NCBI GenBank assembly: GCA_965217585.1
Contig: OZ244561.1
Coordinates: 2,784,001 to 2,848,000 of the forward strand
Source of the DNA: Candidatus Latescibacterota bacterium
Lineage (GTDB): Bacteria > Latescibacterota > UBA2968 > UBA8231
Reading direction: 5' to 3'
Length of the DNA stretch: 64,000 bases
This document shows positions 1 to 64,000 of the stretch, piece after piece. Numbering within the stretch: position 1 is the first letter of the stretch; the number at the start of each line of letters is the position of its first letter. A program made the position numbers and the translations under genes. A model generated the notes under the pieces. The model searched no databases. It was not told the origin of the DNA and worked only from the letters and a program-made list of their open reading frames with translations.

Positions 1-367
1 GGATTTCGACGCCGTGGCAGACGCAGCCTATGGGCTTGTCGTGGTGAAAAAAGTAGCGGGTAATGCGAATCAGGTCCGGGTCGTCGCGGATGTATTCGGG
101 GGCGCGCCCTCCGGAGAAAAAGATCCCCACGTACTCTTCGGGCACGATGTGGCGGAAGGCGATGTCGGCTTGGATGGTATAGCCCTCAAATTCGCGGGTG
201 ATGTCCCAACCCTCGGCCGGGACCTCGTGCAGAACCATGTTGTAGCGGCGGGCGTCCGGCCCGGCCACCACGGGCGCGAATCCCTCTTCTTGGACGCGCA
301 GGTAGGGATAGAGCGTGTCGACGGTTTCGGTGGCATCGCCGACGATGATGAGGACTTTGGCGGTCAC
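1..367 (-). CDS. DJ-1/PfpI family protein (runs off window start)
   Basis: Not in the ORF track. Manual translation from GTG at 367 (AAGGGAG RBS) gives VTAKVLIIVGDATETVDTLYP...FFSGGRAPEYIR...KPIGCVCHGVEI, with the PfpI GGRAPEY and nucleophile CHG motifs. Confidence 0.85.
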   Translation of the reverse strand, partial: MTAKVLIIVGDATETVDTLYPYLRVQEEGFAPVVAGPDARRYNMVLHEVPAEGWDITREFEGYTIQADIAFRHIVPEEYVGIFFSGGRAPEYIRDDPDLIRITRYFFHHDKPIGCVCHGVEI

Positions 368-485
368 TGCATTCTCCCTTGGACGATGTAGGCTGGTGGG
401 ATACCTTTTTCGCGCCGGAGAAACTAATGTGCCATATTGGGTGCAGCAAGCTGTAATCACGTCTTAAAGACGCAAGGAGGTTATC

Positions 486-1361
486 GTGGAATACCGCCGC
501 TTTGGACAGACAGACATGGAGCTGAGCACCATTGGCTTGGGTGGGCTGTTGGCCCGCTACGAGGGCATCAACGGCCATCCGCCGCCCGCGGAGAAGCGCC
601 GAATTTACCTGCGGGCCGCCGAGCTGGGCGTCAACCTCTTCGACATGGGCTACGGCGACGAGGTCCACATCCCCGATGAGCTGAAAGGCCCGCGAGACGA
701 CCGCTTCTTCTCGCTCAAGGTGGGTGCGCCCGCAGCCGCTGAGGTGGAAGGGACTATCGACAAGCACCTCGCCAATGTGCGCCGCGAGGCCATTGATATT
801 TTGCGGGTACACCACTATGCCTATCTGCAAAACGAGGGCTTGGCCGAGCGCATTGCCGAGTGCAAGGCCAAAGGCAAAGTGCGCGCCCTGTGCTTGATTC
901 GGCACATGCTGGCCGACCAACAAGCCTACGCCACGCGCGGTCCCGAACCCGAGGCGGACGCTGATTTGGTCATCTACAACTACGTCTGCCGCTGGCAGGC
1001 CCCAGGCATTGCGGCGTCGGCCTGGGCCGGGAAGGGCGTGCTGATTATGAAGGCCCTGGGTGGCCAGTGGCTTAGCTGGGCCGACAAGACGCAGACCGAC
1101 TGGTCGGCAGTGGACGAGTCAAGGGTTGAGGAGCTATCGCCAAGGGGCGAAGGCATTCGCCGAGAGCTGCCGCTGGTCTATCCTGTTGTCTCAGGCCCTT
1201 GGCACGAGCTGGCTGAGCCGGGCGAGCCGGTGCCGCGCACCGAGCGGGCGATACAGTGGGTGCTGGCGACCGAGGGAGTACACTGCACTTTGGTGGCCTT
1301 TGCCAGCGTCGAGGAATTGGAGGAAGGGTTGGGAGTGATGGAGGCAAGTGCTGTCGTTTGA
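486..1361 (+). CDS. Aldo/keto reductase family protein
   Basis: MEYRRFGQTDMELSTIGLGG, GVNLFDMGYG, IDILRVH and VLIMKALGG motifs; AAGGAGG RBS. Confidence 0.8.
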   Translation: MEYRRFGQTDMELSTIGLGGLLARYEGINGHPPPAEKRRIYLRAAELGVNLFDMGYGDEVHIPDELKGPRDDRFFSLKVGAPAAAEVEGTIDKHLANVRREAIDILRVHHYAYLQNEGLAERIAECKAKGKVRALCLIRHMLADQQAYATRGPEPEADADLVIYNYVCRWQAPGIAASAWAGKGVLIMKALGGQWLSWADKTQTDWSAVDESRVEELSPRGEGIRRELPLVYPVVSGPWHELAEPGEPVPRTERAIQWVLATEGVHCTLVAFASVEELEEGLGVMEASAVV

Positions 1362-1404
1362 TTGGGGTATTAGATACTGATGTTACGTACGGCCCCCTAG
1401 GTAT

Positions 1405-1431
1405 GAGATGCTTCGCTCCGCTCAGCATGAC
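1405..1431. repeat. REP-like palindrome between convergent genes
   Basis: GAGATGCTTCGCTCCGCTCAGCATGAC is an imperfect hairpin of REP type; single copy seen in the window. Confidence 0.45.
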
Positions 1432-1436
1432 AGAAC

Positions 1437-2465
1437 CTATTCTTCTAGAAAGCTCCACATCGCGTCGAAATGCGCCCCTTCAATCGGCTCTCGCAGCACC
1501 GAATTGACGCCTTTTTCCGCCATGTAACGCGGCGCAAACGCCAGTCCCTTTTGCAGCGCCGTGCGTTCCAGCCCCATTTGCCTAGGCCGCCAGCGCACCT
1601 GACAGCGCTCCAGCCGCTGCGCCAACCCCGCGGTATCTCCCGCGCAGCACCACGTGATGATCATCGCCCCTAAGGCCACTAGCTCGCCGTGGATCCAAGT
1701 CTGTTGGTTGGCCGTCTCCAGCGCGATCCAGAACGGGTGATCGCCGCTTGCTGTGGGGGCCTTCAAATGCTGACTATCGCGCTCCTTAATCCGCTGCGCG
1801 ATGTTGGCCACACTCGCTTCCGTCATCCGCCCGTTGGGATCCAGCGTTGCGGCAAAAGAAGTTGTGATCGACTCGTGCTGGGCCACCTGCTGTGCCGCCA
1901 GCGCCGGGTCGAACGCTGCCCCTTGCCCCAAAGCCGCCCGCCGCCGCCACTCCTCCAGCCCCGCATGGCTGCAGAGGATGTCGCCTAGCCCGGCGGTGTG
2001 CAAGTGATCCGGTGCCTCGAGGACCACATCGACGTCCACGAGCACGTATTGGCAATCCACCCACGGCCAGTCGTCCAAACCGCCCACGGTCTGATAGCCG
2101 TCCCACCGCGCCACGTGGCTGTGGATGATTGCTCCGGAAGAGAGGATCGTCGGCACCAAGATCAGTTCGGCGTCCTTGTCGAGGGCTACGAACTTGGAAG
2201 CGTCGAGGGCCTTGCCGCCGCCCAAGCCGATGACCAGTTCGATCCCGGCTGGCAGCCGATCGCTGAGGTCCTGCTGATGCGCCGAGTCCAGCCACTCGGC
2301 AAAGACCACGCCCTCTGGCTCGCGCACGAGGTGGTCCTTGGCGGCTGCGTACGCGCTGGGCGTGGTCACAATAGCATACGCCGGCCAGCGGGCACTTTCT
2401 CGTTGCAACAAGCCGCGGGCGACGCGCATGTCGTATTCAGCAGCCGGTTTGCACTGGCTGCCCAT
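1437..2465 (-). CDS. Glycerol-1-phosphate dehydrogenase / iron-containing alcohol dehydrogenase-like protein
   Basis: IGLGGGKALDASK, VPTILSSG, AGLGDIL and HGELVALG motifs. Confidence 0.75.
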   Translation of the reverse strand: MGSQCKPAAEYDMRVARGLLQRESARWPAYAIVTTPSAYAAAKDHLVREPEGVVFAEWLDSAHQQDLSDRLPAGIELVIGLGGGKALDASKFVALDKDAELILVPTILSSGAIIHSHVARWDGYQTVGGLDDWPWVDCQYVLVDVDVVLEAPDHLHTAGLGDILCSHAGLEEWRRRAALGQGAAFDPALAAQQVAQHESITTSFAATLDPNGRMTEASVANIAQRIKERDSQHLKAPTASGDHPFWIALETANQQTWIHGELVALGAMIITWCCAGDTAGLAQRLERCQVRWRPRQMGLERTALQKGLAFAPRYMAEKGVNSVLREPIEGAHFDAMWSFLEE

Positions 2466-2619
2466 GATCCATCCTCTATTAGTTTTAGGCATTTGTTCTC
2501 CGTCGCTCTCGGGGATTAGCTCCTAGGCAAAACAAACTATTGCTCCTATGATTGCTAATGCACAACAATATACAAGCCCTTTTTGCGCCGCCAACGCATC
2601 TTCCTGAGTCCAAAAGCCT

Positions 2620-3534
2620 ATGTCCACTGCCCACATCGCCCGCGTGCTCTCCGCAATGGACGAGCCTTTCGTGCGCTACAAGATCCGTCTCAACGTCTCG
2701 GCTCGCCCGCCCCGCGAGCGCGAGATTCGCATTCTCCGCGACGAGATCCGCGAGTCGGTCTTGGTCCGCACCCTGTTGGCCGAGTTGGATGCTGCGGGCC
2801 GCATCCCCCTCCCGCCGAGCCACCGCTGGCGCGGTGCCCATTGGGTGCTCTACATGCTGGCCGACCTAGGCTCCGCGCCCCGCGACAAAAGCCTGTGGGC
2901 CTTGCGCGACCAAGCGTGCGAGTGGCTTTTGGATCCCAATCGCCTTGAGCCTATTTGCGGTGCAATCGAGGGCAATGCGCTGTACTACTTGCTCTTCCTC
3001 GAGATCGACGATGGTCGCGCCGACGCCTTGGCCCAGCGCCTCGCGGGCAGCTTGCCCAAGGCATTGGGCCGCAGTCCGGCTGCCTTCGGCCAAGCGCTCA
3101 CCGCCCTGCGCGGCCTCGCCCTGCACGCCCGCCTCCGCGCTGACCGCGTCTCTGCCGATGCCGCCGCCCGCCTCGCCGAGCACTTGCTCGCCCACCGCCT
3201 CTACCAAAAGCCCGATGGCAGCCCCTTGAGCGCGAACTGCGCCTCGTTGCACTATCCCTGCTACGAGCACTGCGATTTCCTCTTTGCCCTCAAGGTCATG
3301 GCCGAGGCCGGCCATCTCGCCGATGCGCGTTGCCGCGAGGCGCTCGATCTGCTCAAGTCGAAGCAACTCGCCGACGGCACGTTTCCGGCCGAGCGCAAAT
3401 ACTACCGAGTCGGGCGCGTCGGCAAGGGCGACGACTCGCTCGTCGATTGGGGCCGCCCCAACCGCAGCCGGCCCAACCTCCATGTCACCTGCGACGCGCT
3501 CGGCGTGCTCCACGCTGCGGGTGAGCGGTTTTGA
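2620..3534 (+). CDS. Hypothetical protein, prenyltransferase/squalene-cyclase-like barrel
   Basis: WRGAHWVL, LHYP.Y..CDFLFALKVMAE and KQLADGTFPAE (QW-like repeat). Confidence 0.55.
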   Translation: MSTAHIARVLSAMDEPFVRYKIRLNVSARPPREREIRILRDEIRESVLVRTLLAELDAAGRIPLPPSHRWRGAHWVLYMLADLGSAPRDKSLWALRDQACEWLLDPNRLEPICGAIEGNALYYLLFLEIDDGRADALAQRLAGSLPKALGRSPAAFGQALTALRGLALHARLRADRVSADAAARLAEHLLAHRLYQKPDGSPLSANCASLHYPCYEHCDFLFALKVMAEAGHLADARCREALDLLKSKQLADGTFPAERKYYRVGRVGKGDDSLVDWGRPNRSRPNLHVTCDALGVLHAAGERF

Positions 3535-3554
3535 GCGCCGCCGCAAAATGCTGA

Positions 3555-3670
3555 TATAGCAATCCTCAATCATTCACAAGATGATCCGCAGATGGACGCA
3601 GATAGACGCAGAATAGTATTCACAAGACGATTCGTATCTCGAATCGTTCAAGTCATTCAGAATCGCTATA
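3555..3670. mobile_element. 116-bp MITE-like element, copy 1
   Basis: Ends TATAGCAATCC...AATCGCTATA; a same-length related copy lies at 31758-31873. Confidence 0.7.
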
Positions 3671-3705
3671 TTGTACAACATCCGCCGCTTCACAGGTTTG
3701 CTACT

Positions 3706-4662
3706 ATGCGCTCTCTGCTGTTGTTCCTCTCCCTCGCCCTTGCGGGCTGCTATGCGGCCTCGCTCGCGCCCGATCCCGTAGGCCACTTTGCCGCGCGCAC
3801 CGACCACCTCCAGCGCCTAGAGCCGCTCGGCGAGCGCATCTTGCACGGGGCTGCGCTCAGCTTCGGGCCGCTGGATCCCGAAGAACGCACGCGCCCGCTC
3901 GTCTATGCCGTGTACTACGAACTCCACGACTTGCCCTACGACTGGCATCTGACGTTGGGCGCACATCTGGACCAGTACGCAGGCTACGGTCTCCCCCAAA
4001 TCGACCTCGGTTTCAACTCCGCCGGCCAGCCTTACGAGGAGGCCATTGCCGAAGGCCAGTTCGACGAGGCGATTGAGCGGCTCTGCTGGGGGTTGCAGGA
4101 GCTAGACCGCCCGGCCCTGCTGAGGTTGGGCTATGCGTTCAATAGCTCTTGGCGCGCCTATGAGGCGACGAGCTACATCGAGGCTTGGCAGCGGCTAGCG
4201 CAAACGCTGCGGGGTCGCTGGGGCTTGGACAACGTCGCGCTGATCTGGACGCATAAGGCCGACGGCGGCTCCGATTACTTGGCGTACTATCCGGGGGATG
4301 AGTACGTCGATTGGTGGTCGATTGACGTGGCTGCGCCGCAAGATCTGCGCCGCAGCCACGCCTTTATCGAGGCGGCGCAGGAGCGCGGCTACCCCGTGCT
4401 CGTCGGCGTGGTCACGCCAGTTACCACCGACCTAGGCCGGGCCGAGCAGGCGTGGCCTCGTTGGTTCGTCCCCTTCCTCCGCTTCTTGCGCCGCCACCCC
4501 AACATCAAGGCATTTACTTACATAGACTGGGACTGGTCGCAGGCGCAGCGCTTTGTTGATCCCGTGCTCTTTGCGCGCTACCGCAGCGAGTTGATGCACC
4601 CGATTTACCAACACGCTGCCCCGCCCGCCGAGTTGCGCTGGCACCTAAACCTCGATCCCTAG
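3706..4662 (+). CDS. Glycoside hydrolase family 26-like lipoprotein
   Basis: Lipobox LAGC; LLRLGYAFN and YYPGDEYVDWWSID motifs. Confidence 0.65.
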   Translation: MRSLLLFLSLALAGCYAASLAPDPVGHFAARTDHLQRLEPLGERILHGAALSFGPLDPEERTRPLVYAVYYELHDLPYDWHLTLGAHLDQYAGYGLPQIDLGFNSAGQPYEEAIAEGQFDEAIERLCWGLQELDRPALLRLGYAFNSSWRAYEATSYIEAWQRLAQTLRGRWGLDNVALIWTHKADGGSDYLAYYPGDEYVDWWSIDVAAPQDLRRSHAFIEAAQERGYPVLVGVVTPVTTDLGRAEQAWPRWFVPFLRFLRRHPNIKAFTYIDWDWSQAQRFVDPVLFARYRSELMHPIYQHAAPPAELRWHLNLDP

Positions 4663-4674
4663 CTTAGAGAAAGG

Positions 4675-5562
4675 ATGCAGCAAATGGATAAAATTGATGT
4701 TCACGTTCACGTCTTCGACCTGCCGAGCGAGCGGTTCCCCCGCGAGCTGAGCGGCCTTGCACCGGCCGACCGCGCCTGCCCGATAGAGGCGCTTTTGGCC
4801 GACATGGATGCTTCGGGCATCGAACGCGCGGTGCTGATCGAAATGAACGGCACCCAAATCGAACAGCACGCCTATGTCACGCATTGCGTGCGGACGTGGC
4901 CCGACCGCTTTACGGCGACGGGCTTGATCGACATGGACGACCCGGACCCGCCCGCTCGACTGCGCGAGCTCGTCGCCGCCACTGGCATTGAGGGGATCCG
5001 GCTGGGGGCGTTGGGCGACCCGGCTGCCCAGCGGGCTGAAGACCTGTCAACCTACGCGCTCTTCGAGTGTGCGGACGAGCTAGGAATCAACATCAACATC
5101 TACACCGGCGGGGCCCAGTTCCCCTGCATCGAACTGCTGGCCGCGGCCTTCCCCGGTGTGAACATTTCCCTCGACCATCTCGGCGTGATGCCGACCACGC
5201 CCGGCGGGCCGGACCGGTGGGGTCGCCCCCGCTTTGACGCCGAGCCGCTGCCGCCGGCCAACTATCCGCAAGTGATGGCGCTAGCCCGGTTCCCCAACGT
5301 CTATGTCAAAATTTCGGGGGAGTATGCGTTTTCTAAGGTGCCTTGGCCTTACGGGGATATGCAGGCCATGGTCGAGGATGTGTATCGGGCCTACGGCGCG
5401 GATCGCATGATGTGGTGTACGGATTCGCCGTGGATTGTGGTGGAACCTGGATACCAGAAACTGGTGGATTTGCTCGACTACCATCTGCCGAATATCTCCG
5501 CGGCGGAAAAAGAGATGATTATGGGCGGGACGGCACTGAAGCTGTGGTTTAAGGGGCGCTAG
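4675..5562 (+). CDS. Amidohydrolase_2 family protein
   Basis: IDVHVH, LDHLG, NVYVKISG and RMMWCTDSP motifs. Confidence 0.85.
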   Translation: MQQMDKIDVHVHVFDLPSERFPRELSGLAPADRACPIEALLADMDASGIERAVLIEMNGTQIEQHAYVTHCVRTWPDRFTATGLIDMDDPDPPARLRELVAATGIEGIRLGALGDPAAQRAEDLSTYALFECADELGININIYTGGAQFPCIELLAAAFPGVNISLDHLGVMPTTPGGPDRWGRPRFDAEPLPPANYPQVMALARFPNVYVKISGEYAFSKVPWPYGDMQAMVEDVYRAYGADRMMWCTDSPWIVVEPGYQKLVDLLDYHLPNISAAEKEMIMGGTALKLWFKGR

Positions 5563-5565
5563 CGC

Positions 5566-8004
5566 ATGGCTTTGAAGAAGTCGCAACTCTACTCGTCGCT
5601 GTGGCAAAGCTGCGACGAGTTGCGCGGCGGCATGGACGCTTCGCAGTACAAGGACTACGTCCTAACGCTGCTGTTTATGAAGTACGTCTCGGACAAGTAC
5701 GCTGACGATCCGTACCCGCTCATTGAAGTTCCACCCGGCGGCAGTTTCGCGGACATGGTAACGCTCAAGGGCGACAAGGAGATCGGCGATAAGATCAACA
5801 AGATCATCGGCCAGCTTGCCGAGGCTAACGACCTCAAGGGCGTCATCGATCAGGCCGATTTCAACGACGAGAGCAAGCTCGGCACGGGCAAGGAAATGCA
5901 GGATCGGCTCTCCAAGTTGGTCGCCATATTCGAGGGCCTCGACTTCCGCGCCAACCGCGCCGAAGGCGACGACCTGCTCGGCGATGCCTACGAATACTTG
6001 ATGCGGCACTTTGCCACTGAGTCGGGCAAGAGCAAGGGGCAGTTCTATACGCCGGCCGAGGTCTCACGCATTATGGCGCAAGTGGTCGGCATTGGCTCGG
6101 ATACCCAACAGGACCGGACGATCTACGACCCGACTTGTGGTTCTGGTTCGCTGCTGCTGAAGGCTGCGGACGAAGCGCCGCGCGGCATTACCGTTTACGG
6201 CCAGGAGATGGACAACGCCACCTATGCGCTGGCGCGGATGAACATGATCCTGCACGGCCACGAGACCGCCGAACTCTGGCGCGGCAACACCTTGGCCGCT
6301 CCGTACTTCAAGAACCCGGACGACCGTCTCAAGATCTTTGATTTTGCCGTCGCCAATCCGCCCTTTTCCGCCAAGGCTTGGTCCAGCGGTCTCGATCCGG
6401 CTAACGACGAGTTTGGGCGTTTTGCCTACGGGATCCCACCGGCGAAGAATGGAGACTATGCCTTCCTCTTGCATCTGATTGCGTCGCTCAATAGCAAGGG
6501 CAAGGGCGCAATCATCCTGCCGCACGGTGTGCTGTTTCGCGGCAACAAGGAGGCGGACATCCGCAAAAATCTCATCCGGCGTGGCTTTATCAAGGGTATC
6601 ATCGGTCTGCCGACCAACCTGTTCTACGGCACTGGCATTCCCGCCTGCATCTTGGTTCTCGATAAAGAGAATGCCCACGCCCGCAGCGGCATCTTCATGA
6701 TCGACGCGAGCAAGGGCTTCCTCAAGGACGGCAACAAGAATCGCCTGCGCGCCCAAGACATCCACCGGATCGTCGATGTGTTCAATCGGCAGACCGAGGT
6801 GCCGCGCTATTCTCGCATGGTGCCGGTGTCCGAGATCGCCAGTCCGGCGAACGACTATAATCTGAACATTCCGCGCTACATCGATTCCAGCGAACCGGAA
6901 GACCTGCACGACCTCGACGCGCATTTGCACGGTGGCATCCCCGACCGCGATCTCGACGCGCTCGGCACCTACTGGGACGTCTTTCCCTCGCTGCGTCAAG
7001 CGTTGTTTGTGGGCAACGGGCGGGTGGGCTACAGCGAGGCTCGCGTTGAGACGCCGCAAGTGAAGGCCGCCATTCTCGGTCATGGGGAGTTCGGGTCGTA
7101 CGAGGCGCGGGTCGCCGGTATCTTCGACGCTTGGCGTGAGGCGCACGAGCCGATTCTCAAGGGACTGGAGATAGACGCCAATCCCAAGGACATCATTCGC
7201 ACTCTGGCGGAGGATATGCTGGCGAGATTTGCCGACGTACCGCTGCTCGACGCGTACGATGTGTATCAGCGGCTGATGGACTATTGGGACGAGGTGATGC
7301 AGGACGATATGTATCTCATCGCCGCGGACGGTTGGGGCGAGGCGGCCAAGCCGCGCGGTATCGAAGACAAAGACAAAAAGATCAAAGAGACGCCGGACCT
7401 TACTATCAAGCGCAAGAAGTACAAGATGGACTTGATTCCTCCGGAGTTGATCGTCGCGCGTTACCTAGCCGATGAACAGGCCGCTGTCGAGGCGCTACAG
7501 GCCAAGCAGGAAGTGGCCGCGCGCGAGTTGGAGGAGTTCGTCGAAGAGCACACCGGCGAGGAGGGTTTGCTGGAAGACGCGGTGAACGACAAGGGCAAGG
7601 TCACCAAGGGCGGCGTGATGGAGCGGCTCAAGGCCATCCGGTACGAGCCGGAGAGCGACGAGGAACGCGATGCCCTCAAGCAATGTCGGACGTTGATTGA
7701 GTCTGACGCCGAGGCGGCCAAGGCTGTCAAGGAGGCCCAAGCTCGTTTGGATGAGCAGGTGCTGGCCCGCTATGGCGCGCTCACCGAAGCCGAGATCAAG
7801 ACGCTGGCGGTCGAGGACAAGTGGTTTGCCAGCATCCGGGGCGCTATCGAGGGTGAGGTGCAGCGGCTGACCCAGCAGCTCGCCGGGCGGGTGAAGGAAC
7901 TGGAAGAGCGCTACGCCTGTCCGCTGCCGGAGTTGGAGCGGGAGGTGGAGGCGTTTGGCGATAAGGTTGAGGGGCACTTGAAGCGGATGGGGATTTCGCT
8001 ATGA
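5566..8004 (+). CDS. hsdM: Type I R-M methyltransferase subunit M
   Basis: LRGGMDASQYKDY, GQFYTP, YDPTCGSG and NPPF motifs. Confidence 0.95.
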   Translation: MALKKSQLYSSLWQSCDELRGGMDASQYKDYVLTLLFMKYVSDKYADDPYPLIEVPPGGSFADMVTLKGDKEIGDKINKIIGQLAEANDLKGVIDQADFNDESKLGTGKEMQDRLSKLVAIFEGLDFRANRAEGDDLLGDAYEYLMRHFATESGKSKGQFYTPAEVSRIMAQVVGIGSDTQQDRTIYDPTCGSGSLLLKAADEAPRGITVYGQEMDNATYALARMNMILHGHETAELWRGNTLAAPYFKNPDDRLKIFDFAVANPPFSAKAWSSGLDPANDEFGRFAYGIPPAKNGDYAFLLHLIASLNSKGKGAIILPHGVLFRGNKEADIRKNLIRRGFIKGIIGLPTNLFYGTGIPACILVLDKENAHARSGIFMIDASKGFLKDGNKNRLRAQDIHRIVDVFNRQTEVPRYSRMVPVSEIASPANDYNLNIPRYIDSSEPEDLHDLDAHLHGGIPDRDLDALGTYWDVFPSLRQALFVGNGRVGYSEARVETPQVKAAILGHGEFGSYEARVAGIFDAWREAHEPILKGLEIDANPKDIIRTLAEDMLARFADVPLLDAYDVYQRLMDYWDEVMQDDMYLIAADGWGEAAKPRGIEDKDKKIKETPDLTIKRKKYKMDLIPPELIVARYLADEQAAVEALQAKQEVAARELEEFVEEHTGEEGLLEDAVNDKGKVTKGGVMERLKAIRYEPESDEERDALKQCRTLIESDAEAAKAVKEAQARLDEQVLARYGALTEAEIKTLAVEDKWFASIRGAIEGEVQRLTQQLAGRVKELEERYACPLPELEREVEAFGDKVEGHLKRMGISL

Positions 8005-9140
8005 GTCGAAAATTCGATTTTGAGAATCTCGTGGAGTTGTGTCGGCGAACCCACGAGGAAACACAACGCTCGGCGGCGCGTACCGTCGATAGTTCACTTG
8101 TAGTGCGAAACTATCTGTTCGGCTGGTATATCGTCGAGTATGAACAGCATGGCGCGGATAGGGCGGAATACGGCAGTCAGACCCTGCGAAAGCTCTCTGC
8201 TGCTTTGACGGCCACTATTGGTCGAGGCTTCGGCGAGAGAAATTTGCGGCAGATAAGGCAATTCTATCTGCGCTACAGCAGCCTACTGCAACAGCCTGCG
8301 ACACCACAGACTGATGGCTCCGAGATTTGGCAGACACCGTCTGCCAAATTCACAACTCCGGATCCAGAATCTCTCGCGCTACGAGCCATGACGACAGACT
8401 TGGCCCATCAAATCTCCCTCGGCTGGTCCCACTACGTCACTCTTCTGACCATCGACAATCCCGAAGAGCGCCGCTTTTACGAGGTTGAGGCTGCGGGCAA
8501 CGGCTGGAGTGTGCGCGAGTTGGAGCGGCAGATCGCCAGCTCCCTGTACGAGCGGCTCGCACTCAGCCGCGACAAGGAGGAAGTTCGTCGGCTTGCCAGC
8601 GAGGGGCAGGTGATCGAGAAGTCATCAGACTTGATTAAGAACCCACTGGTGCTGGAGTTTCTTGGGTTGAAGGAAAAGCCCGTCTATTCCGAAAGCGAAC
8701 TGGAAACAGCGATTATCGACCGGCTTCAGCACTTCTTGCTGGAGTTGGGCAAGGGATTTCTGTTCGAGGCGCGGCAGAAGCGGTTTACTTTCGACAACAG
8801 TCATTTCCGCGTGGATCTCGTTTTCTACAACCGGCTACTGCGCTGCTATGTTCTGATTGACCTCAAACGCGGCGAATTGACCCATCAGGACTTGGGTCAG
8901 ATGCAGATGTACGTCAACTACTTTGACCGCTATGTGAAGACTGACGACGAACTTCCGACCATCGGTATTGTGCTCTGTGGCCGCAAGAACGATGCCGTGG
9001 TTGAGCTGACGCTACCGGAAGAAGCCAACATCTACGCGTCGAAATACCAACTCTATCTGCCGTCGAAACAGGAGCTTGTAGCCCAACTGGAGAGCATCCA
9101 GAGAGAGTTGAACTATCGGGAAGGCGCAGACGATGAATAG
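8001..9140 (+). CDS. yhcG: YhcG/DUF1016 PD-(D/E)XK nuclease
   Basis: LGWSHY, WSVRELERQI, FLLELGKGF, DLVFYNRLLRCYVLIDLK and DLGQMQMYV motifs. Confidence 0.9.
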   Translation: MSRKFDFENLVELCRRTHEETQRSAARTVDSSLVVRNYLFGWYIVEYEQHGADRAEYGSQTLRKLSAALTATIGRGFGERNLRQIRQFYLRYSSLLQQPATPQTDGSEIWQTPSAKFTTPDPESLALRAMTTDLAHQISLGWSHYVTLLTIDNPEERRFYEVEAAGNGWSVRELERQIASSLYERLALSRDKEEVRRLASEGQVIEKSSDLIKNPLVLEFLGLKEKPVYSESELETAIIDRLQHFLLELGKGFLFEARQKRFTFDNSHFRVDLVFYNRLLRCYVLIDLKRGELTHQDLGQMQMYVNYFDRYVKTDDELPTIGIVLCGRKNDAVVELTLPEEANIYASKYQLYLPSKQELVAQLESIQRELNYREGADDE

Positions 9141-9291
9141 CGGGCAAGGGACAATGGGCAGCGCCGTTGGAGCCGGACGCCGTGCGCTGTCGAAAGAGGT
9201 ACCAGTGGGTTACAAGCGGACTGAGATGGAGGTGTTCGGCGCGAAGGTCGAGGGGCACTTGAAGCGGATGGGGCTGGGAGCGGTGCGATGA
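9133..9291 (+). CDS. 52-aa chimeric mini-ORF (HsdS N-terminus fused to HsdM C-terminus)
   Basis: MNSGQGTMGSAVGAGRRALSKEVPVGYKRTE-MEVFGAKVEGHLKRMGLGAVR. The first part matches the hsdS start (10903) and the second the hsdM end (7942-7992). It overlaps both neighbours. Confidence 0.6.
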   Translation: MNSGQGTMGSAVGAGRRALSKEVPVGYKRTEMEVFGAKVEGHLKRMGLGAVR

Positions 9292-10541
9292 AACGATTGG
9301 AACTTCTCGAACTGATAGCCGGGGGCGAAAACTCTGGAGTGGAGTTCAAGCGGGATGATTTGCGTCCGGAGCAACTGGCGCGGGAAGTGGTGGCTCTCGC
9401 CAACTTTCAGGGGGGTCGCGTCCTGCTCGGAGTGGAAGACGACGGCACCATCACCGGCATACAGAGAGACGATCTCGAACAGTGGGTGATGGATTCCGTG
9501 TTTGGGCGCGTGGTGCATCCGATGATACTGCCATTCTACGAGGAGGTTCCGATAGATGACGTTCGCCGCGTCGCGGTTGTCACTGTCACGCAAGGTGCCA
9601 CCAAACCCTATGTCGTCCGGTATCGCGGCAGGGAAGACATCTACGTACGGATCGGCAGTACCTCTCGGCTGGCCTCGCGCGAGCAGCAGGCGCGGCTTTT
9701 TGCTGCCGGTGGGCTGATTCACACGGAGCTATTGCCCGTTTCCGGCAGCGGTCTGTGCGATTTGAGCCGGGAACGGTTGGCGGACTATCTCACCGCTATT
9801 GTCGGCGACCGGGAAGTGCCGGAGACCGACGAGGCGTGGAACGAGCGGCTTTGCGCGCTGGGATTCATGGTCGAGCGGGAGGACGGCCCGCCCGCCTGTA
9901 CGATCGCCGGATTGATCCTGTTCGGCTATCGGCCGCGCCGCCTGTTGCGCCATGCCGGCATCCGCTGGATGTGCTTTGAGGGGCGGGAGAAAACCTACGA
10001 TGCCCTTGACGATCAAGTGATTGAAGGGCCGCTTGTCGATCATTGGCAGGTGCTGTCGGGGGGTCGTGAACTGGTGGAGAAGGGGCTGATTGAACGCCTT
10101 GCCGATGCGATGCGGCCGTTTGTATCCGAGGAGGCTGGCCAAGTAGAAGAATCCATGCGCCGGGAACGACGCTGGCACTATCCGCTGGAAGCGCTGCGCG
10201 AAGGCGTTGTCAATGCGCTGACGCATCGGGATTGGACGCGGTACGAGGAGATTGAGGTGGTCCGTTATGCGGACCGGATAGAGATACTCAGCCCTGGTGC
10301 ACTGCAAAACGGCATGACGGTCGAAAAAATGGTTGCTGGTCAACGGGTTCCCCGCAATCTGCTCATCTCCGAGACGCTGCGGGACTACAGCTATTCGGAT
10401 GCACGCGGCATGGGGGTGCGGAACAAGATCATTCCGTTGATGCGGGCGCACAACGGCGTTGACCCGGAGTTTGAGGCGACGGAGGACTACTTGCGGTTGA
10501 CGCTGCGCCGAGGTTCGGCACAAAGGCCGAGGGACGATTGA
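9288..10541 (+). CDS. AlbA_2 (Schlafen-like) domain plus RecG-C/HATPase_c_4 protein
   Basis: GENSGVEFK, VALANFQGGRVLLGVEDDG, REGVVNALTHRDW and IEILSPG motifs. Confidence 0.85.
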   Translation: MKRLELLELIAGGENSGVEFKRDDLRPEQLAREVVALANFQGGRVLLGVEDDGTITGIQRDDLEQWVMDSVFGRVVHPMILPFYEEVPIDDVRRVAVVTVTQGATKPYVVRYRGREDIYVRIGSTSRLASREQQARLFAAGGLIHTELLPVSGSGLCDLSRERLADYLTAIVGDREVPETDEAWNERLCALGFMVEREDGPPACTIAGLILFGYRPRRLLRHAGIRWMCFEGREKTYDALDDQVIEGPLVDHWQVLSGGRELVEKGLIERLADAMRPFVSEEAGQVEESMRRERRWHYPLEALREGVVNALTHRDWTRYEEIEVVRYADRIEILSPGALQNGMTVEKMVAGQRVPRNLLISETLRDYSYSDARGMGVRNKIIPLMRAHNGVDPEFEATEDYLRLTLRRGSAQRPRDD

Positions 10542-10585
10542 AGCGGATGGGGATTGCGCTATGAGTCAAACGAAAGAAAAATAAA

Positions 10586-10897
10586 ATGTCCGCACCAAGA
10601 CCTCGGTACAGCAAAGAGGAGTTTGCTCGCCGTGGCGATGAGATTTACGACCGAGATATAAGCCCTCATGTTGGACCTGACGACGAAGGTAAATTCGTGG
10701 TCATCGACATTGAGACGGGAGCATATGAGATTGATCAGGATGAACTGGCTGCATCCGACCGGCTTCTTGCCCGCAGACTTGATGCACAAATTTGGACAAG
10801 GCGTGTCAGATCCCGGTATGCTCGCCGCCTGCCGCGCAGATTGAACAGACAGTGTCTGCGAAATTCACGACCGCTGCTGCCATTCGAGATCAGGTGA
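10586..10897 (+). CDS. Small hypothetical protein (DUF5678-like), C-terminus probably chimeric
   Basis: RYSKEEFARRGDEIY...GKFVVIDIETGAYEID; the tail overlaps a yhcG-like fragment at 10838-10871. Confidence 0.55.
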   Translation: MSAPRPRYSKEEFARRGDEIYDRDISPHVGPDDEGKFVVIDIETGAYEIDQDELAASDRLLARRLDAQIWTRRVRSRYARRLPRRLNRQCLRNSRPLLPFEIR

Positions 10898-10902
10898 ACT
10901 TG

Positions 10903-12120
10903 ATGGATAGCGGGCAAGGGACAATGGGCAGCGTCCTTGGAAATAGACGCCGTGTGCTATCGGAAGAGGTGCCAGTGGGTTACAAGCGGACTGAGGTGGG
11001 GGTGATTCCAACTGATTGGATTGTTACTCGTCTTGGCGGCTGCGGTGAGATAATCATGGGTCAGTCCCCGCCCGGTACGTCCTATAACAGGTCAGGCGTT
11101 GGTAGTCCACTGATCAATGGCCCCACTGAGTTCACTGAATTACATCCAGTCAAAGTTCAATGGACGACACAGCCTGCGAGGTTTTGTAAGCCCGGAGACC
11201 TGTTGATTTGTGTGCGAGGAAGCTCTACCGGGCGTACCAATTATGCAGACGAAATATATGCGATCGGTCGCGGCGTCGCTGCGATACGAGCCAAAGCCGA
11301 CAATGACACGCAATACTTGAGCTATCAAGTGATATCGGGGGTATCCGATCTTCTGGCGGCAGCGACGGGATCTACATTCCCAAGCGTCGATGGCGCATCA
11401 TTCAGGAAGATCCTCGTTTTATTGCCTTCTCCAGCCGAACAACGCGCCATGGCCGAGGCGTTGTCGGATGTGGATGGGTTGCTCGCGGCGTTGGAGGCGC
11501 TGATCGCCAAGAAGCGGGCCATCAAGCAGGCCGCCATGCAGCAACTCCTCACCGGCAAGAGCCGCCTGCCGGGGTTTAGCGGGGCGTGGGAGACGAAGCG
11601 GTTGGGGGAGATCGCACCACTACAAAGAGGTTTTGATTTGCCCACCTCACAAATCCAACCAGGATCATACGCTGTCGTTTATTCAAATGGTGTCTTACAG
11701 CACCATGAACGGGCGATGGTGAAGGGTCCGGGCGTCGTCACTGGGCGATCAGGGACAATTGGGAAAGTTCATTTCATCGAAAAGGACTACTGGCCGCATA
11801 ACACAGCTCTTTGGGTCACGTCCTTTCGCGAGAACGACCCGAAGTTCATTTACTACCTTTACACCCACATCAATCTCGTACAATTCCTGTCTGGCTCAGG
11901 CGTTCCTACGTTGAATCGAAATGATGTTCATCAGCATCTCGTCGCTTGTCCCCCTCTCCCAGAGCAACGCGCCATCGCCGCCGTCCTCTCCAACATGGAC
12001 GCCGAGATCGCCGCGCTGGAACGACGCCGGGCCAAGACCCGCGCCGTCAAGCAGGGCATGATGCAGCAGCTTCTCACCGGCCGGGTGAGGCTGGTCAAAT
12101 CGGAGCAGTCATGGCGGTAA
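10903..12120 (+). CDS. hsdS: Type I R-M specificity subunit S
   Basis: VPVGYKRTEVGVIP, EQRAMAEALSD, KQAAMQQLLTG and KQGMMQQLLTG conserved repeats; two TRDs. Confidence 0.95.
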   Translation: MDSGQGTMGSVLGNRRRVLSEEVPVGYKRTEVGVIPTDWIVTRLGGCGEIIMGQSPPGTSYNRSGVGSPLINGPTEFTELHPVKVQWTTQPARFCKPGDLLICVRGSSTGRTNYADEIYAIGRGVAAIRAKADNDTQYLSYQVISGVSDLLAAATGSTFPSVDGASFRKILVLLPSPAEQRAMAEALSDVDGLLAALEALIAKKRAIKQAAMQQLLTGKSRLPGFSGAWETKRLGEIAPLQRGFDLPTSQIQPGSYAVVYSNGVLQHHERAMVKGPGVVTGRSGTIGKVHFIEKDYWPHNTALWVTSFRENDPKFIYYLYTHINLVQFLSGSGVPTLNRNDVHQHLVACPPLPEQRAIAAVLSNMDAEIAALERRRAKTRAVKQGMMQQLLTGRVRLVKSEQSWR

Positions 12121-12590
12121 CGTACTTAGACCAGGAGATCGAGTCGTTGGTACAGGAGCGCAAGCCTGCGCCTGCCGATTGGCACAATCGGATTCGTCTA
12201 AAACCCAAGCGGGGGCACGATGAGGAGCAACTGGATCTGACCGGTGATGCAGGTAACGAGTTCCGCTTGATCTTTAGGCAGAACAAGATCAATCCGCTCG
12301 ACTTCTCGGTCATCCTAGCTGTTCGAGTTCCGGGATTGAGCCAGATATTTCGCCTCCGGCGCTACAACGGCAAGAGCCACGAACACACCAACCATATCGA
12401 AGACGTCACATTTTATGATTTTCACATTCACATTGCGACGGAGCGGTATCAGGAGCGCGGAACACGAGAGGACGCCTACGCCGAGCCGACTGATCGTTAT
12501 GGCGATTTCCACGGTGCCCTTCGCTGTCTAATTAACGACGCGAATCTCGAAGTCCCGCCCGAATCGCAGGGCAACCTTTTCGAGGAGTAG
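12111..12590 (+). CDS. Hypothetical protein (DUF6978-like)
   Basis: ATG overlaps the hsdS end; FRLRRYNGKSHEHTN...FHIHIATERY; directly precedes a DUF1828-like gene. Confidence 0.6.
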   Translation: MAVTYLDQEIESLVQERKPAPADWHNRIRLKPKRGHDEEQLDLTGDAGNEFRLIFRQNKINPLDFSVILAVRVPGLSQIFRLRRYNGKSHEHTNHIEDVTFYDFHIHIATERYQERGTREDAYAEPTDRYGDFHGALRCLINDANLEVPPESQGNLFEE

Positions 12591-12593
12591 TAA

Positions 12594-13373
12594 GTGATGT
12601 CCATCGAGACCATAGAGCGAGATTTTCACCAGAAGGTTTCGGCGAAGGTTCGGCTAGCAGCCGAGGGCATGGAACGCTTCCGCGTGTTTACTCCGTTCCT
12701 GTTCGAGGACGGCGACCACTTAGCCATTGTCCTGAAAAAGGAGGGAGCGCGGTGGGTACTGTCCGATGAGGCGCATACGTACATGCACCTAACCTATGAC
12801 ATTGATGAGAGGGATTTTCATGGCGGCACGCGCCAGAAGATCATCTCCAACGCACTGTCCACGTTCCAGATTGAGGACCGCGATGGCGAGTTGGTACTCG
12901 ACGTGCCGAATGAACGTTACGGTGACGCGCTGTATTCCTTTGTGCAGGCGCTTCTCAAGATCTCCGACGTGTCGTACTTGTCGCGGGAACGGATTCGGTC
13001 CACGTTCATGGAGGATTTTCGGGCACTGTTGAGTGAAGCTGTCCCGGAAGAGCGCAGGAGTTTTGACTGGAGCGATCCCAGACATGACCCCCACGGGATG
13101 TACACCGTGGACTGCCGAATCAACGGCATGCCCCGACCGCTTTTCGTTCACGCCCTCACCAGTGACGGCAGGACCCGCGATACTACGATCGCGCTGCTCC
13201 AGTTCGAGAAGTGGAATATCCCGTTTCGTTCCCTAGCCATCTTCGAGGATCAGGAGTCGATCAATCGCAAGGTGTTGGCACGCTTCAGCGATGTCTGCGA
13301 GAAGCAGTTCTCCAGCCTCACCGCGAACCGGGAAAGGATCACACGCTTTCTGCATGAAAGCATCTCAGGATGA
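12594..13373 (+). CDS. DUF1828 domain protein
   Basis: [15 protein letters not shown]...VLSDEAHT N-terminal pattern. Confidence 0.7.
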
Positions 13374-13394
13374 GACACCAGGAACTCACGGAGC

Positions 13395-14069
13395 TTGAGC
13401 GTGCCGACGAATATCCACCTAGACTACGCCAGTCCCCTCACGATTCAGATTCGCGTGCACGACGACCGGATCACAATCTGGAATGCGGTGCAGTTGCCAC
13501 CTGAACGGGCTACAGGTCAACTTGCCGGGGAACTTTCGTCAAAGCCGTATAACCCGCGAATCGCCTACGCGTTCTTCCGTGCCGGAATGATCGAAGCTTG
13601 GGGACGGGGTATCTGGCGAATCGTGGAAATGTGCAAAGAGGCTGGCAACCCCACGCCACAGTGGAAGCTGGAAGCTGGCGGTGACGGTCTGTGGTTGAGG
13701 TTCCCGTTCTCTGCCGCGTACTTGGACTTGGACAGGGAAACAAGGCAAGTCATAGGGAGGCCAGAGTCGCAAGTAGACCGGAATCAAGATGGGGTGCAAG
13801 ATGGGGTGCAAGCTGAATTGTCAGTCAGAGATGTTGCCATGCTGCAAGCTTGTATTCAAGGAGCGACTACGAGTAAGGGATTGCGAGCGGCTGCGAGCTA
13901 TTCGACGCGAACGAGGAGCTTCGAGCAGCGGCTTGAGCGACTCCTGCAAGAAGAATTGTTGGAAATGACTCTCCCTGACAAACCGAGGAGTCCATTGCAG
14001 GAGTATCGGCTGACGGACAAGGGGCGGGCCGCGCTCGCAAGTCTGAATCCAGAGAGCACACAGACATAA
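13395..14069 (+). pseudogene. N-terminally truncated RecG-C/HATPase_c_4 plus winged-HTH protein
   Basis: Starts mid-domain (IH.DY...IQIRVHDDRITIWN, NPRIA, IEAWGRG) and ends with PDKPRSPLQEYRLT; 12-bp tandem CAAGATGGGGTG in the linker. Confidence 0.65.
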
Positions 14070-14170
14070 GCGCCTTCGCCTCGGCCATCTTCCGCCTCGC
14101 TTCCGCACGGGGAAAGCTGGTCAATCGGCAGGCCGTCGCTTAGGTTTGCCTCCGCGAAAGGAGGAATCGC

Positions 14171-14968
14171 ATGGCGTCAGAATACAAGGTTTTGCTCATC
14201 GGTGGGCGCGGCACGATTGGCTCGGGCCTGCGGACCTATATGCCGAGGCTCGACCCGCGCTACCGCATGGTTTCCGTGGATTTGCCCGGCGCGCCAGATA
14301 AGGCGACCGAGCCGGATGCCGGAGGGGATTTTATCGACCTCGATATTACGGAGTCGCCGGATGCTTTCCGCGCCTTGATCCCCGGGTGCGACTTGGTCGT
14401 CTATCTGGCTCGCGGCGGCGACTTGGCGGCCATGCACCGGATGACCGACTTGGTGTTTGCAGCGGTGTTGGCCCAAGACGAGCCGCCGATGATCGTCGGT
14501 TCCAGCTCGGTGCACGCGGTCGATGGGCTGTACGCCTTTCACCAGCCGGGTTTCTTTTGGACCTTGGCCGAGCGGCGGTTCGACGAGATAACCGATTGGC
14601 CCGAACGGATTTCCGCGGCCGTGCCCGCGCATCCGATCAACGACTACGGACGCGAAAAAGCCCACGTGGAAGAGTGGGCGCAAAAGGTCGCCGACCAGGG
14701 CCACAGCGCGGTTGCCATGCGCTGGGGCGGCGTCAACGCGCGAAACGCCGTCCGCGTACCGGAGCGGGGCTACTTTGCCGTCTGGTGCCATCAAGAGGAC
14801 GCTGCCCGCTTGGTCCACGCCTGCTTCCAGCGGCATTGCGCCGGCGACCTGCCCAGCGGTGCGCATTACTTTGCGATCTCGGACAACACCTATAACATCT
14901 TTGACATTGAAACGCCCCGGCGGGAAGTCGGCTACGACCCGGTGCACAACGCGGAGACGTATTACTAA
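14171..14968 (+). CDS. NAD-dependent epimerase/dehydratase
   Basis: IGGRGTIG, SSSVHA and YGREK motifs. Confidence 0.8.
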   Translation: MASEYKVLLIGGRGTIGSGLRTYMPRLDPRYRMVSVDLPGAPDKATEPDAGGDFIDLDITESPDAFRALIPGCDLVVYLARGGDLAAMHRMTDLVFAAVLAQDEPPMIVGSSSVHAVDGLYAFHQPGFFWTLAERRFDEITDWPERISAAVPAHPINDYGREKAHVEEWAQKVADQGHSAVAMRWGGVNARNAVRVPERGYFAVWCHQEDAARLVHACFQRHCAGDLPSGAHYFAISDNTYNIFDIETPRREVGYDPVHNAETYY

Positions 14969-15805
14969 ATGAACGACACAGAAAAATTCCTCTTCGACCT
15001 ACAGGGCTTCCTAAAGGTCCCCGACTTCCTCACGGACGCCGAAGTCGATGCACTCAACGCGGCCTTTGACGCCAATGAGGACAAGCGAGGCGAAGACGGC
15101 AATCACAATACCGGCGGCAGTGACGCGCTCGAGGGCCGGCGGCGCGGCATGTTCACGGGGATGCTCGAATGGGAAAAACCCCACTGTCTGCCCTTCCGCA
15201 CTCTCTTGGCGCACAAAAAGCTCATCCCCTATCTCGACGCGCTCTTTGGCCGCGGCTGGAAGATGGACCACTCGCCCTTTATGCTCTGCGGCGGCAAGGG
15301 AGCCGAGGGCCTGATCCTCCACGGCTCGACTAGCCGCCACTTTAATGGCTCGCAGTACTACGCTTATGCCAACGACCAGATGCGCTGCGGCATGATCGTC
15401 TGCCAGTTCCAACTCGCCGACGTCAACGAGGGCGACGGTGGGCTGTGCGTGATCCCAGGCAGCCACAAGGCGAATTTCCCGCGGCCGCAAAAAATTTGCC
15501 ACTGGCAGGAGCACCGCGAAGTCGTGTACAACGTCCCCTGCAAGACCGGCGACATGGTCATCTTCAACGAGGCGACCTTGCACGGCACGCTCCCGTGGAC
15601 GGCCGAGCACGAGCGACGCTCCCTACTCTACCGCTACTCACCCAAGTATTTGCACTTTGCCGGCGGCACCTACCAAACCAGCCAGCCGGAATGGGTCAGC
15701 GAGCTGACCGAGGCGCAGCAGGCCGTGCTCGAACCCCCTTATATCTACAACCGGCCGCTGGTGGAAGCCGATGGCGAAACTGTAGTCCGCCCGCGCACTG
15801 GCTGA
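14969..15805 (+). CDS. Phytanoyl-CoA dioxygenase (PhyH) family
   Basis: FDLQGFL, GGLCVIPGSHK and GDMVIFNEATLHG motifs. Confidence 0.85.
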   Translation: MNDTEKFLFDLQGFLKVPDFLTDAEVDALNAAFDANEDKRGEDGNHNTGGSDALEGRRRGMFTGMLEWEKPHCLPFRTLLAHKKLIPYLDALFGRGWKMDHSPFMLCGGKGAEGLILHGSTSRHFNGSQYYAYANDQMRCGMIVCQFQLADVNEGDGGLCVIPGSHKANFPRPQKICHWQEHREVVYNVPCKTGDMVIFNEATLHGTLPWTAEHERRSLLYRYSPKYLHFAGGTYQTSQPEWVSELTEAQQAVLEPPYIYNRPLVEADGETVVRPRTG

Positions 15806-15837
15806 GCCTTTTCCCTGTCGCACAGAAAGGATTTTTT

Positions 15838-16878
15838 ATGTCCGTCATTTCTGCCACTGACCCTCGCCTGACGTGGAGCGGTGTCCTCTCACTCGAAGAG
15901 GGGCCGAACTGGGTCAAGCCTTGGCGCATTCCCCATGGGGATGCGGACCTGTACTCGCCCGGAGAGAGCGGCCTTGCCGAGCGGGCCGAGATGCCTTCGG
16001 GCGTGCGCGTGCGCTTGGCCACTGATGCCGAGGAATTAGTCGTCGGCTGCGAGCCGCTAGCTGAGGACGGCCGCTTTGACCTGTGCATCGGCGGGCAGAT
16101 AGCGGCTACGGCTTCGTATGCGGCTGGCGCGACCGAGGTCCGCTTTGAGGACTTGCCGGCGGGCGAGAAATCCTTGGAGATTTGGCTGTCGCCGGCCATG
16201 CCCGTCGCCCTGCGCCACATTGCATTGCCCGAGGGAGCGCATTGCGAAAAAAGCGAGGACACTCGGCTGAAGTGGGTCGCGTATGGCAGCTCCATCACCC
16301 ATTGCCGCACCGCGGGATCGCCCGCCGCCACTTGGCCTGGGGTGGTAGCTCGCGCTCGAGACTTCAACCTCACGTCGCTGGGCTACGGCGGCCAGTGCCA
16401 CGCCGACCCGTTCATCGCCCGGCTGATCCGCGACCTGCCCGCAGACTTTATCTCGGTCAAGATCGGCATCAACATCCACGGTGCGGCTAGCCTCGGCCCG
16501 CGCGCCTTCCGCCCGGCCGTCCTCGGCACCATTGCCACCATCCGCGACGGCCATCCCCACACTCCGTTTGCGGTCTGCTCGCCGATTTGGGGCCACGACC
16601 GCGAGACCACGCCCAATGCGGTTGGCTTAACTTTGGAGCAGATGCGCGTCGAGGTTGCGGAGGCCGTGGAAGCGTTCAAAAGGCGCGGCGACGACAACAT
16701 CTATTATATAGACGGTCTCAAGCTCTTTGACGAAAGCCTCGCCGAATATCTGCCCGACAATCTCCACCCGGACGCCACCGGCTACGAGATCATGGGGCAG
16801 AATTTTCTCGAAGAAGTGTTTGGGGTGCAGGGGGTGGAGGTGGGGAAGAAGCCTGGCCAGCGGGCATCGACCGCCTGA
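15838..16878 (+). CDS. SGNH/GDSL hydrolase
   Basis: YGSSITH, SLGYGG, KIGIN and DNLHP blocks; start at the ATG after AGAAAGGA. Confidence 0.85.
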   Translation: MSVISATDPRLTWSGVLSLEEGPNWVKPWRIPHGDADLYSPGESGLAERAEMPSGVRVRLATDAEELVVGCEPLAEDGRFDLCIGGQIAATASYAAGATEVRFEDLPAGEKSLEIWLSPAMPVALRHIALPEGAHCEKSEDTRLKWVAYGSSITHCRTAGSPAATWPGVVARARDFNLTSLGYGGQCHADPFIARLIRDLPADFISVKIGINIHGAASLGPRAFRPAVLGTIATIRDGHPHTPFAVCSPIWGHDRETTPNAVGLTLEQMRVEVAEAVEAFKRRGDDNIYYIDGLKLFDESLAEYLPDNLHPDATGYEIMGQNFLEEVFGVQGVEVGKKPGQRASTA

Positions 16879-16898
16879 AGACTAGATTAGGAGGCATT

Positions 16899-17483
16899 AT
16901 GCAGGTTGTATGGGAGTTGGATAATTTAGAGCAGTTGGGCGACAACAAACTCGACGTGAGTGGCCGACCCGCCGTAATTGCGGGCCCCTATGGACCGGCT
17001 ATCGAGTTCGATGGGGTGCGGGATGCGTTGTTTATCGGGACCAATCCCCTCGCTGGGCTGGAGGTTTTTACCATTGAACTTGATTTCCGGCCCGATGAGG
17101 GTGGGTTGGCCGAGCAGCGCTTCTTGCATTTGGGGGAAGCCAGCGGGGACCGCGTGCTTTTCGAGACGCGTCTGACCGGGGCCGGGCACTGGTATCTCGA
17201 CACCTTTATCAGCTCGGGAGACTCGAACCGGCCCTTGTTAAACGAAGGCCAGCTCCATCCCGTGGGGGAGTGGTACCATTTAGCACTGACCTGCGACGGG
17301 CGCGATGAAACCAACTTTGTCAATGGCGTTGAGGAGGCGAGCGGGCCGATTGATTTTGCCCCGTTAACAGCGGGCCAGACGTCGATTGGGGTGCGGTTGA
17401 ATCGCGTGTGTTGGTTTAAGGGAGCGATTGGTCGGATCCGGTTTACGGCCGGAGTATTGGCACCAGAGGAATTTATGCACTAG
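16899..17483 (+). CDS. LamG-like jellyroll domain protein
   Basis: AIEFDG, GEWYHLALTCDG and FKGAIGRIRF motifs. Confidence 0.75.
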   Translation: MQVVWELDNLEQLGDNKLDVSGRPAVIAGPYGPAIEFDGVRDALFIGTNPLAGLEVFTIELDFRPDEGGLAEQRFLHLGEASGDRVLFETRLTGAGHWYLDTFISSGDSNRPLLNEGQLHPVGEWYHLALTCDGRDETNFVNGVEEASGPIDFAPLTAGQTSIGVRLNRVCWFKGAIGRIRFTAGVLAPEEFMH

Positions 17484-17703
17484 GCCTGCAGGCGGGATAG
17501 CAGAAATCTTGTTTGTTGCGTAAATAGCTGTAATTAGGTATCTTATTCAATAGTGTAGTTTATCTGAACCTTTCAGACTACGCGAAGTTTTTTAAACCTA
17601 CCGACGGTTTCTGCGCTTTTCTCGGCACCCCCAATCCAATCCTGTTTTGAGTGTATCCCCGAGGCATGTCGCTTTATCTCTCGGACTATCAAGACAGGAG
17701 TTT

Positions 17704-19122
17704 ATGTCTTCTATTCAATTTGAAGCCCTCAAGCTAAACGAGCCATTGCTGCGCGCGTTGGCTAAAGAAGGGTACCAACAGCCGACGCCAATCCAGGAAC
17801 AGGCTATTCCCAAGGTGCTGGCGGGCCAAGATCTGTTGGCCACCGCACAGACGGGTACCGGCAAAACGGCGGCCTTTGCACTGCCGATGCTGCAAGTGCT
17901 CGACGGGCGCAAGGGCCGCGGACAAATCCGGGCGCTGATATTGACGCCGACGCGGGAGCTGGCGTTGCAGATCGACGAGAGTTTCCGCAACTATGGCCGC
18001 TATCTAAAGCTCACCAGCATGGTGATTCTCGGTGGAGTGCCGCTGGGCCCACAAGTGAGCGCGCTGCGCAAAAACCCCGATATCGTGGTGGCGACGCCGG
18101 GCCGCTTGCTCGACCTGATGAACCAGGGCTATATAAAGCTGGACCAGATCGAGATGCTGGTCCTCGACGAGGGCGACCGGATGTTGGACATGGGCTTTAT
18201 CCACGACGTGCGCCGGATTGTCGAGACCTTGCCCAAAAAGCGGCAGACGATGCTCTTTTCGGCGACCTTGTCCAAGGATATCACCGCACTAGCCGGTGAT
18301 ATGCTCGACAAGCCGGTCAACGCCGAGGTGACGCCGGCGGCGTCGGTGTCGGAACGAATCGACCAACAAGTGCTCTTTGTCGAACAAGATGGCAAACGCG
18401 ATCTGCTGAAGCAGGTGCTCAAGGGCGAAGACGTGCGCCGCGCTCTGGTCTTTACGCGGACCAAGCGTCGAGCCGACAGGGTGATGAAGCAATTGTCCAA
18501 TCAGGGTATCGCCGCCGCCGCGATCCATGCCGACAAAAACCAGGGTGCCCGCCAGCGAGCGTTGGCGGCGTTTGATCGCGGGCGGATCAAGGTCCTGGTC
18601 GCCACCGATATCGTCGCCCGAGGTATCGACGTGGAGGGAATTTCCCACGTTATCAACTACGACCTGCCCAACGACAAGGAGAGCTATGTGCACCGGATCG
18701 GCCGCACGGCCCGAGCCGGGGCGGAAGGCATCGCCCTGTCGTTTTGCGCGACGGAGGAAGTGGCGATCTTGCGGAGCATTGAGCGGCTGACGGGCGTGCC
18801 CTTGACCATCGTCTCGCGCGGCGCAAGGGCGGAATACCAAGATAGCAATGGGGATAATGGGCAGGGTGCGGCGAAGAGGCAGCGAGGGGGCGAGGGAAAA
18901 CCCTCGAATGCGGCGAAACCGCGGCGCAGTGGCAATAGCAATGGCAGTAGCAATGGAAATCGCCGTGACGGGCCTCATGGTACATCGATGCTCGGTCCAG
19001 CCGCGAATGCACGGCGCGATGCCAATGCGAATTCGCAAAAGCGCACGGGGATGCAAGGCGAGAGGGTAAGCCGGCAAAGCCTGTTTGGGCGGCGGACTCG
19101 CGCGGCGCAGACGACTCGTTAG
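17704..19122 (+). CDS. rhlE: DEAD-box RNA helicase RhlE-like (motif II reads DEGD)
   Basis: Q motif PTPIQ, AQTGTGKT, PTRELA, DEGDRMLDMGF, SAT, ARGID and HRIGRTAR. Confidence 0.9.
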   Translation: MSSIQFEALKLNEPLLRALAKEGYQQPTPIQEQAIPKVLAGQDLLATAQTGTGKTAAFALPMLQVLDGRKGRGQIRALILTPTRELALQIDESFRNYGRYLKLTSMVILGGVPLGPQVSALRKNPDIVVATPGRLLDLMNQGYIKLDQIEMLVLDEGDRMLDMGFIHDVRRIVETLPKKRQTMLFSATLSKDITALAGDMLDKPVNAEVTPAASVSERIDQQVLFVEQDGKRDLLKQVLKGEDVRRALVFTRTKRRADRVMKQLSNQGIAAAAIHADKNQGARQRALAAFDRGRIKVLVATDIVARGIDVEGISHVINYDLPNDKESYVHRIGRTARAGAEGIALSFCATEEVAILRSIERLTGVPLTIVSRGARAEYQDSNGDNGQGAAKRQRGGEGKPSNAAKPRRSGNSNGSSNGNRRDGPHGTSMLGPAANARRDANANSQKRTGMQGERVSRQSLFGRRTRAAQTTR

Positions 19123-19150
19123 CGGCGCGATAGCGACAGGATGACCTGAA

Positions 19151-19184
19151 GATGCAGGGGCGTGATGTCTCTGCATCTTTTTTG
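19151..19184 (+). terminator. Intrinsic terminator after rhlE
   Basis: GATGCAGGGGC-loop-GTCTCTGCATC followed by a T tract. Confidence 0.7.
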
Positions 19185-19324
19185 TTCTGGACCGGGTCTG
19201 TGAGGGTGTGGAGCATCGTTGCTCAATGCGTTATATTCGGCGGACTCGCGCGGCGCAGACGACTCGTTAGCGATTCGCCGTCAGTGTGGCCGGTCAAACT
19301 CAAGGGCAGGATCGACTGAAAACT

Positions 19325-20044
19325 ATGGCAGATCTAACAGGCAAAGTGGCGATCGTCGTCGGTGCCAGCAGCGGGATGGGTGAGGCGACGGCGAAAACCT
19401 ATGTCGAAGCCGGAGCAAAAGTGGTGCTGGCCGCCCGCAGCGGCGACAAACTGGAGGCGCTGGCTGAGGAGTTAGGTGAAAACGCCTTGGCGTGCGCCAC
19501 CGACGCGCGGGACAAGGCGGCTGCGGCGGCATTGGTCCAGCGGGCGGTAGCAGCGTATGGCCGAGTAGATATCCTGGCCTATGTGACGGGGACCAATATC
19601 TCGGATCGCGCATTGAAGGTGCTCACCGAGGAGACCTGGGAAATGATGCTCGGCACCAATCTGACGGGGGCGTTCCACTGCACCAAGGCCGCATTGCCGG
19701 TGATGCGCGAGCAGGGCACCGGATTGATCATTTACGTGTCGAGCGGTTGTGTGCAGAAGCCGGATGCCTCTGGGGTCTCTTATCAGGCGAGCAAGCACGG
19801 GATGGTCGGATTGGCCCACGGCACTTTCCAGGAAGAGAAGGAGAACGGCGTCCGCACCTGCGTGATCTTTCCGGGACTGACCGACACGCCGCTGGTGCTC
19901 AAGCGGCCGGTGCCCACCCCACCGGAGGTGATGGCCGAGGCGTTGATGCCGCAGGATGTGGCCGATGCCTGCCTCTTTGTCGCGGCGCTGCCGGCGCGGG
20001 CCTATGTGCCAGAGTTGGTGCTATTGCCAGCGGGACTTTCCTAA
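19325..20044 (+). CDS. Short-chain dehydrogenase/reductase
   Basis: VGASSGMG, NLTG and YQASK motifs. Confidence 0.9.
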   Translation: MADLTGKVAIVVGASSGMGEATAKTYVEAGAKVVLAARSGDKLEALAEELGENALACATDARDKAAAAALVQRAVAAYGRVDILAYVTGTNISDRALKVLTEETWEMMLGTNLTGAFHCTKAALPVMREQGTGLIIYVSSGCVQKPDASGVSYQASKHGMVGLAHGTFQEEKENGVRTCVIFPGLTDTPLVLKRPVPTPPEVMAEALMPQDVADACLFVAALPARAYVPELVLLPAGLS

Positions 20045-20065
20045 CGATCAAATGGAGGACAGACC

Positions 20066-20470
20066 ATGGGCGATATCTATCGAGTGCAAAATTGCTTCGG
20101 CCAACCGGCTGAAAATCACGGCCATCCCGGCAGTATCTCGCGGGTTATACTTGGCCCTGGAGCGCGTCGGAAGGAGCGCCCGGCCGCCATAAATACCGAG
20201 CGGCTAGTAATCCACACCAACGAATACGAGCCTGGCGGAGTCTCAGGTGACGGCCACGCTCACGCCGATCAGGAGCAGGCCTTTTACATCTTAGAAGGCG
20301 ATATCGAAGTTGAGGTGGGGAACGAGACCTATCAACTGGGGCCGGGCGACTGCGTGCTCCTGCCGCGCAATGTCTTTCACAAGCACCGCAATGTTGGCGA
20401 CAAGCCGCTGAAGTTTCTCTTTATCAGCGCGATGCTCGGCCATGAGTCGCCGTCGGGAGACAGGGGCTAG
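20066..20470 (+). CDS. Cupin domain protein
   Basis: HAHADQEQAFYILEG and GDCVLLPRNVFH motifs. Confidence 0.85.
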   Translation: MGDIYRVQNCFGQPAENHGHPGSISRVILGPGARRKERPAAINTERLVIHTNEYEPGGVSGDGHAHADQEQAFYILEGDIEVEVGNETYQLGPGDCVLLPRNVFHKHRNVGDKPLKFLFISAMLGHESPSGDRG

Positions 20471-20569
20471 TCTTTATCGCGTGAGGACATACTCAACCGC
20501 TTCACCCGACGGGTCGAAACGTTGGAAGGTTTTCAGCACCAGCAGCGCGCCCGCCAGCTTAAGCGACCA

Positions 20570-21304
20570 TTATTCTGAGGGCGGTGGCATATTCTGGCCG
20601 ATGGTCTCGATGACGACCCCGCCGATTAGCCAGAACAGCCACAGCAGTCCAAGTGCGAGAGTCGCCTTGCGCACGGGCGCGTCGGCCAGCGCGTTCAACC
20701 CGACGCCCATGATCCCAATCTGCCACAGATCAAAGGGGTTGAGGGCCATGAGCACCCGGCCGCCAAACGTGGCTGCGGCCTCCTCGGACAGAAAGGGCCC
20801 CAGCCCCAGATGCGCCCCAATGTCGCCGGTTGCCAGCACCAGCACCGCCCGCACCGCCCACTCGATAGCCACCACCAACGCCGCATACGCTTTGACTACC
20901 AGCATTTGCCGGTAGCTGACCGCGGCTTGGAAAACGGAGCGCGCCAGCCCCAAAAGCACGCCCCCGACCACGACTAATGAGGCAAAAAGCCCCACCGGGA
21001 TCATCATCCAGCCGTGCGCCCGCATCATGGCCGCGCTCTCTTTGTAGCGCTGCTGCTCAGCCTCGTCCATGCCCTCTAGATGCTGCTGTATAGCTGGGCC
21101 ATCTAGACCGGTTACAGCGTCTAAGGTCAGGTGGTATGCCCCGAGGCCCACGGCGCAGACGAGGAGGGCCGGTAGCAACCAGTCGTGCGCGGTCTCTTGG
21201 CCGCGCACTGCGGCAAAAGCTGTGCGCGGCGCGTAAAACACGCGCTGTATCCGCGCGAAGAGGCTCAGGTCTTCGGCGGCAAATCCCGGTCCGGTTGCAC
21301 TCAT
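20570..21304 (-). CDS. YIP1 family membrane protein
   Basis: VFYAPRTAF, multiple TM helices and NPFDLW. Confidence 0.7.
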   Translation of the reverse strand: MSATGPGFAAEDLSLFARIQRVFYAPRTAFAAVRGQETAHDWLLPALLVCAVGLGAYHLTLDAVTGLDGPAIQQHLEGMDEAEQQRYKESAAMMRAHGWMMIPVGLFASLVVVGGVLLGLARSVFQAAVSYRQMLVVKAYAALVVAIEWAVRAVLVLATGDIGAHLGLGPFLSEEAAATFGGRVLMALNPFDLWQIGIMGVGLNALADAPVRKATLALGLLWLFWLIGGVVIETIGQNMPPPSE

Positions 21305-21698
21305 GGGCCGTTTATCTCCATTGGTGAGACATGGATGGATGGACAAACGGATTGGGGCCGTCTATCCGGTTGTGAATTCCTTTAATATAGAGGCCGCAGT
21401 GCCAATGCCAAACCAAGGAGTGGAGGGGAAGGGATGGGTTTGAGCAGGTTGGACGGCCCGGCGGTAGGCGAATTAGTTGCTTGTGCTGCGGCTGAGATTG
21501 ACTATATTTAGCCAATCACTTGTCTCTGCAATAGTTGTAGGGGCGTTTATGGACCGCGTTGGCAGTCGTTCGGATCCGCGTAGATTCCTACCCCCGGGCC
21601 TGATGTAGTTTTCCTACCGAAAAGCCTGAAGCAGTAGATTCCTACTCAAAGTTATTCGCACGTTCTGCTCTAACCGCACATTGCAAAGGATTTTACCC

Positions 21699-21908
21699 AT
21701 GGCAGATCGCGAGAAGGGAACCGTAAAGTGGTTCAACGACGCGAAGGGCTTCGGATTTATCGAGCGCGAGAACGGCGAAGATGTCTTCGTCCATCACAGC
21801 GCGATCCGGGCCGAGGGTTTCCGCACCTTGTCCGACGGGCAGCAGGTGGAGTTTGAAGTCGTTCAGGGCAAGAAAGGCCCGGCGGCTGAGAGCGTCGTAG
21901 CACTTTAG
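21699..21908 (+). CDS. cspA: Cold-shock protein
   Basis: [15 protein letters not shown] and DVFVHHSAI (RNP1/RNP2). Confidence 0.95.
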
Positions 21909-21932
21909 GCTTGTCCTCATAATAGTGCAAAA

Positions 21933-21969
21933 GGGGGTGATGTACACTGCATCACTCCCTTTTATTTTT
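21933..21969 (+). terminator. Terminator-like hairpin after csp
   Basis: GGGGGTGATGTA...TGCATCACTCCC followed by TTTTATTTTT. Confidence 0.6.
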
Positions 21970-21978
21970 GGAGTTTGG

Positions 21979-22248
21979 ATGAAGATTCGCGTCGATAATC
22001 TATCTGCTGACACCACCGAGGACGACCTCCGCACGCTGTTCGAGCTGTTTGGTGCCGTCGCCGCTGTCACTATTGATCCGCGCCGCCGCTGGGGCCAAAT
22101 CGACATGCCCAGCAAGGCCGCGGCCCGCGAGGCCATCGATATGCTCAACGGGCAACATCTCAAGGGCCTTGATATAGTCGTCGGGGAAATGCCCGACCGC
22201 CCCTCCGCGCGCCCGCGCGGCAAGCCTCGCAGGGGCCGACGGCGCTAG
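21979..22248 (+). CDS. RRM RNA-binding protein
   Basis: IRVDNLS..TTEDDL..LF..FG and AI..LNG patterns; basic tail. Confidence 0.8.
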   Translation: MKIRVDNLSADTTEDDLRTLFELFGAVAAVTIDPRRRWGQIDMPSKAAAREAIDMLNGQHLKGLDIVVGEMPDRPSARPRGKPRRGRRR

Positions 22249-22251
22249 CCC

Positions 22252-25200
22252 TTACTCGTACCACCGAGCTTGTAGGCTGAACAAACGGCTGTACTCTCCG
22301 CCTTGCTGCATCAGTGCCGCATGCGTCCCCTGCTCAACGATCTGTCCGCCTTTGAGCACGAGGATCCGGTCGGCGGCCCGGGCCGCGCCCAGCCGGTGTG
22401 AGATCATTACCGAAGCCTTGCCCCTCGTCATCTCCCCGAAGCGCCGATAGACCTCGGCCTCGGCCTTGGGATCGAGCGCGGCCGTCGGCTCGTCTAACAC
22501 CACGAACTCGGCCGCCCTCGCCAGCGCCCGGGCCGTGGCCAGCTTCTGCCACTCACCCGTAGATAAGTCAGTACCCCCTAGCTCCTTGCCCAGCAGGGCC
22601 TCGTACTGGCCGGGTAACCCGGCGATAAACTGCGCTGCTCCAGCTAGCTCTGCCGCCCGCTCGACAGAGGCGTCTTGCCCCAGCGCCCCAAAGGCGATGT
22701 TGTCGCGCACGGGAAATTGGAAGCGCACAAAGTCTTGGAAAACCGCGGCAAACAGCCGCCTGACTCGTTCCTGGGGATAGTCCAAAAGCGGCTTGTTGCC
22801 GAGCAAGATCCGTCCGCCCGTCGGTTGGTACAGCCCCAGCATCAGCTTGACCAAGGTCGTCTTGCCGGCCCCGTTTTCGCCGACTAGCGCGATGCGCTCG
22901 CCCGGCCGGATCTCTAGGTCGATGCCCGAGAGCACGAGGTCGCCGTCTGGATAGCGGAAGGATACCTGCTCAAAGCGCAACGGCCGGTTTTTTAGGTCTT
23001 GGCCTTCGTCCTCAGCCCCGAGGGACGCTGTGGGTGCCGTCAGAGCGAAAAATTCGTAGAGATCCCCCAGGTACAGCGACTCCTCATGCAGCGTGTTCAA
23101 GGAGCGCATGATCCCGCCGAGCTGCCAAGCAAACTGCAGTACGGCCCGCGCCAACATGCCGTACTGGCCGATAGTTAGCTGCGCCCCGGCGACCAACCAG
23201 ACGAGGATCGTCAAGCAGCCCACGTATCCCCAGCCCCCGATGCTGGAGCTCAGCCCGCCGAGCCAAGCTCGTTTGGCCTCTAGCCCGCGGCGCTCCGTGG
23301 CCAGCGCGACGGCCTTCTCGCGCCACGTGTCGAGTAAGTGGTCACGCAGCGTGAAGAGCCGCACCTCCATGGCTTGTTCGCGCTCGGTCAGCAATTCGCG
23401 GAAGTAGGATGCTTCGCGGTATTGCGGCGTGCGCTCGCGATAGACGTAGTGCGTCTTTTTGCTGATCCGCATCATCACCCACACCCCCGGGACCGAGCCG
23501 ATCAAGGTCAGCGGCCCCAAGGCCCAGTGCCCAGTTAGCAGCACCCCTACGACCGCGACCATCCCCCCCAGAGCACCGACCGTGTCTAGCGCTACGTTGA
23601 GCAGGCTGAGGAGCCGGCCGCTCAGGTCCTCGTTGGCTCGCTTGAGCGCATCGTAGAACGCGGGGTGCTCGAAGTGGACCAGCTCGACCTTTTGCACCTT
23701 GTCCACGACTTGCCGCTGCAAGCGCACGCTGATTCTATCGAAGTACGCGCGCGACAGAGCCAGCTTCTGCCACTGTCCGCGCGATAGATCCTGCCCGCCC
23801 TCGAAGTAGCGGCCCAGCGTGGTGTCGTAGCGCTCGGCCAAGGACTCGATCAGCAGCGCACTGCCACCCGCTGTTGCGGCCCGCTCCACCCGGGCCTGAT
23901 TGGCGAGGGCTTCGGCTTGGCCATAGCCGATGTTTTCGCGCGCGGTGCGCTGGTATTGCACGAAGTCTTGGAAGACCGCGGCGCAGCGCTGCCGCAAGAC
24001 CTGCGGGTTGATTTCGCGGCCGTCCACTCCGTTGTAGAGGACGCGCCCCGCGCTTGGCTGGTACAGCCCTAAGATCAGCTTGATTAGGGTCGTCTTGCCG
24101 GCTCCGTTTTCGCCCACTAGTGCGAGCTTCTCCCCCGGCCTAATCCGCAGATTGACCCCGCTGAGCACGGGCGGCCCGTCACCATAGGCAAACCCCGCGT
24201 CTTCCACCGCGATTTCCAGCGGCGCGGCCGGCAGGGCCACTTGGCCTTCCGGCTCGGTTGGCGACTCGACGAAGTCGCGCAAGTCGCGGATGTGGAGTGC
24301 TTGCTCAAAGACATTGCCCATCTGGCGCAGCAGTTGGAAGAGCGTGCCTTGGAAGCGCGTGATGGCCTCGGCGAGGGCGAAGAAGCCCCCCAAGGTCAGG
24401 GCACCATAGGTGGCTTGATAGAGCAAGATGACCAGCGACAAAAGCGCCGAAATGATGCCGCTTAGCCGCCCGCCGAACATATAGCGCTGCTGTTGCAGGG
24501 TCAGCCGCAGTCGCTGCTGCCTGAGCGTTTGCGCCACCTGCTCATAGGTGCGGACGAGGAGATCGCCCAGTCCGTAGAGCCGGATTTCTTTGGCCGCGTC
24601 GCGGTCGGTCATCAGCTCGACCAAGTACTCGGCGCGTCGCTGTTTGGGCGTCTGCTGGTGAAAGAGCGCGTAGATTTCGCGGCCTCGCCGAATTTGGGTG
24701 TAGAAAACCGGAGCCGTGCCCAAGAATAGCACCACCGGGATCGACCAGTGCCCGGTGGCAAACAGCGCGATTAGCGTGCAGAGCATGACAAAGCCTTCGA
24801 GCGCGGCGGTGGCGTCGCGGAAGATGCCGTAGGCGCGGTAGTACGCGGCCTGCCGCGCCCGCTGCATGCGGTCGAAAAATTCTCGGCGTTCAAAGGCGTC
24901 CAACCCCACGCCGGCCGCTTGGTCGAGGACCCGCTCTTGGAGCTTCCAGCTAGTCTGCTCCCGCATGGCCGCGGCCGAGTGCCCCTGCACCGCCTCCAGC
25001 CCAGCCTCCAACATCTGCAAGCCAGCCAAGCCGGCCAGCAGGGGAGCCACGGCTATCAACTGGTCCTCGCCTTGGCCGAAGCCGGCGTGGACTGCATCGA
25101 CGAGCTCCTTGATCAACAGGATGCGCCCGGCCGGCAACAGGGCGGTTAGGAACTGCGCGCTGGTGTTTAAGAGCATGGCCTTGGGTGAGCCGCGCCACAG

Positions 25201-25269
25201 GATGCCGGCAAACCAAGTCAAGGCACGGCGCACCTCGCGGGGGTGGACTTTGGGGGGGGATGGATTCAC
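22252..25269 (-). CDS. Fused pair of ABC exporter genes (TMD-NBD'-TMD'-NBD), probably a deletion product
   Basis: Two GENGAGKT Walker A motifs. NBD1 stops after LSRGQWQKLALSRAY with no Walker B; NBD2 is complete (LDEPT, SHR). Confidence 0.75.
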   Translation of the reverse strand: MNPSPPKVHPREVRRALTWFAGILWRGSPKAMLLNTSAQFLTALLPAGRILLIKELVDAVHAGFGQGEDQLIAVAPLLAGLAGLQMLEAGLEAVQGHSAAAMREQTSWKLQERVLDQAAGVGLDAFERREFFDRMQRARQAAYYRAYGIFRDATAALEGFVMLCTLIALFATGHWSIPVVLFLGTAPVFYTQIRRGREIYALFHQQTPKQRRAEYLVELMTDRDAAKEIRLYGLGDLLVRTYEQVAQTLRQQRLRLTLQQQRYMFGGRLSGIISALLSLVILLYQATYGALTLGGFFALAEAITRFQGTLFQLLRQMGNVFEQALHIRDLRDFVESPTEPEGQVALPAAPLEIAVEDAGFAYGDGPPVLSGVNLRIRPGEKLALVGENGAGKTTLIKLILGLYQPSAGRVLYNGVDGREINPQVLRQRCAAVFQDFVQYQRTARENIGYGQAEALANQARVERAATAGGSALLIESLAERYDTTLGRYFEGGQDLSRGQWQKLALSRAYFDRISVRLQRQVVDKVQKVELVHFEHPAFYDALKRANEDLSGRLLSLLNVALDTVGALGGMVAVVGVLLTGHWALGPLTLIGSVPGVWVMMRISKKTHYVYRERTPQYREASYFRELLTEREQAMEVRLFTLRDHLLDTWREKAVALATERRGLEAKRAWLGGLSSSIGGWGYVGCLTILVWLVAGAQLTIGQYGMLARAVLQFAWQLGGIMRSLNTLHEESLYLGDLYEFFALTAPTASLGAEDEGQDLKNRPLRFEQVSFRYPDGDLVLSGIDLEIRPGERIALVGENGAGKTTLVKLMLGLYQPTGGRILLGNKPLLDYPQERVRRLFAAVFQDFVRFQFPVRDNIAFGALGQDASVERAAELAGAAQFIAGLPGQYEALLGKELGGTDLSTGEWQKLATARALARAAEFVVLDEPTAALDPKAEAEVYRRFGEMTRGKASVMISHRLGAARAADRILVLKGGQIVEQGTHAALMQQGGEYSRLFSLQARWYE

Positions 25270-25421
25270 TTTGTGGTTGGATTAGAAGGATGGCGGCGCT
25301 GGTCCACGCGCCTTGTGCTATCTATTGGTTTCTGTCCTAATTAATCTATTGCCCGGCACAGTCGCCACCCTGCGCAACGGGCGGTTTTTCTCGCTGCCGC
25401 AACCAACGCTAGGCTTTGCTC

Positions 25422-27977
25422 ATGCACGATATAGCACTCGACTTACTCATCTTGCTCGCCGGGATCTGGCTAGTGGCCGTGACCTTGCGGCCGCTGGGCC
25501 TGCCGACGGTGATGGGCGAACTGATCGTCGGGGTCTTGGTGGGGCCGGCGGTCTTCGGCTGGATCGAGCCGAACGAGGCCATCCAATTGTTGGCCGAGAT
25601 CGGCATCTTCTTTCTGATGTTCCACGCCGGGGTGGAGACCCAGCCCAACGAGTTTTTCAACGCGCTCAAGCGCTCGCTAGGGGTGGCGATTGCAGGGGCC
25701 GCAGTGCCTTTTGCCGTCAGCTTTGCTGTCGCACAATTCTTCGGGCTGGATCTTGTCGCCTCTATCTTCGTGGGGCTGATCATTGGAACCGCTACCGCAG
25801 TCGTAATCACCCTCAAAAGTCTCAAGGACTTGGGGTTGACCGATACCCGCATTGCGCGGATCATCGTCGCTAGCTGCGTCATCAACGACCTTTTGACCTT
25901 GATCTTTTTTAGCCTAGTGACCGGCGCACTCTCCAGCGGGACCTTTGCCCCCTTGGACCTAGTGGTCAACTTGGGCAAGGTTGTGGGCTTCTTCGCGGTC
26001 GCGTTGCTTTTGGGCACCTTTGTCTATCCCCGCCTCACCCTGCCCTTCCGCGCCGAAGGCGGCAAGGGCTTCACCTTTGTGTTGCTGGCCGCCATTGCCG
26101 CCGGTCTTTTTGCCGAGGCTATTGGGCTGCACATGATCTTGGGTGCCTACTTGGCGGGTCTGTTCTTCGAGGAGCGCGTCGCCCATCCCAACTTGGTAAA
26201 GGTGGTAAACGACCGCGCGTACGGCATCGCCTATTCGTTCCTCGGGCCGATCTTCTTCATCTCGCTGGGCTTTTCCATTTCGTTTAACATTAGCGCGTCG
26301 GGCGTGGCGTTTATCGCGCTTCTGGCAGTGACAGTCATCGCCGGGCAGGTGCTTAGTGCCGGCAGCATGGCGCTGCGCATTGGCATGCCTTGGCGAGAGG
26401 CGCTGACGGTGGGCGTAGGCATGTGCGGCCGCGCCGAGATGGCGTTTATCTTGGCCGCGCTGGCTTTGGCTCAAGGGGCAATCGATCAGGCGACCTTTAG
26501 CATTTTGATCTTCACCGCGTTCCTGTTAAATCTCTTCACGCCGTTGGCGCTCAAGGGCTGCTCAGTCCTCCTAGAAGGCCGAGTGGCGCATGGAGGGGAC
26601 ACCCAACTCGGAGTGTTTCAGATCGACAAGTTCAATACCCCACTCGTCGCCGAGAATCCAACCGGACGCGCCTTGCCCGCAGTGGAGGATGCTGTGGTCA
26701 TCTATAGATACGGGCCAGAGGTCGAGACCCTAATAGAAGAGCTTTCCAGCCGGCACCTGCCGCTGGTGGTGATCGAAGAGGACGAGGTGACGGTGCAGCA
26801 GCTCCAGACAAACGCCGATGTGCAGGTCGTACATGCGCACCTAGCGGCGGAGACTCTGGACCTGCGGCCGTTGACCAAGGCGAAGGCGCTGGTGGCCAAT
26901 GGCTCAGACGACGACAACGCTCTGTTCGCGCTCAGTGCCCGCGAACAGGGCTTCGTCGGTCCCATTGTGGCGATGATCGAGCACCCCCAGCGTCGCGGCC
27001 CCATGTTACTGGCGGGCGCGACTGCGGCTTTTACCCCCAACCACGTTCTCGCCGCGGCGATTGCCGTCCGCGCCAGCGCGAAGATCGGGCCGCGGGTGGC
27101 GGGCGTAGAGCCGCTCGACTCATTCCTCGAAGTGGCCGAGCTGCGCGTTCACGACCAAAGCCCGCTCGCCAACCGCACCTTGGCCGAGACCGAGCTATAC
27201 ACCCGGACCGGTGCCCACATCGTCGGGCAGTGGGCCGACGACACGCTCGGCTCGCCGCCGACTGCTGCGGAAAAACTACAGCCCGGAGCCATTCTGGTGG
27301 CGGTCGGCACGCCTGAGAGCATTCACCGGTTAAACGAGATGTCCCGGCCGATTACCCAGCAGGGGCCGATTCTGGTGATTGGCTTTGCCGATGTCGGGCA
27401 GAAGCTGGTCGAGATTCTCCGCGCTGCGGGCGAGGACGTGCGGGTCGTCGATGAGGTTGAAAGCGCCGGAGTCGATGTAGTCGGTGATGTACTCGATGTG
27501 CGCGTCCTCGACCGCGCCGCCATTGCGGAAGCGCGGGTCGTCATCCTCGCCCTCGACAGCGACGGGGCCGCCCTGTTTACCGCGGCGGTGGTCCGCGATC
27601 ACGTCCCGGAGATTCCCCTGTTGGCCTGCGTGTCCCACGTTGAAAACGCAGACCGAGTGCAGCGCGCCGGCGCTGATTTTGCGCTCTCGGTCAGCCAAGT
27701 CGCCGGCCAGTTGCTAGTCCACCACGTCCTCGGGGAAACGGTTTCGCACAAACCCCGGATCAAGATGGTCAAGCTCAGGCCCGGCTCCCTCGCCGGACGC
27801 CACCCGCTCGCAGCGCGCATCCGCGAGCGCACGGGTTGCTCGGTGGTGGCTGTCGAGCGGGCCGGCGAGGTGCTCATGGACATCCCGGCTTCGTTCGTGC
27901 TCACGCCCGAGGACGCGCTCTACATCTGCGGCACGCCCGCGGCCTTTGACCGCTACTACGAAGAATTTCCGACTTAG
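25422..27977 (+). CDS. Cation:proton antiporter (CPA2/Kef-like) with tandem TrkA-N/TrkA-C domains
   Basis: GELIVGVLVGP, INDL, FFISLG and GRAE motifs; two RCK repeats. Confidence 0.85.
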   Translation: MHDIALDLLILLAGIWLVAVTLRPLGLPTVMGELIVGVLVGPAVFGWIEPNEAIQLLAEIGIFFLMFHAGVETQPNEFFNALKRSLGVAIAGAAVPFAVSFAVAQFFGLDLVASIFVGLIIGTATAVVITLKSLKDLGLTDTRIARIIVASCVINDLLTLIFFSLVTGALSSGTFAPLDLVVNLGKVVGFFAVALLLGTFVYPRLTLPFRAEGGKGFTFVLLAAIAAGLFAEAIGLHMILGAYLAGLFFEERVAHPNLVKVVNDRAYGIAYSFLGPIFFISLGFSISFNISASGVAFIALLAVTVIAGQVLSAGSMALRIGMPWREALTVGVGMCGRAEMAFILAALALAQGAIDQATFSILIFTAFLLNLFTPLALKGCSVLLEGRVAHGGDTQLGVFQIDKFNTPLVAENPTGRALPAVEDAVVIYRYGPEVETLIEELSSRHLPLVVIEEDEVTVQQLQTNADVQVVHAHLAAETLDLRPLTKAKALVANGSDDDNALFALSAREQGFVGPIVAMIEHPQRRGPMLLAGATAAFTPNHVLAAAIAVRASAKIGPRVAGVEPLDSFLEVAELRVHDQSPLANRTLAETELYTRTGAHIVGQWADDTLGSPPTAAEKLQPGAILVAVGTPESIHRLNEMSRPITQQGPILVIGFADVGQKLVEILRAAGEDVRVVDEVESAGVDVVGDVLDVRVLDRAAIAEARVVILALDSDGAALFTAAVVRDHVPEIPLLACVSHVENADRVQRAGADFALSVSQVAGQLLVHHVLGETVSHKPRIKMVKLRPGSLAGRHPLAARIRERTGCSVVAVERAGEVLMDIPASFVLTPEDALYICGTPAAFDRYYEEFPT

Positions 27978-28795
27978 GAAGGTGGATAGGCCCGGAACAA
28001 GTCCCGTTGCGCTTCGGTGAGGCGGGCGAACGTCTCCGGGGTGATGTGCTGCTTTTCGTCCATGGTGGCGATGTTTTGCGACATCATCCAGTGCGGCCCG
28101 TAGCCCACGTGCAGGGTCTTGCGCGTCTGCTCAGAGAGGTTGGTGAAGCCGCCGTGGCGCAGGTTTTCGGTGAAGAGGATCGCGTCTCCGGCCTTGACCG
28201 CTAGGCCGATCATGTCGGGGTCTTCGTCCGGGTCGTTGCTGTGGGGCGAGGGCAGATTGGTCTTGTGCGTTCCCGGTACCACGCAAAAGGCCCCCTGCTC
28301 ATTGGTGCAATCGTGGATGAAATAGACCATCCGCACCATCATGCAGTCGATGCCGTGCTCGGTGTAGCTATAGCGATACTTTTGGTTGGCCGAGACGGTG
28401 CCGCCGTGGCAGCCGGTGGCGTTGCCTTGGTAGCGGATGCGGATCTCGGAATTGTTGATCGTTGGCCGCTGTTTGACGATGCCGTGGATATAGTCCATCG
28501 TCGGCGGGTGGTCGAGCAAAACGTCGAAGGCCGGGTTGGCGTTCCAGAAGTCTTCGACCATCAGGGTCTTGCCCTCGGCCCGCTCGCCATTGGCGTGATA
28601 GCCGCGCTCGGGATTGGCGTGGTAGTTGGCTCCCCAGCCGCTTTGCTTGCGCGGTGGTTGGGTGACATGCGCGAGCGAGTGTTCTTCTAGCTCATCCACG
28701 GCCTCGGCCAGCGCGGCCACTTGGGTCTCGTTCAGCAGCTTCTCAATGACGATGTAGCCCTGGCGATCGAATTCAAAGGTTTCGATTTCGTTCAC
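27974..28795 (-). CDS. PhyH family dioxygenase
   Basis: FDRQGY, CVVPGTHK and AGDAILFTENLRHG motifs. Confidence 0.85.
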   Translation of the reverse strand: MNEIETFEFDRQGYIVIEKLLNETQVAALAEAVDELEEHSLAHVTQPPRKQSGWGANYHANPERGYHANGERAEGKTLMVEDFWNANPAFDVLLDHPPTMDYIHGIVKQRPTINNSEIRIRYQGNATGCHGGTVSANQKYRYSYTEHGIDCMMVRMVYFIHDCTNEQGAFCVVPGTHKTNLPSPHSNDPDEDPDMIGLAVKAGDAILFTENLRHGGFTNLSEQTRKTLHVGYGPHWMMSQNIATMDEKQHITPETFARLTEAQRDLFRAYPPS

Positions 28796-28810
28796 GTGTT
28801 GCTCCTTTTG

Positions 28811-29611
28811 TTATTTGAACCACCCGGCCAAGTTGCCCCCCTTTACCAGCGCACGCTCGGCTGCTGAGTAGCTCGCTAAATGCGCATCGACAATCGCCGG
28901 CGCGCCGCTGCCCCAGACCATGCGCTCCGGCCCAAAGGCTTCGATCACGCGCCGCGTAAAGGACTTGGCACTTTCGTATAGCGGCGCGTCTTGGGCGAAG
29001 TGGCCGAGGCCGGAGAGCTTCATATAGACCTCGGCGTCAGCACAGCCCAGCTCCAGTATATCGGCATATTCGACCGCGCTGCCCAGATGCGGCTCGGCTA
29101 GGTGGTCGATCAGCGTCACTGTCTGGGGAATGTCGCGCAAGACTTGGGCGACTTGGGCACCGTAGTTAGGCCCGATGTGCAATTCGACGATCAAGCCTAG
29201 CTCCACCGCCTTTTCCCACAGGGCGCGCACCCCTTTGTCGTTGAAGCTGTCGAGATACAGCTCCTTGCCGCGGTGTGCGTGAAAGCGGGTGGCGATGATC
29301 TTGGGCTCGCGAGCGACTAGCTCGGCCAACTTTTGGGGCGCGTCTGGGTCCTTGGGATAAAATAGCGACGTGCCCCGCAGCCGTTCCGGTTCGCGCTCCA
29401 GACATTCGAGTATCAGCCGGTGATCGTCTCCATACGGCTCGGGATGGACGACGACGGCCCGGTCGATGCCAGCATCCGCCATGCGCTGTAAATAGGCTCC
29501 CAATGGGTCTGGGGGATGTACGGAAACATCCGGTCGGTAGGCCGCCCTGTGATGCAAGGGATAGCGCTGGGTATCGGGGCTGAAAATGTGGGTGTTCCAC
29601 TCGACGATCAT
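28811..29611 (-). CDS. Amidohydrolase_2 family protein
   Basis: MIVEWNTH, IDHLAEP, YMKLSG and FGPERMVWGS; start set at the ATG after GAGGAG. Confidence 0.8.
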   Translation of the reverse strand: MIVEWNTHIFSPDTQRYPLHHRAAYRPDVSVHPPDPLGAYLQRMADAGIDRAVVVHPEPYGDDHRLILECLEREPERLRGTSLFYPKDPDAPQKLAELVAREPKIIATRFHAHRGKELYLDSFNDKGVRALWEKAVELGLIVELHIGPNYGAQVAQVLRDIPQTVTLIDHLAEPHLGSAVEYADILELGCADAEVYMKLSGLGHFAQDAPLYESAKSFTRRVIEAFGPERMVWGSGAPAIVDAHLASYSAAERALVKGGNLAGWFK

Positions 29612-29743
29612 CGGGCCGTCTCCTCTTGCAAGGCAACAGTACCACGCTTGTCCGCGACTGTCAAACGGCCCTGCCGCAACCTTGACAATACAGTTTGAGG
29701 ATTCTATTTTTTGTAACCTACAGGTTGAAAACGAACTTTCTTT

Positions 29744-29819
29744 GGCCCGTTCGTCTAGAGGCCTAGGACGCCGGCCTCTCACGCCGGTAACACGGGTTCG
29801 AATCCCGTACGGGCTACCA
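29744..29819 (+). tRNA. tRNA-Glu (anticodon CTC)
   Basis: GGCCCGT acceptor stem, CCGGC-CTCTCAC-GCCGG anticodon arm, GGTTCGAATCC T-arm and encoded CCA; 76 nt. Confidence 0.97.
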
Positions 29820-29826
29820 ATTATTG

Positions 29827-29865
29827 ACCCCAGGTTGGCTACACTAACCTGGGGTTTTCTTTTTG
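29827..29865 (+). terminator. Intrinsic terminator after tRNA-Glu
   Basis: ACCCCAGGTT...AACCTGGGGT followed by TTTCTTTTT. Confidence 0.8.
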
Positions 29866-29914
29866 CCAATCCGCTAGGCCGTCAAGCCTTGCGCTCGTCT
29901 GATTCTATTCTAGC

Positions 29915-30310
29915 TCAGCATCCGCATTTGATCTCGGTACCAGATTTCGTCTTGTCGCCGCCGGTGGCGTAGCCGTCGCGCTTCCACCAGTCGAGGCCGC
30001 CGATTAATTCGCGCACTTGAAAGCCCAGCGTCAGCAGTTTCAGCGCCGTCTTCGTTGAGGCGTTGCAGCCGATGCCATCGCAGTAGCAGACATAGAGCTT
30101 TGATTTGTCGAGCGACTCAGTCGAATTGAAGCAGATTTCTCTATGGGGCAGATTGAGCGCACCCGGAATGTGCTCTTGGGCATAAGCCTCCGTAGAACGG
30201 CCATCGACGACGGTGATGGGTTCGTTCTCGCCCAACGCCACGTAGAGATCCCACGAATCCATTTCATAAGCAAGCTTGCGCTGGTAGTAGTTCATCTGGT
30301 CAATGGACAT
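29915..30310 (-). CDS. Rhodanese-like domain protein
   Basis: VDGRS..Y...HIPGA, CYCDGIGCNAS and GGLDWW motifs. Confidence 0.85.
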   Translation of the reverse strand: MSIDQMNYYQRKLAYEMDSWDLYVALGENEPITVVDGRSTEAYAQEHIPGALNLPHREICFNSTESLDKSKLYVCYCDGIGCNASTKTALKLLTLGFQVRELIGGLDWWKRDGYATGGDKTKSGTEIKCGC

Positions 30311-30361
30311 AGTTTTTCCCGTTGTTGAAGCGGATTGTCGAAATCGCGGCAGGCCCAAAAG

Positions 30362-31747
30362 CTACGAACACCAGTAGGCGTACAGGCGGGCGTTGTGCAG
30401 GGCGAAACGCAAGCGTACCGGCTGTCCTCGCAACGCGCTCAAGTCTCGGCCGTCGCGCCAGCGCACGGGCACGGCGACTCCGTCTTCGGTGATGGCGACG
30501 CAGTCTTGGGCCGTATGGCCGGGAATGGGGTTCCCTTCCTCGTCGAGCATTTCGACGGTTAGCTGCCCGTAATCCGCCTTGGCGTTGACCCGCAATTCAT
30601 CCCCACCCAACGCAAAGGGCCGAGTCGTTAGCTGCCCGCCGTCAAAACTGGCGTTGAGCGACGCAAAGCCGTCGAGGCGCAGCATGGCCAAGCCAATGCC
30701 CATCGTCCCCACATCCTGATCGGCTGCAATCGGCGGATCGAATTCGCGTGGGATCTTGGCGTGCCGCCGGGCCGTGCCTCGGTAGTAGATATAGAGCTTG
30801 TCGTCCACGGCAATCGGCGGCGCACCACTGAGCATTAGCTGGAACCGATCCCACTCACCCACCGCGCCCAAACCCACCAGTGGCTTCCCCGGCACTCGCT
30901 GCCAGCGCTCCCCATCGCGGCTGCACAAAAGCCGCAGGACTTGGGTTTGTTGTCGCGGGCGTTTGTCGAAGTGGGTCAGGATACCTAAGTAGTGAGCGCC
31001 GTAGTTGAAGCCCGTATTGTTGTAGAGAGCCTCTTCTTCGTTGAGCGGTGCTAGGAAGGGCCGCGGCGGCGACCAGTGGACGAAGTCCTCACTCGTACTC
31101 ATCAGCCGCTCGGGCACGCCGCGCAAAAAGGCCACGTAGCGCCGGCGCTCAATATCCACCATCATCGACTGCGCATCCCCGACCGGCCCCAAGTCGCGGG
31201 TGCCGGGCCGCGGATGGTAGCGAAAAATCGGGTCCGGTGAATGCGACCAGTTGATCCCGTCCGGCGAAGTGGCGCTGTAAATGCCCGAGCGCGGCCCGTC
31301 CCAGTCGTAGCTCGACCAGCCGATGGCCTTGTAGCGGCGGGTGGGATCCGGGTCGAGGGGGTCCTTGAGCATGGTCTCCCAGTGGTCCTGCCCTTCGTGG
31401 TGAGTCGCGGGGATGACGATGTTGTTGTCTTTTGAGCCGAGGGCCTCGTGGATACCGAGGGAGGGGCGCTCCCAGTGGATTCCGTCCGGCGAAAGCGCGA
31501 GGCATTGCACGTGTTCGCACCCCGGCGCATAGTGGCCGGCCATGTACCACGCCTTGAAGATTTGTTCCTCGGCGTCGAAAATCACCGCTGCGGTCATGCC
31601 GCCGTGTTGTTCCCACGGCGCTTCCTGTTTGAGCACGGGATGCGTGCCGTACTTCTCCGCTTGGTGGAAGACCCGCTCCACGTTTTCTTGGCGCTCGACG
31701 TCGTCCATATCGACGAAGAGGCGTTTGCGGTGGTCGAGTGAGTTCAT
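30362..31747 (-). CDS. Beta-propeller glycoside-hydrolase-like protein
   Basis: Several Asp-box repeats (SPDGIHW, SPDGINW, SEDFVHW, SRDGERW); LRLDGFAS C-terminal module. Confidence 0.65.
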   Translation of the reverse strand: MNSLDHRKRLFVDMDDVERQENVERVFHQAEKYGTHPVLKQEAPWEQHGGMTAAVIFDAEEQIFKAWYMAGHYAPGCEHVQCLALSPDGIHWERPSLGIHEALGSKDNNIVIPATHHEGQDHWETMLKDPLDPDPTRRYKAIGWSSYDWDGPRSGIYSATSPDGINWSHSPDPIFRYHPRPGTRDLGPVGDAQSMMVDIERRRYVAFLRGVPERLMSTSEDFVHWSPPRPFLAPLNEEEALYNNTGFNYGAHYLGILTHFDKRPRQQTQVLRLLCSRDGERWQRVPGKPLVGLGAVGEWDRFQLMLSGAPPIAVDDKLYIYYRGTARRHAKIPREFDPPIAADQDVGTMGIGLAMLRLDGFASLNASFDGGQLTTRPFALGGDELRVNAKADYGQLTVEMLDEEGNPIPGHTAQDCVAITEDGVAVPVRWRDGRDLSALRGQPVRLRFALHNARLYAYWCS

Positions 31748-31757
31748 TGGCGTTCCC

Positions 31758-31873
31758 TATAGCAATCCTACATCATTTACAAGGTGATCCGCAGATGGAC
31801 GCAGATAGACGCAGAATAGTAGAAACAAGACGATCTATCGCTCGAATCGTTCAAATCATCCCGGATTGCTATA
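31758..31873. mobile_element. 116-bp MITE-like element, copy 2
   Basis: Perfect 11-bp terminal inverted repeat TATAGCAATCC...GGATTGCTATA; body shared with 3555-3670. Confidence 0.75.
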
Positions 31874-31877
31874 TATG

Positions 31878-32612
31878 CTAGGTCCGCATCCCCGACTGCG
31901 ATTCGAAGCCCATCAATCGTTTTAGGATCGGCGTTGCCCGCGCGACGACCTCGGGGCGCGCCAGCTTGAACTGGTCCTGCTGCGGCTTCATAAACGAGCG
32001 ACAGAAAAACCCCAACAGGATCATCCGCTCCTGCTGGGTGTGGTTGGCACCGCTGCCGTGCCACGTCGCGCCGTGGAAGACGACAATATCGCCTTTGTGG
32101 ACGTCTAGCTGGATGACGTCGTCGTACTCTTTTTCTGGGTCGGGGGCGTACCCGCGCTTGTAGCTGCTCGGCACGATATGCGTGGCCCCGTTTTCAGACG
32201 CGAAGTCGTCGAGTACGTAGATGGTGTTGGCGCAGAGGGGTATGGGTGGCGGCGGCTGGGGAAAGCTGCCGAGTGGAAAGTCGATGTGCAGGCGGCCGGC
32301 CGGCGCACCCGGGCCGATGAGATTGACGGTGAAGCTGCTCAAGATGCAGTTGTCGCCGAGCAGGTGTTCCTGGAGCGCGAGTACCTGCGGTAGCTGGATC
32401 ATTTCCTCGTAAATGCGGCCCTTGTTGACTAGGTTCCACACTCGCTGCGCGCGGCCGTCGAGGTAGACGTGCTCCCCACTGGCCGCCCGCTCCTCGGCGA
32501 TCAACTCGGCTGAGCGATCGCGCAAGGCGTTGGCCTGATCCGCAGTCAACGCCCCTTTGAGTACGGCGTAACCGTATTCGTCGATATGGGCGACGGCATC
32601 CTCTTTGGTCAT
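31878..32612 (-). CDS. PhyH family dioxygenase
   Basis: LHID, NGATHIVPSS and GDIVVFHGATWHG motifs. Confidence 0.85.
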   Translation of the reverse strand: MTKEDAVAHIDEYGYAVLKGALTADQANALRDRSAELIAEERAASGEHVYLDGRAQRVWNLVNKGRIYEEMIQLPQVLALQEHLLGDNCILSSFTVNLIGPGAPAGRLHIDFPLGSFPQPPPPIPLCANTIYVLDDFASENGATHIVPSSYKRGYAPDPEKEYDDVIQLDVHKGDIVVFHGATWHGSGANHTQQERMILLGFFCRSFMKPQQDQFKLARPEVVARATPILKRLMGFESQSGMRT

Positions 32613-32626
32613 CTGCGATCCTCCTC

Positions 32627-33382
32627 TTATCCCCGACCGACAAACGGCATTTTCGTCGCCATGATGGTCATAAACAGCACGTTGGTGTCCAGCGGCAACT
32701 CGGCCATTTGCACTATGGCGCGGGCCACGTGTTCGACGTCAAAGCGCGGCTCGACGAGCTTGGAGCCATCGGCCTGCGGCACGCCGTCGTTCATCCGCTG
32801 CGTCATATCGGTGGCCGTGTTGCCGATGTCGATCTGACCGCAGGCGATGTCGTATTTGCGTCCATCGAGCGAGGTCGATTTGGTAAGCCCGGTAATGGCG
32901 TGTTTGGTGGAGGTATAAGGGGCGGAATTGGGTCGGGGGGCCGCCGCTGAAACCGAGCCGTTGTTGATGATCCGGCCCCCGCGTGGGTCTTGGTTCTTCA
33001 TAATTCGGAAGGCCGCTTGGGTGCAGAGGAAGGTGCCGGTCAGGTTGACGGCGACGACCTTCTGCCACTGTTCGTATTCGAGGTCTTCCAACAGCATGGC
33101 CGGCGCTCCGGCCCCGGCGTTGTTGAACAGCACGTCGAGCCGGCCAAAGTGCTCTTCGATCTGGGCAAACAGCACGTCAACGGCTTGGGGGTCGCCGACG
33201 TCGGTGGGCACCGGCAACATCCGGGCATCCGTTCCCGCCAGCGCGGCCGTTTCCGCTAGGGCCTCTTGACGCCGTCCTGCTAGGGCAACCGCATAGCCGG
33301 CCTCGGCCAACGCCAAGGCACTGTGACGGCCAATGCCGCTACCAGCGCCCGTGACGAGGGCGACTTTTGCACGTGATTCCAT
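32627..33382 (-). CDS. Short-chain dehydrogenase/reductase
   Basis: [12 protein letters not shown] and YTSTK motifs. Confidence 0.9.
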
Positions 33383-33412
33383 CTATCGTCTCCTTGAATT
33401 TGAATGGTGATT

Positions 33413-35599
33413 CTAGGCAATGCGGCGGGCGGCCTTCACCTCTCGGTGCCGCTTGTGCAACACGTTTTCTGTATATCCGTTCGGTTCGGTGCGACCGTTG
33501 AACACTAGGTCTAGCGCGGCTTGGAATTCGACGCTGGCGTCGAAGTCGGGTGCCATGGGGCAGTACGCTGGATCGCCGCTGTTTTGCGCATCGACCACGG
33601 CCGCCATTCGCGCAAACGTCGCCCGCACCTGCTCCTCACTGGCGATCCGGTGGTGCAGCCAGTTGGCGATATGCTGGCTCGATATCCGCAAGGTGGCGCG
33701 GTCTTCCATCAGGCCGATGTGGTTGATGTCCGGCACCTTGGAGCAGCCAATGCCCTGGCCGACCCAGCGCACCACGTAGCCGAGGATGCCTTGGACATTG
33801 TTGTCCAGCTCCTGCTGAATAGCCTCCGCACTCAGTGAGCGGTCCAGCATCGGCGGACGCAAGATGTCCCCCAAATGGCCCCAGCCCCGGCCCGCTAGCT
33901 CGTCTAAGCGCTCAAAGACATCGACTTGGTGGTAGTGCAGCGCGTGCAGGGTGGCCGCCGTGGGCGAGGGCACCCAAGCGGTGGTCGCCCCTGCTTGGGG
34001 GTGGCCTATCTTGGTCTCTACCATCTCGCGCATCCGCTCGGGCATCGTCCACATTCCCTTGCCGATCTGCGCCCGTCCCACCAAGCCGGTTGCGATCCCG
34101 ACGTCCACATTCCAGGCCTCATACGCGCGGAGCCAGGGTTGCTCCTTGATTTCCATCTTGGGCAACATGGCCCCCAACTCCATGCTGGTGTGGATCTCGT
34201 CCCCGGTCCGGTCGAGAAAGCCCGTATTGATAAAGACCAGTCGCTCGGTCGCTTGGCGGATGCACTCGACGAGATTGACCGTCGTGCGGCGCTCCTCGTC
34301 CATGATGCCGATTTTCAGCGTATTGCGCGCCAGTCCCAGCGCCTCTTCGACTCGCCCAAACAGCTCGACGGTTGCGGCGACCTCGTCCGGCCCGTGCATT
34401 TTGGGCTTTACCACATAGATGCTGCCGGTCTTGCTGTTGCGGTATCGGCCCTGGCCCTTGAGGTCGTGGATTGCCGCTAGGCTGAGGACCATGGCGTCGA
34501 GGAACCCTTCGGGGATTTCCGCGCCCGCCGCCGTGGTCACCGCGTCCGTGTACATGTGGAGACCCACGTGGCGCACCAGCAACAAGCTGCGCCCCGGCAG
34601 CACAAGACTGCTGCCGTCTGGGGCCGTAAATGCGCGGTCCGCGTTGAGTCGGCGCGTCTGGGTTTGACCGCCTTTGACAAAGGTCGCCTCCAGCGTCCCT
34701 CGCATCAGGCCGTTCCAGTTGCCGTACACCAGCGCCTTGTCCTCGGCATCTACTGCCGCCACCGAGTCCTCGCAGTCTTGGATGGTGGTGATCGCCGCCT
34801 CTAAGACCACGTCTTTAACACCAGCGGGGTGGGCTTGGCCAATGGGGTGGGTGCGGTCGATCTGGATCTCGATGTGCAGGCTGTTGTGCCGCAGCAACGC
34901 ACTCCGCAATTGGCCGCCTTCCTCGCGATAGCCGACAAATTGCCTCTCGTCGGCCAAGCCGACCTCGTCGCCGTCGGCGAGGCGAGCGCACAGCGCCCGG
35001 CGGCCAGCCGTCTCGCGCAAGCCAAACTCCACCACCTGCGCGTAGGTGGTGCGCTCCAGCCCGATCGCTTGGTCGAGAAACGCCTCGCTGCGGGCGATGA
35101 CTTGGGCACCGCGCGCAGCGTCGTACTCCGCGCTTGCCTCGCCGGGAATTGCATCCGTGCCGTAGAGCGCGTCGTACAAACTCCCCCAGCGCGCATTTGC
35201 CGCGTTGAGCGCATAGCGCGCGTTATCCACAGGGACCACCAATTGCGGCCCGGCGATGGTGGCAATTTCTGGATCGACGTTTTCCGGGCGGACTTGGCAC
35301 GGCTCCCCTTCCGGCAGCAAATACCCGATCTCCGCGAGAAAGGCATGATAGGCCGCCGCGTCCAATGGCTCGCCACGCCGCGCCCGATGCCAGTCGTCAA
35401 TCTGTGCTTGGTAGGCGTCTCGCCGCTGTAACAGCGCGCGGTTTTGCGGGGCCAAGTCCTCCACAATGCGGCCCAGCGAGGCCCAAAAATGATCGACGGA
35501 CACGCCGGTTCCCGGCGCGATCTGCTCGGCAACCAGTGAGTATATCCGCTCGTCGATGTGCAAGCCGCCACTGGCGACTCTTTCTTGTAGGTCTGTCAC
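33413..35599 (-). CDS. glcB: Malate synthase G
   Basis: [55 protein letters not shown] and [12 protein letters not shown]; start set at GTG 35599. Confidence 0.95.
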
Positions 35600-35607
35600 T
35601 GCGCGTC

Positions 35608-35973
35608 CTACCCTGCGACTTGGGCACTGATGATCAAGTGCTCGACCCAATCGTCTCCAGCGTTGCAAAGCTGGTGCTTGACCTTCGGCGGAATGTGTAC
35701 CGCATCTCCCTCGCGCACCTCGTATATCTCCCCGTCGATCTTCATCCGTCCCTTGCCGCTGAGGAAGTAGTACACCTGCTCGGTGGCCTCGTGCTCGTGG
35801 TAATCGCCTTCCAGCCCCCCTTGCAGGCGATGCAGCGTCAGTCCAGAAAACCCCTCGAGTACTGCCTTGTCCGCGCTTAGACCCTCGGCGCTTTGGGCGC
35901 GGAAGATCGACCAGATCAGCTTGGATTGATGCCCGACGACGGGCGTGACGTTGCGCCAATTGCGAATGACCAA
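35608..35973 (-). CDS. Cupin domain protein
   Basis: [15 protein letters not shown] and [12 protein letters not shown] motifs. Confidence 0.85.
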
Positions 35974-36137
35974 AATGCCCTCCTCGCGTTTTAAATCGTG
36001 TTGGGGAAATTCGTCGGCTTAACATACCAAACGGCGGGCGGCAAGCAAAGCGCACCCTGCCGCCGCCGCGCCGTTTGGTTAGATTTGTCCCCAAGTGCTT
36101 ATACAAACAAAAGACAACACCATTGGAGGAGGAGACC

Positions 36138-37049
36138 ATGCACTACGACAAATGCCAACGCACCTTTGACTGCGCGCCGACGCTCACTGATTCTCAAGTC
36201 CTCGAATTCTGCCGCGAGGGCCATCTTTTGCTCAAAGGCGTCGTGTCCGACGAGATCAACCAGCGCACCTGTGCTTGGCTCGACGGCGATATTCCAGCCA
36301 ACCCGAGCTACATCCCCGACGGCCGGACTGGGGCCGACCTCGACCGCATCCGCTTTACCCACGAGCCGAGTTCCATCTTCTTGGAGGACTGGTTCGTCGA
36401 GCACGTCCTGCTCAACCCCCAGTTAGCCGGTGCCATGCGCTCGCTTTTAGGCCCTAACATCGGCCTGCCGATCATAGCCAGCCACCACCGGGTCGAATGC
36501 CCAATGGAACCCCAGGGCTGGCACCAAGACGCCGACCACATCTATGGCCCGGAGCTTCGCTTTTTGGAGGTCTTCTACTTTCCGCAAGACACGCCCGTGG
36601 AACTGGGGCCGACCGAGTTGGTGCCTGGCTCGCACATCCAACCTGGTCGCCGCGACAGCGAAGAAGGGGGCGTGTTTTGCGACGGCCCGGCCGGCACCCT
36701 TGGGATCCACCACCAGAGCATCATGCACCGCCGCGGTAAGTCCACCGCCAAGGGTCTGCGCCGGATGCTCAAGTACAATTACTGGCGCACGGCACCCCCT
36801 CAGCGCGATTGGATCGTCGAGGAGGACTTCGATTTCCAGCGCGCGTATTACGGCGGGCACGGCACGGCGCGCTACTATGCGCACATGTTCTATTGGCTCT
36901 GTGGCAAGGGGGACCAGTTCCGCATCATCGGCGGTCAGGCTTGGCCTTGGCAGACCGCAAACCAGATCGGGCCGTCGTATGGCTTTGACGCCGAGGAAGG
37001 CTACCAGCCCAATTGGCGGCGGGACAATCCCGATGGATATGCGCGTTGA
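36138..37049 (+). CDS. PhyH family dioxygenase
   Basis: [14 protein letters not shown] and IMHRR motifs; GGAGGAG RBS. Confidence 0.8.
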
Positions 37050-37129
37050 TTGGTTGGATGGGTGGCACAAAAACACTTGTCACTAACCGCCGCAGGAAGT
37101 CAGATTGAAAGCATTCGATGGAGTAAGGC

Positions 37130-37225
37130 ATGAGTAAAATTGGCGGCGAGATTATAGACGGGTTACGCGATGCACTGGAGTATGCAAAAGGTGAGACGAA
37201 GGACAACAAGGAGCATCGCGTCAGG
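37130..37225 (+). pseudogene. Truncated HigA/NadS-like antitoxin N-terminus
   Basis: [31 protein letters not shown] resembles antitoxin N-termini; the HTH is absent where the hsdR stop codon begins. Confidence 0.5.
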
Positions 37226-40200
37226 AACTGGCAGCGATTACCTCCACCAGTTCCGCCACGACTGCCACCTCACCCTCATCGGCGCACGTGAGGACGATGG
37301 GCTCAAACTCGGGATTGGTCGGCTTCAGCGTGATCTTGGCGTGCTGCCATGAGTCACCGTTCTGGATCTTCTTGCTTTCGTATCGCTTGAGGGTGTACCG
37401 CGCCCCGGTTTCGGGGTCGATAGCGTCGTGGAGTTGAACCAATACCGTCTTACCCTGGCGTGTGCCCTCTACGGGAGCGCGGAACAAACCATGTGCTCCG
37501 TCGGGGACCGTGGGTTCCATTGAGCGGCCCACGATCTGTGCGACGAACATCCCCGGTCGCAAGCGGTGTGTAGAATCCACTTCGACCCACTCCCACTCCT
37601 CCTCGGCTGCCACGTTCTGGGGATTGCCGAACTCGCCGGCCGCGATAGCAAGCGGCACGAGCGGGACGCAGGTGACGTAACGCTCGTCGGGCTTGGCGGC
37701 GACGATGCGCAAAGCAGGAGGCTGGGCCGCGTCAAGTTGAGTGGTGGCTGAGACCTCATCCCCATCTCGAAGCCGCTGGTACGCCTGAGACGCTAGCCAC
37801 TCACTCACTAACTGTTGGAACGGTTGGTCGTTCATGTAGCGGACGAAAATCTCCTCGTTCTGGTCCATGCGCTCAACGAAGAGTCGTTCCAGAAGATTCC
37901 TGAACACCAACTCGAACTTGTCCTCCGGGTTCACTGCGGCTGCTTGGCGCAGTCCATCGTCGCTCATGGCCGCCTCGACGATCTGATCAAAAAAGAGCTG
38001 GTCGGCCTGATTGAAGTCGGTACCGAAGCGTTCGTTGACAACGTCAATGAGCTGCGAAAGCGGCACCGACTCCTCGTGTACAGCGCCGCTGCCGACCTCA
38101 GTCGGCCCATCCAAGGCGTGAGCATCATCCCCCGCGAGGGAGATCGAGCCTTCACTGATCTTCTGTAGGCGGTAGTACTCAAGCCGCACCTCGTCATCGA
38201 ATTGATATGCAGGACCGCTCCGCCGCCGTGGTAGCTTTGCCGCCAGATGGCGCAGGAATACGTACAGGCGTTCAAGGTCCGAATCCTGGTACGGGATGAC
38301 TTGGCTCAGGAAGCCGTAGAGATTGCGAAAGGCTTGGACCTTTCCGCGCCAGAGTTCTGCTTCGTCCTCGTCATCTTTCTGCAGGACGATAAAGCGCGAT
38401 ATCGCGGGATCGAGCGCGGCGTGCATCGCTTGGTGATCTTGGACGCTCTGACGCTGTTTTGGCTTGAAGTAAACTTCACAGAACCGCTCAACCTCTTCAT
38501 CGAGATAGATCCCGGACGCGTCGAGTTCTCCCTTGACCGAGTACATTCGGGCGGGATCGACCTCCGCTCCCATCTCCGCCCCTTCGTAATAGACCTTGAA
38601 TGCCTCGCGGATTTCTTCAGGGTCGTTTACAAAGTCGAGAACGAAAGTGTCCTCCTTAAGCCGGTGGGTGCGGTTCAGGCGGGAGAGCGTCTGGACCGCT
38701 TGGATGCCGGCGAGCCGCTTGTCCACGTACATCGTGTGCAGGAGCGGCTGATCGAACCCGGTCTGGTATTTCTCCGCGACCAGCAACACCTGATACTCTG
38801 GAGTTGCGAACTTCTCTGGAAGCTCCTTCTCCCGGATGCCCAGGTTCATCTTCTCCTCGGTGTAAGACTCGTTCGGAAGCTGGTCGTCTCGAACTTCTCC
38901 CGAGAAGGCTACCAGTGTTTTTATTGCGTATTGCTTCTTTTGGATGTAGCGATCAAAGCTCTGCTTGTATCGCACCGCCTCAAGCCGGGAACTGGTGACG
39001 ACCATCGCTTTGGCGCGGCCACCGATCTTGTGGCGCGTGACGGCGTGGAAGTGCTCGACCATTACCTCGGTCTTCTGCGCGATGTTGTGGGGGTGCAGGC
39101 GCAGAAAACGCGCCAGCGCCAGCGCCGCTTTCTTCCGCTCGACGTTTGGATCGTCTTGGCAGGCCTTAAGCAATTTGAAGTAGATCGCATACGTGGTGTA
39201 GTGCTTGAGCACGTCGAGAATGAACCCTTCCTCGATTGCCTGACGCATTGTGTAGCGATGGCCCGGCTCTCCATCTTGGCCGAACACGGCAAGCGTCTTG
39301 TGTTTGGGCGTAGCTGTAAAGGCGAAGAAACTCAGGTTCGCTTGCCGGCCACGCTTGGCCATGCTGCGGAACAGTTCCTCTTGATCTTCGCGGCCTTCCT
39401 CCTCCGCACGTTTCCGAGCTTCCTCCAGCAGATCTTCGCCTCCGAGAACCTCTTTGAGATCCGTCGATGCTTCCCCTCCCTGCGAGCTGTGCGCTTCGTC
39501 GATGATAACGGCGCAACGTCGGGTAGGCAGTACGCCTGTCCCCTCAACGCCCTGCTCCTCGGCCATCTTGAGTAATTGCTGCGACACAAAGGGGAACTTC
39601 TGTAGCGTGGTGATGATAATTGGGACGGCGTTCTCTAAAGCCTCGGCAAGCTGTCGGGAACGCTCGTCGATCTTCTGCACGACACCGAGCTTGTGCTCGA
39701 ACTGGTAGATCGTGTCTTGCAGTTGCTGGTCCAGCACGACGCGATCGGTCACCACGATCACGCTGTCGAAGACGCGCTCGTTTGCCTCGTTGTGCAGGGA
39801 AGCGAGTCGGTGCGCGAGCCAGCCGATCGTATTGCTTTTGCCGCTGCCCGCCGAATGCTCAATGAGGTAGTTGTTGCCGACGCCCTCGCAGCGAGCCTTC
39901 TGCACCAGTAGCCGGACGGCATCAAGCTGGTGGTAGCGCGGGAAGATCATCGTTTCGGCCTTCACCTTGCGGCCGCGGTCGTCGCGCTTCTCTTCGATCT
40001 GCAAGTGGATAAACCGGGCGAGCACATCGAGCAGGCTGTCCCGGGCGAGTACTTCCTCCCAGAGGTAGGCCGTCCGGTAGCTACGGCCCGCCGGATCGTG
40101 CGGATTCCCGGCACCGCCTTCACATCCCTTGTCGAAGGGCAGGAAGTAGGTCGCGTCGCCGGCTAGGCGCGTGGTCATACGCACGCATTCGGTATCGACG

Positions 40201-40778
40201 GCAAAATGGACAAGCGTGCGGCGTTTAAACTCGAAGATCAGCTCTCGGGGGTCGCGGTCTCGCCGATACTGGAGGATCGCATTCTCTACCGTCTGCCCGG
40301 TGAGCGGGTTTTTGAGCTCCATTGTGGCGATGGGGATGCCGTTCAGGCTCAGGGTTATGTCGAGCGATTTCTCCAATTGGGGCGAAAAACGAAGTTGGCG
40401 GGTGAGTCCGAGTCGGTTAGCTGCGTAGCGGGCTTCGAGGTCTGGGTTCAGTTCGTGGGCCGCCTTGAAAAATGCTGCGTGGAGCGTCCGCCCGTAGCAC
40501 TTGAAGCCGTGGCGCAGGGTTGCGAGCGAGCCATTGGCGTCCATCCACTTGCACAGGTCCGTGAGAATCTGCTCGCCGGTTTGTTCGCCGTGAAGGGCTT
40601 CTAGCTTGGCCCATTCCACGGGCTGGGTTTCGCGGATGAAAGCGAGGACGGTGTCGGGAAAGATAGCGCGGTCGCGATCGAAGCCGTCTCCAGCAATGGA
40701 GATGTAGCCGTTCTGAAGCAGGTGTGCTTCGATGACGGTCTCGAAGGCGGCTTCGGAATGCCTGTTGTCACTCGGCAA
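37221..40778 (-). CDS. hsdR: Type I restriction subunit R with C-terminal S24/LexA-like peptidase domain
   Basis: [15 protein letters not shown] nuclease motif, [17 protein letters not shown] and TGFD; C-terminal IAAG, GRSMEP and TLKRY. Confidence 0.92.
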
Positions 40779-40811
40779 GTTATCTGTTCCTCCGCGCGTA
40801 TCTCCTGCGCT

Positions 40812-41492
40812 TTACTGAGGTTTAGTGAGGGTTGCCATATGCTCTTCTAGAGCTGATCGTAGTGCAACGCAGAACACGTAGAAGAGACTATTCCCGTTAC
40901 GGTTGCAAATCGAGTTTCGTGCACGCTGCGCGTCAGCATAAGACATTGGGTTATCACCCGTCGGTCCGTAGATGAACTCCTCAATGAAGAGCTTTCGTTC
41001 CTCGGTAAGACTCCTATGATCGAGACCGAGGACCTCAATCGTGGTTATGGCTTCGGTTCGATTGTTAACTGCCTCAATCTCACCATTAAGCTTGAATCGA
41101 AAGACCTGTTCGCAAGTAGGCTGAAGCGGAGACACGAATTCGGCACCATCGTTATCCCACCAACAATCCTTAAGCCGTGCGCCATAGCGAGGCTGTCCTT
41201 TCACATCGTCTCGTGGGAAACACGCTACCAGATTGGTGTAGTCCAAATCAGATCCATGCAGGTCCTCCCGGCAGCGACTCCGTGGCTTGATATGTTCCAC
41301 ATGCGATGAATTCTTGTCGATTCGACGCATCGTATAGGCACACAACCCGCCTTGGTCTGCAATCATAGCCACCAATATTAGCTCCTTATGGGCCGAAAAC
41401 ACCTCGCGCCAATCAGACTTGTTCGTTCCCGCAACTTCAGCACACCACTCGGAATAAGAGTGCGGGCATCCGGTTTTCTGGATGTACTTCAT
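40812..41492 (-). CDS. ptuB: HNH endonuclease, PtuB/TIGR02646-like
   Basis: DQGGLCAYT..RI, HVEHIKPR and LDYTNLVAC motifs; overlaps the ATPase stop. Confidence 0.75.
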   Translation of the reverse strand: MKYIQKTGCPHSYSEWCAEVAGTNKSDWREVFSAHKELILVAMIADQGGLCAYTMRRIDKNSSHVEHIKPRSRCREDLHGSDLDYTNLVACFPRDDVKGQPRYGARLKDCWWDNDGAEFVSPLQPTCEQVFRFKLNGEIEAVNNRTEAITTIEVLGLDHRSLTEERKLFIEEFIYGPTGDNPMSYADAQRARNSICNRNGNSLFYVFCVALRSALEEHMATLTKPQ

Positions 41493-42742
41493 TCGGCCAA
41501 AATCTCCAGTCGAGCTATGCGCGCTTCAAGAACGGACCACTCTGGTAGGTCAAGCCCGTTCTCCTTAGCCTCTGAGATCACGGCACGTGCTTTCTCGAAG
41601 GTTCCTTCCCCAATTAAGCTCTCAACAGATTGAATGGCTGCCATAGCAGCCTCGGGTCGGTCATCGGCCTCCATGAGGTGGCGTAGGATCCAGTTTGAAT
41701 CCATCCCAAGGCTGCGGTCCGGACGGATGATTCCACTAGGATCCAAGAGGTGAACCTGATCGGGCTCGACGGACGCCACGACCTGCGGCGAGTGAGTTGT
41801 CGCGATGAACTGGCAGCGCGGAAAAGTGGTGGTCAGGTTGTGAATGATCTGGCGCTGCCATTTGGGGTGTAGATGCAGGTCAAGCTCGTCAATCAGGACG
41901 ACCGCTTCGGCTTCGGAGGCTGGGTCGGTGAAATTGGGGTTGGCCTGAGCAAATCGCCGGGTCAGGTCCAATATGAAGGCCAGTATCCCTCGTTCGCCAT
42001 CCGAGAGTTGCTGGACAGGAATTGTCGTGGAGTCCCGATCGATCAAGATCTGCGGGTTATCCTCACCTCCCAGCCGCAGATTCGCGTAGCCTGGAAGGAA
42101 GCGCCTCACGGCATCCTCGCAGGCGGCCAGCTTGTGGCCGACTGCTGGATCCTCGTTGCGCATGGATTCTTGGCGCTTCAGCCAATCACCGAAATCGACG
42201 AGCCGAAGCTCGCGCTCCAAGAAAGCATCCGCGAACGCCGTTTCTACACCTCCGGCAGCGAGACCCTTTCGCGGACCCCGCTTAGACGGGATGGCTCGGT
42301 TGGTCGAGAAAAGCACTGCAAGAGGTCGCCCGTCAGGCTCGTGGTCGGATACCGGTAGCGGCGGATCACCGATGAAATCCGCCACTTCCGGCGTATTGTG
42401 AACCTGCTCCCGAGGCATTCCCGCCTTCGCCTTCTGCGGAACACTCGTCTCACGTGGTTTGTGGAGGAGGTAACTGTGCGCTCGCTTGCCAATCCGAACA
42501 TCGCATTCGACGATCATATCTTTGGCTCCGATACGGATGTCGTCGACGGAGAACGCTTCGACCCGGCCTCGGAGCTTGTTTGCCTGTTTCACCGCCGCCG
42601 ACAGGCAAACGCACAGTGCATCTAGAACGCTCGTCTTCCCGACTCCGTTAACCCCGACGATCAGGTTGAATCCCGGCTGGAATCGAAATTCGGCGTTCTC
42701 AATTGCGCGGAGGTTGACGAGCTTCAGCGAGGTAATTTCCAT
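41489..42742 (-). CDS. ptuA: ABC/AAA_21 ATPase, PtuA-like
   Basis: GVNGVGKT, LSDGE, IDELDLHLHPKWQ and TTHSP motifs. Confidence 0.8.
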   Translation of the reverse strand: MEITSLKLVNLRAIENAEFRFQPGFNLIVGVNGVGKTSVLDALCVCLSAAVKQANKLRGRVEAFSVDDIRIGAKDMIVECDVRIGKRAHSYLLHKPRETSVPQKAKAGMPREQVHNTPEVADFIGDPPLPVSDHEPDGRPLAVLFSTNRAIPSKRGPRKGLAAGGVETAFADAFLERELRLVDFGDWLKRQESMRNEDPAVGHKLAACEDAVRRFLPGYANLRLGGEDNPQILIDRDSTTIPVQQLSDGERGILAFILDLTRRFAQANPNFTDPASEAEAVVLIDELDLHLHPKWQRQIIHNLTTTFPRCQFIATTHSPQVVASVEPDQVHLLDPSGIIRPDRSLGMDSNWILRHLMEADDRPEAAMAAIQSVESLIGEGTFEKARAVISEAKENGLDLPEWSVLEARIARLEILAE

Positions 42743-44025
42743 GCCATTTGCTCCATGTCAATTTGGCCTGTAACTGCCGCTGAGATGAGTGCCGCTCGGC
42801 GCTCTTTGAGCAACACCGTGGTCCTTTCCGTAGCGTCGCGCAGCCCGTCCAACTTGCAGGTCTCATTCTCTATGTGGGCAACGATTTCGCGCTGCTCACT
42901 GAGCGGGGGTACAGGGAGTGAGACCGCGAAGAAGCCTTCTGGATAGAGGCGCAACCGGGATGACCACACACCCTTTGAGTATCTCGTTACCTCTTGAGCG
43001 AACGCCGACAAACGCACCAAGGCGTCGACATAACTCGGATCGAGGTGCGCTATAGGCTCATAGACGTTATAGGCCGGACTAACGATACCGTCTAAGGACG
43101 ACACACCCATCGCGCCCATCCATGCCCACATTGTATTGATTACGAGATCGCCCGAGAGGCAGATTTTGTATCCCTCTTTTGTCGCCGCCTCGAACATGTT
43201 GACGTCCTTTTCTGAACGAAGAGTCACGCCAGTGAGGTGCGACACAGTGAGGAGATCTTCTTCTCCCGTATCGGAACGTTCATCGCGTTCCCTGAACAAC
43301 CATCTTGCGCGTTCAGTTTCCCAATGCGCTGGAATTTCGCCAAGCCAAGGAATGCCGGAGTCACGGAGCGGGACGTTTGGGTTGATCCCACGGGAGACGG
43401 CGCGGGTGATGAGCGCTCGGCGCTTCTCGGCCAGAAACCTAAGCAGCCGCTCCTTCTCCGTCACCAGTGCATCCAGCCGCGCCGTCTCCCGGTCGAGGTA
43501 GTCGGCGATGGCGTGCTGTTTTGAAAGCGGCGGCACCGGCAACCTGACAGCCCCTATCTCAGATCTCGCTAGCCCAAAGCGAGTTACTCCATTCGCAGCA
43601 AGTTCCAGTTGCGTACATATCGGTTTTGCTTGGAGGCATCGGAGCAGGAATTCGCCTGCCAACTGGTGGCGGCGGGGACGAAGAAGCGCGAGGTGATAAC
43701 CGCATACAAGGTCGTCGGCTGTTTCCCGAACAAGCGCGGGGACACCTATATCATCCCATGATTCTGAATCCTTCGTGATGACAACATCGCCGATTTGTAA
43801 GCCGAACTTCTTGATTTCGTCCTCGGTTGCTGTTGCCTGCATGAAGTCGAGGCTCAAAAAAATAAAATCGTTGTTGTAAACGTCCGTGTAATTGCACAAT
43901 CGAACCGGTATTTCGTGGTCAACCGACAATTTATCGACGTTGCTCACCACATAATCAGTCGTTGCCCGGAGCGGCTGCACCTGCCACGACTCAGGCAGTG
44001 AGTTGACCCAGGCGAGGTGGCTCAC
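42724..44025 (-). CDS. hsdS: Type I R-M specificity subunit S
   Basis: PPLSKQHAIADYLD, EKRRALITRAV, DSGIPWLGEIPAHW and ERRAALISAAVTG motifs. Confidence 0.95.
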   Translation of the reverse strand: MSHLAWVNSLPESWQVQPLRATTDYVVSNVDKLSVDHEIPVRLCNYTDVYNNDFIFLSLDFMQATATEDEIKKFGLQIGDVVITKDSESWDDIGVPALVRETADDLVCGYHLALLRPRRHQLAGEFLLRCLQAKPICTQLELAANGVTRFGLARSEIGAVRLPVPPLSKQHAIADYLDRETARLDALVTEKERLLRFLAEKRRALITRAVSRGINPNVPLRDSGIPWLGEIPAHWETERARWLFRERDERSDTGEEDLLTVSHLTGVTLRSEKDVNMFEAATKEGYKICLSGDLVINTMWAWMGAMGVSSLDGIVSPAYNVYEPIAHLDPSYVDALVRLSAFAQEVTRYSKGVWSSRLRLYPEGFFAVSLPVPPLSEQREIVAHIENETCKLDGLRDATERTTVLLKERRAALISAAVTGQIDMEQMAWKLPR

Positions 44026-46010
44026 TCGGTCACCTCTCTCAACAGTCGCATGATCTTCTCCTCCGCCTTCTTCAGATCCGCGTCAATCTGTTCCAGTGGC
44101 CGCGGCGGCGTGTACTTGTAGAAGTGGCGGTTGAAGTTGATCTCGTAGCCGACTTTGTCCTTGTCTCGGTCCATATAGGCGTCGGGGACATGAGGCGCTA
44201 CCTCGCGCTCGAAGTAGGCGTCGATGTCGTCTTTAAGCGGCACGTTCTCGAAGTCGCGCAGCGCGGTGTCAGGTTCGTAGCCTTTCTCCCGGCCATCTTT
44301 CCTGACCCGCTCGGCTTGCGGATCCTTCTCGGTGAAGACATCTCGGAAGAGCTTCTGTTCCGTCTTCTTCCAGCGCGATTGGCGCTCATGCAGGAGATCG
44401 GCGATGCTCTCCCACGTCGCATTCCAGTCGCACTTCGGCTCTCGTCCCAACGCCTTGTCTATGGCCTGCACATCGTCGAGCAAATACGGGCAGGCATCGA
44501 GAAAACGGGACTTGTCTTCTATGGTCATCTGGTAGCGCAAGCGCAGGGGTTGCTCCACGGTCACGCGTGTGTAGCCGAAGTCATCGTTGTCGAAAAGCTT
44601 GGAGCGTTCGCCATCCTCAAAGCGGCCATATAGCCGCACGATCTCCTCAATCTGCTCTGCGGCGATGTGGCGGCGCTTGTCGCCAAGGCTGCGCTTGTTG
44701 TCTTCACTCCCTCCCGCGGTCCACAAGTCGCGGGCGTCGAGAAGCTGGATTTTCCCCTGCCGCCGCTCCTCTTTGCGGTTGGTGACGATCCATACGTAGG
44801 TGCCGATGCCGGTGTTGTAGAACATCTGTTCCGGCAAGGCGATGATGGCTTCGAGCCAATCGTTTTCGATGATCCACTTGCGAATGTCGCTCTCGCCGGA
44901 GCCAGCACCGCCGGTAAAGAGCGGCGAGCCGCTGAACACGATGGCCAAGCGCGAGCCGTGCTTGTGCTCGTCTGGGCGTACTGGCTCAAACTTGTGGGTC
45001 ATATGCTGTAAGAAAAGCAGCGAGCCGTCATTCACTCGCGGGAGTCCAGCGCCGAAGCGGCCCTCGAATCCGAGCTTGTCGTGTTCTCTCTGGATATCAT
45101 TCTTCTGCCTCTTCCAGTCCACGCCGAAGGGCGGATTGGTGAGGAAATAGTCGAAGGTCTCACCCTCGAATTGATCGTCCGTAAGGCTGTCGCCGAAGCG
45201 GATGCTGTCGCCGCCGCCGTTGTGGTCAACCTGCTTCATCAACATGTCGGAGGCTGCGGTGGCAAAGGCGCGGTTGTTATAGTCCTGCCCATAGACGTAG
45301 AGCCGGGCAGCGCCGTGGTGCTCTCGCAGGTAGTTTTGCGCCTCGGCCAACATGCCGCCGGTGCCGCAAGCGGGGTCGAGGAGCTTACGCACGGTGCCGG
45401 GTGTGGCGAGCAGTTCGTCGTCGTGAATGAAGAGGATACTCACCATTAGCCGGATGACTTCGCGTGGCGTGAAGTGATCGCCCGCAGTCTCGTTCGCCAA
45501 CTCGTTGAAGCGGCGGATGAGATTCTCGAAGAGGAGTCCCATTTGCTCATTCGGAACTCTATCGGGGTGCAGGTCCACATCGCAGAACTTCGAGACGACG
45601 AGGTACAGAATGTTGGACTCGCGCATCTTCTCGATTTCGGTCTCAAAATCGAAACAGTCGAAGAAAATGCGGCGCACGTTGGCCGAAAAGCCTTGGATGT
45701 AGCTGACGAGGTGCGGGGCGATGTTGTCTGGATCGCCCTTGAGCTTCTCGAAATCGAGCGGCGAGTGGTTGTGGAAGCGCTGGCCGGCAGCCCTGTTCAG
45801 CCTAACGTCGAGTGCGTCGCCGTGGAGCCTGTCGCTCCAGCGGTCGTACTCGGACAAGACAGCGGACTTGGTCGGAGCGAGTACGCAGTCGAACCGCCGC
45901 AGCACGGTCATAGGCAGCATGACGCGCTCGTACTGCGGTGGGCGGTAGGGACCGCGCAGCAGGTCGGCGATCTGCCAGATCAGGTTGGCGAAGTAGCTGT
46001 GGTCAGGCAT
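44022..46010 (-). CDS. hsdM: Type I R-M methyltransferase subunit M
   Basis: IWQIADLLRG, GDHFTPREVI, DPACGTGG, NPPF and GYEINFNRHFY motifs. Confidence 0.95.
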   Translation of the reverse strand: MPDHSYFANLIWQIADLLRGPYRPPQYERVMLPMTVLRRFDCVLAPTKSAVLSEYDRWSDRLHGDALDVRLNRAAGQRFHNHSPLDFEKLKGDPDNIAPHLVSYIQGFSANVRRIFFDCFDFETEIEKMRESNILYLVVSKFCDVDLHPDRVPNEQMGLLFENLIRRFNELANETAGDHFTPREVIRLMVSILFIHDDELLATPGTVRKLLDPACGTGGMLAEAQNYLREHHGAARLYVYGQDYNNRAFATAASDMLMKQVDHNGGGDSIRFGDSLTDDQFEGETFDYFLTNPPFGVDWKRQKNDIQREHDKLGFEGRFGAGLPRVNDGSLLFLQHMTHKFEPVRPDEHKHGSRLAIVFSGSPLFTGGAGSGESDIRKWIIENDWLEAIIALPEQMFYNTGIGTYVWIVTNRKEERRQGKIQLLDARDLWTAGGSEDNKRSLGDKRRHIAAEQIEEIVRLYGRFEDGERSKLFDNDDFGYTRVTVEQPLRLRYQMTIEDKSRFLDACPYLLDDVQAIDKALGREPKCDWNATWESIADLLHERQSRWKKTEQKLFRDVFTEKDPQAERVRKDGREKGYEPDTALRDFENVPLKDDIDAYFEREVAPHVPDAYMDRDKDKVGYEINFNRHFYKYTPPRPLEQIDADLKKAEEKIMRLLREVTE

Positions 46011-46090
46011 GAGTGCGTACGCTCAAAACAGGATTCAATCCGTATCAGGTGGGGGCAAAATTTCTTATCCGCGCTTCTGTCCATAGGCCG

Positions 46091-46477
46091 TCAAGGCTCC
46101 GAGAGGGATTCGACCTTTTCTTCAAGCCACGAGTTCAATTCGGTGAATCGGAATGAACTAGCTTCGAACATCCGCATGAAGAAGGCGTATGCCTTATCGT
46201 TGTCGCAGTTGATGAAGTGGCCGTTCATGCGCAGAAAGGTGTCGGTGACGAAAAAGGCGACCCGCTTATTGCCGTCCACGAATGCGTGATTGTTGGCTAG
46301 GCTCTCCATGAGAGCAGCCGCTTCTTGGATAAGCCCGTCGTAGTATCCAAGCTGGGGGCGCATGAGCGCAGAGGCGAGAGCACCTTCATCGCGGAGGCCC
46401 TGTGAGCCGCCAAATGCACTAATCAGGGCGTTGTGCATGGCGATGACTTCCTCGATGGTTGGGAAGTCATGGGTCAT
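46091..46477 (-). CDS. doc: Doc/Fic family toxin
   Basis: NHAFVDGNKR motif; GLRDEGAL.SAL.RP. Confidence 0.9.
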   Translation of the reverse strand: MTHDFPTIEEVIAMHNALISAFGGSQGLRDEGALASALMRPQLGYYDGLIQEAAALMESLANNHAFVDGNKRVAFFVTDTFLRMNGHFINCDNDKAYAFFMRMFEASSFRFTELNSWLEEKVESLSEP

Positions 46478-46704
46478 TTGGCCAACAATTCACCTAGGCG
46501 ACGATTTTTCTCGACACTGGCCTGAAAATGGGCCATAACCGAGGCCCGGCGCTTTTCCTGAGCGCGGTTTTCAACGTATTCCCGCATGGCCTCTTCCAGC
46601 ACCGCTTGGAAATGACGACCTTCCTTGCGGGCAATTTCGCGCACTGCGGCCAGCAACTCTGGCGAAGCCTGACTAGAAAATTTCTCTCGTAGCACAGCCA
46701 TCAC
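46474..46704 (-). CDS. Putative antitoxin (ribbon-helix-helix-like)
   Basis: Small ORF overlapping the doc start; KFSSQ...REIARKEGR....LEEAM. Confidence 0.7.
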   Translation of the reverse strand: MMAVLREKFSSQASPELLAAVREIARKEGRHFQAVLEEAMREYVENRAQEKRRASVMAHFQASVEKNRRLGELLAK

Positions 46705-46724
46705 TATACCCCCTTTTGTATCGT

Positions 46725-46765
46725 TATATAGAATTGTGGGAGCAATGTGTCAAGAAATATCTTGA
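46725..46765 (-). promoter_or_regulatory. Sigma70-type promoter and palindromic operator of the TA pair
   Basis: Minus-strand TTGACA (46748-46753), 17 bp, TATATA; palindrome TCAAGAAATATCTTGA at 46750-46765. Confidence 0.5.
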
Positions 46766-46782
46766 TAGAAATGGGCAGAAAG

Positions 46783-47216
46783 CGTCGCAGAGCACCGCGA
46801 GAACCCGGACTGCGACGAGTGCGCGTGACCGTGCGAGGCCCGGCTGAGTTCCGCGCTGATTATGGCAGGGGCACGGCACCGGCCCGGCGGGTGTGGGGCG
46901 GTACTGATTAAATCCACATTCCCCGTCTAACTACGGGAGCCTCCGCGCTCGTCGAGCGAGCTTTGGCAGAACCCGGGTCTATTCACGGGGGGATACACCG
47001 CGCCCCTGCTGAGAATGGCGAACGGAAGAGACGCGAAGCCCTGTTGCTGATTCGCTGAGGAGCTTCCGGTGCTGAGTGGTTAGCCGCTATGTGGTTGAGC
47101 GGCTTTACCGGATAATTGGGTTATCATCCCTGAGGTCGCGCGTTACAGTGCGCGCCGCGTCTGGGCTATGCGCCGTCACCGGCGCAGTCGCACTTGCTTC
47201 CCTGTCTCTTCCGTTC
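46783..47216 (-). ncRNA. Candidate multi-domain structured RNA downstream of the DIP1984-like gene
   Basis: No ORF in the track. 13-bp closing stem 47020-47032/47204-47216, 12-bp stem 46865-46876/46998-47009, 8-bp stem 46783-46790/46810-46817, internal hairpins including a GUGA tetraloop, six UCAGC motifs. Confidence 0.65.
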
Positions 47217-47225
47217 TAGTTGTCT

Positions 47226-47762
47226 TTACTGTTCGTCAGCATATTCCACCTCTACCTCGAACGACGCGGCGCGGATCTGCCGATTGAGCTGGCGGAACTC
47301 GACGCGCGCCTCGTCGAGACGGGTGCGGCAGTCGTCGTAGGGCAACTCGTTGTCTTCGACGATGTCGCGTTCCTCTTTGTGGAGGACCCGCTCGTACGCG
47401 GAATCGACGACTTGGGTGTGTAGTTCTCCGAGGCGGTCGTTGAGCGCTTTGCGGGTCTCGAGGGCCTCAGTGAGGCTCATGTCGTCGCCCCCGTGTTCAA
47501 CGCGGTGCTCGAAGTTGGCACGCTGGATCGCGGCGTTCAGCTTGCGGCGTTTGAATTCGAGGGTGCGCAACTGGTCGCGTGCCTCGGAGACGCTGAATCC
47601 AGGTGCTGGCCGGCGCGAGAAGTCGTTGTCTCGACGGGGGAACAGATCTCGATTCTGGCGCGCCTCGGGCAGGCAGTCGCGCAGCGTCTTGATGCGGGCG
47701 TCGTACTCGCCGCGCAGTTCGAGGGCTTCGTAGAGTCTGATGGTATTTCTGGCTTCGGTCAT
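47226..47762 (-). CDS. DIP1984/septicolysin-like (DUF6847-like) coiled-coil protein
   Basis: Two-fold internal repeat L.EAL..R......I/L..L ... L...I..ANF/ASF; strong AAGGAGGTGA RBS. Confidence 0.7.
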   Translation of the reverse strand: MTEARNTIRLYEALELRGEYDARIKTLRDCLPEARQNRDLFPRRDNDFSRRPAPGFSVSEARDQLRTLEFKRRKLNAAIQRANFEHRVEHGGDDMSLTEALETRKALNDRLGELHTQVVDSAYERVLHKEERDIVEDNELPYDDCRTRLDEARVEFRQLNRQIRAASFEVEVEYADEQ

Positions 47763-47921
47763 ACCTCACCTCCTTCTAGTTTCACCGGGAGATGAGTCGA
47801 AATTCGAGGGGACGTAGAACAGTCGCAACAGTTCAGCGACTTTTTTTGCGTGCGGGGGGAAAATTGCAATGCCGAAGAGCTCATTTGAGGGCAAAGAAGC
47901 TGTGATCTAGAAGAAAGGTCG

Positions 47922-48125
47922 CTAGTCAGCGAATTGTGGCCCGGTGCTCGTCAACCCTGACACGATTATTCCTGCAGAAGATGGTCTTATTGGCTTACAT
48001 GGATGAATTTGAACCATACATTGTCCAAGTGTCTGAAAATTGAATTCTGCGCGAGCCCGGATAGCCCACGGTGCTTTCCGGGTGAAACCGAGCAACAGAT
48101 TCGTGTCTAGGAGGAAACGTGTCAT
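47922..48125 (-). pseudogene. Truncated PIN/VapC toxin
   Basis: MTRFLLDTNLL start, then similarity is lost after about 30 aa. Confidence 0.55.
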
Positions 48126-48136
48126 AAAAATATCGC

Positions 48137-48836
48137 TCAATCGAGTTGGGCTAGGAGATCCTCGATGGGTTCATCGCCAGGCCATGTGCCCGCAAGCTCA
48201 ATAGGGTCAAAGCTCCCGATTTGCTTGCGTTGTACCGAGAACAGGTTATGCGATTTCTGGACCTCTATTGATGGCATTTCTTCGAAAACGACATCCTTTT
48301 CCAGCCGACCACTAATCCGGCGAGCCTCGATCAATCGCGGCTGCCCATTGGCCTTGAAATGCACCATTCCCTCAACGGTGGTCTGCTTGCCCCATAGAGG
48401 ACGCAAAGCCTCTACACTCAATGACGCGTCTAGCCGTCCAAAGAGTGCTGACTTCTGGCTCACTAGAAGGCGAAAGCGACCATTACCATGTTTGATCTCG
48501 ATGTTTGATCTCGTCAAGCCTGCCACTTACGATGAAAGACCTTGGAGTCGGGATGTCATTCAACCGCTCTTTGGCGTATGTGCAAGTAATGTCGTCCAGC
48601 GCGAATTGCCCATGCGCCGTGCCTTGAGGGATCATTTCATAGCGCACACCAGCAACTCCAGCCGCTTGCCTGAACTTGAGAATCGCTTCGAGAACCGAAC
48701 TGTCGAAATAGTCTCCAATTGGATTGTCGGTCTGGGTCTCATTGATCGATTGAGCGACCAGATCGAGCGCAGTTTCGTCTTCTTTCAGGCCGCTGATGCG
48801 GAGTTGGTAGTGTTGTGTTTTCATGGCGGGGCTCAC
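48137..48836 (-). pseudogene. Frameshifted hypothetical protein with antitoxin-like C-terminus (WPGDEPIEDLLAQLD)
   Basis: Two ORFs joined by a 13-bp tandem duplication ATGTTTGATCTCG at 48488-48513. Confidence 0.6.
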
Positions 48837-48872
48837 TTTCCTAAGTTGCTGAGGTCCATTTCAAGAATAATA

Positions 48873-50633
48873 TCACTCCCGGATCGCTATGTGCAACTCC
48901 CGCAACTGCTCAGGCGACACTTCTCCCGGAGCGCCCATGAGCGGGTCCTGCGCATTCTGGTTCATCGGGAAGGCGATGACCTCCCGTATGTTCGGTTCGT
49001 CCGCCAGCAGCATGACGATACGGTCGATGCCGGGTGCGATGCCGCCGTGAGGCGGAGCGCCGTAGCGCAAGGCGCGGATCATGCCTCCGAACCTGCGATC
49101 CACTTCCCGCCGCGAGTGTCCGGCTATCTCGAACGCCTTGTACATGATGTCTGGTCTGTGATTGCGGATGGCACCGCTCGACAGTTCGAGGCCGTTGCAG
49201 ACGATGTCGTACTGATATGCCTTGATCTCCAGCGGCGGTTGGCTCTCCAGAGTAGCCATGCCACCCTGTGGCATGGAAAACGGATTGTGCGAAAAGGCCA
49301 CGCAAGCGCGTTCTGCGTCCCATTCGTACATGGGAAAATCGACGACCCAGCAGAATTCATAGCAGCCCTCCCGCCGCAAATCGAGCCGGTCTGCCAGGTG
49401 TAGGCGCAACCGTCCCGCTAGGGCCGCGGCCTCGGCTGGTGGCCCGGCTATAAAGAAAATGGCTGATCCCGGAACGGCTGCACACTTTTCGATAATGCGA
49501 CTACGCACGCTTTGTTCTAGGGCCGCGGCGATTGAGCCTGTGGCCTGTGCTCCGTTGATGAGGTACGCCAGTCCCTTGCCGCCCGCTTCTTTGACGAATG
49601 CTTCGAGGCTGTCGAAAAACGAGCGCGGCTGCGCCTCTAGCTCGGGAACGCACAGGGCGCGGACGACCCCTCCTGCTGCGACGATGTCCCTGAACAGCCT
49701 GAACGAAGATTCTGCGAAGATCGCGGAGAGATCTTGGATTTCGAGCCCGAAGCGCAGGTCTGGTTTGTCCGTGCCGAACCGCAGCATGGCGTCGGCGTGG
49801 GAGAGACGCGGGAACGGCGGCGCGGTCACTTCCCAATCGGTGAACTCGCGAAAGAGACCGGAAAAGAGTTCCTCGACCACAGCAAAGACATCCTCCTGCT
49901 CGACAAAGGCCATCTCGAAGTCGAGCTGGTAGAATTCGCCGGGGGAGCGGTCAGCGCGGGCATCTTCGTCGCGGAAGCAGGGCGCGATCTGGAAATAGCG
50001 ATCGAAGCCGGATACCATCAGCAACTGCTTGAACTGCTGCGGTGCCTGCGGCAGCGCGTAGAAGTGGCCGGGATAGAGCCGGCTTGGCACGAGGTAATCG
50101 CGCGCGCCTTCGGGTGAGCTGTTGGTGAGAATGGGCGTCTGGAACTCGGCAAAGCCCATGCCCGTCATGCGCCGTCTGATGCTGGCGATCACGTCCGAGC
50201 GGAGCTGAATGCGGCGGTGCAGCCCGGCCCGACGCAGGTCGAGGAAGCGATAGGACAATCGGGTGCTCTCGCCCACTTCGGGATCTTCGGCCACGGAAAA
50301 GGGGAGCGGCTCCGCCGACGAGAGCACTTCCAACTCGCGGACGGCGATTTCCACCTCTCCGGTTTTCATGGCGCTGTTGATGGTCGCAGGCGACCGTTCG
50401 CGTACGTCGCCTACGATGCGGATTACGGATTCGCGCGGGATTTTTGCCGCGGTTGCCGCAGCGTCATTCTCCGGCGAGATCACGAGCTGGGTGATGCCGT
50501 AGTGGTCGCGCAGATCTAGGAACAGTACGCCTCCGTGGTCCCTGCGGCGGTGGATCCAGCCGCTCAGGCGAATGGTTTGGCCGGCGTGGCGCTGGCGGAG
50601 TTCGCCACAGGTGTGCGTGCGATAGCGGTGCAT
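48873..50633 (-). CDS. aspS: Aspartate-tRNA ligase, probably non-discriminating (Asp/Asn)
   Basis: [33 protein letters not shown] and [13 protein letters not shown]. His in RRDH is the usual ND-type residue. Confidence 0.95.
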
Positions 50634-50644
50634 GGTAATCTCCT

Positions 50645-50686
50645 AAAAACAGAAAACCCGCCGCGATGCGTGTTCGCGACGGGTTT
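50645..50686 (-). terminator. Attenuator terminator upstream of aspS
   Basis: AAACCCGTCGCGA-ACACGCA-TCGCGGCGGGTTT 13-bp stem followed by TCTGTTTTT, just before the aspS RBS. Confidence 0.85.
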
Positions 50687-50715
50687 GGATTCTCAGATTG
50701 GGTTGGAGTCAGTCG

Positions 50716-50784
50716 TCAGAACACGCGCAATGAGGCCAGCGGGTTATTATTATTCTGCGTGCGGTCATTCTGACGAGTCATCAT
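50716..50784 (-). CDS. Asn-rich leader peptide MMTRQNDRTQNNNNPLASLRVF
   Basis: 22 codons with an AAT AAT AAT AAC run, located between a promoter and the terminator. Confidence 0.8.
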   Translation of the reverse strand: MMTRQNDRTQNNNNPLASLRVF

Positions 50785-50792
50785 GGTCGTCT

Positions 50793-50820
50793 AAGATAGA
50801 GGAACGCCGAATTCCGTCAA
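50793..50820 (-). promoter_or_regulatory. Sigma70-type promoter for leader-aspS
   Basis: TTGACG, 16 bp, TATCTT, ending 8 nt before the leader ATG. Confidence 0.6.
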
Positions 50821-50912
50821 GCCGAGCTAGGCCGCGCTTGCTGGCCCCGTGCGCTTGCTTTGAGAATCCAATGTGACTACAATTATCTCAATGTAGTTAC
50901 AAGGAGATCGCA

Positions 50913-51179
50913 ATGAACGCATCCGTACGCGACCTGAAGAGCAGGTTGTCGCGCTACCTTCAGCAAGTCCAGCGGGGAGAGACGGTCGTCGTAACTTCGA
51001 GGGGGAAGCCCATCGCCCGCCTCGTGCCGCTGCCGTCCCTCCCGTTGGAAGAGCGGCTGGCAACCTTGCCGGGGGTCAATGCCGGGACGGGGGAAAAACC
51101 GAGAGGTGCGACGCACCCCGTGCGCGTCAAACCCGGAGAGAAAAGCGTTGCGGACATCGTGGTGGAAGAGCGACGGTGA
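50913..51179 (+). CDS. Phd/YefM antitoxin
   Basis: SVRDLKSRLSRYL..V..GE.VVVT.RGKPIARLVP. Confidence 0.9.
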   Translation: MNASVRDLKSRLSRYLQQVQRGETVVVTSRGKPIARLVPLPSLPLEERLATLPGVNAGTGEKPRGATHPVRVKPGEKSVADIVVEERR

Positions 51180-51676
51180 TCCTCTTTCTCGACACATCGG
51201 CTCTCGTCAAGCTGTACGTCGAGGAGGCCGACTCCGATACGGTGCGTGGCTGGGTGGATGTGGCCGAGGAAATCGCCTGCCAATGGCTCGCATACGTGGA
51301 GGCGCGATCCGCTTTGGCTGCCAAACGGCGTTTGGGCGACCTGTCCGATGCAGAGTTGGCGGGATGCAAGAAGGAGCTGGAGCAGGATTGGGAGCGATAT
51401 CACCGTGTCGCGGTCACCCAGACCCTGCTGCGACGAGCCGGTGCTCTGAGCGAGCAACTCGGCGTACGCGCCTATGACAGTGTTCACCTTGCGGGGGCTG
51501 AGTATCTGCAATCCTCGCTAGGAGTGCCGATAACCTTCGGGTCCTTCGACCGCCGACAGGTCGATGCTGCCGCCCGGCTTGGAATGCCCATCGCACCGGT
51601 CGATGACGATCCGGACAAGGGCGAAGGCAATAGCCAAACCCTAACTAGCCCCCCAACAAAAGGACAACTCCCATGA
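51176..51676 (+). CDS. vapC: VapC PIN toxin
   Basis: FLDTSALVKLY..E and RAYDSVHLA motifs. Confidence 0.9.
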   Translation: MILFLDTSALVKLYVEEADSDTVRGWVDVAEEIACQWLAYVEARSALAAKRRLGDLSDAELAGCKKELEQDWERYHRVAVTQTLLRRAGALSEQLGVRAYDSVHLAGAEYLQSSLGVPITFGSFDRRQVDAAARLGMPIAPVDDDPDKGEGNSQTLTSPPTKGQLP

Positions 51677-52527
51677 GCGGCCTCACCTCCGACCAACTCG
51701 ACTTCTACCGCACCGAAGGCTACCTCCTCGTCGAGGATGTCATCGACCCCGCTGTCTTCGACCTCCTTATCGCCGAAATCGACGCCATTGTCGATACCAC
51801 CGCTCAGCAGGCCCATGCTGCCGGCGAACTGTCCGATCTGCACGCGGACCTGCCCTTTGCCAAGCGCTTGGTCCACATCCACTCCCAGTTGGCCGACCCC
51901 GCCCCGCTGTTGGGCCAAGTCAACGGCAAACTCAAAACCGAGGGCATGTTCGCCATTTTGACCCAACCGGCGCTGCTCGACATTGTCGAATCCGTGATCG
52001 GCCCCGAAATACTGGCGCACCCGCAATTCAATCTGCGCGCCAAATTGCCCAACCAAGACGCCACTGTGGTGCCTTGGCATCAAGACCTGGGCTATTTACA
52101 GCCCGACGCCGAAGAGACCTTCATGGTCAATTTTTGGATTCCCTTGGTCGATGCCACTCCTGAAAATGGCTGCATGGAAGTCATTGCCGGCAGCAACCGC
52201 GCCCCGCTCATCGGCCACGAGCACGGCTTAGGTCCTGGTGCCAATTTCAAAGGCATCACCGATCAGTACCTGCCTCCCGGCGAGCAAGTTAGCTGCCCGG
52301 TCAAAGTCGGCGGCGTGTTGCTCATCCAGCACAAGACCATCCACCGCTCTATCCCCAACCACTCCGACCACATCCGCTGGAGCCTCGACCTGCGCTACAG
52401 CGACCCGGCTCAGCCCAGCGGCCGCGACGGCGTCCCCGGCTTTATCACCCGCAGCCAAGCTCACCCCGATTCAGTGGCCCAAAGCGTGGAGGAGTGGCTG
52501 GCCTTGTTCGAGACCGCTGTTCCATAA
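51673..52527 (+). CDS. PhyH family dioxygenase
   Basis: VPWHQD, WIPLVDATPENGC and HRSIPN motifs. Confidence 0.9.
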   Translation: MSGLTSDQLDFYRTEGYLLVEDVIDPAVFDLLIAEIDAIVDTTAQQAHAAGELSDLHADLPFAKRLVHIHSQLADPAPLLGQVNGKLKTEGMFAILTQPALLDIVESVIGPEILAHPQFNLRAKLPNQDATVVPWHQDLGYLQPDAEETFMVNFWIPLVDATPENGCMEVIAGSNRAPLIGHEHGLGPGANFKGITDQYLPPGEQVSCPVKVGGVLLIQHKTIHRSIPNHSDHIRWSLDLRYSDPAQPSGRDGVPGFITRSQAHPDSVAQSVEEWLALFETAVP

Positions 52528-52608
52528 TCGGAGTGCCAATAGGCTCCACTTGGCACTGGAGCAACTCACAGCGTCTTAAAGAAACCTCACTCCTTTTTGG
52601 AGAATCCC

Positions 52609-53748
52609 ATGCTCTACGATCTGCTTCTCAAAGGCGGCACCCTAGTCGATCCAGCCCAGCAACTGCACGCGGTGCTAGACGTGGCTTTCGCCGACGGCAA
52701 AGTCGCCGCGGTCGGGGCCGACCTGCCCGCGGCCCAGGTGCGCCAAACGCTCGATGTCGCGGGCTACTTGGTGACCCCCGGCCTCATTGACCTGCACGTC
52801 CACGTGTACTACGGGGTCAGCCATTTTGGCGTCGAGCCTGATCCCACTTGCTTGGCCCGGGGCGTCACCACCGCAGTCGATGCTGGCTCGGCTGGTGCCG
52901 ATACCTTCCCCGGCTTTCGCAAATTCATCATCGACGTCAGCGCCACCCGCATCTTGGCCCAGCTCAACATCTCCTCGCAGGGCATGTTGACGAACGAAAT
53001 CGGCGAGTTCGAGATTCCCGAGTACGCAGACGTGGACAAAGCCTGCCGCATGATCGAACAACACCGCGACCTCATCTTGGGAGTCAAGGTGCGGCTCACC
53101 CGCAACAGCATCGTCAGCGAGCGCTCGGGGATGCTCCCCCTGCATCGAGCCCGCGAGGCTGCGGATGCGGCCGGTCTGCCCATTATGGTCCACCCCCAAG
53201 ACGCTTGGTGCGACAGCCTCGATGATGTGCTGGCCGTTATGAAACAGGGCGACATCCTCACCCATTGCTTCCACGGCATGAAGTGCGGCATCCTCGACGA
53301 GGCCGGCCAAGTGCGCCCTGCGGTACACGAGGCTGTGGAGCGAGGCGTGCTCTTTGATGTGGGGCACGGCGCTGGTTCCTTCTCTTGGGAGGTGACCGAG
53401 ACCGCTCTCAGTGCCGGCCTTGCGCCGCATACCATTTCCTCAGACCTGCATGTGTACAACCTCAACGGGCCGGTATATGACTTGGTCAACGTCGTATCCA
53501 AATTCCTCCATTTGGGCATGGACCTCGACACCGCTCTGGCCAAAGTCACTGCCGTGCCGGCCCAAGTCATTGGGATGCCGGACGAGATCGGCACCCTAGC
53601 GGTAGGTGCCTGGGGCGATGCCGTAGTGCTCGATGTGCGCCAAGGTCAGTTCCAGTTGGCCGATTCAGGCGGGGAGATACGCACTGGCCAACAGCAATTG
53701 GAACCGCTAATTGTGGTAAAAGGCGGCCGAATCTACCGCCAGTATTGA
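52609..53748 (+). CDS. Amidohydrolase/deacetylase family metallohydrolase (dihydroorotase-like)
   Basis: PGLIDLHVH, GVTTAVDAGS, FDVGHG and TISSDLH motifs. Confidence 0.85.
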   Translation: MLYDLLLKGGTLVDPAQQLHAVLDVAFADGKVAAVGADLPAAQVRQTLDVAGYLVTPGLIDLHVHVYYGVSHFGVEPDPTCLARGVTTAVDAGSAGADTFPGFRKFIIDVSATRILAQLNISSQGMLTNEIGEFEIPEYADVDKACRMIEQHRDLILGVKVRLTRNSIVSERSGMLPLHRAREAADAAGLPIMVHPQDAWCDSLDDVLAVMKQGDILTHCFHGMKCGILDEAGQVRPAVHEAVERGVLFDVGHGAGSFSWEVTETALSAGLAPHTISSDLHVYNLNGPVYDLVNVVSKFLHLGMDLDTALAKVTAVPAQVIGMPDEIGTLAVGAWGDAVVLDVRQGQFQLADSGGEIRTGQQQLEPLIVVKGGRIYRQY

Positions 53749-53860
53749 GAGACTGCTCGGGCCGACGCGCATACACGAGTTCATCAAGACGTCGGCATGT
53801 GCCGAGCGCTCGCACCGCGCATCGTACCCCCACGCCCGTTCCTTGATTGGGATACAGACC

Positions 53861-55808
53861 ATGAGCGCGAGATACTCATTTTTGGCAGCACTCGTCGCTG
53901 CTGTGGGCGCATTCGCAGGAGAAGAGACGGACGAACGGAAGATATACGAACTCCAAGAGATCACGGTGACCGGCTCCCGCATCAAAAGCGCGGAGACGCT
54001 CGCGCCCGCGCCGATCGTCGTCCTCTCAGCCGAGGAAATCAGGGCGCAGGGCTTGGCCTCCATTGGGGACGTGCTGCAAACGCTCACCGTGCAGTCCAAT
54101 GCGATCAATACCCAAGCCAACAATGGCGGCGATGGCTCTACCCGCGTCAGTCTGCGCGGCCTCGGTGCCCATCGCACCCTCGTGTTGGTCAATGGCCGTC
54201 GCTTCGTGCCGGGCGGGACGGGCGCGAATTCATCCGTTGACTTAAACGCCATTCCCGCCTCCGTCATCGAGCGAGTCGAGGTGCTCAAAGACGGAGCCTC
54301 GGTCGTCTATGGCTCGGACGCCATCGGCGGCGTGGTCAACATCATTACCAAGACCGCGATAGAAGGAGTAGAGATTGACTATTACGCGGGGACTGCGGGC
54401 GCGGGCGACGGCGAAGTCTTGGACCTCAGCGTAACCACCGGCCTACAAAGCGAAAAAGGCCACGTCGCCTTTGCGGCTGGCTACCACAACCGGCGGCCGG
54501 TTTGGACCGGCGACCGGAGTTTTAGCACGGTCAATAAGAATTACGACTGGGAAAAAAACGACGGCTCCTACGGCAAAAACGGCAGCTCGGCGACTCCGGA
54601 AGGCCACATCATTGACCGTTTGGGCGACGAGGGCAACGAAGCTTGGCAGGCGGTGGTTGCCGCGGCTGGCGAGCAGGCCGGGGATTACCACCGCGACCCG
54701 GAGGTTGGCTGGCGTCCCTTTAACTGGTCGGGGATCTCCTCGGACGGCAGCGGCGATATATACAACTACGAGCCGGAAAACTACCTCTACACCCCGCAGA
54801 CGCGCTACAACTCCTTCCTCGCCGGCTCCTATACCCTAGCAGCGGCAGCAAAGACGTATTTCGAGGTATCGTACACCAATAGATTCTACAGTGGAACCTG
54901 ACGGGGGAGGCCGCGTCCTTGCCGGCCGGCCCACTCGCCGTGGCGGCCGGTTTGTCTTCGCGCTGGGAAGCTGGGGCCTATCTTCCCGACCCCATGACTG
55001 CGTCGGGCAATACCACCGGCAGTAAGGCGACGCCCACCGACGGCGCGTACTCGGTCAAGGCGTTGTACGCGGAGGCCCAACTACCTCTGTACAAAGCAGG
55101 AGACGTGGGCCTCGGCGCAATCGCCGCCGGACGCACCTTCCACTACGATACGTTCGGCTCGGGCTTTACCTACGAACTCGGTACTCGCCTCGAACTCCCC
55201 CAAGGGCTGGCCGTGCGCGCCACCTCTTCCAATGCTTTTCGCGCCCCCAGCATCGCGGAACTCTTCCTCGGCACTAGCGATTCCTTCCCCCTCGTCAGCG
55301 ATCCTTGCAGTGTGGTCGATGAAGGGGGCAATCCCCGCGTGTTGACCGATCAACAAAAGCGCCATTGCGCCGCGCAAGGCATCCCCGCCGATTTTGAGGA
55401 CTCCCAGTCCCAACTGCGAACGAAGTTGGGCGGCAGCACCGATCTCGATCCGGAAAAGGCCACCATGCTGACCGCCGGATTGGTGTATCAGCCGCGCTTT
55501 CTAAAGGGATTTGATGTTACATTGGCGGCTTTGAGGAATGCGAGGACGACGACTGCAAGGGCATGTACCGCTCGGACGTAGAAGAAGTACCTCCAAGCCG
55601 CAAGGTCGATCCGCACAGCCTTTTCAATGTGCGTGGATCGTACGAACTGGGGACGACCCTTGGGCATTCCACACTGACCATTGGGATCAACAACCTGCTC
55701 GACCAGCCGCCGGCGGTGATCTTCAATGGGTTCCTCGGCACTTCTGATGCCAGTACCTACGACTTTATGGGCCGCTACCTATACGTGCGCCTGTCCCACG
55801 CTCGATAG
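53861..55808 (+). pseudogene. TonB-dependent receptor with internal deletions and frameshifts
   Basis: Intact plug ([25 protein letters not shown]); barrel broken into three frames at about 54888 and 55519; ends GRYLYVRLSH. Confidence 0.8.
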
Positions 55809-55862
55809 GGCCTCACTTGTTGCGTTGGCCCTATCGAGACGGGGCAAGTGGACTGCTGACCG

Positions 55863-58514
55863 CTAATAGTCGTACGACAGTGAAAGGTGCCAGCGGCGTC
55901 CCAACCCGAGGAATACGTAAGCGCTTGCGGCGTCGTGGCTATTGCCGTCATCGGCATCGGACACGTAGCGTTCGTCGAGCAAATTGAAGACGTGCAGGCG
56001 CAGCTTCATATTGCTAAATGTGGCGCCGGGCAATGTGTACCCCGCGTGTAGATCCACCAGATTGTAATCTGGGAGTTTCCAGGACTGTGCTCGGTCGTCG
56101 GGATCGGTTCGGTTGGCGGGATCAAATTTGGCGTAGTGATCCATGAACCGCCGCAGACCCAGCGAGGCGTAGAGGCCGCGCGTGGGAAACACCGCACCGC
56201 TCAGGGCAAGGGTCTTTTGCGCCGCGTCGCCCACCTTTAGCCCTTTGGCATAGACTTGAAATTCGCCGATGGTCGATGGATCCTCTTCGGGTGAAAAGGT
56301 GGCATCGACATCGTTGAGCCATTCCCAATTGCCCAGCGACACCATGCCGCGCACCTCGAATTTGGCATGAGGCCGCGCCTTCAGATCGAACTCTACGCCC
56401 ATATGCTGCGCGTCAATGCCGTTCAGCAAAAATCGGAAGCTCTGTTCGAGCTCCTCGCTGTAAATGCTCTTAGGCCACGAGCGGTCTATCCAATTGGTGT
56501 AATAGAAGTTTGCATTTCCGGTAAACACGCCGCGTTTGAGATAACCGGCACCCAACTCAAAAGAAGCGACTTTTTCATTGAACGTGGGATCGTAGAGGCT
56601 GTTGTCGTAGTGGTAAACGGAGTCGAATATGGGCGCGGTTGAAAGCGAGCCTAAGTTGGCATACAGATTGATTGTGGGAGTGACGTTGTAGTTGCCACCC
56701 ACTTTCAGGGTGTAGCCTGGGAAGTTCTCCCACGCTGTCTGGTCCCAGTCGCCGTCGACCTTGGCGCGGAAATAGTCGATGCGCTTATAACCCGTTACCG
56801 ATCCCGATGTGCTCAAAAAGGCCGTAAAGTTGTTAAACTGCCCTTCGAGCTGTGCAAAGCCGCCACCCCAGCGCGTAAGACCATCGTTGTGGTAGGCAAC
56901 TCTGTCGCCGAGTCGCTTGATGGAGGTCGTGGCATTGTTATCCCAGTCAAAGACGTAGTAATCGGCACCGAGTAAATTGCGCACTTCGCGCCAATGCTGC
57001 CCTTTGTAATAGCGCAAATCCGTGCCAAAGGTCAGCTTGTAGATGTCGCTCAAACGGTATTCGGCCGTGCCCAAATACCCATACCAGAAATGCTGATTGA
57101 CCGAGTTGCGGACAATGGTCTGTGCCGCAATTTCATTGGCACCCACTTCGCCGGCAGCCACTAATGCGGAATCGGCTTGGGTATTCAACTCATCGGCCAC
57201 GCGTTGCCAGTTGATGCTACCATCGTCTAGCGTACCCGGATTGCTACCCAAACGCCCGGTGCCGCCGCCTTTCCCGCGCGAAAAATAGAATACATTGGAC
57301 AAAATGAATTGCGTGTTGGGGGTCCAGTACCAGTTCAAGTTGGCCTGGGGTTTGTGGTAATAATTTTCGCGCTCCATGATGATCGCGCTGTCGCGTGCAT
57401 CGTGGGTGTTGCCGTTGTAATACTCCTGATAGGACGAAAATGGCGAGCGCCCCCAGTTGGGATTGTAATTGACGCCGTAGTTTCTTGCGTCCGCAACGTC
57501 AATGCCTAGGGATTGGGCGTAATCGGCATCAAAGGTTGCAATGGATTGCTTGTAGAGACGGTGCCCGTGGCGCTGTGGTGCGCCGGTGACAAACAGATCA
57601 ATTTTGTGTGTGTCGGAGGCCAAAAAGCTCAACGCACCAAAATAGGCCCACGCTGAGGACCACGCCTGAGCGGGCAAGCCCTCGCCGCTTTTGCGCGCCA
57701 TGCCCAGCGTGAAAGCCGTTTTTTTATTTATCAAACCCGATGAAAAATTGAGCGTGGTTTTGTAAAAGGCGTTGTTCCCGGCTTCCTGTTTTATTTTCCA
57801 GCCGCGCTGTTGACGGGCAATATCGGTGATAATGTTCAGCGTGCCTCCCACCGAGGCAATCGCCAGATTGGAGGCCCCCAATCCGCGCTGCACCTGCATT
57901 GACGACGCGACATCGCTCAGCCCATCCCAGTTGGACCAATAGACCCAGCCGTTTTCCATATCGTTGACCGGTACGCCGTTGATCATGACGGCGACGTTGC
58001 GCTGGTCGAAGCCCCGCACATTGATGCGGGAGTCGCCGGCTCCCCCGCCCTGCGCGGTCGCATACACTCCCGGCGTATCATTTAAAATCAGCGGCAGATC
58101 GCGCGAGCCGAGTTTGCGCTGCATATCGGCTTTGAGCACATCGGAAAAAGCAACGGGTGTTTCGCGCAATTTGGCCCGATCGGCGACGATGATGATTTCT
58201 TTGCCGCGAAATATCTCGGGCATAAGCTCGACGAACAATTCGGCCGCATCCGCTCCGACGACAACGGGACTGCGATGTTCTTTGTAGCCCATAAAACTCA
58301 CGACGAGCGTGTGGCTGCCTGCGCCGACATTGGCGATTACAAATTGTCCATCGAGATCTGTAGAAGCTCCTCGCCTAGCACCTTCTATATATACGTTGGC
58401 ACCCGGCAGTGATTCGCCGGTCTCGGCATCGCGCACTGTGCCTTTTAACTCGGCGGCAGACAGAGCTGAATGGGCGAGGAATAAGAGAGAAAAAAGCGTG
58501 AGCATTGGCTTCAT
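55863..58514 (-). CDS. TonB-dependent receptor with carboxypeptidase-regulatory-like N-domain
   Basis: Signal peptide, GTVRDAETGESLPGANV, plug RINVRGF..INGVP, NLLDERY and terminal aromatic residue. Confidence 0.9.
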   Translation of the reverse strand: MKPMLTLFSLLFLAHSALSAAELKGTVRDAETGESLPGANVYIEGARRGASTDLDGQFVIANVGAGSHTLVVSFMGYKEHRSPVVVGADAAELFVELMPEIFRGKEIIIVADRAKLRETPVAFSDVLKADMQRKLGSRDLPLILNDTPGVYATAQGGGAGDSRINVRGFDQRNVAVMINGVPVNDMENGWVYWSNWDGLSDVASSMQVQRGLGASNLAIASVGGTLNIITDIARQQRGWKIKQEAGNNAFYKTTLNFSSGLINKKTAFTLGMARKSGEGLPAQAWSSAWAYFGALSFLASDTHKIDLFVTGAPQRHGHRLYKQSIATFDADYAQSLGIDVADARNYGVNYNPNWGRSPFSSYQEYYNGNTHDARDSAIIMERENYYHKPQANLNWYWTPNTQFILSNVFYFSRGKGGGTGRLGSNPGTLDDGSINWQRVADELNTQADSALVAAGEVGANEIAAQTIVRNSVNQHFWYGYLGTAEYRLSDIYKLTFGTDLRYYKGQHWREVRNLLGADYYVFDWDNNATTSIKRLGDRVAYHNDGLTRWGGGFAQLEGQFNNFTAFLSTSGSVTGYKRIDYFRAKVDGDWDQTAWENFPGYTLKVGGNYNVTPTINLYANLGSLSTAPIFDSVYHYDNSLYDPTFNEKVASFELGAGYLKRGVFTGNANFYYTNWIDRSWPKSIYSEELEQSFRFLLNGIDAQHMGVEFDLKARPHAKFEVRGMVSLGNWEWLNDVDATFSPEEDPSTIGEFQVYAKGLKVGDAAQKTLALSGAVFPTRGLYASLGLRRFMDHYAKFDPANRTDPDDRAQSWKLPDYNLVDLHAGYTLPGATFSNMKLRLHVFNLLDERYVSDADDGNSHDAASAYVFLGLGRRWHLSLSYDY

Positions 58515-58823
58515 AAGACACCTCCGTGGGGGGAATGGGGACGCAGCAGTGCGTTAGAGTATTAATGAGGTGATGATACTCTCCAATATTCTCGCTCTCG
58601 ATTGATGATATATAATTTTTATATAAAATTTAATTAATATATATTTAATTTAATGAATCGCTGGTGCTCCGTCAAGCTCCGTCGCCGTTCGGGGTAGCGA
58701 TACTGCCTAGCGACAGCATGCGTCGAGCGCTCACATCGCGTAGCGTCGCATGCTCGTTCCTTGATTGACTCTCGATCAGGCCCTTTATTTGCGCTATGCG
58801 AAACCATGATGGAGAGAAAGCCG

Positions 58824-59051
58824 ATGAACTGGCGAGACTACATTACCGTTGATCCCGAAATATGCCATGGGAGAGCCTGCTTCAAGGGCACCCGAGTATT
58901 GGTGTCCACGGTCCTCGACAACCTCGCGGCTGGATTGGATTCAGACGAAATCACGACAAGCTACCCGTCGATTTCCCATGAGTCCGTCCAAGCGGCGGTG
59001 GGCTATGCTGCGGAGTTGGCCAAGGACCGGGTAGTCTCGTTGTCTGGATAG
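58824..59051 (+). CDS. DUF433 antitoxin-like protein
   Basis: ITVDPEICHGRACFKGTRV.V..VL motif. Confidence 0.85.
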   Translation: MNWRDYITVDPEICHGRACFKGTRVLVSTVLDNLAAGLDSDEITTSYPSISHESVQAAVGYAAELAKDRVVSLSG

Positions 59052-59057
59052 GAGCTA

Positions 59058-59354
59058 ATGCGATTCAAACTAGACGAGAACTTGCCTCAACTTTTGGAAG
59101 ATAACGACGAAGAGGCCGTGAACATCTTTGAGACTGACTGGTATCGGAATGTCAAATCGAAGATGACGCCGGGTGACAATCTGAGGATCTACCGGGAGAA
59201 TCGCGGTTTGACTCAGGCCAAGTTGGGTGAGATGCTTGGCGATGTCCCTCGTCAGCATATCTCAAACATGGAGAGAGGGGTACGGTCGATTAGCTTAAAA
59301 ACAGCCCGGAAATTGGCCGCGCTATTTAAGGTATCCCCTGAGAAATTCATTTGA
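59058..59354 (+). CDS. XRE HTH protein with a DUF5615 (PIN-like) first decapeptide; chimera
   Basis: MRFKLDENLP start followed by TPGDNLRIYRENRGLTQAKLG...ISNMERG. Confidence 0.7.
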   Translation: MRFKLDENLPQLLEDNDEEAVNIFETDWYRNVKSKMTPGDNLRIYRENRGLTQAKLGEMLGDVPRQHISNMERGVRSISLKTARKLAALFKVSPEKFI

Positions 59355-59460
59355 ACACTGAAATTGTCGATACTCTCCAATATCCTCGCCCACCATCGAA
59401 ACGGTCCATTCGCAGTGAAGTAGAACTGCGAATGCTCTACGACCGTACTCGCTAATCCCC

Positions 59461-60816
59461 TCAAAACCGCAACGCGAACACCGTCCGCACTCCCGGTTCC
59501 GAGCGGGCGGAGATGGCCCCTCGGTGGAGCCGCATGATCTGGCGGCACAGGCTCAGCCCAATGCCGGAGCCATCCCGTTTGGTCGTAAAAAAGGGAATGA
59601 ACACCTTGCCGAGCGCTTCTTCGACGATGCCCGCCCCATTGTCCGCGACCTCGACGACGACCTTGTCGTGCGCCAGGTGCGCGGTCAAGTCAACGCGGCC
59701 CCCGGCGCGGCCGGCAGTAGCTTCGCGGGCATTGCTCAGTAGGTTGATGAGGATCTGCTCGACTTGCTCGGGGTCGGCGGTCAATTCGAGGCTGGGGGGA
59801 TTGACCTCGGTATGCAACTCGACCGCAGACTCGGCGAATTGGGACCGCATTAGCTGCTCCACTCGGGCGAATAGACCAGCCACCGGGACGATCTCAAAGG
59901 ACGGCGCTGGTACGCGAGTGAGGTCGCGGTAGGCTTCGACGAAGTGCAGCAGGCCCTCGCTGCGGCGCTGGATGGTGCTCACCGCGATGCGGATGTCTGC
60001 GGTGGTCTCGGCATCGAGGACATCGTCTTTTAGCATTCCGTCTGCGGTGGCGGCCAGCGAAGCAATGGGGGTGATGGAATTCATGATCTCGTGGGTGAGC
60101 ACGCGGATCAGGTTTTGCCAAGCCTCCATTTCTTTTTCGTCGAGGTCGGGGCCAATGTCGTGGAGGGCCACTAGGGTGTGCTGGCGGTCGCCTATATGGA
60201 ACACTGATGCGTGCAGGGCGAGTCGGACCTCTTCCAAACTCACTAGGTCGCGGCCTCGAGGACCGAGGCTTTGCAGGGTGGTGGTTAGGATGGGATTGAC
60301 GCGGTCTAGATCGGCGATGTGGCCCAAGCGGGGCACCCCCAAAAGGCGCTTGGCCGCGTTGTTGATCAGCGACACCTCGCCAGCGTTGTCGAACACAATC
60401 AAGCCGACGCCAATGTGCTGCACCACGGTTTGCAGGTAGCGCCCTTGTTCCTCCTTCTCGGCCCGCGCTTGGCGAAAGGCGTCGAGGACCTCGTTGAACG
60501 CGGTCTTGAGTTCGTCGAAAGAGGAGCCGAGGCCGCCGGTGACAAAGGTCTGCGAAAAGTCGGCGTAGCGGATGGCAGCCAAAAAACGCGCTAAATCGCG
60601 GTTGGTGCGCTCGACGTAGTGAACGAGGGAGTAGAGTTGGTAGAGCAGGACGAAGCCGACGACGATGGGGACGGCCGGATGGTTCATTCTTTCTACTACT
60701 ATTATATAGAACAGCAGCCACAAAGTGGCACCGAGGAAGGCGACGCGCAGCACGACCCGCGTGCGGAAAGCGCGGTACCCTTGTATTAGGCGATGTAGGA
60801 CTCCATCAGAGGCCAT
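59461..60816 (-). CDS. Sensor histidine kinase (NtrY-like, PAS)
   Basis: LTHEIMNS H-box, NLLSNA, DNGAG, PFFTTK and GSGIGL. Confidence 0.92.
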   Translation of the reverse strand: MASDGVLHRLIQGYRAFRTRVVLRVAFLGATLWLLFYIIVVERMNHPAVPIVVGFVLLYQLYSLVHYVERTNRDLARFLAAIRYADFSQTFVTGGLGSSFDELKTAFNEVLDAFRQARAEKEEQGRYLQTVVQHIGVGLIVFDNAGEVSLINNAAKRLLGVPRLGHIADLDRVNPILTTTLQSLGPRGRDLVSLEEVRLALHASVFHIGDRQHTLVALHDIGPDLDEKEMEAWQNLIRVLTHEIMNSITPIASLAATADGMLKDDVLDAETTADIRIAVSTIQRRSEGLLHFVEAYRDLTRVPAPSFEIVPVAGLFARVEQLMRSQFAESAVELHTEVNPPSLELTADPEQVEQILINLLSNAREATAGRAGGRVDLTAHLAHDKVVVEVADNGAGIVEEALGKVFIPFFTTKRDGSGIGLSLCRQIMRLHRGAISARSEPGVRTVFALRF

Positions 60817-62182
60817 ACTTCTCCATGCGGCGATAGAGAGCCGTGCGGGTCAATCCGAGTTCCCGCGCAGTTTGGCTGACGTTGCCTTGGTGCCTGCGCA
60901 GCACGCGGGCGATGACCTCTTGCTCGACGTCTTCGAGGTTGTAGCTGTCAAAGGCGACAGCCTCCTCGGATGATGGGGTCGCAGTCAGCAGGAAATCGTC
61001 TGCGGTTAATCGGTTCCCTTCGCTCATAATGACGGCGCGCTCCACCGCGTGCTGCAATTCCCGCACATTACCCGGCCAGGCGTACGCGCGTAAGTGGGCG
61101 AGCGCCTCGGCGGTCAGACTGGTCAGAGCCTTGCGGTATTTGGTCCGGTACAGGCCGAGGAAGTGACGGGCCAACAGCGCGATGTCCTCGGGGCGCTCGC
61201 GCAGGGGGGGTAGGTGGATTTCCACGGTGTTGATGCGGTAGAGGAGGTCTTGGCGGAAGGTGCCGGCTGTGGCCATTTCGTGGATGGGCTGATTGGTGGC
61301 GCATATGAGGCGCACATCCACGGACACGGGCTGGTTGGCGCCGACGCGGACGACCTGCTGGTTTTGCAGGACCGCGAGCAGCTTGACCTGCAAAACCAGC
61401 GGCAGGTTGCCGATCTCGTCGAGGAATAGGGTGCCCCCGGAGGCGATTTCAAAGCGGCCGGCGCGGTCGCTGCGGGCGTCGGTGAAGGCGCCTTTGACGT
61501 GGCCGAAGAGTTCGCTCTCGAACAGGGTTTCGCTCAGGGAACCCATATCGACGGCGATGAAGACTTCGTCGGCGCGCGCCGAGCGGCGGTGAACCTCGCG
61601 CGCCACCAGTTCCTTGCCCGTGCCGTTCTCGCCGAGGATGAGGACACTGGCGTCGGTGGCGGCCACCTTGGCCATTGTCTGGAAAACCTCCTGTAGAATT
61701 GGGGCCTCGCCGATGAGGTCGCCAAAGGGCTGGTCGAGGTCTGCGGACAGCCGCTGCTGGCGGGAGCGGAGGTGGTGGGCTTCCCGGCGCGAGCGGTGCA
61801 ATTCCACGGCCGCGGACACGGTGGCGAGCAGCTTCTCGTTCTGCCAGGGTTTGAGCACAAAATCGACGGCCCCCTCCTTGACGGCGCGCACGGCCATTTC
61901 GACGTCGCCGTATGCGGTGATCAGCAAGACGACGGCGGTCGGGTCCAGGTCGCGGATTTGCTGGAGCCAGTAGAAGCCCTCCCGGCCGCTGGTCGCCTCC
62001 TGAGTGAAGTTCATGTCGAGGAGGACGACTGCCGGCGACTCCTGTTTGAGGGCGCTGGGAATGGCTTGGGGATCGGTCTCGGTGCGGACTTGGTAGCCCT
62101 GCTGCTTGAGGAGCAAGCGGGCGGCGACGAGGACGTCTTGGTTGTCGTCCACGACGAGGATGCGGGCGGCTTCAGCAGACAT
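60806..62182 (-). CDS. Sigma54-dependent response regulator (NtrC family)
   Basis: REC domain, GENGTGKE, GAFTDA and Fis-type HTH. Confidence 0.95.
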   Translation of the reverse strand: MSAEAARILVVDDNQDVLVAARLLLKQQGYQVRTETDPQAIPSALKQESPAVVLLDMNFTQEATSGREGFYWLQQIRDLDPTAVVLLITAYGDVEMAVRAVKEGAVDFVLKPWQNEKLLATVSAAVELHRSRREAHHLRSRQQRLSADLDQPFGDLIGEAPILQEVFQTMAKVAATDASVLILGENGTGKELVAREVHRRSARADEVFIAVDMGSLSETLFESELFGHVKGAFTDARSDRAGRFEIASGGTLFLDEIGNLPLVLQVKLLAVLQNQQVVRVGANQPVSVDVRLICATNQPIHEMATAGTFRQDLLYRINTVEIHLPPLRERPEDIALLARHFLGLYRTKYRKALTSLTAEALAHLRAYAWPGNVRELQHAVERAVIMSEGNRLTADDFLLTATPSSEEAVAFDSYNLEDVEQEVIARVLRRHQGNVSQTARELGLTRTALYRRMEKYGL

Positions 62183-62248
62183 GGGAGTCGCTTTCAAGTG
62201 TACCGCCAGCGGATAGTGGCGATGGGCCGGCGAGGAGGGTGATTCGAC

Positions 62249-62656
62249 TCATGTCAACTTGAATGGATCCAGTATTTCCACACCGAGTTGGGCAAAATCG
62301 TCGACGTTGCGGGTCACGACGATCAGTCTGTGAACCACGGCGGTCGCCGCGATCAGGGCGTCTTCCATCAAGGTGTCCGACCGCTTGTGCTTGAGCCGGG
62401 CCCACACTCGAAAGGTCGCCGCGTCCACCGACAATATGTTGTAGGAGTCGAGCACCCGGCTGAGCCAGACTTCCAGTTCTTCCGCCTTGGTGGAATCCTG
62501 CTCGCGGGTGATCTCGATGCCTGCCTGAATCTCGCCTACAGTCACCGCGGAAAGGAAAAGCTGCTCGGCGGCTACTCCCGAGAGCCAGTTTAGGACGCTC
62601 TGATGAGGTTTGGGGCGGCGTAGTTCCGAAACGACATTGGTATCGAGAAGATACAC
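62249..62656 (-). CDS. vapC: VapC PIN toxin
   Basis: YLLDTNVVSE, DALIAATA and VTRNV.DF motifs. Confidence 0.9.
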   Translation of the reverse strand: MYLLDTNVVSELRRPKPHQSVLNWLSGVAAEQLFLSAVTVGEIQAGIEITREQDSTKAEELEVWLSRVLDSYNILSVDAATFRVWARLKHKRSDTLMEDALIAATAVVHRLIVVTRNVDDFAQLGVEILDPFKLT

Positions 62657-62660
62657 CAGT

Positions 62661-62921
62661 TTACTCGAAGTTCAGTGACCTGCGGTGACGGCGTTTCTCT
62701 CGCGGTGGTGTCAGGGCATCGGTCCGCGCTTCGGGCGAGAGCAGCAGTTCCTTAAGATTGGGCTTGGTCATCTGCTCTAATCGCCGCCACTGAGCAATTG
62801 GTACTAGAACCGCCGCCTCCACCCCCCGTTTGGTCACGATTTGCGGCCCTTCGGCAAGGCTCGTTTCAAGGAATTCGCTGAACCGCGCCTTCGCGTCCTG
62901 TACCTGCCATGTTTTGCTCAT
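62661..62921 (-). CDS. Phd/YefM antitoxin
   Basis: WQVQDAKARFSE and GPQIVTKRG motifs. Confidence 0.9.
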   Translation of the reverse strand: MSKTWQVQDAKARFSEFLETSLAEGPQIVTKRGVEAAVLVPIAQWRRLEQMTKPNLKELLLSPEARTDALTPPREKRRHRRSLNFE

Positions 62922-62994
62922 CCATTCTCCAGACGTTTGTGGTTCATTCTGACTAGATTTATAACCAGTCCGTATCCTAAAGTCAATGTAGCGA

Positions 62995-63113
62995 GTGTAC
63001 GCCAGCGGACACCCCTGTATCACCAGCGGACAGTGGCGACGAGCCGGGCAAGGAGGCGATTCGACTCATCTTCTTTTTTATCAAGGGGTTAGAAATGTGG
63101 CATATATCTTGCT
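62995..63113 (+). promoter_or_regulatory. Sigma54 promoter with putative upstream activator sites
   Basis: TGGCAT-N5-TTGCT at 63098-63113; imperfect palindromes GTGTACGCCAGCGGACAC (62995) and TGTATCACCAGCGGACA (63016). Confidence 0.7.
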
Positions 63114-63193
63114 ATTTCTGGAGAAAAGGCTGCGACAAGATAAGGTAGCAAATGCTATGCCCGCAAATATTCGACTTTTCAGGAGCAGGCACC

Positions 63194-64000
63194 ATGAGAA
63201 TGATCGGTAATTACTTGCAGATCGCTATCCGCATCCTGCGGCGGAACAAGCTGTTGAGTGCCATTGAAGTGTGCAGTCTGTCGCTGGCCTTTGGCTTCTG
63301 TGTCTTAGCCTATGTGCTGGTGTCGCACGAGTGGAGCTACGACCGCTTCCACGAGAACGGGGCGCACCTGTATCGAGTGGTGCTCAACTTCAAGTTGCCG
63401 GGTCGGGATCGTATAAAGCGGGGGGATGGCACTCCGGTCGCCATGGCCGAGGCGATCCAGAACGCCGTGCCCCAAGTCGAAGAAACAGTCCGATTGGTTT
63501 CCGGCCGGCACGAGAGCTTGGACATGCGGCGAATTCGCGTGCGGCTAGGCGATACGTGGAACGACGAGCCGTTTTTGCTGGTCGATGAGAATTTCTTCGA
63601 GGTATTCACCTTCCCCTTTGAAGCGGGTGATCCGCGATCGGCCCTGAAGACAAAAGATGGCGTCGTCGTCAGCAGCACCTTTGCCCGCCGCTACTTCGGC
63701 GACGAGCCAGCGGTGGGGCAAACCGTGCGGATCGATGTGGGGTGGCCCAAATCCGAGCGCAAGGAATACACTATCCAAGCAGTGGTTGCCTCGCCGCCGG
63801 CCAACTCGTCGATCCAATTGAATATCCTGTTGCCTCTTCACAACGCGGAGATCCTGTGGCGCTGGATTGATCGCTTCTGGGATAAAAGAAAATGCACTCT
63901 ATTCGTCCGGCTGGGGGAGGACGCCAACGAGGGCGATCTGAAGCAGGCCGAAGCACTGATAAGGCAGTTGTATATTGAAAACGTACCCGGTTTCAGCGAC
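63194..64000 (+). CDS. MacB/FtsX-like ABC transporter permease (runs off window end)
   Basis: Manual translation MRMIGNYLQIAIRILRRNKLLSAI...SLAFG...EWSYDRFHENG..LYRV...VDENFFEVFTFP. Confidence 0.85.
   Translation, partial: MRMIGNYLQIAIRILRRNKLLSAIEVCSLSLAFGFCVLAYVLVSHEWSYDRFHENGAHLYRVVLNFKLPGRDRIKRGDGTPVAMAEAIQNAVPQVEETVRLVSGRHESLDMRRIRVRLGDTWNDEPFLLVDENFFEVFTFPFEAGDPRSALKTKDGVVVSSTFARRYFGDEPAVGQTVRIDVGWPKSERKEYTIQAVVASPPANSSIQLNILLPLHNAEILWRWIDRFWDKRKCTLFVRLGEDANEGDLKQAEALIRQLYIENVPGFSD

Follow-up and report, generated by a model that had tools for sequence, protein, structure and literature searches.

A divergent DIP1984/DUF6847-like gene and a structured RNA of ~182 nt lying directly behind it are proposed to constitute a single unit of ~0.75 kb, which is inherited and horizontally spread jointly. 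The RNA, termed class I, is a genuine conserved structured RNA encoded on the strand of the gene and represents a previously uncatalogued RNA class without a family in Rfam 15. The reading favoured for this unit, to which a probability of about 55% is assigned, is that of a two-part protein-RNA module, in which the RNA would serve as the dedicated partner of the protein and the resulting ribonucleoprotein as a self-contained module of the addiction or defence type. The unit was identified in a window of 64,000 nucleotides (Candidatus Latescibacterota bacterium, contig OZ244561.1, positions 2,784,001 to 2,848,000), the term window denoting this whole stretch; all features given with feature coordinates below reside on its minus strand.

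Architecture of the class I RNA

The gene, an open reading frame of 178 codons (47226-47762), is followed after a gap of 9 nt from its stop by the closing stem of domain A (47020-47216), i.e., the class I RNA, which was delineated by folding, by the covariance model R1 and by covariation. Its closing stem P1 is formed by GAACGGAAGAGAC (47216 to 47204) pairing with GTCTCTTCCGTTC (47032 to 47020); in the window lineage it is lengthened and comprises 13 bp with GAAGC/GCTTC in addition. The universal core of the class is GAGAC...GTCTC (window 47028-47208). P3 (47169-47186) is a 7-bp hairpin with a GNRA tetraloop (UGCGCCG-GUGA-CGGCGCA), whereby six of its seven pairs change on both sides, 98.7% of the cells are paired and GUGA, GCGA, GCAA, GAGA and GUAA are seen as tetraloops in the alignments. 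The P4 hairpin (47134-47156) carries a conserved CUG-purine-rich loop, and four of its five pairs are compensatory, with the best-covarying one switching from G-C to A-U (68 versus 34 sequences). Covariation furthermore identified a candidate H-type pseudoknot (47108-47130), composed of the stems Pa (GGG/CCC; one of three pairs compensatory, 92.9% paired) and Pb (GAUA/UAUC in the window, GACG/CGUC in most clades; three of four pairs compensatory, 82.4% paired), a Pb pair ranking second among all column pairs by mutual information (115 RNAs). The consensus of the A/C-rich 3' half (47038-47110), which is constant in length and comprises about 80 nt, shows short motifs (CCGG-AAAGC, AAC and several AGC) at fixed spacing, and for this part RNAalifold predicts zero pairs (115 sequences) and the mutual information reaches 0.29 at most.

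The 9-nt gap, the 13-bp stem, its GAAGC/GCTTC extension and the GNRA hairpin had been described in the first-pass annotation and are all present in the sequence. A further hairpin proposed therein, AGCCGCT/AGCGGCT nested in ACCGG/CCGGT, did not withstand comparison across clades, as the former is lineage-variable (79.6% paired, mismatched in three close relatives) and the latter is just 63.5% paired. Preferential folding of the minus strand was confirmed: the 443-nt stretch behind the gene reaches -189 kcal/mol on this strand (z = -3.52, none of 100 shuffles as good) versus z = -1.30 on the plus strand, where 13 of 100 shuffles were equally good. The same stretch is single-copy in its own 7.3-Mb genome and tightly linked to the gene elsewhere, and hence is no dispersed repeat, an outcome that had been named as a possible refutation. 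Zero families of direct repeats were found in 46783-47225, and Tandem Repeats Finder returned zero rows for 46700-47900.

Conservation and covariation

P1, the GNRA hairpin, the second hairpin and the pseudoknot are each supported by compensatory changes. When 26 sequences were fitted to the model, 92.0% of the cells were paired as compared to 79.2% in shuffles, and 26 of 54 pairs changed on both sides, a number matched by none of 500 shuffles. When 34 sequences were aligned independently with MAFFT, 92.8% versus 83.8% of the cells were paired, whereby 17 of 35 pairs were compensatory (equalled by 0 of 500 shuffles) and slid controls reached at most 43.5% paired; numerous one-sided changes are G-U-compatible. 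R1 scores amount to 240-258 bits on the forward versus 17-21 bits on the reverse strand, the core measures 178-186 nt in 110 of the 115 unique RNAs for which both core ends were found, and the unpaired runs are invariant across phyla. The structure downstream of homologues is thus conserved and covarying, as the first-pass annotation had suggested checking, and its view that more structure is present than a terminator requires is borne out by a covarying domain A on the gene's strand. Considering the invariant unpaired runs, the GNRA loop, the pseudoknot and the motif-bearing 3' half, domain A is more constrained in sequence than a stem-loop requires.

These data also bear on the idea that the palindromic stretch functions as DNA, be it as an attC-like recombination or attachment site or as another palindromic signal of mobile DNA. 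In the window's genus the unit occupies a hot-spot of island insertion, and many loci are found amid short, same-strand, cassette-like ORFs, which would suit such an element; however, pairs are retained via G-U, which equals C-A on the other strand and is weak in DNA, fold and model scores are strongly strand-asymmetric, primary sequence and length are kept across phyla, and island junctions occur past domain B (described below) with none at domain A, which together render a DNA-level role highly improbable.

The suggested comparison with Rfam matched no family: in Rfam 15 at E<=10, window positions 46000-48600 yielded just two 16-bit chance matches elsewhere, and at gathering score none was obtained for the class I loci L088 and L075. 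ARAGORN found no tRNA or tmRNA in the loci L042 and L043. A coding reading of domain A was rejected on the grounds that the differences in core length are not divisible by three and that pairs covary, and a recoding signal was dismissed as TAA, TGA and TAG are all used as upstream stops.

Linkage to the gene and distribution

Linkage was assessed by an RNA-first search, in which only the RNA motif was used, the gene being ignored, and matches were subsequently scored with R1. The motif-only scan of genomes yielded 56 loci, each with an R1 match (56/56), while that of metagenomes yielded at least 118 stretches, R1 matching in 80 of 80 loci among the matches listed; the combined set hence comprises 136 loci (56 from genomes and 80 from metagenomes among the matches listed). 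A DIP1984/DUF6847-like gene, whole or cut by a contig edge, lies directly upstream in 121 of the 135 assessable loci. Divided by state, the gene is intact and ends at most 45 nt before the RNA in 106/136 loci, a tally that leaves out L093 (an ORF with an internal deletion) and takes in L094 (gene found in its genome); it is intact at a distance of 77-290 nt in three, cut by the contig start in 12, degraded to remnants in 10 and absent from four, with one locus unassessable. Among the 98 unique RNAs with an assigned stop codon, 96 have it 5-24 nt before the core and two at 38 and 40 nt (TAA 52, TGA 29, TAG 17).

The reverse, gene-first direction gave a consistent picture. All 16 intact genes of the window's own family are accompanied by the RNA, and among 401 sampled Desulfobacterota genomes the gene was found in four, all with the RNA, a figure extended by three further genomes to seven of seven gene loci; in these three small sets (about 23 intact genes) no intact gene without the RNA was seen, a modest sample next to roughly 479 protein clusters, most loci having been reached from the RNA side. 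Similarity between phyla spans approximately from the start codon to the 3' end of the RNA and then ceases (in genus g18 from 47828 to 47020 in window coordinates), and protein and RNA have their clade structure in common.

Full-length, high-scoring RNAs were also identified beside degraded or absent genes at 14 loci (e.g., 89-92 bits at L135 and L205), and one Spirochaetales genome (G172) carries the RNA with the gene nowhere in the genome. These orphans could equally mean that the RNA acts without the protein, e.g., as a ribozyme, ligand-binder or sponge, with the protein being a mere helper, chaperone or co-inherited cargo. Next to the orphan copies, which stay full-length and high-scoring, the GNRA loop, the pseudoknot and the invariant junctions, typical of large functional RNAs, would favour an autonomous RNA, but the near-obligate linkage with one protein subfamily of matching clade structure, the window genome's lack of a second, unlinked copy and the lack of a match to any ribozyme or riboswitch family of Rfam 15 speak against it, so that this alternative is regarded as improbable.

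The hosts are mostly uncultured bacteria of sediment, soil, freshwater and sponges. As all 56 genome matches derive from metagenome-assembled or uncultured-lineage records, the class I RNA has probably been overlooked so far for this reason. The RNA motif gave zero matches in viral contigs, and tblastn with the protein zero in plasmids and zero in phages. Archaeal carriage is not claimed: the three contigs labelled as archaeal (L073, L098 and L118) span no more than 2.3-3.1 kb each, and L073 shares 99% identity with a Desulfatibia contig across 2.1 kb.

The protein

The 178-aa protein contains an internal duplication and many invariant Arg/Lys residues. It matches Pfam PF20935 in two stretches (E 1.3e-11, 45.1 bits, cut-off 27), both halves aligning to the same portion of the profile, and PF20935 is likewise matched by 21 homologues, roughly half of which score above 27 bits. 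With NCBIfam NF038048 it scores 41.4 bits, which is below the cut-off of 70 and hence identifies it as a member of a divergent DUF6847/DIP1984 subfamily. DUF6847 is the only Pfam family found, next to a sub-threshold DUF4140. For the AF2 model (pLDDT 86.6), 3KDQ alone stands out as a clear match in fold, Foldseek giving E 6.7e-5 and TM 0.65/0.74 and VIA a Z of 12.8 (7.9 for the row that follows) over 151 aligned residues at rmsd 3.6; the identity is 21-23%. This DIP1984/DUF6847 structure, with 2009 listed as its release date, is without assigned function, and such a match as the only one for the predicted fold counts against the partner role. Counted in favour of this role is that, in an alignment of 26 protein sequences, 12 of the 41 invariant columns are Arg or Lys. 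An RNA-binding domain of known type was found neither by Pfam and the PDB profile search, the latter returning a single row (E 0.84), nor by Foldseek and VIA. PADLOC gave no match at E<=0.1 for the window protein and a single 12.8-bit row for a homologue, PHROGs gave weak coiled-coil-type rows only (top E 1.1e-4, 'tail fiber'), BFVD uncharacterised phage proteins only (rmsd ~10) and the ESM Atlas only clusters without names.

Upstream of the gene, the leader and probable promoter region (47763-47846) is kept along with the gene in relatives, the blastn blocks common to them starting at 47828-47875. A Shine-Dalgarno-like GGAGG read from the sequence precedes the ATG, and a scan of the window locus for the sigma-70 consensus found none.

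Expression and the 3' end

Contigs assembled from RNA libraries cover 47031-47219, 47023-47204, 47062-47384 and 47022-47444, whereby as assemblies they permit neither ends nor strand nor level to be read, and DNA may contaminate RNA libraries. Two of them span the junction of ORF and RNA, and contigs from two studies terminate at 47022-47031 without a loose end, while DNA runs contain 0.93-0.99 of the stretch's words. The contig depths over domain A (29.5, 12.7, 19.3 and 195.6, as compared to 2-5 for nearby contigs) cannot rank parts of a gene and are a lead only. Taken together, the contigs are a weak hint at expression of the ORF-RNA unit, whose gene and RNA are probably co-transcribed. Domain B is covered by a single contig (46863-47001, run X4), which stems from a relative, and by none in runs X1-X3, an absence that is uninformative.

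The position at the mRNA 3' end raises the question of whether the RNA acts in cis only, as a terminator, a block to 3'-exonucleases or a tuner of translation of its own mRNA, without any role in trans or as a partner. Its spacing of 5-24 nt past the stop codon, the stop of the RNA-library contigs at its 3' end, the termination of the conserved blocks exactly there and the U-rich tail found behind P1 in 54 of 110 unique RNAs fit a purely cis-acting terminator or stabiliser. Yet the other 56, among them the window's copy, do without such a tail, and a terminator scan of the window found none at domain A or domain B. Neither the constant size of 178-186 nt nor the invariant unpaired runs, GNRA loop, pseudoknot and motif-bearing 3' half would be needed by terminators or stabilisers, and loci with a degraded or missing gene retain the full-length RNA (14/136 loci; gene-less G172). 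A role confined to the cis-acting 3'-UTR is hence deemed unlikely, albeit the most serious competitor of the partner reading.

Domain B, distal hairpins and island context

The multi-domain RNA of the first-pass annotation holds for domain A, supported by covariation in two alignments, but extends neither to its domain B nor to the 8-bp hairpin. Domain B (46864-47019) is, by sequence comparison, a genus-restricted conserved non-coding stretch outside class I, whose identity of ~90-96% is limited to the genus and which shows one compensatory pair among 48 predicted ones. It was found in ten relatives' loci plus a displaced gene-less copy (L014) and does not follow the gene in G042, G033, genus g18 or any other clade. 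The two distal hairpins predicted by folding (46783-46858), including the 8-bp CGUCGCAG/CUGCGACG stem, reside at the junction of an inserted island; similarity with most relatives stops at 46864 and continues only in L002, L004 and L005, which carry the same Doc island. Covariation gave no support for these hairpins or for domain B. The idea that domain B is a copy of the element found behind canonical DIP1984 genes was pursued, as short runs look alike by eye (GGGGCG-G-GUAU-CCC; UACCGCC...ACA-CC), and was rejected for want of support: the window was missed by an nhmmer profile made from two canonical elements, and model R2, built from 11 canonical elements, gave no window match at E<=10.

The annotated location, bordering a defence island and beside TA and R-M genes, proved correct, the island comprising an RHH-Doc TA pair, type I R-M genes (hsdM/S/R) and an AAA_15 ATPase. 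Its first genes, located outside the module, are an RHH antitoxin (46474-46704) and a Doc/Fic toxin (46091-46477; Pfam Fic E 1.8e-14, TIGR01550 DOC_P1 E 1.2e-13), a pair (46091-46704) that is missing from most module-bearing relatives. Variable DNA begins right past 46864 and upstream of 47846-47875 in the relatives compared. What adjoins the module varies from locus to locus, with TA pairs and transposases abundant, and a scan of 122 out of the 245 neighbouring ORFs listed revealed no third constant gene; neither these ORFs nor the module's neighbours in the window include a reverse transcriptase or a RuvC/HNH nuclease.

A model for the unit

According to the favoured model, domain A would be the 3'-terminal stretch of the mRNA transcribed from the DIP1984/DUF6847-like gene, and the basic, duplicated helical protein would bind this RNA from its own transcript. 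The contact point may be the invariant junction beside the GNRA hairpin or, alternatively, the 3' half, which is unpaired and carries spaced AGC motifs. Binding is expected to yield a stable ribonucleoprotein, in which the RNA would restrain or license the protein within an addiction- or defence-type module. Such a role is considered the most likely one since the unit resides in TA- and defence-rich regions and has no other constant neighbour. Large, pseudoknotted and constrained RNAs have often later been recognised as ribozymes, riboswitches or RNP scaffolds, and that DIP1984/DUF6847 proteins may act with an RNA from their own 3' region is a concrete and cheaply testable hypothesis. If addictive or defensive, the unit would represent a TA-like architecture outside the current types.

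Comparison with known systems

attC sites of integrons are imperfect palindromes of ~60-140 nt with core sites at both ends, whose structure is conserved but not their sequence, whereas the class I core is constant at 178-186 nt and contains long invariant sequence runs across phyla. Retrons differ by their reverse transcriptase, none of which adjoins the window module. With gene-associated orphan RNA motifs and 3'-UTR-derived small RNAs the class I RNA shares covariation plus a constant gene neighbour and the location at the mRNA 3' end, but it is larger and more constrained in sequence than the latter and tied to one protein subfamily across phyla.

Type III TA systems possess a structured pseudoknot RNA, made of tandem repeats and located upstream of a ToxN/AbiQ-type toxin gene behind a terminator, the toxic protein being neutralised when this RNA binds it directly. 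As in ToxIN, CptIN and TenpIN, a small gene adjoins a pseudoknot-containing RNA at the same locus, and the two share TA- and defence-rich surroundings, patchy horizontal spread and the lack of a further partner gene. However, the class I RNA lies downstream of the gene (9 nt past the stop in the window), is a single unit of ~182 nt without tandem repeats, and the window protein has a DIP1984 fold without a ToxN/AbiQ-type nuclease match in Pfam, PADLOC and fold searches. Of the protein-ncRNA system first proposed as type III-like, the gene-RNA unit is hence upheld by linkage, while the type III features, i.e., repeats, an upstream RNA and a ToxN-type toxin, were not found.

RNPs of the OMEGA/TnpB type draw their RNA from the 3' end of the protein gene. 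These are alike in having a structured RNA of ~150-200 nt at or just past the ORF end, a candidate common transcript and joint spread, but the window protein is a helical one of 178 aa without a RuvC/HNH match, and the class I unit lacks transposon ends and a variable guide-like 3' segment, similarity ending at P1, and is unmatched in the viral, plasmid and phage collections.

Closest to the window protein is DIP1984 itself (3KDQ, Corynebacterium diphtheriae; old label 'septicolysin'), with which it shares the fold and a PF20935 score beyond the cut-off, although it stays under the NCBIfam cut-off. Canonical DIP1984 genes occur on Latescibacterota, cyanobacterial, actinobacterial, proteobacterial and enterococcal replicons, including ~340 small Acinetobacter plasmids, whose DIP1984 genes still bear the label 'septicolysin' and are passed on as putative cytolysin by name alone (PMC5559437). 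These genes, the Acinetobacter plasmid copies included, are followed by a conserved non-coding element too, but by a different one: the class I RNA was undetected after canonical genes, and both elements have only a UA(U/A)GCCCAG-like run in common. Rfam on 11 canonical-gene loci matched no family and gave chance miRNA-palindrome rows only, in L257. The broader notion that the whole DIP1984/DUF6847 family carries its own RNAs, the two having co-diverged from one ancestral RNP within an addiction or defence module, is tentative and rather doubtful at present; if true, it would define a type of two-part module in which the RNA is encoded after, not before, the protein gene.

Domain A as a new RNA class

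Past the stop codon of the 178-aa ORF (47226-47762, minus strand), 9 nt separate the gene from a 13-bp stem, P1, whose 5' arm GAACGGAAGAGAC (47216->47204) and 3' arm GTCTCTTCCGTTC (47032->47020) close a domain of 197 nt (domain A, 47020-47216, minus strand). Folding of the 443-nt stretch that separates the gene from the following promoter region yielded -189 kcal/mol for the minus strand (z = -3.52, equalled by none of 100 dinucleotide shuffles) and a z of only -1.30 for the plus strand. The stretch downstream of the ORF is single-copy in the 7.3-Mb genome, which disposes of the dispersed repeat that the first-pass annotation had named as an alternative; neither tandem nor direct repeats were found in it, and a search of 46000-48600 with Rfam 15 at E up to 10 returned two 16-bit chance rows only.

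Fourteen domain-A sequences served to build a covariance model, R1, and in a set of 26 sequences aligned with it 92.0% of cells pair as compared to 79.2% in shuffles, with two-sided changes in 26 of 54 pairs, values which none of 500 shuffles matched, whereby sliding of the partners lowered pairing to 37-44%. As an independent test of the elements, a MAFFT alignment of 34 diverse RNAs gave 92.8% pairing cells (83.8% in shuffles) and compensatory change in 17 of 35 pairs, a count reached in 0/500 shuffles. Within this alignment P1 consists of a universal core, GGAGAC/GUCUCC, with a lineage-specific extension, the invariant junction reads AGCAAG-YGCGA ... AUAGCCCAG, and compensatory pairs were identified in the GNRA-capped hairpin P3 (6/7), in P4 (4/5) and in a candidate H-type pseudoknot (Pa 1/3, Pb 3/4). 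The structured minus-strand RNA claimed for the position 9 nt after the gene is thus real as regards domain A, and downstream of homologues it is both kept and covarying; the ACCGG/CCGGT stem of the same annotation lacks such support, with only 63.5% of its cells pairing across clades. The 3' ~80 nt inside P1, in which no covarying helices were found, are constant in length and carry CCGG-AAAGC, AAC and several AGC motifs spaced along them. Both core ends were located in 110 of 115 unique RNAs, the core measuring 178-186 nt (median 182), and 54 of these 110 have a U-rich tail after P1. A stop codon was assigned for 98 RNAs (TAA 52, TGA 29, TAG 17) and lies 5-24 nt ahead of the core in 96 of them, and 38 and 40 nt ahead in the other two. 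Domain A is a new RNA class linked to the DIP1984-like gene, a covarying RNA on the strand of that gene; that the conserved segment acts as a site at the DNA level instead is very improbable.

Domain B and the distal hairpins

When the 76 genomes of the window's family were searched at the DNA level, 18 places gave strong matches (E 6.6e-42 or better), with the 178-aa protein encoded directly adjacent upstream of every complete domain A. In one genus, g1, the match extends over RNA positions 2-362 with an identity of 91-97% and thus includes both domains, and in a second, g18, over positions 10-206, domain A only, at 81-84%. Two g1 genomes (G042, G033) possess domain A without domain B. A displaced copy of domain B, together with the last bases of the domain A 3' arm, resides at an unrelated locus of genome G053 (L014:1501-1669, 89% identical to the window), where the DIP1984-like gene is missing. 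Of the multi-domain RNA originally proposed, domain A thus stands, while domain B (46864-47019, minus strand) and the distal hairpins (46783-46858, minus strand) are local features, B being missing from g18, G042 and G033.

Occurrence and linkage of gene and RNA

Searching a 151-genome sample of the phylum, R1 identified full-length matches in 25 genomes, namely 15 of 63 in the window's family, 9 of 30 in a second family and the window's own genome, and in none of the 57 genomes of the other twelve families. A scan with a motif drawn solely from invariant RNA positions revealed 56 loci when one genome per species was considered and at least 118 stretches on metagenome contigs, with 80 loci among the matches listed, and no match on viral contigs; R1 matches all 136 loci (56 genomic, 80 listed metagenomic). 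By record title the genomic hosts, all of them MAGs or uncultured lineages, comprise Ca. Latescibacterota (the window's lineage, some relatives being titled Gemmatimonadota), several Desulfobacterota orders, Acidobacteriota, Verrucomicrobiota, Kiritimatiellia, Victivallales, Dehalococcoidales, Aminicenantes and Spirochaetales. Three archaeal-binned contigs (L073, Thermoplasmata; L098, ANME-1; L118, Bathyarchaeota) were not counted as archaeal hosts and are probably binning errors, as their lengths are just 2.3-3.1 kb and a bacterial (Desulfatibia) contig matches one of them at 99% identity.

An intact gene ends at most 45 nt ahead of the RNA at 106 of the 136 loci, a class which leaves out L093, owing to an internal deletion in its ORF, and takes in L094, whose genome contains the gene. 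At three further loci the intact gene is 77-290 nt off, at 12 it is truncated by the contig start, at 10 a degraded remnant is left, at four it is absent, and at one the DNA is too short to judge. G172, a genome with an orphan RNA, has no DIP1984-like gene anywhere. Starting from the gene, the RNA was found at 16/16 intact genes of the window's family; in Desulfobacterota the gene occurs in 4 of 401 sampled genomes, all four with the RNA, and with three further genomes added the RNA is present at 7/7 loci. Between phyla, the nucleotide sequences resemble each other from near the start codon up to the RNA 3' end and no further. Pairing with one protein subfamily is near-obligate, the geometry is fixed and inheritance is joint. 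RNAs which persist beside degraded genes, together with the lack of an intact gene without RNA, form the pattern expected of an antitoxin-like RNA, an asymmetry that rests on RNA-first sampling, the gene-first sets being small. An autonomous RNA, for which the loci lacking an intact gene speak and against which the near-obligate pairing speaks, is considered improbable.

The protein

The 178-aa protein belongs to Pfam DUF6847 (45.1 bits, cut-off 27) and scores under the cut-off of the NCBIfam DIP1984 model. Its two halves match the same part of the Pfam profile, as seen in different homologues, which fits the internal duplication noted previously. The AF2 model (pLDDT 86.6) has a sole fold match, 3KDQ (Foldseek E 6.7e-5), a functionally uncharacterised protein of C. 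diphtheriae, for which VIA gave a Z of 12.8 as compared to 7.9 for the next row. Identity to the window protein amounts to 45-86% among 26 homologues from many phyla, whose alignment has 41 invariant columns, 12 of them Arg/Lys. A search of a large protein database brought up 479 clusters (E 1e-5 or better), any name given being "hypothetical protein". Literature searches found neither DUF6847, PF20935 and NF038048, nor "septicolysin" together with "small RNA", nor any pertinent use of the invariant strings of the RNA; among the papers listed, "DIP1984 family" occurs only as a gene label in one on an Acinetobacter plasmid.

Genomic surroundings

Along the minus strand, aspS and two unknown small ORFs are followed by the module (gene and domain A), domain B, an island of ~9.7 kb, PhyH (convergent) and malate synthase G. 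The island contains RHH-Doc, hsdM, hsdS, an AAA_15 ATPase with a 226-aa ORF, and hsdR, so that the module does lie at the edge of a defence island, as had been read from the sequence. In most relatives PhyH follows domain B after a gap of at most ~60 nt, and hence the island represents inserted DNA, the module being backbone at its edge. In other phyla the neighbours vary, TA pairs and transposases being frequent, and no constant third gene was found among 122 ORFs scanned of 245 listed.

Further observations concern the vicinity. The 417-aa AAA_15/AAA_21 (AbiEii-like) ATPase and the 226-aa ORF, for which no Pfam family was found, reside between the type I R-M genes hsdS and hsdR (40812-42742, minus strand) and possibly represent a further defence pair within the island. 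Ahead of the RHH-Doc operon a near-consensus promoter-like TTGACA-17 nt-TATATA (46723-46753, minus strand) was read from sequence, unlisted by the promoter scan rules. A hairpin, AGTCGC-9 nt-GCGACT, followed by seven T on the plus strand (47821-47847), falls within a leader block kept in relatives and looks like a terminator that would stop antisense transcription of the DIP1984-like gene. Two overlapping ORFs (129 and 117 aa; 48137-48836, minus strand) situated between aspS and the module occur in some relatives only and have no Pfam, NCBIfam or PADLOC family.

A second element downstream of canonical DIP1984 genes

Canonical DIP1984 genes are followed by at least 268 nt without annotated gene in the relatives G003 and G040 and on plasmids of Picosynechococcus, Streptomyces, Mycobacterium branderi, Paracoccus, Psychrobacter, Enterococcus faecium and Acinetobacter baumannii. 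A conserved non-coding element of 136-192 nt was identified there at 11 loci from at least five phyla (L042:1967-2142; L043:1283-1459, minus strand; L254:1984-2144; L255:1987-2178; L256-L262), which starts RGCG-WG-YRYA, includes UAUGCCCAGYAC and matches no Rfam family. Its closing stems (for example 10 bp in Acinetobacter, 9 bp in Psychrobacter, 14 bp in G003/G040) vary in sequence with complementarity maintained; the evidence is weaker than for domain A, as these stems were picked by eye. A T-arm-like hairpin (GGGUUCGAGUCCC-type; L042 about 2040-2060, also L043, L257, L259, L261) is borne by the Latescibacterota, Streptomyces and Mycobacterium copies, and ARAGORN found no tRNA or tmRNA in L042 and L043. 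A G-rich run of GAGGGUGGG-N-ACGGGG type lies 10-30 nt past the element (L254, L256, L257, L259, L261, L262) in cyanobacterial and actinobacterial copies and is shortened in the enterococcal one. The element was found in 345 plasmid records, where no feature is annotated beneath it, and the gene in 371, of which 342 are from Acinetobacter. For domain B as a copy of this element no support was obtained: R1 does not find the element and R2, a profile of the latter, gives no match in the window.

Transcription and proposed function

Parts of the stretch are contained in 18 RNA-library runs, mostly sponge metatranscriptomes, and 0.93-0.99 of its words in DNA runs. Contigs from four RNA runs of two studies span 47031-47219, 47023-47204, 47062-47384 and 47022-47444; three of the four, from both studies, end at 47022-47031 without a loose end, a weak hint at an RNA 3' end at P1, as assembled contigs reveal neither ends, strand nor level and RNA libraries may contain contaminating DNA. 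Two of the four bridge the junction of ORF and RNA and are compatible with co-transcription. The RNA would form the 3' end of the gene's own mRNA. A function confined to this mRNA, as terminator or stabiliser in cis, with which the U-rich tails might be associated, is unlikely, albeit less so than an autonomous RNA. Preferred is a ribonucleoprotein of gene product and RNA, to which a probability of roughly 0.55 is assigned: the RNA would serve as binding partner of the DIP1984-like protein, and both may form a self-contained module of the addiction or defence type. The interpretation offered at first, an RNP or TA-like unit, appears plausible.

Comparison with known systems

No Rfam family fits the element, and neither a reverse transcriptase nor a RuvC/HNH gene was found near the module (window neighbours and 122 scanned ORFs). 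Of the testable defining features of type III TA systems none was found, the module having no repeats, no RNA ahead of the gene and no ToxN-type toxin. The element is a member neither of these systems nor of the RNPs with an RNA encoded by the 3' end of the protein gene, but is somewhat like both in its working, and by their logic these two are the closest to the module.

Follow-up and report, generated by a model that had tools for sequence, protein, structure and literature searches.

The window, i.e. the whole stretch of 64,000 nucleotides that was analysed here, comes from the genome of a Candidatus Latescibacterota bacterium. On its minus strand, a promoter-like site, a short open reading frame (ORF) with a run of asparagine codons, the segments of three helices, and a U tract follow one another and lead to aspS, a gene for an aspartyl-tRNA synthetase (AspRS). 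In the order of transcription, and with some of the elements overlapping, the arrangement is as follows.

50793..50820, minus strand: promoter-like site, sigma-70-like, TTGACG / 16-nt spacer / TATCTT, recognised by inspection of the hexamers and by a consensus scan
50716..50784, minus strand: leader ORF of 22 codons plus stop, MMTRQNDRTQNNNNPLASLRVF, with the ATG at 50784 and the TGA at 50718-50716
50768..50776, minus strand: region 1 (TCGTCAGAA), the 5' arm of the anti-antiterminator helix 1:2, an exact complement of TTCTGACGA
50764..50769, minus strand: Asn-Asp pair AAT GAC, leader codons 6-7, read from the sequence
50743..50754, minus strand: four-Asn run AAT AAT AAT AAC, leader codons 11-14, read from the sequence
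50713..50726, minus strand: region 2 (GCGTGTTCTGACGA), the alternative partner of region 1 or region 3, which holds the stop codon of the leader
50668..50681, minus strand: region 3 (CGTCGCGAACACGC), the antiterminator partner of region 2, overlapping the 5' arm and the loop of the terminator
50645..50686, minus strand: predicted intrinsic terminator, made up of a stem of 13 bp (50686-50654), a loop of 7 nt and the tail TTTTCTGTTTTT
48873..50644, minus strand: aspS, bacterial-type, accessory copy, 586 aa, with the Shine-Dalgarno sequence AGGAG (match to NF001750, 802 bits)

The two promoter hexamers occupy 50820-50815 (TTGACG) and 50798-50793 (TATCTT) of the minus strand; the consensus scan returned 2 promoter-like sites compared to 0.2 expected, and 3 terminator-like sites compared to 0.7 expected. 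Since the -10 box ends only 8 nt before the ATG of the small ORF, the leader mRNA would be leaderless or nearly so. This ATG, in the minus-strand reading, has no Shine-Dalgarno sequence, and translation of the ORF is probably leaderless. Both the hexamers and the 8-nt gap to the ATG are conserved in most related loci, the 8 nucleotides themselves being variable. Asparagine accounts for 5 of the 22 leader codons, four of them consecutive, as compared to 3.0% of the codons in long ORFs genome-wide; AAT, the minor asparagine codon with a share of 35% genome-wide, reaches 53% of the asparagine codons in leaders. A preliminary description of this DNA, made without database searches, had pointed out a promoter, a near-leaderless 22-codon ORF with four consecutive Asn codons and a 13-bp terminator with a U tract; all of these were found on the minus strand, the terminator with its tract at 50686-50645, and only the start of the ORF had to be corrected, to 50784.

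Helix 1:2 joins TCGTCAGAA (50776-50768) with TTCTGACGA (50721-50713) by 9 perfect pairs; helix 2:3 joins 50726-50714 with 50681-50668 by 13 pairs, one of them G-U, with a one-base bulge; and helix 3:4 (50686-50654) consists of 13 pairs, including 8 G-C pairs and one U-G pair. The calculated energies are -18.8 kcal/mol for 1:2, -19.1 kcal/mol for 2:3 on the nascent RNA, and -22.0 kcal/mol for 3:4. The antiterminator shares bases with the terminator, the anti-antiterminator overlaps the leader ORF, and the stop codon of this ORF falls within region 2. As to the sensor codons, codon 6 (Asn) overlaps the 3' end of region 1 at 50769-50768 and codon 7 (Asp) follows region 1 directly; the main asparagine run sits outside region 1, in the loop between regions 1 and 2. 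The AGGAG of aspS (50644-50640) lies outside the terminator stem and is followed by the ATG of the gene at 50633. The mutually exclusive helices 1:2, 2:3 and 3:4 that had been claimed for this leader were thus all found, with the reservation that conservation in the relatives extends to no more than 8 of the 9 pairs of helix 1:2.

According to the folding calculations, the 156-nt leader forms helix 1:2 plus the terminator at -46.8 kcal/mol (z-score -2.86), and none of 200 shuffled sequences folded equally well. If the bases under a ribosome with Asn6 or Asp7 in its A site are masked, the minimum-energy fold becomes the 2:3 antiterminator; if the ribosome is placed at the stop codon, the terminator remains. 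With the mask at codons 11-14, with or without a queued second ribosome, energy minimisation still yields 1:2 plus the terminator; because it favours the terminator here, a model of stalling at codons 11-14 rests on sterics and on the formation of 2:3 before region 4 is made. In a cmscan search of positions 50300-51200 against Rfam, at E values up to 10, no family scored above threshold, the T-box included; three sub-threshold matches (a miRNA, CrfA and a lncRNA) are unrelated and were discarded as chance.

The preliminary description had proposed to check whether the poly-Asn ORF and the helices are conserved upstream of aspS in relatives. In all, 20 orthologous aspS loci were available, three of which came from a scan of species-representative genomes (Candidatus Latescibacterota MAGs; 93%, 85% and 83% identity); of these, one is truncated in the gene itself and another in the leader region, so that the complete upstream sequence is available for 18. 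The check turned out in favour of the claim, as 17 of these 18 loci have retained the ORF together with all three helices. The 17 intact leaders (hereafter first leaders, as many loci carry a second one, see below) contain 3-6 Asn codons and, with the exception of L027, one Asp codon each. Synonymous changes, AAT/AAC and CAG/CAA, occur among them, and in the two most distant loci, L043 and L095 (aspS 85% and 83% identical), an in-frame insertion of 6 codons adds Asn codons, the leaders being MLTRQKDRTCNNQANSGNNNPLAPLRVF and MMTRQNACTHNNPANPGDNNPPAPLRVF. The spacers vary among the 18 loci while the ORF is retained in 17; the stop codon always lies inside region 2, and region 2 is almost invariant, synonymous sites included. 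In L026, the first attenuator has decayed and the promoter is degraded; in L024, the promoter is deleted.

Across the 18 sequences, standard pairs make up 98.3% of the cells for helix 2:3, 94% for 3:4 and 88.5% for 1:2, at a mean column identity of 75%. Specifically, 9 of the 13 pairs of helix 3:4 are invariant, the outermost (ninth) pair of helix 1:2 is present in only 6 of the 18 sequences, and uncompensated single mismatches occur in helix 1:2 of several relatives. The changes seen in helix 2:3 are one compensatory replacement of U-A by C-G (L024) and one U-G. Covariation was not above that of shuffles, the observed level being reached in 114 of 500 for 2:3 and in 467 of 500 for 1:2 plus 3:4; the helices of relatives that are this close (aspS 83-96% identical) are nearly the same, which leaves next to no room for covariation. 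Public metatranscriptome contigs from four runs gave only short, low-depth pieces on the locus, the best of them a contig of 168 nt over 50501-50668 with one mismatch (run X10, record labelled sponge metagenome). Since starts, ends and strand are not visible in such contigs, and DNA carry-over is possible, they are not counted here as evidence of expression.

The aspS leader has counterparts elsewhere in the genome. A scan of the 7.3-Mb genome for small ATG-initiated ORFs with an amino-acid run before a strong terminator turned up no Asn case apart from the aspS leader. Elsewhere in this genome, thrS (TIGR00418, 679 bits) is preceded by a leader that ends with ...PTPTTATTTTTMCAG, including a Thr run, and by a terminator; similarly, tyrS (TIGR00234, 396 bits) is preceded by the leader MQNLRADRHYYYTPLHREG, with YYY, and by a terminator. 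Within the genus, 20 of 25 loci have retained the Thr leader, the longest Thr run comprising 12 residues, and 21 of 23 the Tyr leader, with 2-6 Tyr. No such leader was found upstream of asnS or of the housekeeping AspRS gene, aspS2 (see below), and a looser scan of terminators before long ORFs (561 ORFs), which left out runs of A, R, G, S, P and L as too noisy, yielded no additional synthetase leaders. Judging by these upstream regions, the lineage uses leader peptides for synthetase genes. Because the codons of the thrS and tyrS leaders name the amino acid that is supplied, the aspS of the window would serve Asn-tRNA first and Asp-tRNA second.

When considering such a role, the identity of the regulated gene is important: where does this aspS come from, and what else charges tRNA(Asp) in these organisms? 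In a protein search of 40 relatives, aspS of this type was found, at 89-96% identity, in 16 of the 24 relatives from the genus and in none of the 16 other relatives from the class; G022 contains aspS fragments with two TGA stops, i.e. a pseudogene. All 41 genomes also encode a second AspRS, aspS2 (a frame of 595 aa with about 44% identity). In the phylogenetic tree, the window AspRS type forms a clade of 19 (support 1.0) that is sister to 74 alphaproteobacterial-type sequences (0.984) and far from aspS2; the closest homologues outside the genus are alphaproteobacterial, with 57-62% identity. The neighbourhood of aspS contains defence and mobile-type genes, and no inhibitor gene cluster was seen near it. 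By its distribution and its place in the tree, the regulated gene is an accessory, foreign-type aspS, and the housekeeping copy is aspS2.

In the indirect pathway, AspRS charges tRNA(Asn), and GatCAB converts the Asp-tRNA(Asn) to Asn-tRNA(Asn). The genome check that had been proposed for the components of this pathway brought up gatB (564.6 bits), the second aspS and asnS (470.7 bits); glnS (695.2 bits) and single genes for tRNA(Asn) and tRNA(Asp) are present as well. Full-length AspRS thus co-occurs with gatB, the GatCAB subunit that was looked for. In the window genome, which is one contig and 94.6% complete, asnA was not found and asnB had no match above the cut-off (best 52.9 bits). Given what is known of the indirect pathway, and since GlnRS is present, the amidotransferase is most simply explained by the formation of Asn-tRNA; with neither AsnA nor AsnB found, the tRNA-dependent route may be the sole source of asparagine.

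The initial assignment of the window AspRS as non-discriminating was based on its RRDH motif. The motif is there, as RRRDHGG, and its His aligns with chains that were named Asp/Asn ligases by their depositors (4wj3, 4rmf and 5w25); this His has reportedly been linked to non-discrimination in work on the Pseudomonas aeruginosa AspRS. The same motif, however, occurs in aspS2, so that it does not set the window copy apart. Both paralogues align best with chains that depositors named Asp/Asn ligases, and telling them apart by RRDH or by similarity to solved structures was given up, as both are about equally like discriminating and non-discriminating enzymes. Because of the motif in the paralogue, non-discrimination is better grounded, if indirectly, in the AsnRS-free genomes of the homologues and in the leaders before TIGR00458-type aspS genes (see below). 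In particular, AsnRS scored above the cut-off in none of the five alphaproteobacterial genomes with close homologues that were tested, and the only class-IIb match in them was the aspS in question; with no such AsnRS match in any of the five, established knowledge of the indirect pathway implies that the alphaproteobacterial AspRS must charge tRNA(Asn). The window aspS is probably non-discriminating.

The genus also includes genomes that manage differently. G004, G009, G022 and G023 have no intact copy of the window-type aspS and no asnB, and retain gatB, glnS and asnS; G018 (58% complete) is also devoid of the window-type aspS and asnB. Since the former four genomes lack both genes, aspS2 may be non-discriminating as well and the window copy, perhaps, dispensable. 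G015-G017 possess a full asnB and no window-type aspS, and G014 combines the window-type aspS with a weaker asnB-family match (288 bits). The window copy may be an inducible booster, not the sole route.

In 12 of the 18 loci, a second attenuator of different sequence lies between the first one and aspS, and in a thirteenth locus, at a contig end, only the second attenuator is visible; the window genome has the first unit only and no tandem copy. The second-unit leader, MTFRHKHTARAFSHNNDDNNPAIRARWRWP (core HNNDDNNP), with 4-6 Asn and 1-2 Asp codons, is intact in 12 of 12 cases. This unit has a Shine-Dalgarno sequence and a terminator of its own, and masking of its leader as far as the last Asn codon shifts the minimum-energy fold to the antiterminator.

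Leaders of this kind are also found outside the genus, before another gene. Archaeal-type aspS above the cut-off of TIGR00458, the NCBI model for aspartate--tRNA(Asn) ligase, was found in 8 of the 16 other class genomes and in 0 of the 25 genus genomes. In the sister families, 7 of the 8 archaeal-type aspS genes are preceded by a look-alike leader, ...NNNDDNNPIRRRAGPA, and a terminator; one example is MHIHYFQIAQFSGNNNDDNNPIRRRAGPA with its terminator. When the sister-family leader region is aligned with the tandem unit, 73 of 143 bases are alike, and the N/D block with the Pro after it, the stop codon and a terminator stem of similar make-up are found at the same positions. An in-place gene replacement between the window locus and the archaeal-type aspS loci was considered and is not supported, as there is no synteny beyond the synthetase genes; given that the flanks share no genes, the cassette would have been either shared or re-invented, and replacement in place cannot be claimed. 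Outside the genus, 73 alphaproteobacterial-type homologues were examined, and an Asn-rich leader precedes none of them (a leader match in L078, one of the 73, was discarded as false). The leader was not acquired along with the gene.

It is therefore likely that we are dealing with a classical leader-peptide attenuator, with Asn plus one Asp as sensor codons, that controls an accessory, horizontally acquired and probably non-discriminating aspS. The view that this attenuator reads Asn-tRNA and, to a lesser degree, Asp-tRNA appears to have good chances of being correct, too. The preliminary description had the AspRS regulated by Asn-tRNA rather than by its namesake amino acid. The former part is consistent with the retention of 3-6 Asn codons in every intact leader, and the latter part has to be relaxed: since one Asp codon is kept in 16 of the 17 first leaders and 1-2 Asp codons in all leaders of the tandem unit, the enzyme's two products are probably both read by the device, Asn being the main one.

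The following chain of events can be envisaged. Transcription, as judged from the anatomy of the site, would start about 0-2 nt before the leader AUG, and a ribosome would translate the 22-codon leader close behind the polymerase. With Asn-tRNA(Asn) and Asp-tRNA(Asp) plentiful, the ribosome would reach the UGA and cover region 2, so that helix 3:4 could form and transcription would stop at the U tract; if the leader remained untranslated, helix 1:2 would tie up region 2, likewise resulting in termination. Upon shortage of charged tRNA(Asn), the ribosome would stall at codon 6, 7 or 11-14, with region 1 and the inner part of helix 1:2 occluded or kept from pairing, which would leave region 2 free. 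In a stall at Asn6 or Asp7, the ribosome would cover region 1, and in a stall at Asn11-14, it would be located between the arms, covering the inner part of helix 1:2. Region 2 would pair with region 3 as soon as the latter is made, no terminator would form, and aspS would be transcribed. More AspRS would provide more Asp-tRNA(Asn) and, via GatCAB, more Asn-tRNA(Asn). If the tRNA route is the only source of asparagine, this attenuator would be the asparagine-biosynthesis attenuator of the organism.

The same attenuator could also be envisaged in the service of a different task: the gene would encode a stand-by AspRS, possibly insensitive to an inhibitor, which is turned on whenever charging of tRNA(Asp) and tRNA(Asn) by the housekeeping AspRS falls short, and would not be a dedicated enzyme of Asn biosynthesis. 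This seems unlikely, even if the natural history of the gene lends it some credit: the gene is accessory and patchy (16 of 24 genus relatives, a pseudogene in G022), of foreign type, and surrounded by genes of the defence and mobile types; an intact window-type aspS and asnB are both missing from four good genomes; the tandem leaders resemble those of Bacillus subtilis thrZ, the model for such a stand-by enzyme; and Asp codons are conserved in the leaders. However, 3-6 Asn codons as compared to 0-1 Asp codons in the first leader, in a genome where the thrS and tyrS leaders carry cognate codons, point to asparagine, as does the look-alike leader before the TIGR00458 (tRNA(Asn)-charging) type of aspS in the sister families, and no inhibitor gene cluster was seen nearby.

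It is much less probable still that the leader ORF is not translated and a protein, a tRNA or a metabolite chooses between helices 2:3 and 3:4, or that the hairpins mainly gate the ribosome-binding site of aspS. In such a switch made of RNA only, one would not expect the frame and the Asn codons to survive synonymous changes and a 6-codon insertion, the stop codon to be always in region 2, and two more leader types to show the same N/D block in other RNA sequences; moreover, no Rfam family, T-box included, scored above threshold, and the AGGAG of aspS is outside the terminator stem. These observations outweigh, in our opinion, the conservation of the helix sequence beyond coding need, the leader ATG without a Shine-Dalgarno sequence, and the position of the main Asn run outside region 1, all of which would fit with an RNA-only or translational switch. 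Finally, chance or a relic, i.e. a plain constitutive or leftover terminator with an Asn-rich ORF as an accident inherited by close relatives, is hardly credible: the relatives are close, indeed, with covariation almost nil, the first attenuator has decayed in L026 and lost its promoter in L024, but no other small ORF with an Asn run was found before a terminator in 7.3 Mb, 17 of 18 loci have retained this one despite variable spacers, the design recurs twice more with other sequences and, at thrS and tyrS, with Thr and Tyr codons, and a constitutive 13-bp terminator directly upstream would silence an intact, conserved gene.

The favoured reading, a leader-peptide attenuator that senses asparagine, can be compared with known systems. 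Leader-peptide attenuation is textbook knowledge for Trp, His, Phe, Leu, Thr and Ile/Val; Escherichia coli pheST (with the PheM leader peptide), trpL, hisL, thrL and leuL are the classical attenuators. The window leader is like pheM, trpL, hisL, thrL and leuL in having a short ORF in which the sensed codons are enriched, a region 2 that includes the stop codon, helices 1:2, 2:3 and 3:4 that exclude one another, and a terminator; like in pheST, the regulated target is an aminoacyl-tRNA synthetase. Unlike pheST, trpL, hisL, thrL and leuL, it would sense Asn (plus Asp), beyond the namesake amino acid of the enzyme. It further differs from the classical attenuators in that it is seemingly leaderless, with the main codon run between regions 1 and 2, and in that many relatives of the window aspS carry two attenuators in tandem. 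It has no sequence match to the Phe, His, Thr, Trp and Leu leader families of Rfam.

In Bacillus subtilis, thrZ is an extra synthetase copy behind tandem T-boxes, which is silenced by terminators and induced by uncharged cognate tRNA; there are other second synthetase copies with T-box leaders, too. The window aspS, similarly, is an extra synthetase copy behind a terminator, with tandem units in relatives; whereas T-boxes read uncharged tRNA by RNA-RNA contacts, no T-box was found at the window locus and the proposed reader is the translating ribosome. Becker and Kern in 1998 and Min et al. in 2002 are said to have described, for Thermus and Deinococcus, an AspRS1 and a non-discriminating AspRS2 with GatCAB beside AsnRS and GlnRS, the tRNA-dependent route being the only one to Asn. 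The window genome is similar in that it has two AspRS genes, AsnRS, GlnRS and GatB, with no AsnA or AsnB found, and the sister families are similar in that they have an archaeal-type AspRS2. The second AspRS of the window, in contrast, is of bacterial (alphaproteobacterial-like) type and stands behind an Asn-codon attenuator; we know of no such Asn-codon attenuation in Thermus or Deinococcus.

A search of the literature by full text, subscription-only papers being outside its scope, retrieved no description of an Asn-codon leader or of an attenuator of aspS or gatCAB. Attenuation of a synthetase gene is covered, in PMC1262725, for pheST in gamma-proteobacteria, and attenuators are predicted there before trpS2 of Streptomyces avermitilis and leuS of Streptomyces species (Seliverstov et al. 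2005, PMC1262725). The Streptomyces cases are, like the window one, computationally predicted leader-peptide attenuators before a synthetase gene outside Proteobacteria, and with trpS2 of Streptomyces avermitilis, the controlled gene is a second copy as well (PMC1262725). The window case differs in phylum and in amino acids: in Streptomyces, the leader has codons for the amino acid of the synthetase that it precedes (PMC1262725).

Beyond the single locus, a broader picture can be put forward, tentatively and with less confidence than the attenuator itself. The class may own a portable Asn/Asp leader cassette that has been placed, sometimes in tandem, before two foreign non-discriminating AspRS genes, the alphaproteobacterial-type one in the genus and the archaeal-type one in the sister families; tRNA-dependent Asn synthesis might then be regulated by its end product, like a biosynthetic operon, and leader peptides with Asn/Asp, Thr and Tyr codons might be the general control of synthetases in this lineage, doing the job of T-boxes in Firmicutes. 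If the attenuator is real, the indirect pathway of Asn-tRNA formation would be regulated by its own product, and leader codons could reveal the purpose of a synthetase paralogue, which here would be the supply of Asn, not of Asp. It would, in addition, provide a clean example of one regulatory module for two non-orthologous enzymes, and these bacteria would represent another uncultured lineage in which leaders read by the ribosome, and not T-boxes, are placed on several synthetase genes.

A second attenuator lies in tandem with the first, the Asn-codon leader upstream of the accessory aspS, in several of the extracted loci (L handles, with local positions). The features concerned, including those of the related genome G022, are as follows:

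L023:1321-1479, second attenuator, between the first attenuator and aspS
L024:1268-1483, variant of the first attenuator, promoter deleted
L026:1094-1308, variant of the first attenuator, first leader ORF and region 1 decayed
G022:C1:4024545-4025211, fragments of window-type aspS with two in-frame TGA stops

The leader of the second attenuator, MTFRHKHTARAFSHNNDDNNPAIRARWRWP, has a Shine-Dalgarno sequence of its own, and the unit also includes an antiterminator and a terminator. Besides L023, 11 further loci carry it (L014, L015, L017-L022, L026, L042 and L043), whereas the window genome (G000) does not. In L026, the second unit is intact while the first has decayed. Since the first-attenuator promoter of L024 has been deleted, transcription there would need to start from the upstream gene. 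The aspS fragments of G022, which are 88% identical to window-type aspS over residues 384-586, represent a decaying copy, and asnB, the asparagine synthetase gene, is likewise missing from this genome.

The region downstream of aspS in the window is a variable, defence-type neighbourhood, and an EpmA/GenX-like ORF is found elsewhere in the genome:

window 44022-47762, minus strand, DUF6847/DIP1984-family ORF, Fic/DOC-domain ORF and hsdM-like DNA methyltransferase
L004:1135-2487 (G000:C1:6366583-6367935), EpmA/GenX-like ORF, 311 bits against TIGR00462

The Fic/DOC-domain ORF is preceded by a small partner ORF, and the three small ORFs between aspS and the defence-type genes had no family match. 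The open frame that contains the EpmA/GenX-like ORF comprises 450 aa and extends, at its N-terminal end, some 130 residues beyond the family profile.

Leader ORFs followed by terminators precede three other aminoacyl-tRNA synthetase genes:

L124 and L125-L130, leader MHIHYFQIAQFSGNNNDDNNPIRRRAGPA and terminator, upstream of TIGR00458-type aspS
L122:328-435 (G000:C1:4022227-4022334), plus strand, Thr-rich leader ORF and terminator, immediately 5' of thrS
L123:215-274 (G000:C1:5707614-5707673), plus strand, leader ORF MQNLRADRHYYYTPLHREG and terminator, 5' of tyrS

The first of these, located before the archaeal-type aspS of the sister families, comes from seven genomes (G027, G029, G030, G033, G036, G037 and G039). 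Its C-terminal end, IRRRAGP, resembles the arrest motif of SecM, GIRAGP; this likeness may be due to chance or may be imposed by the RNA hairpin that is encoded at the same site.

The thrS leader ORF, which ends in PTPTTATTTTTMCAG in G000, is retained in 20 of the 25 loci of the genus, where the longest Thr run has 12 codons. Similarly, the tyrS leader, with 2-6 Tyr codons, is retained in 21 of 23; its region contains CCCC/GGGG/CCCC/GGGG segments, a sequence pattern that suggests alternative helices.
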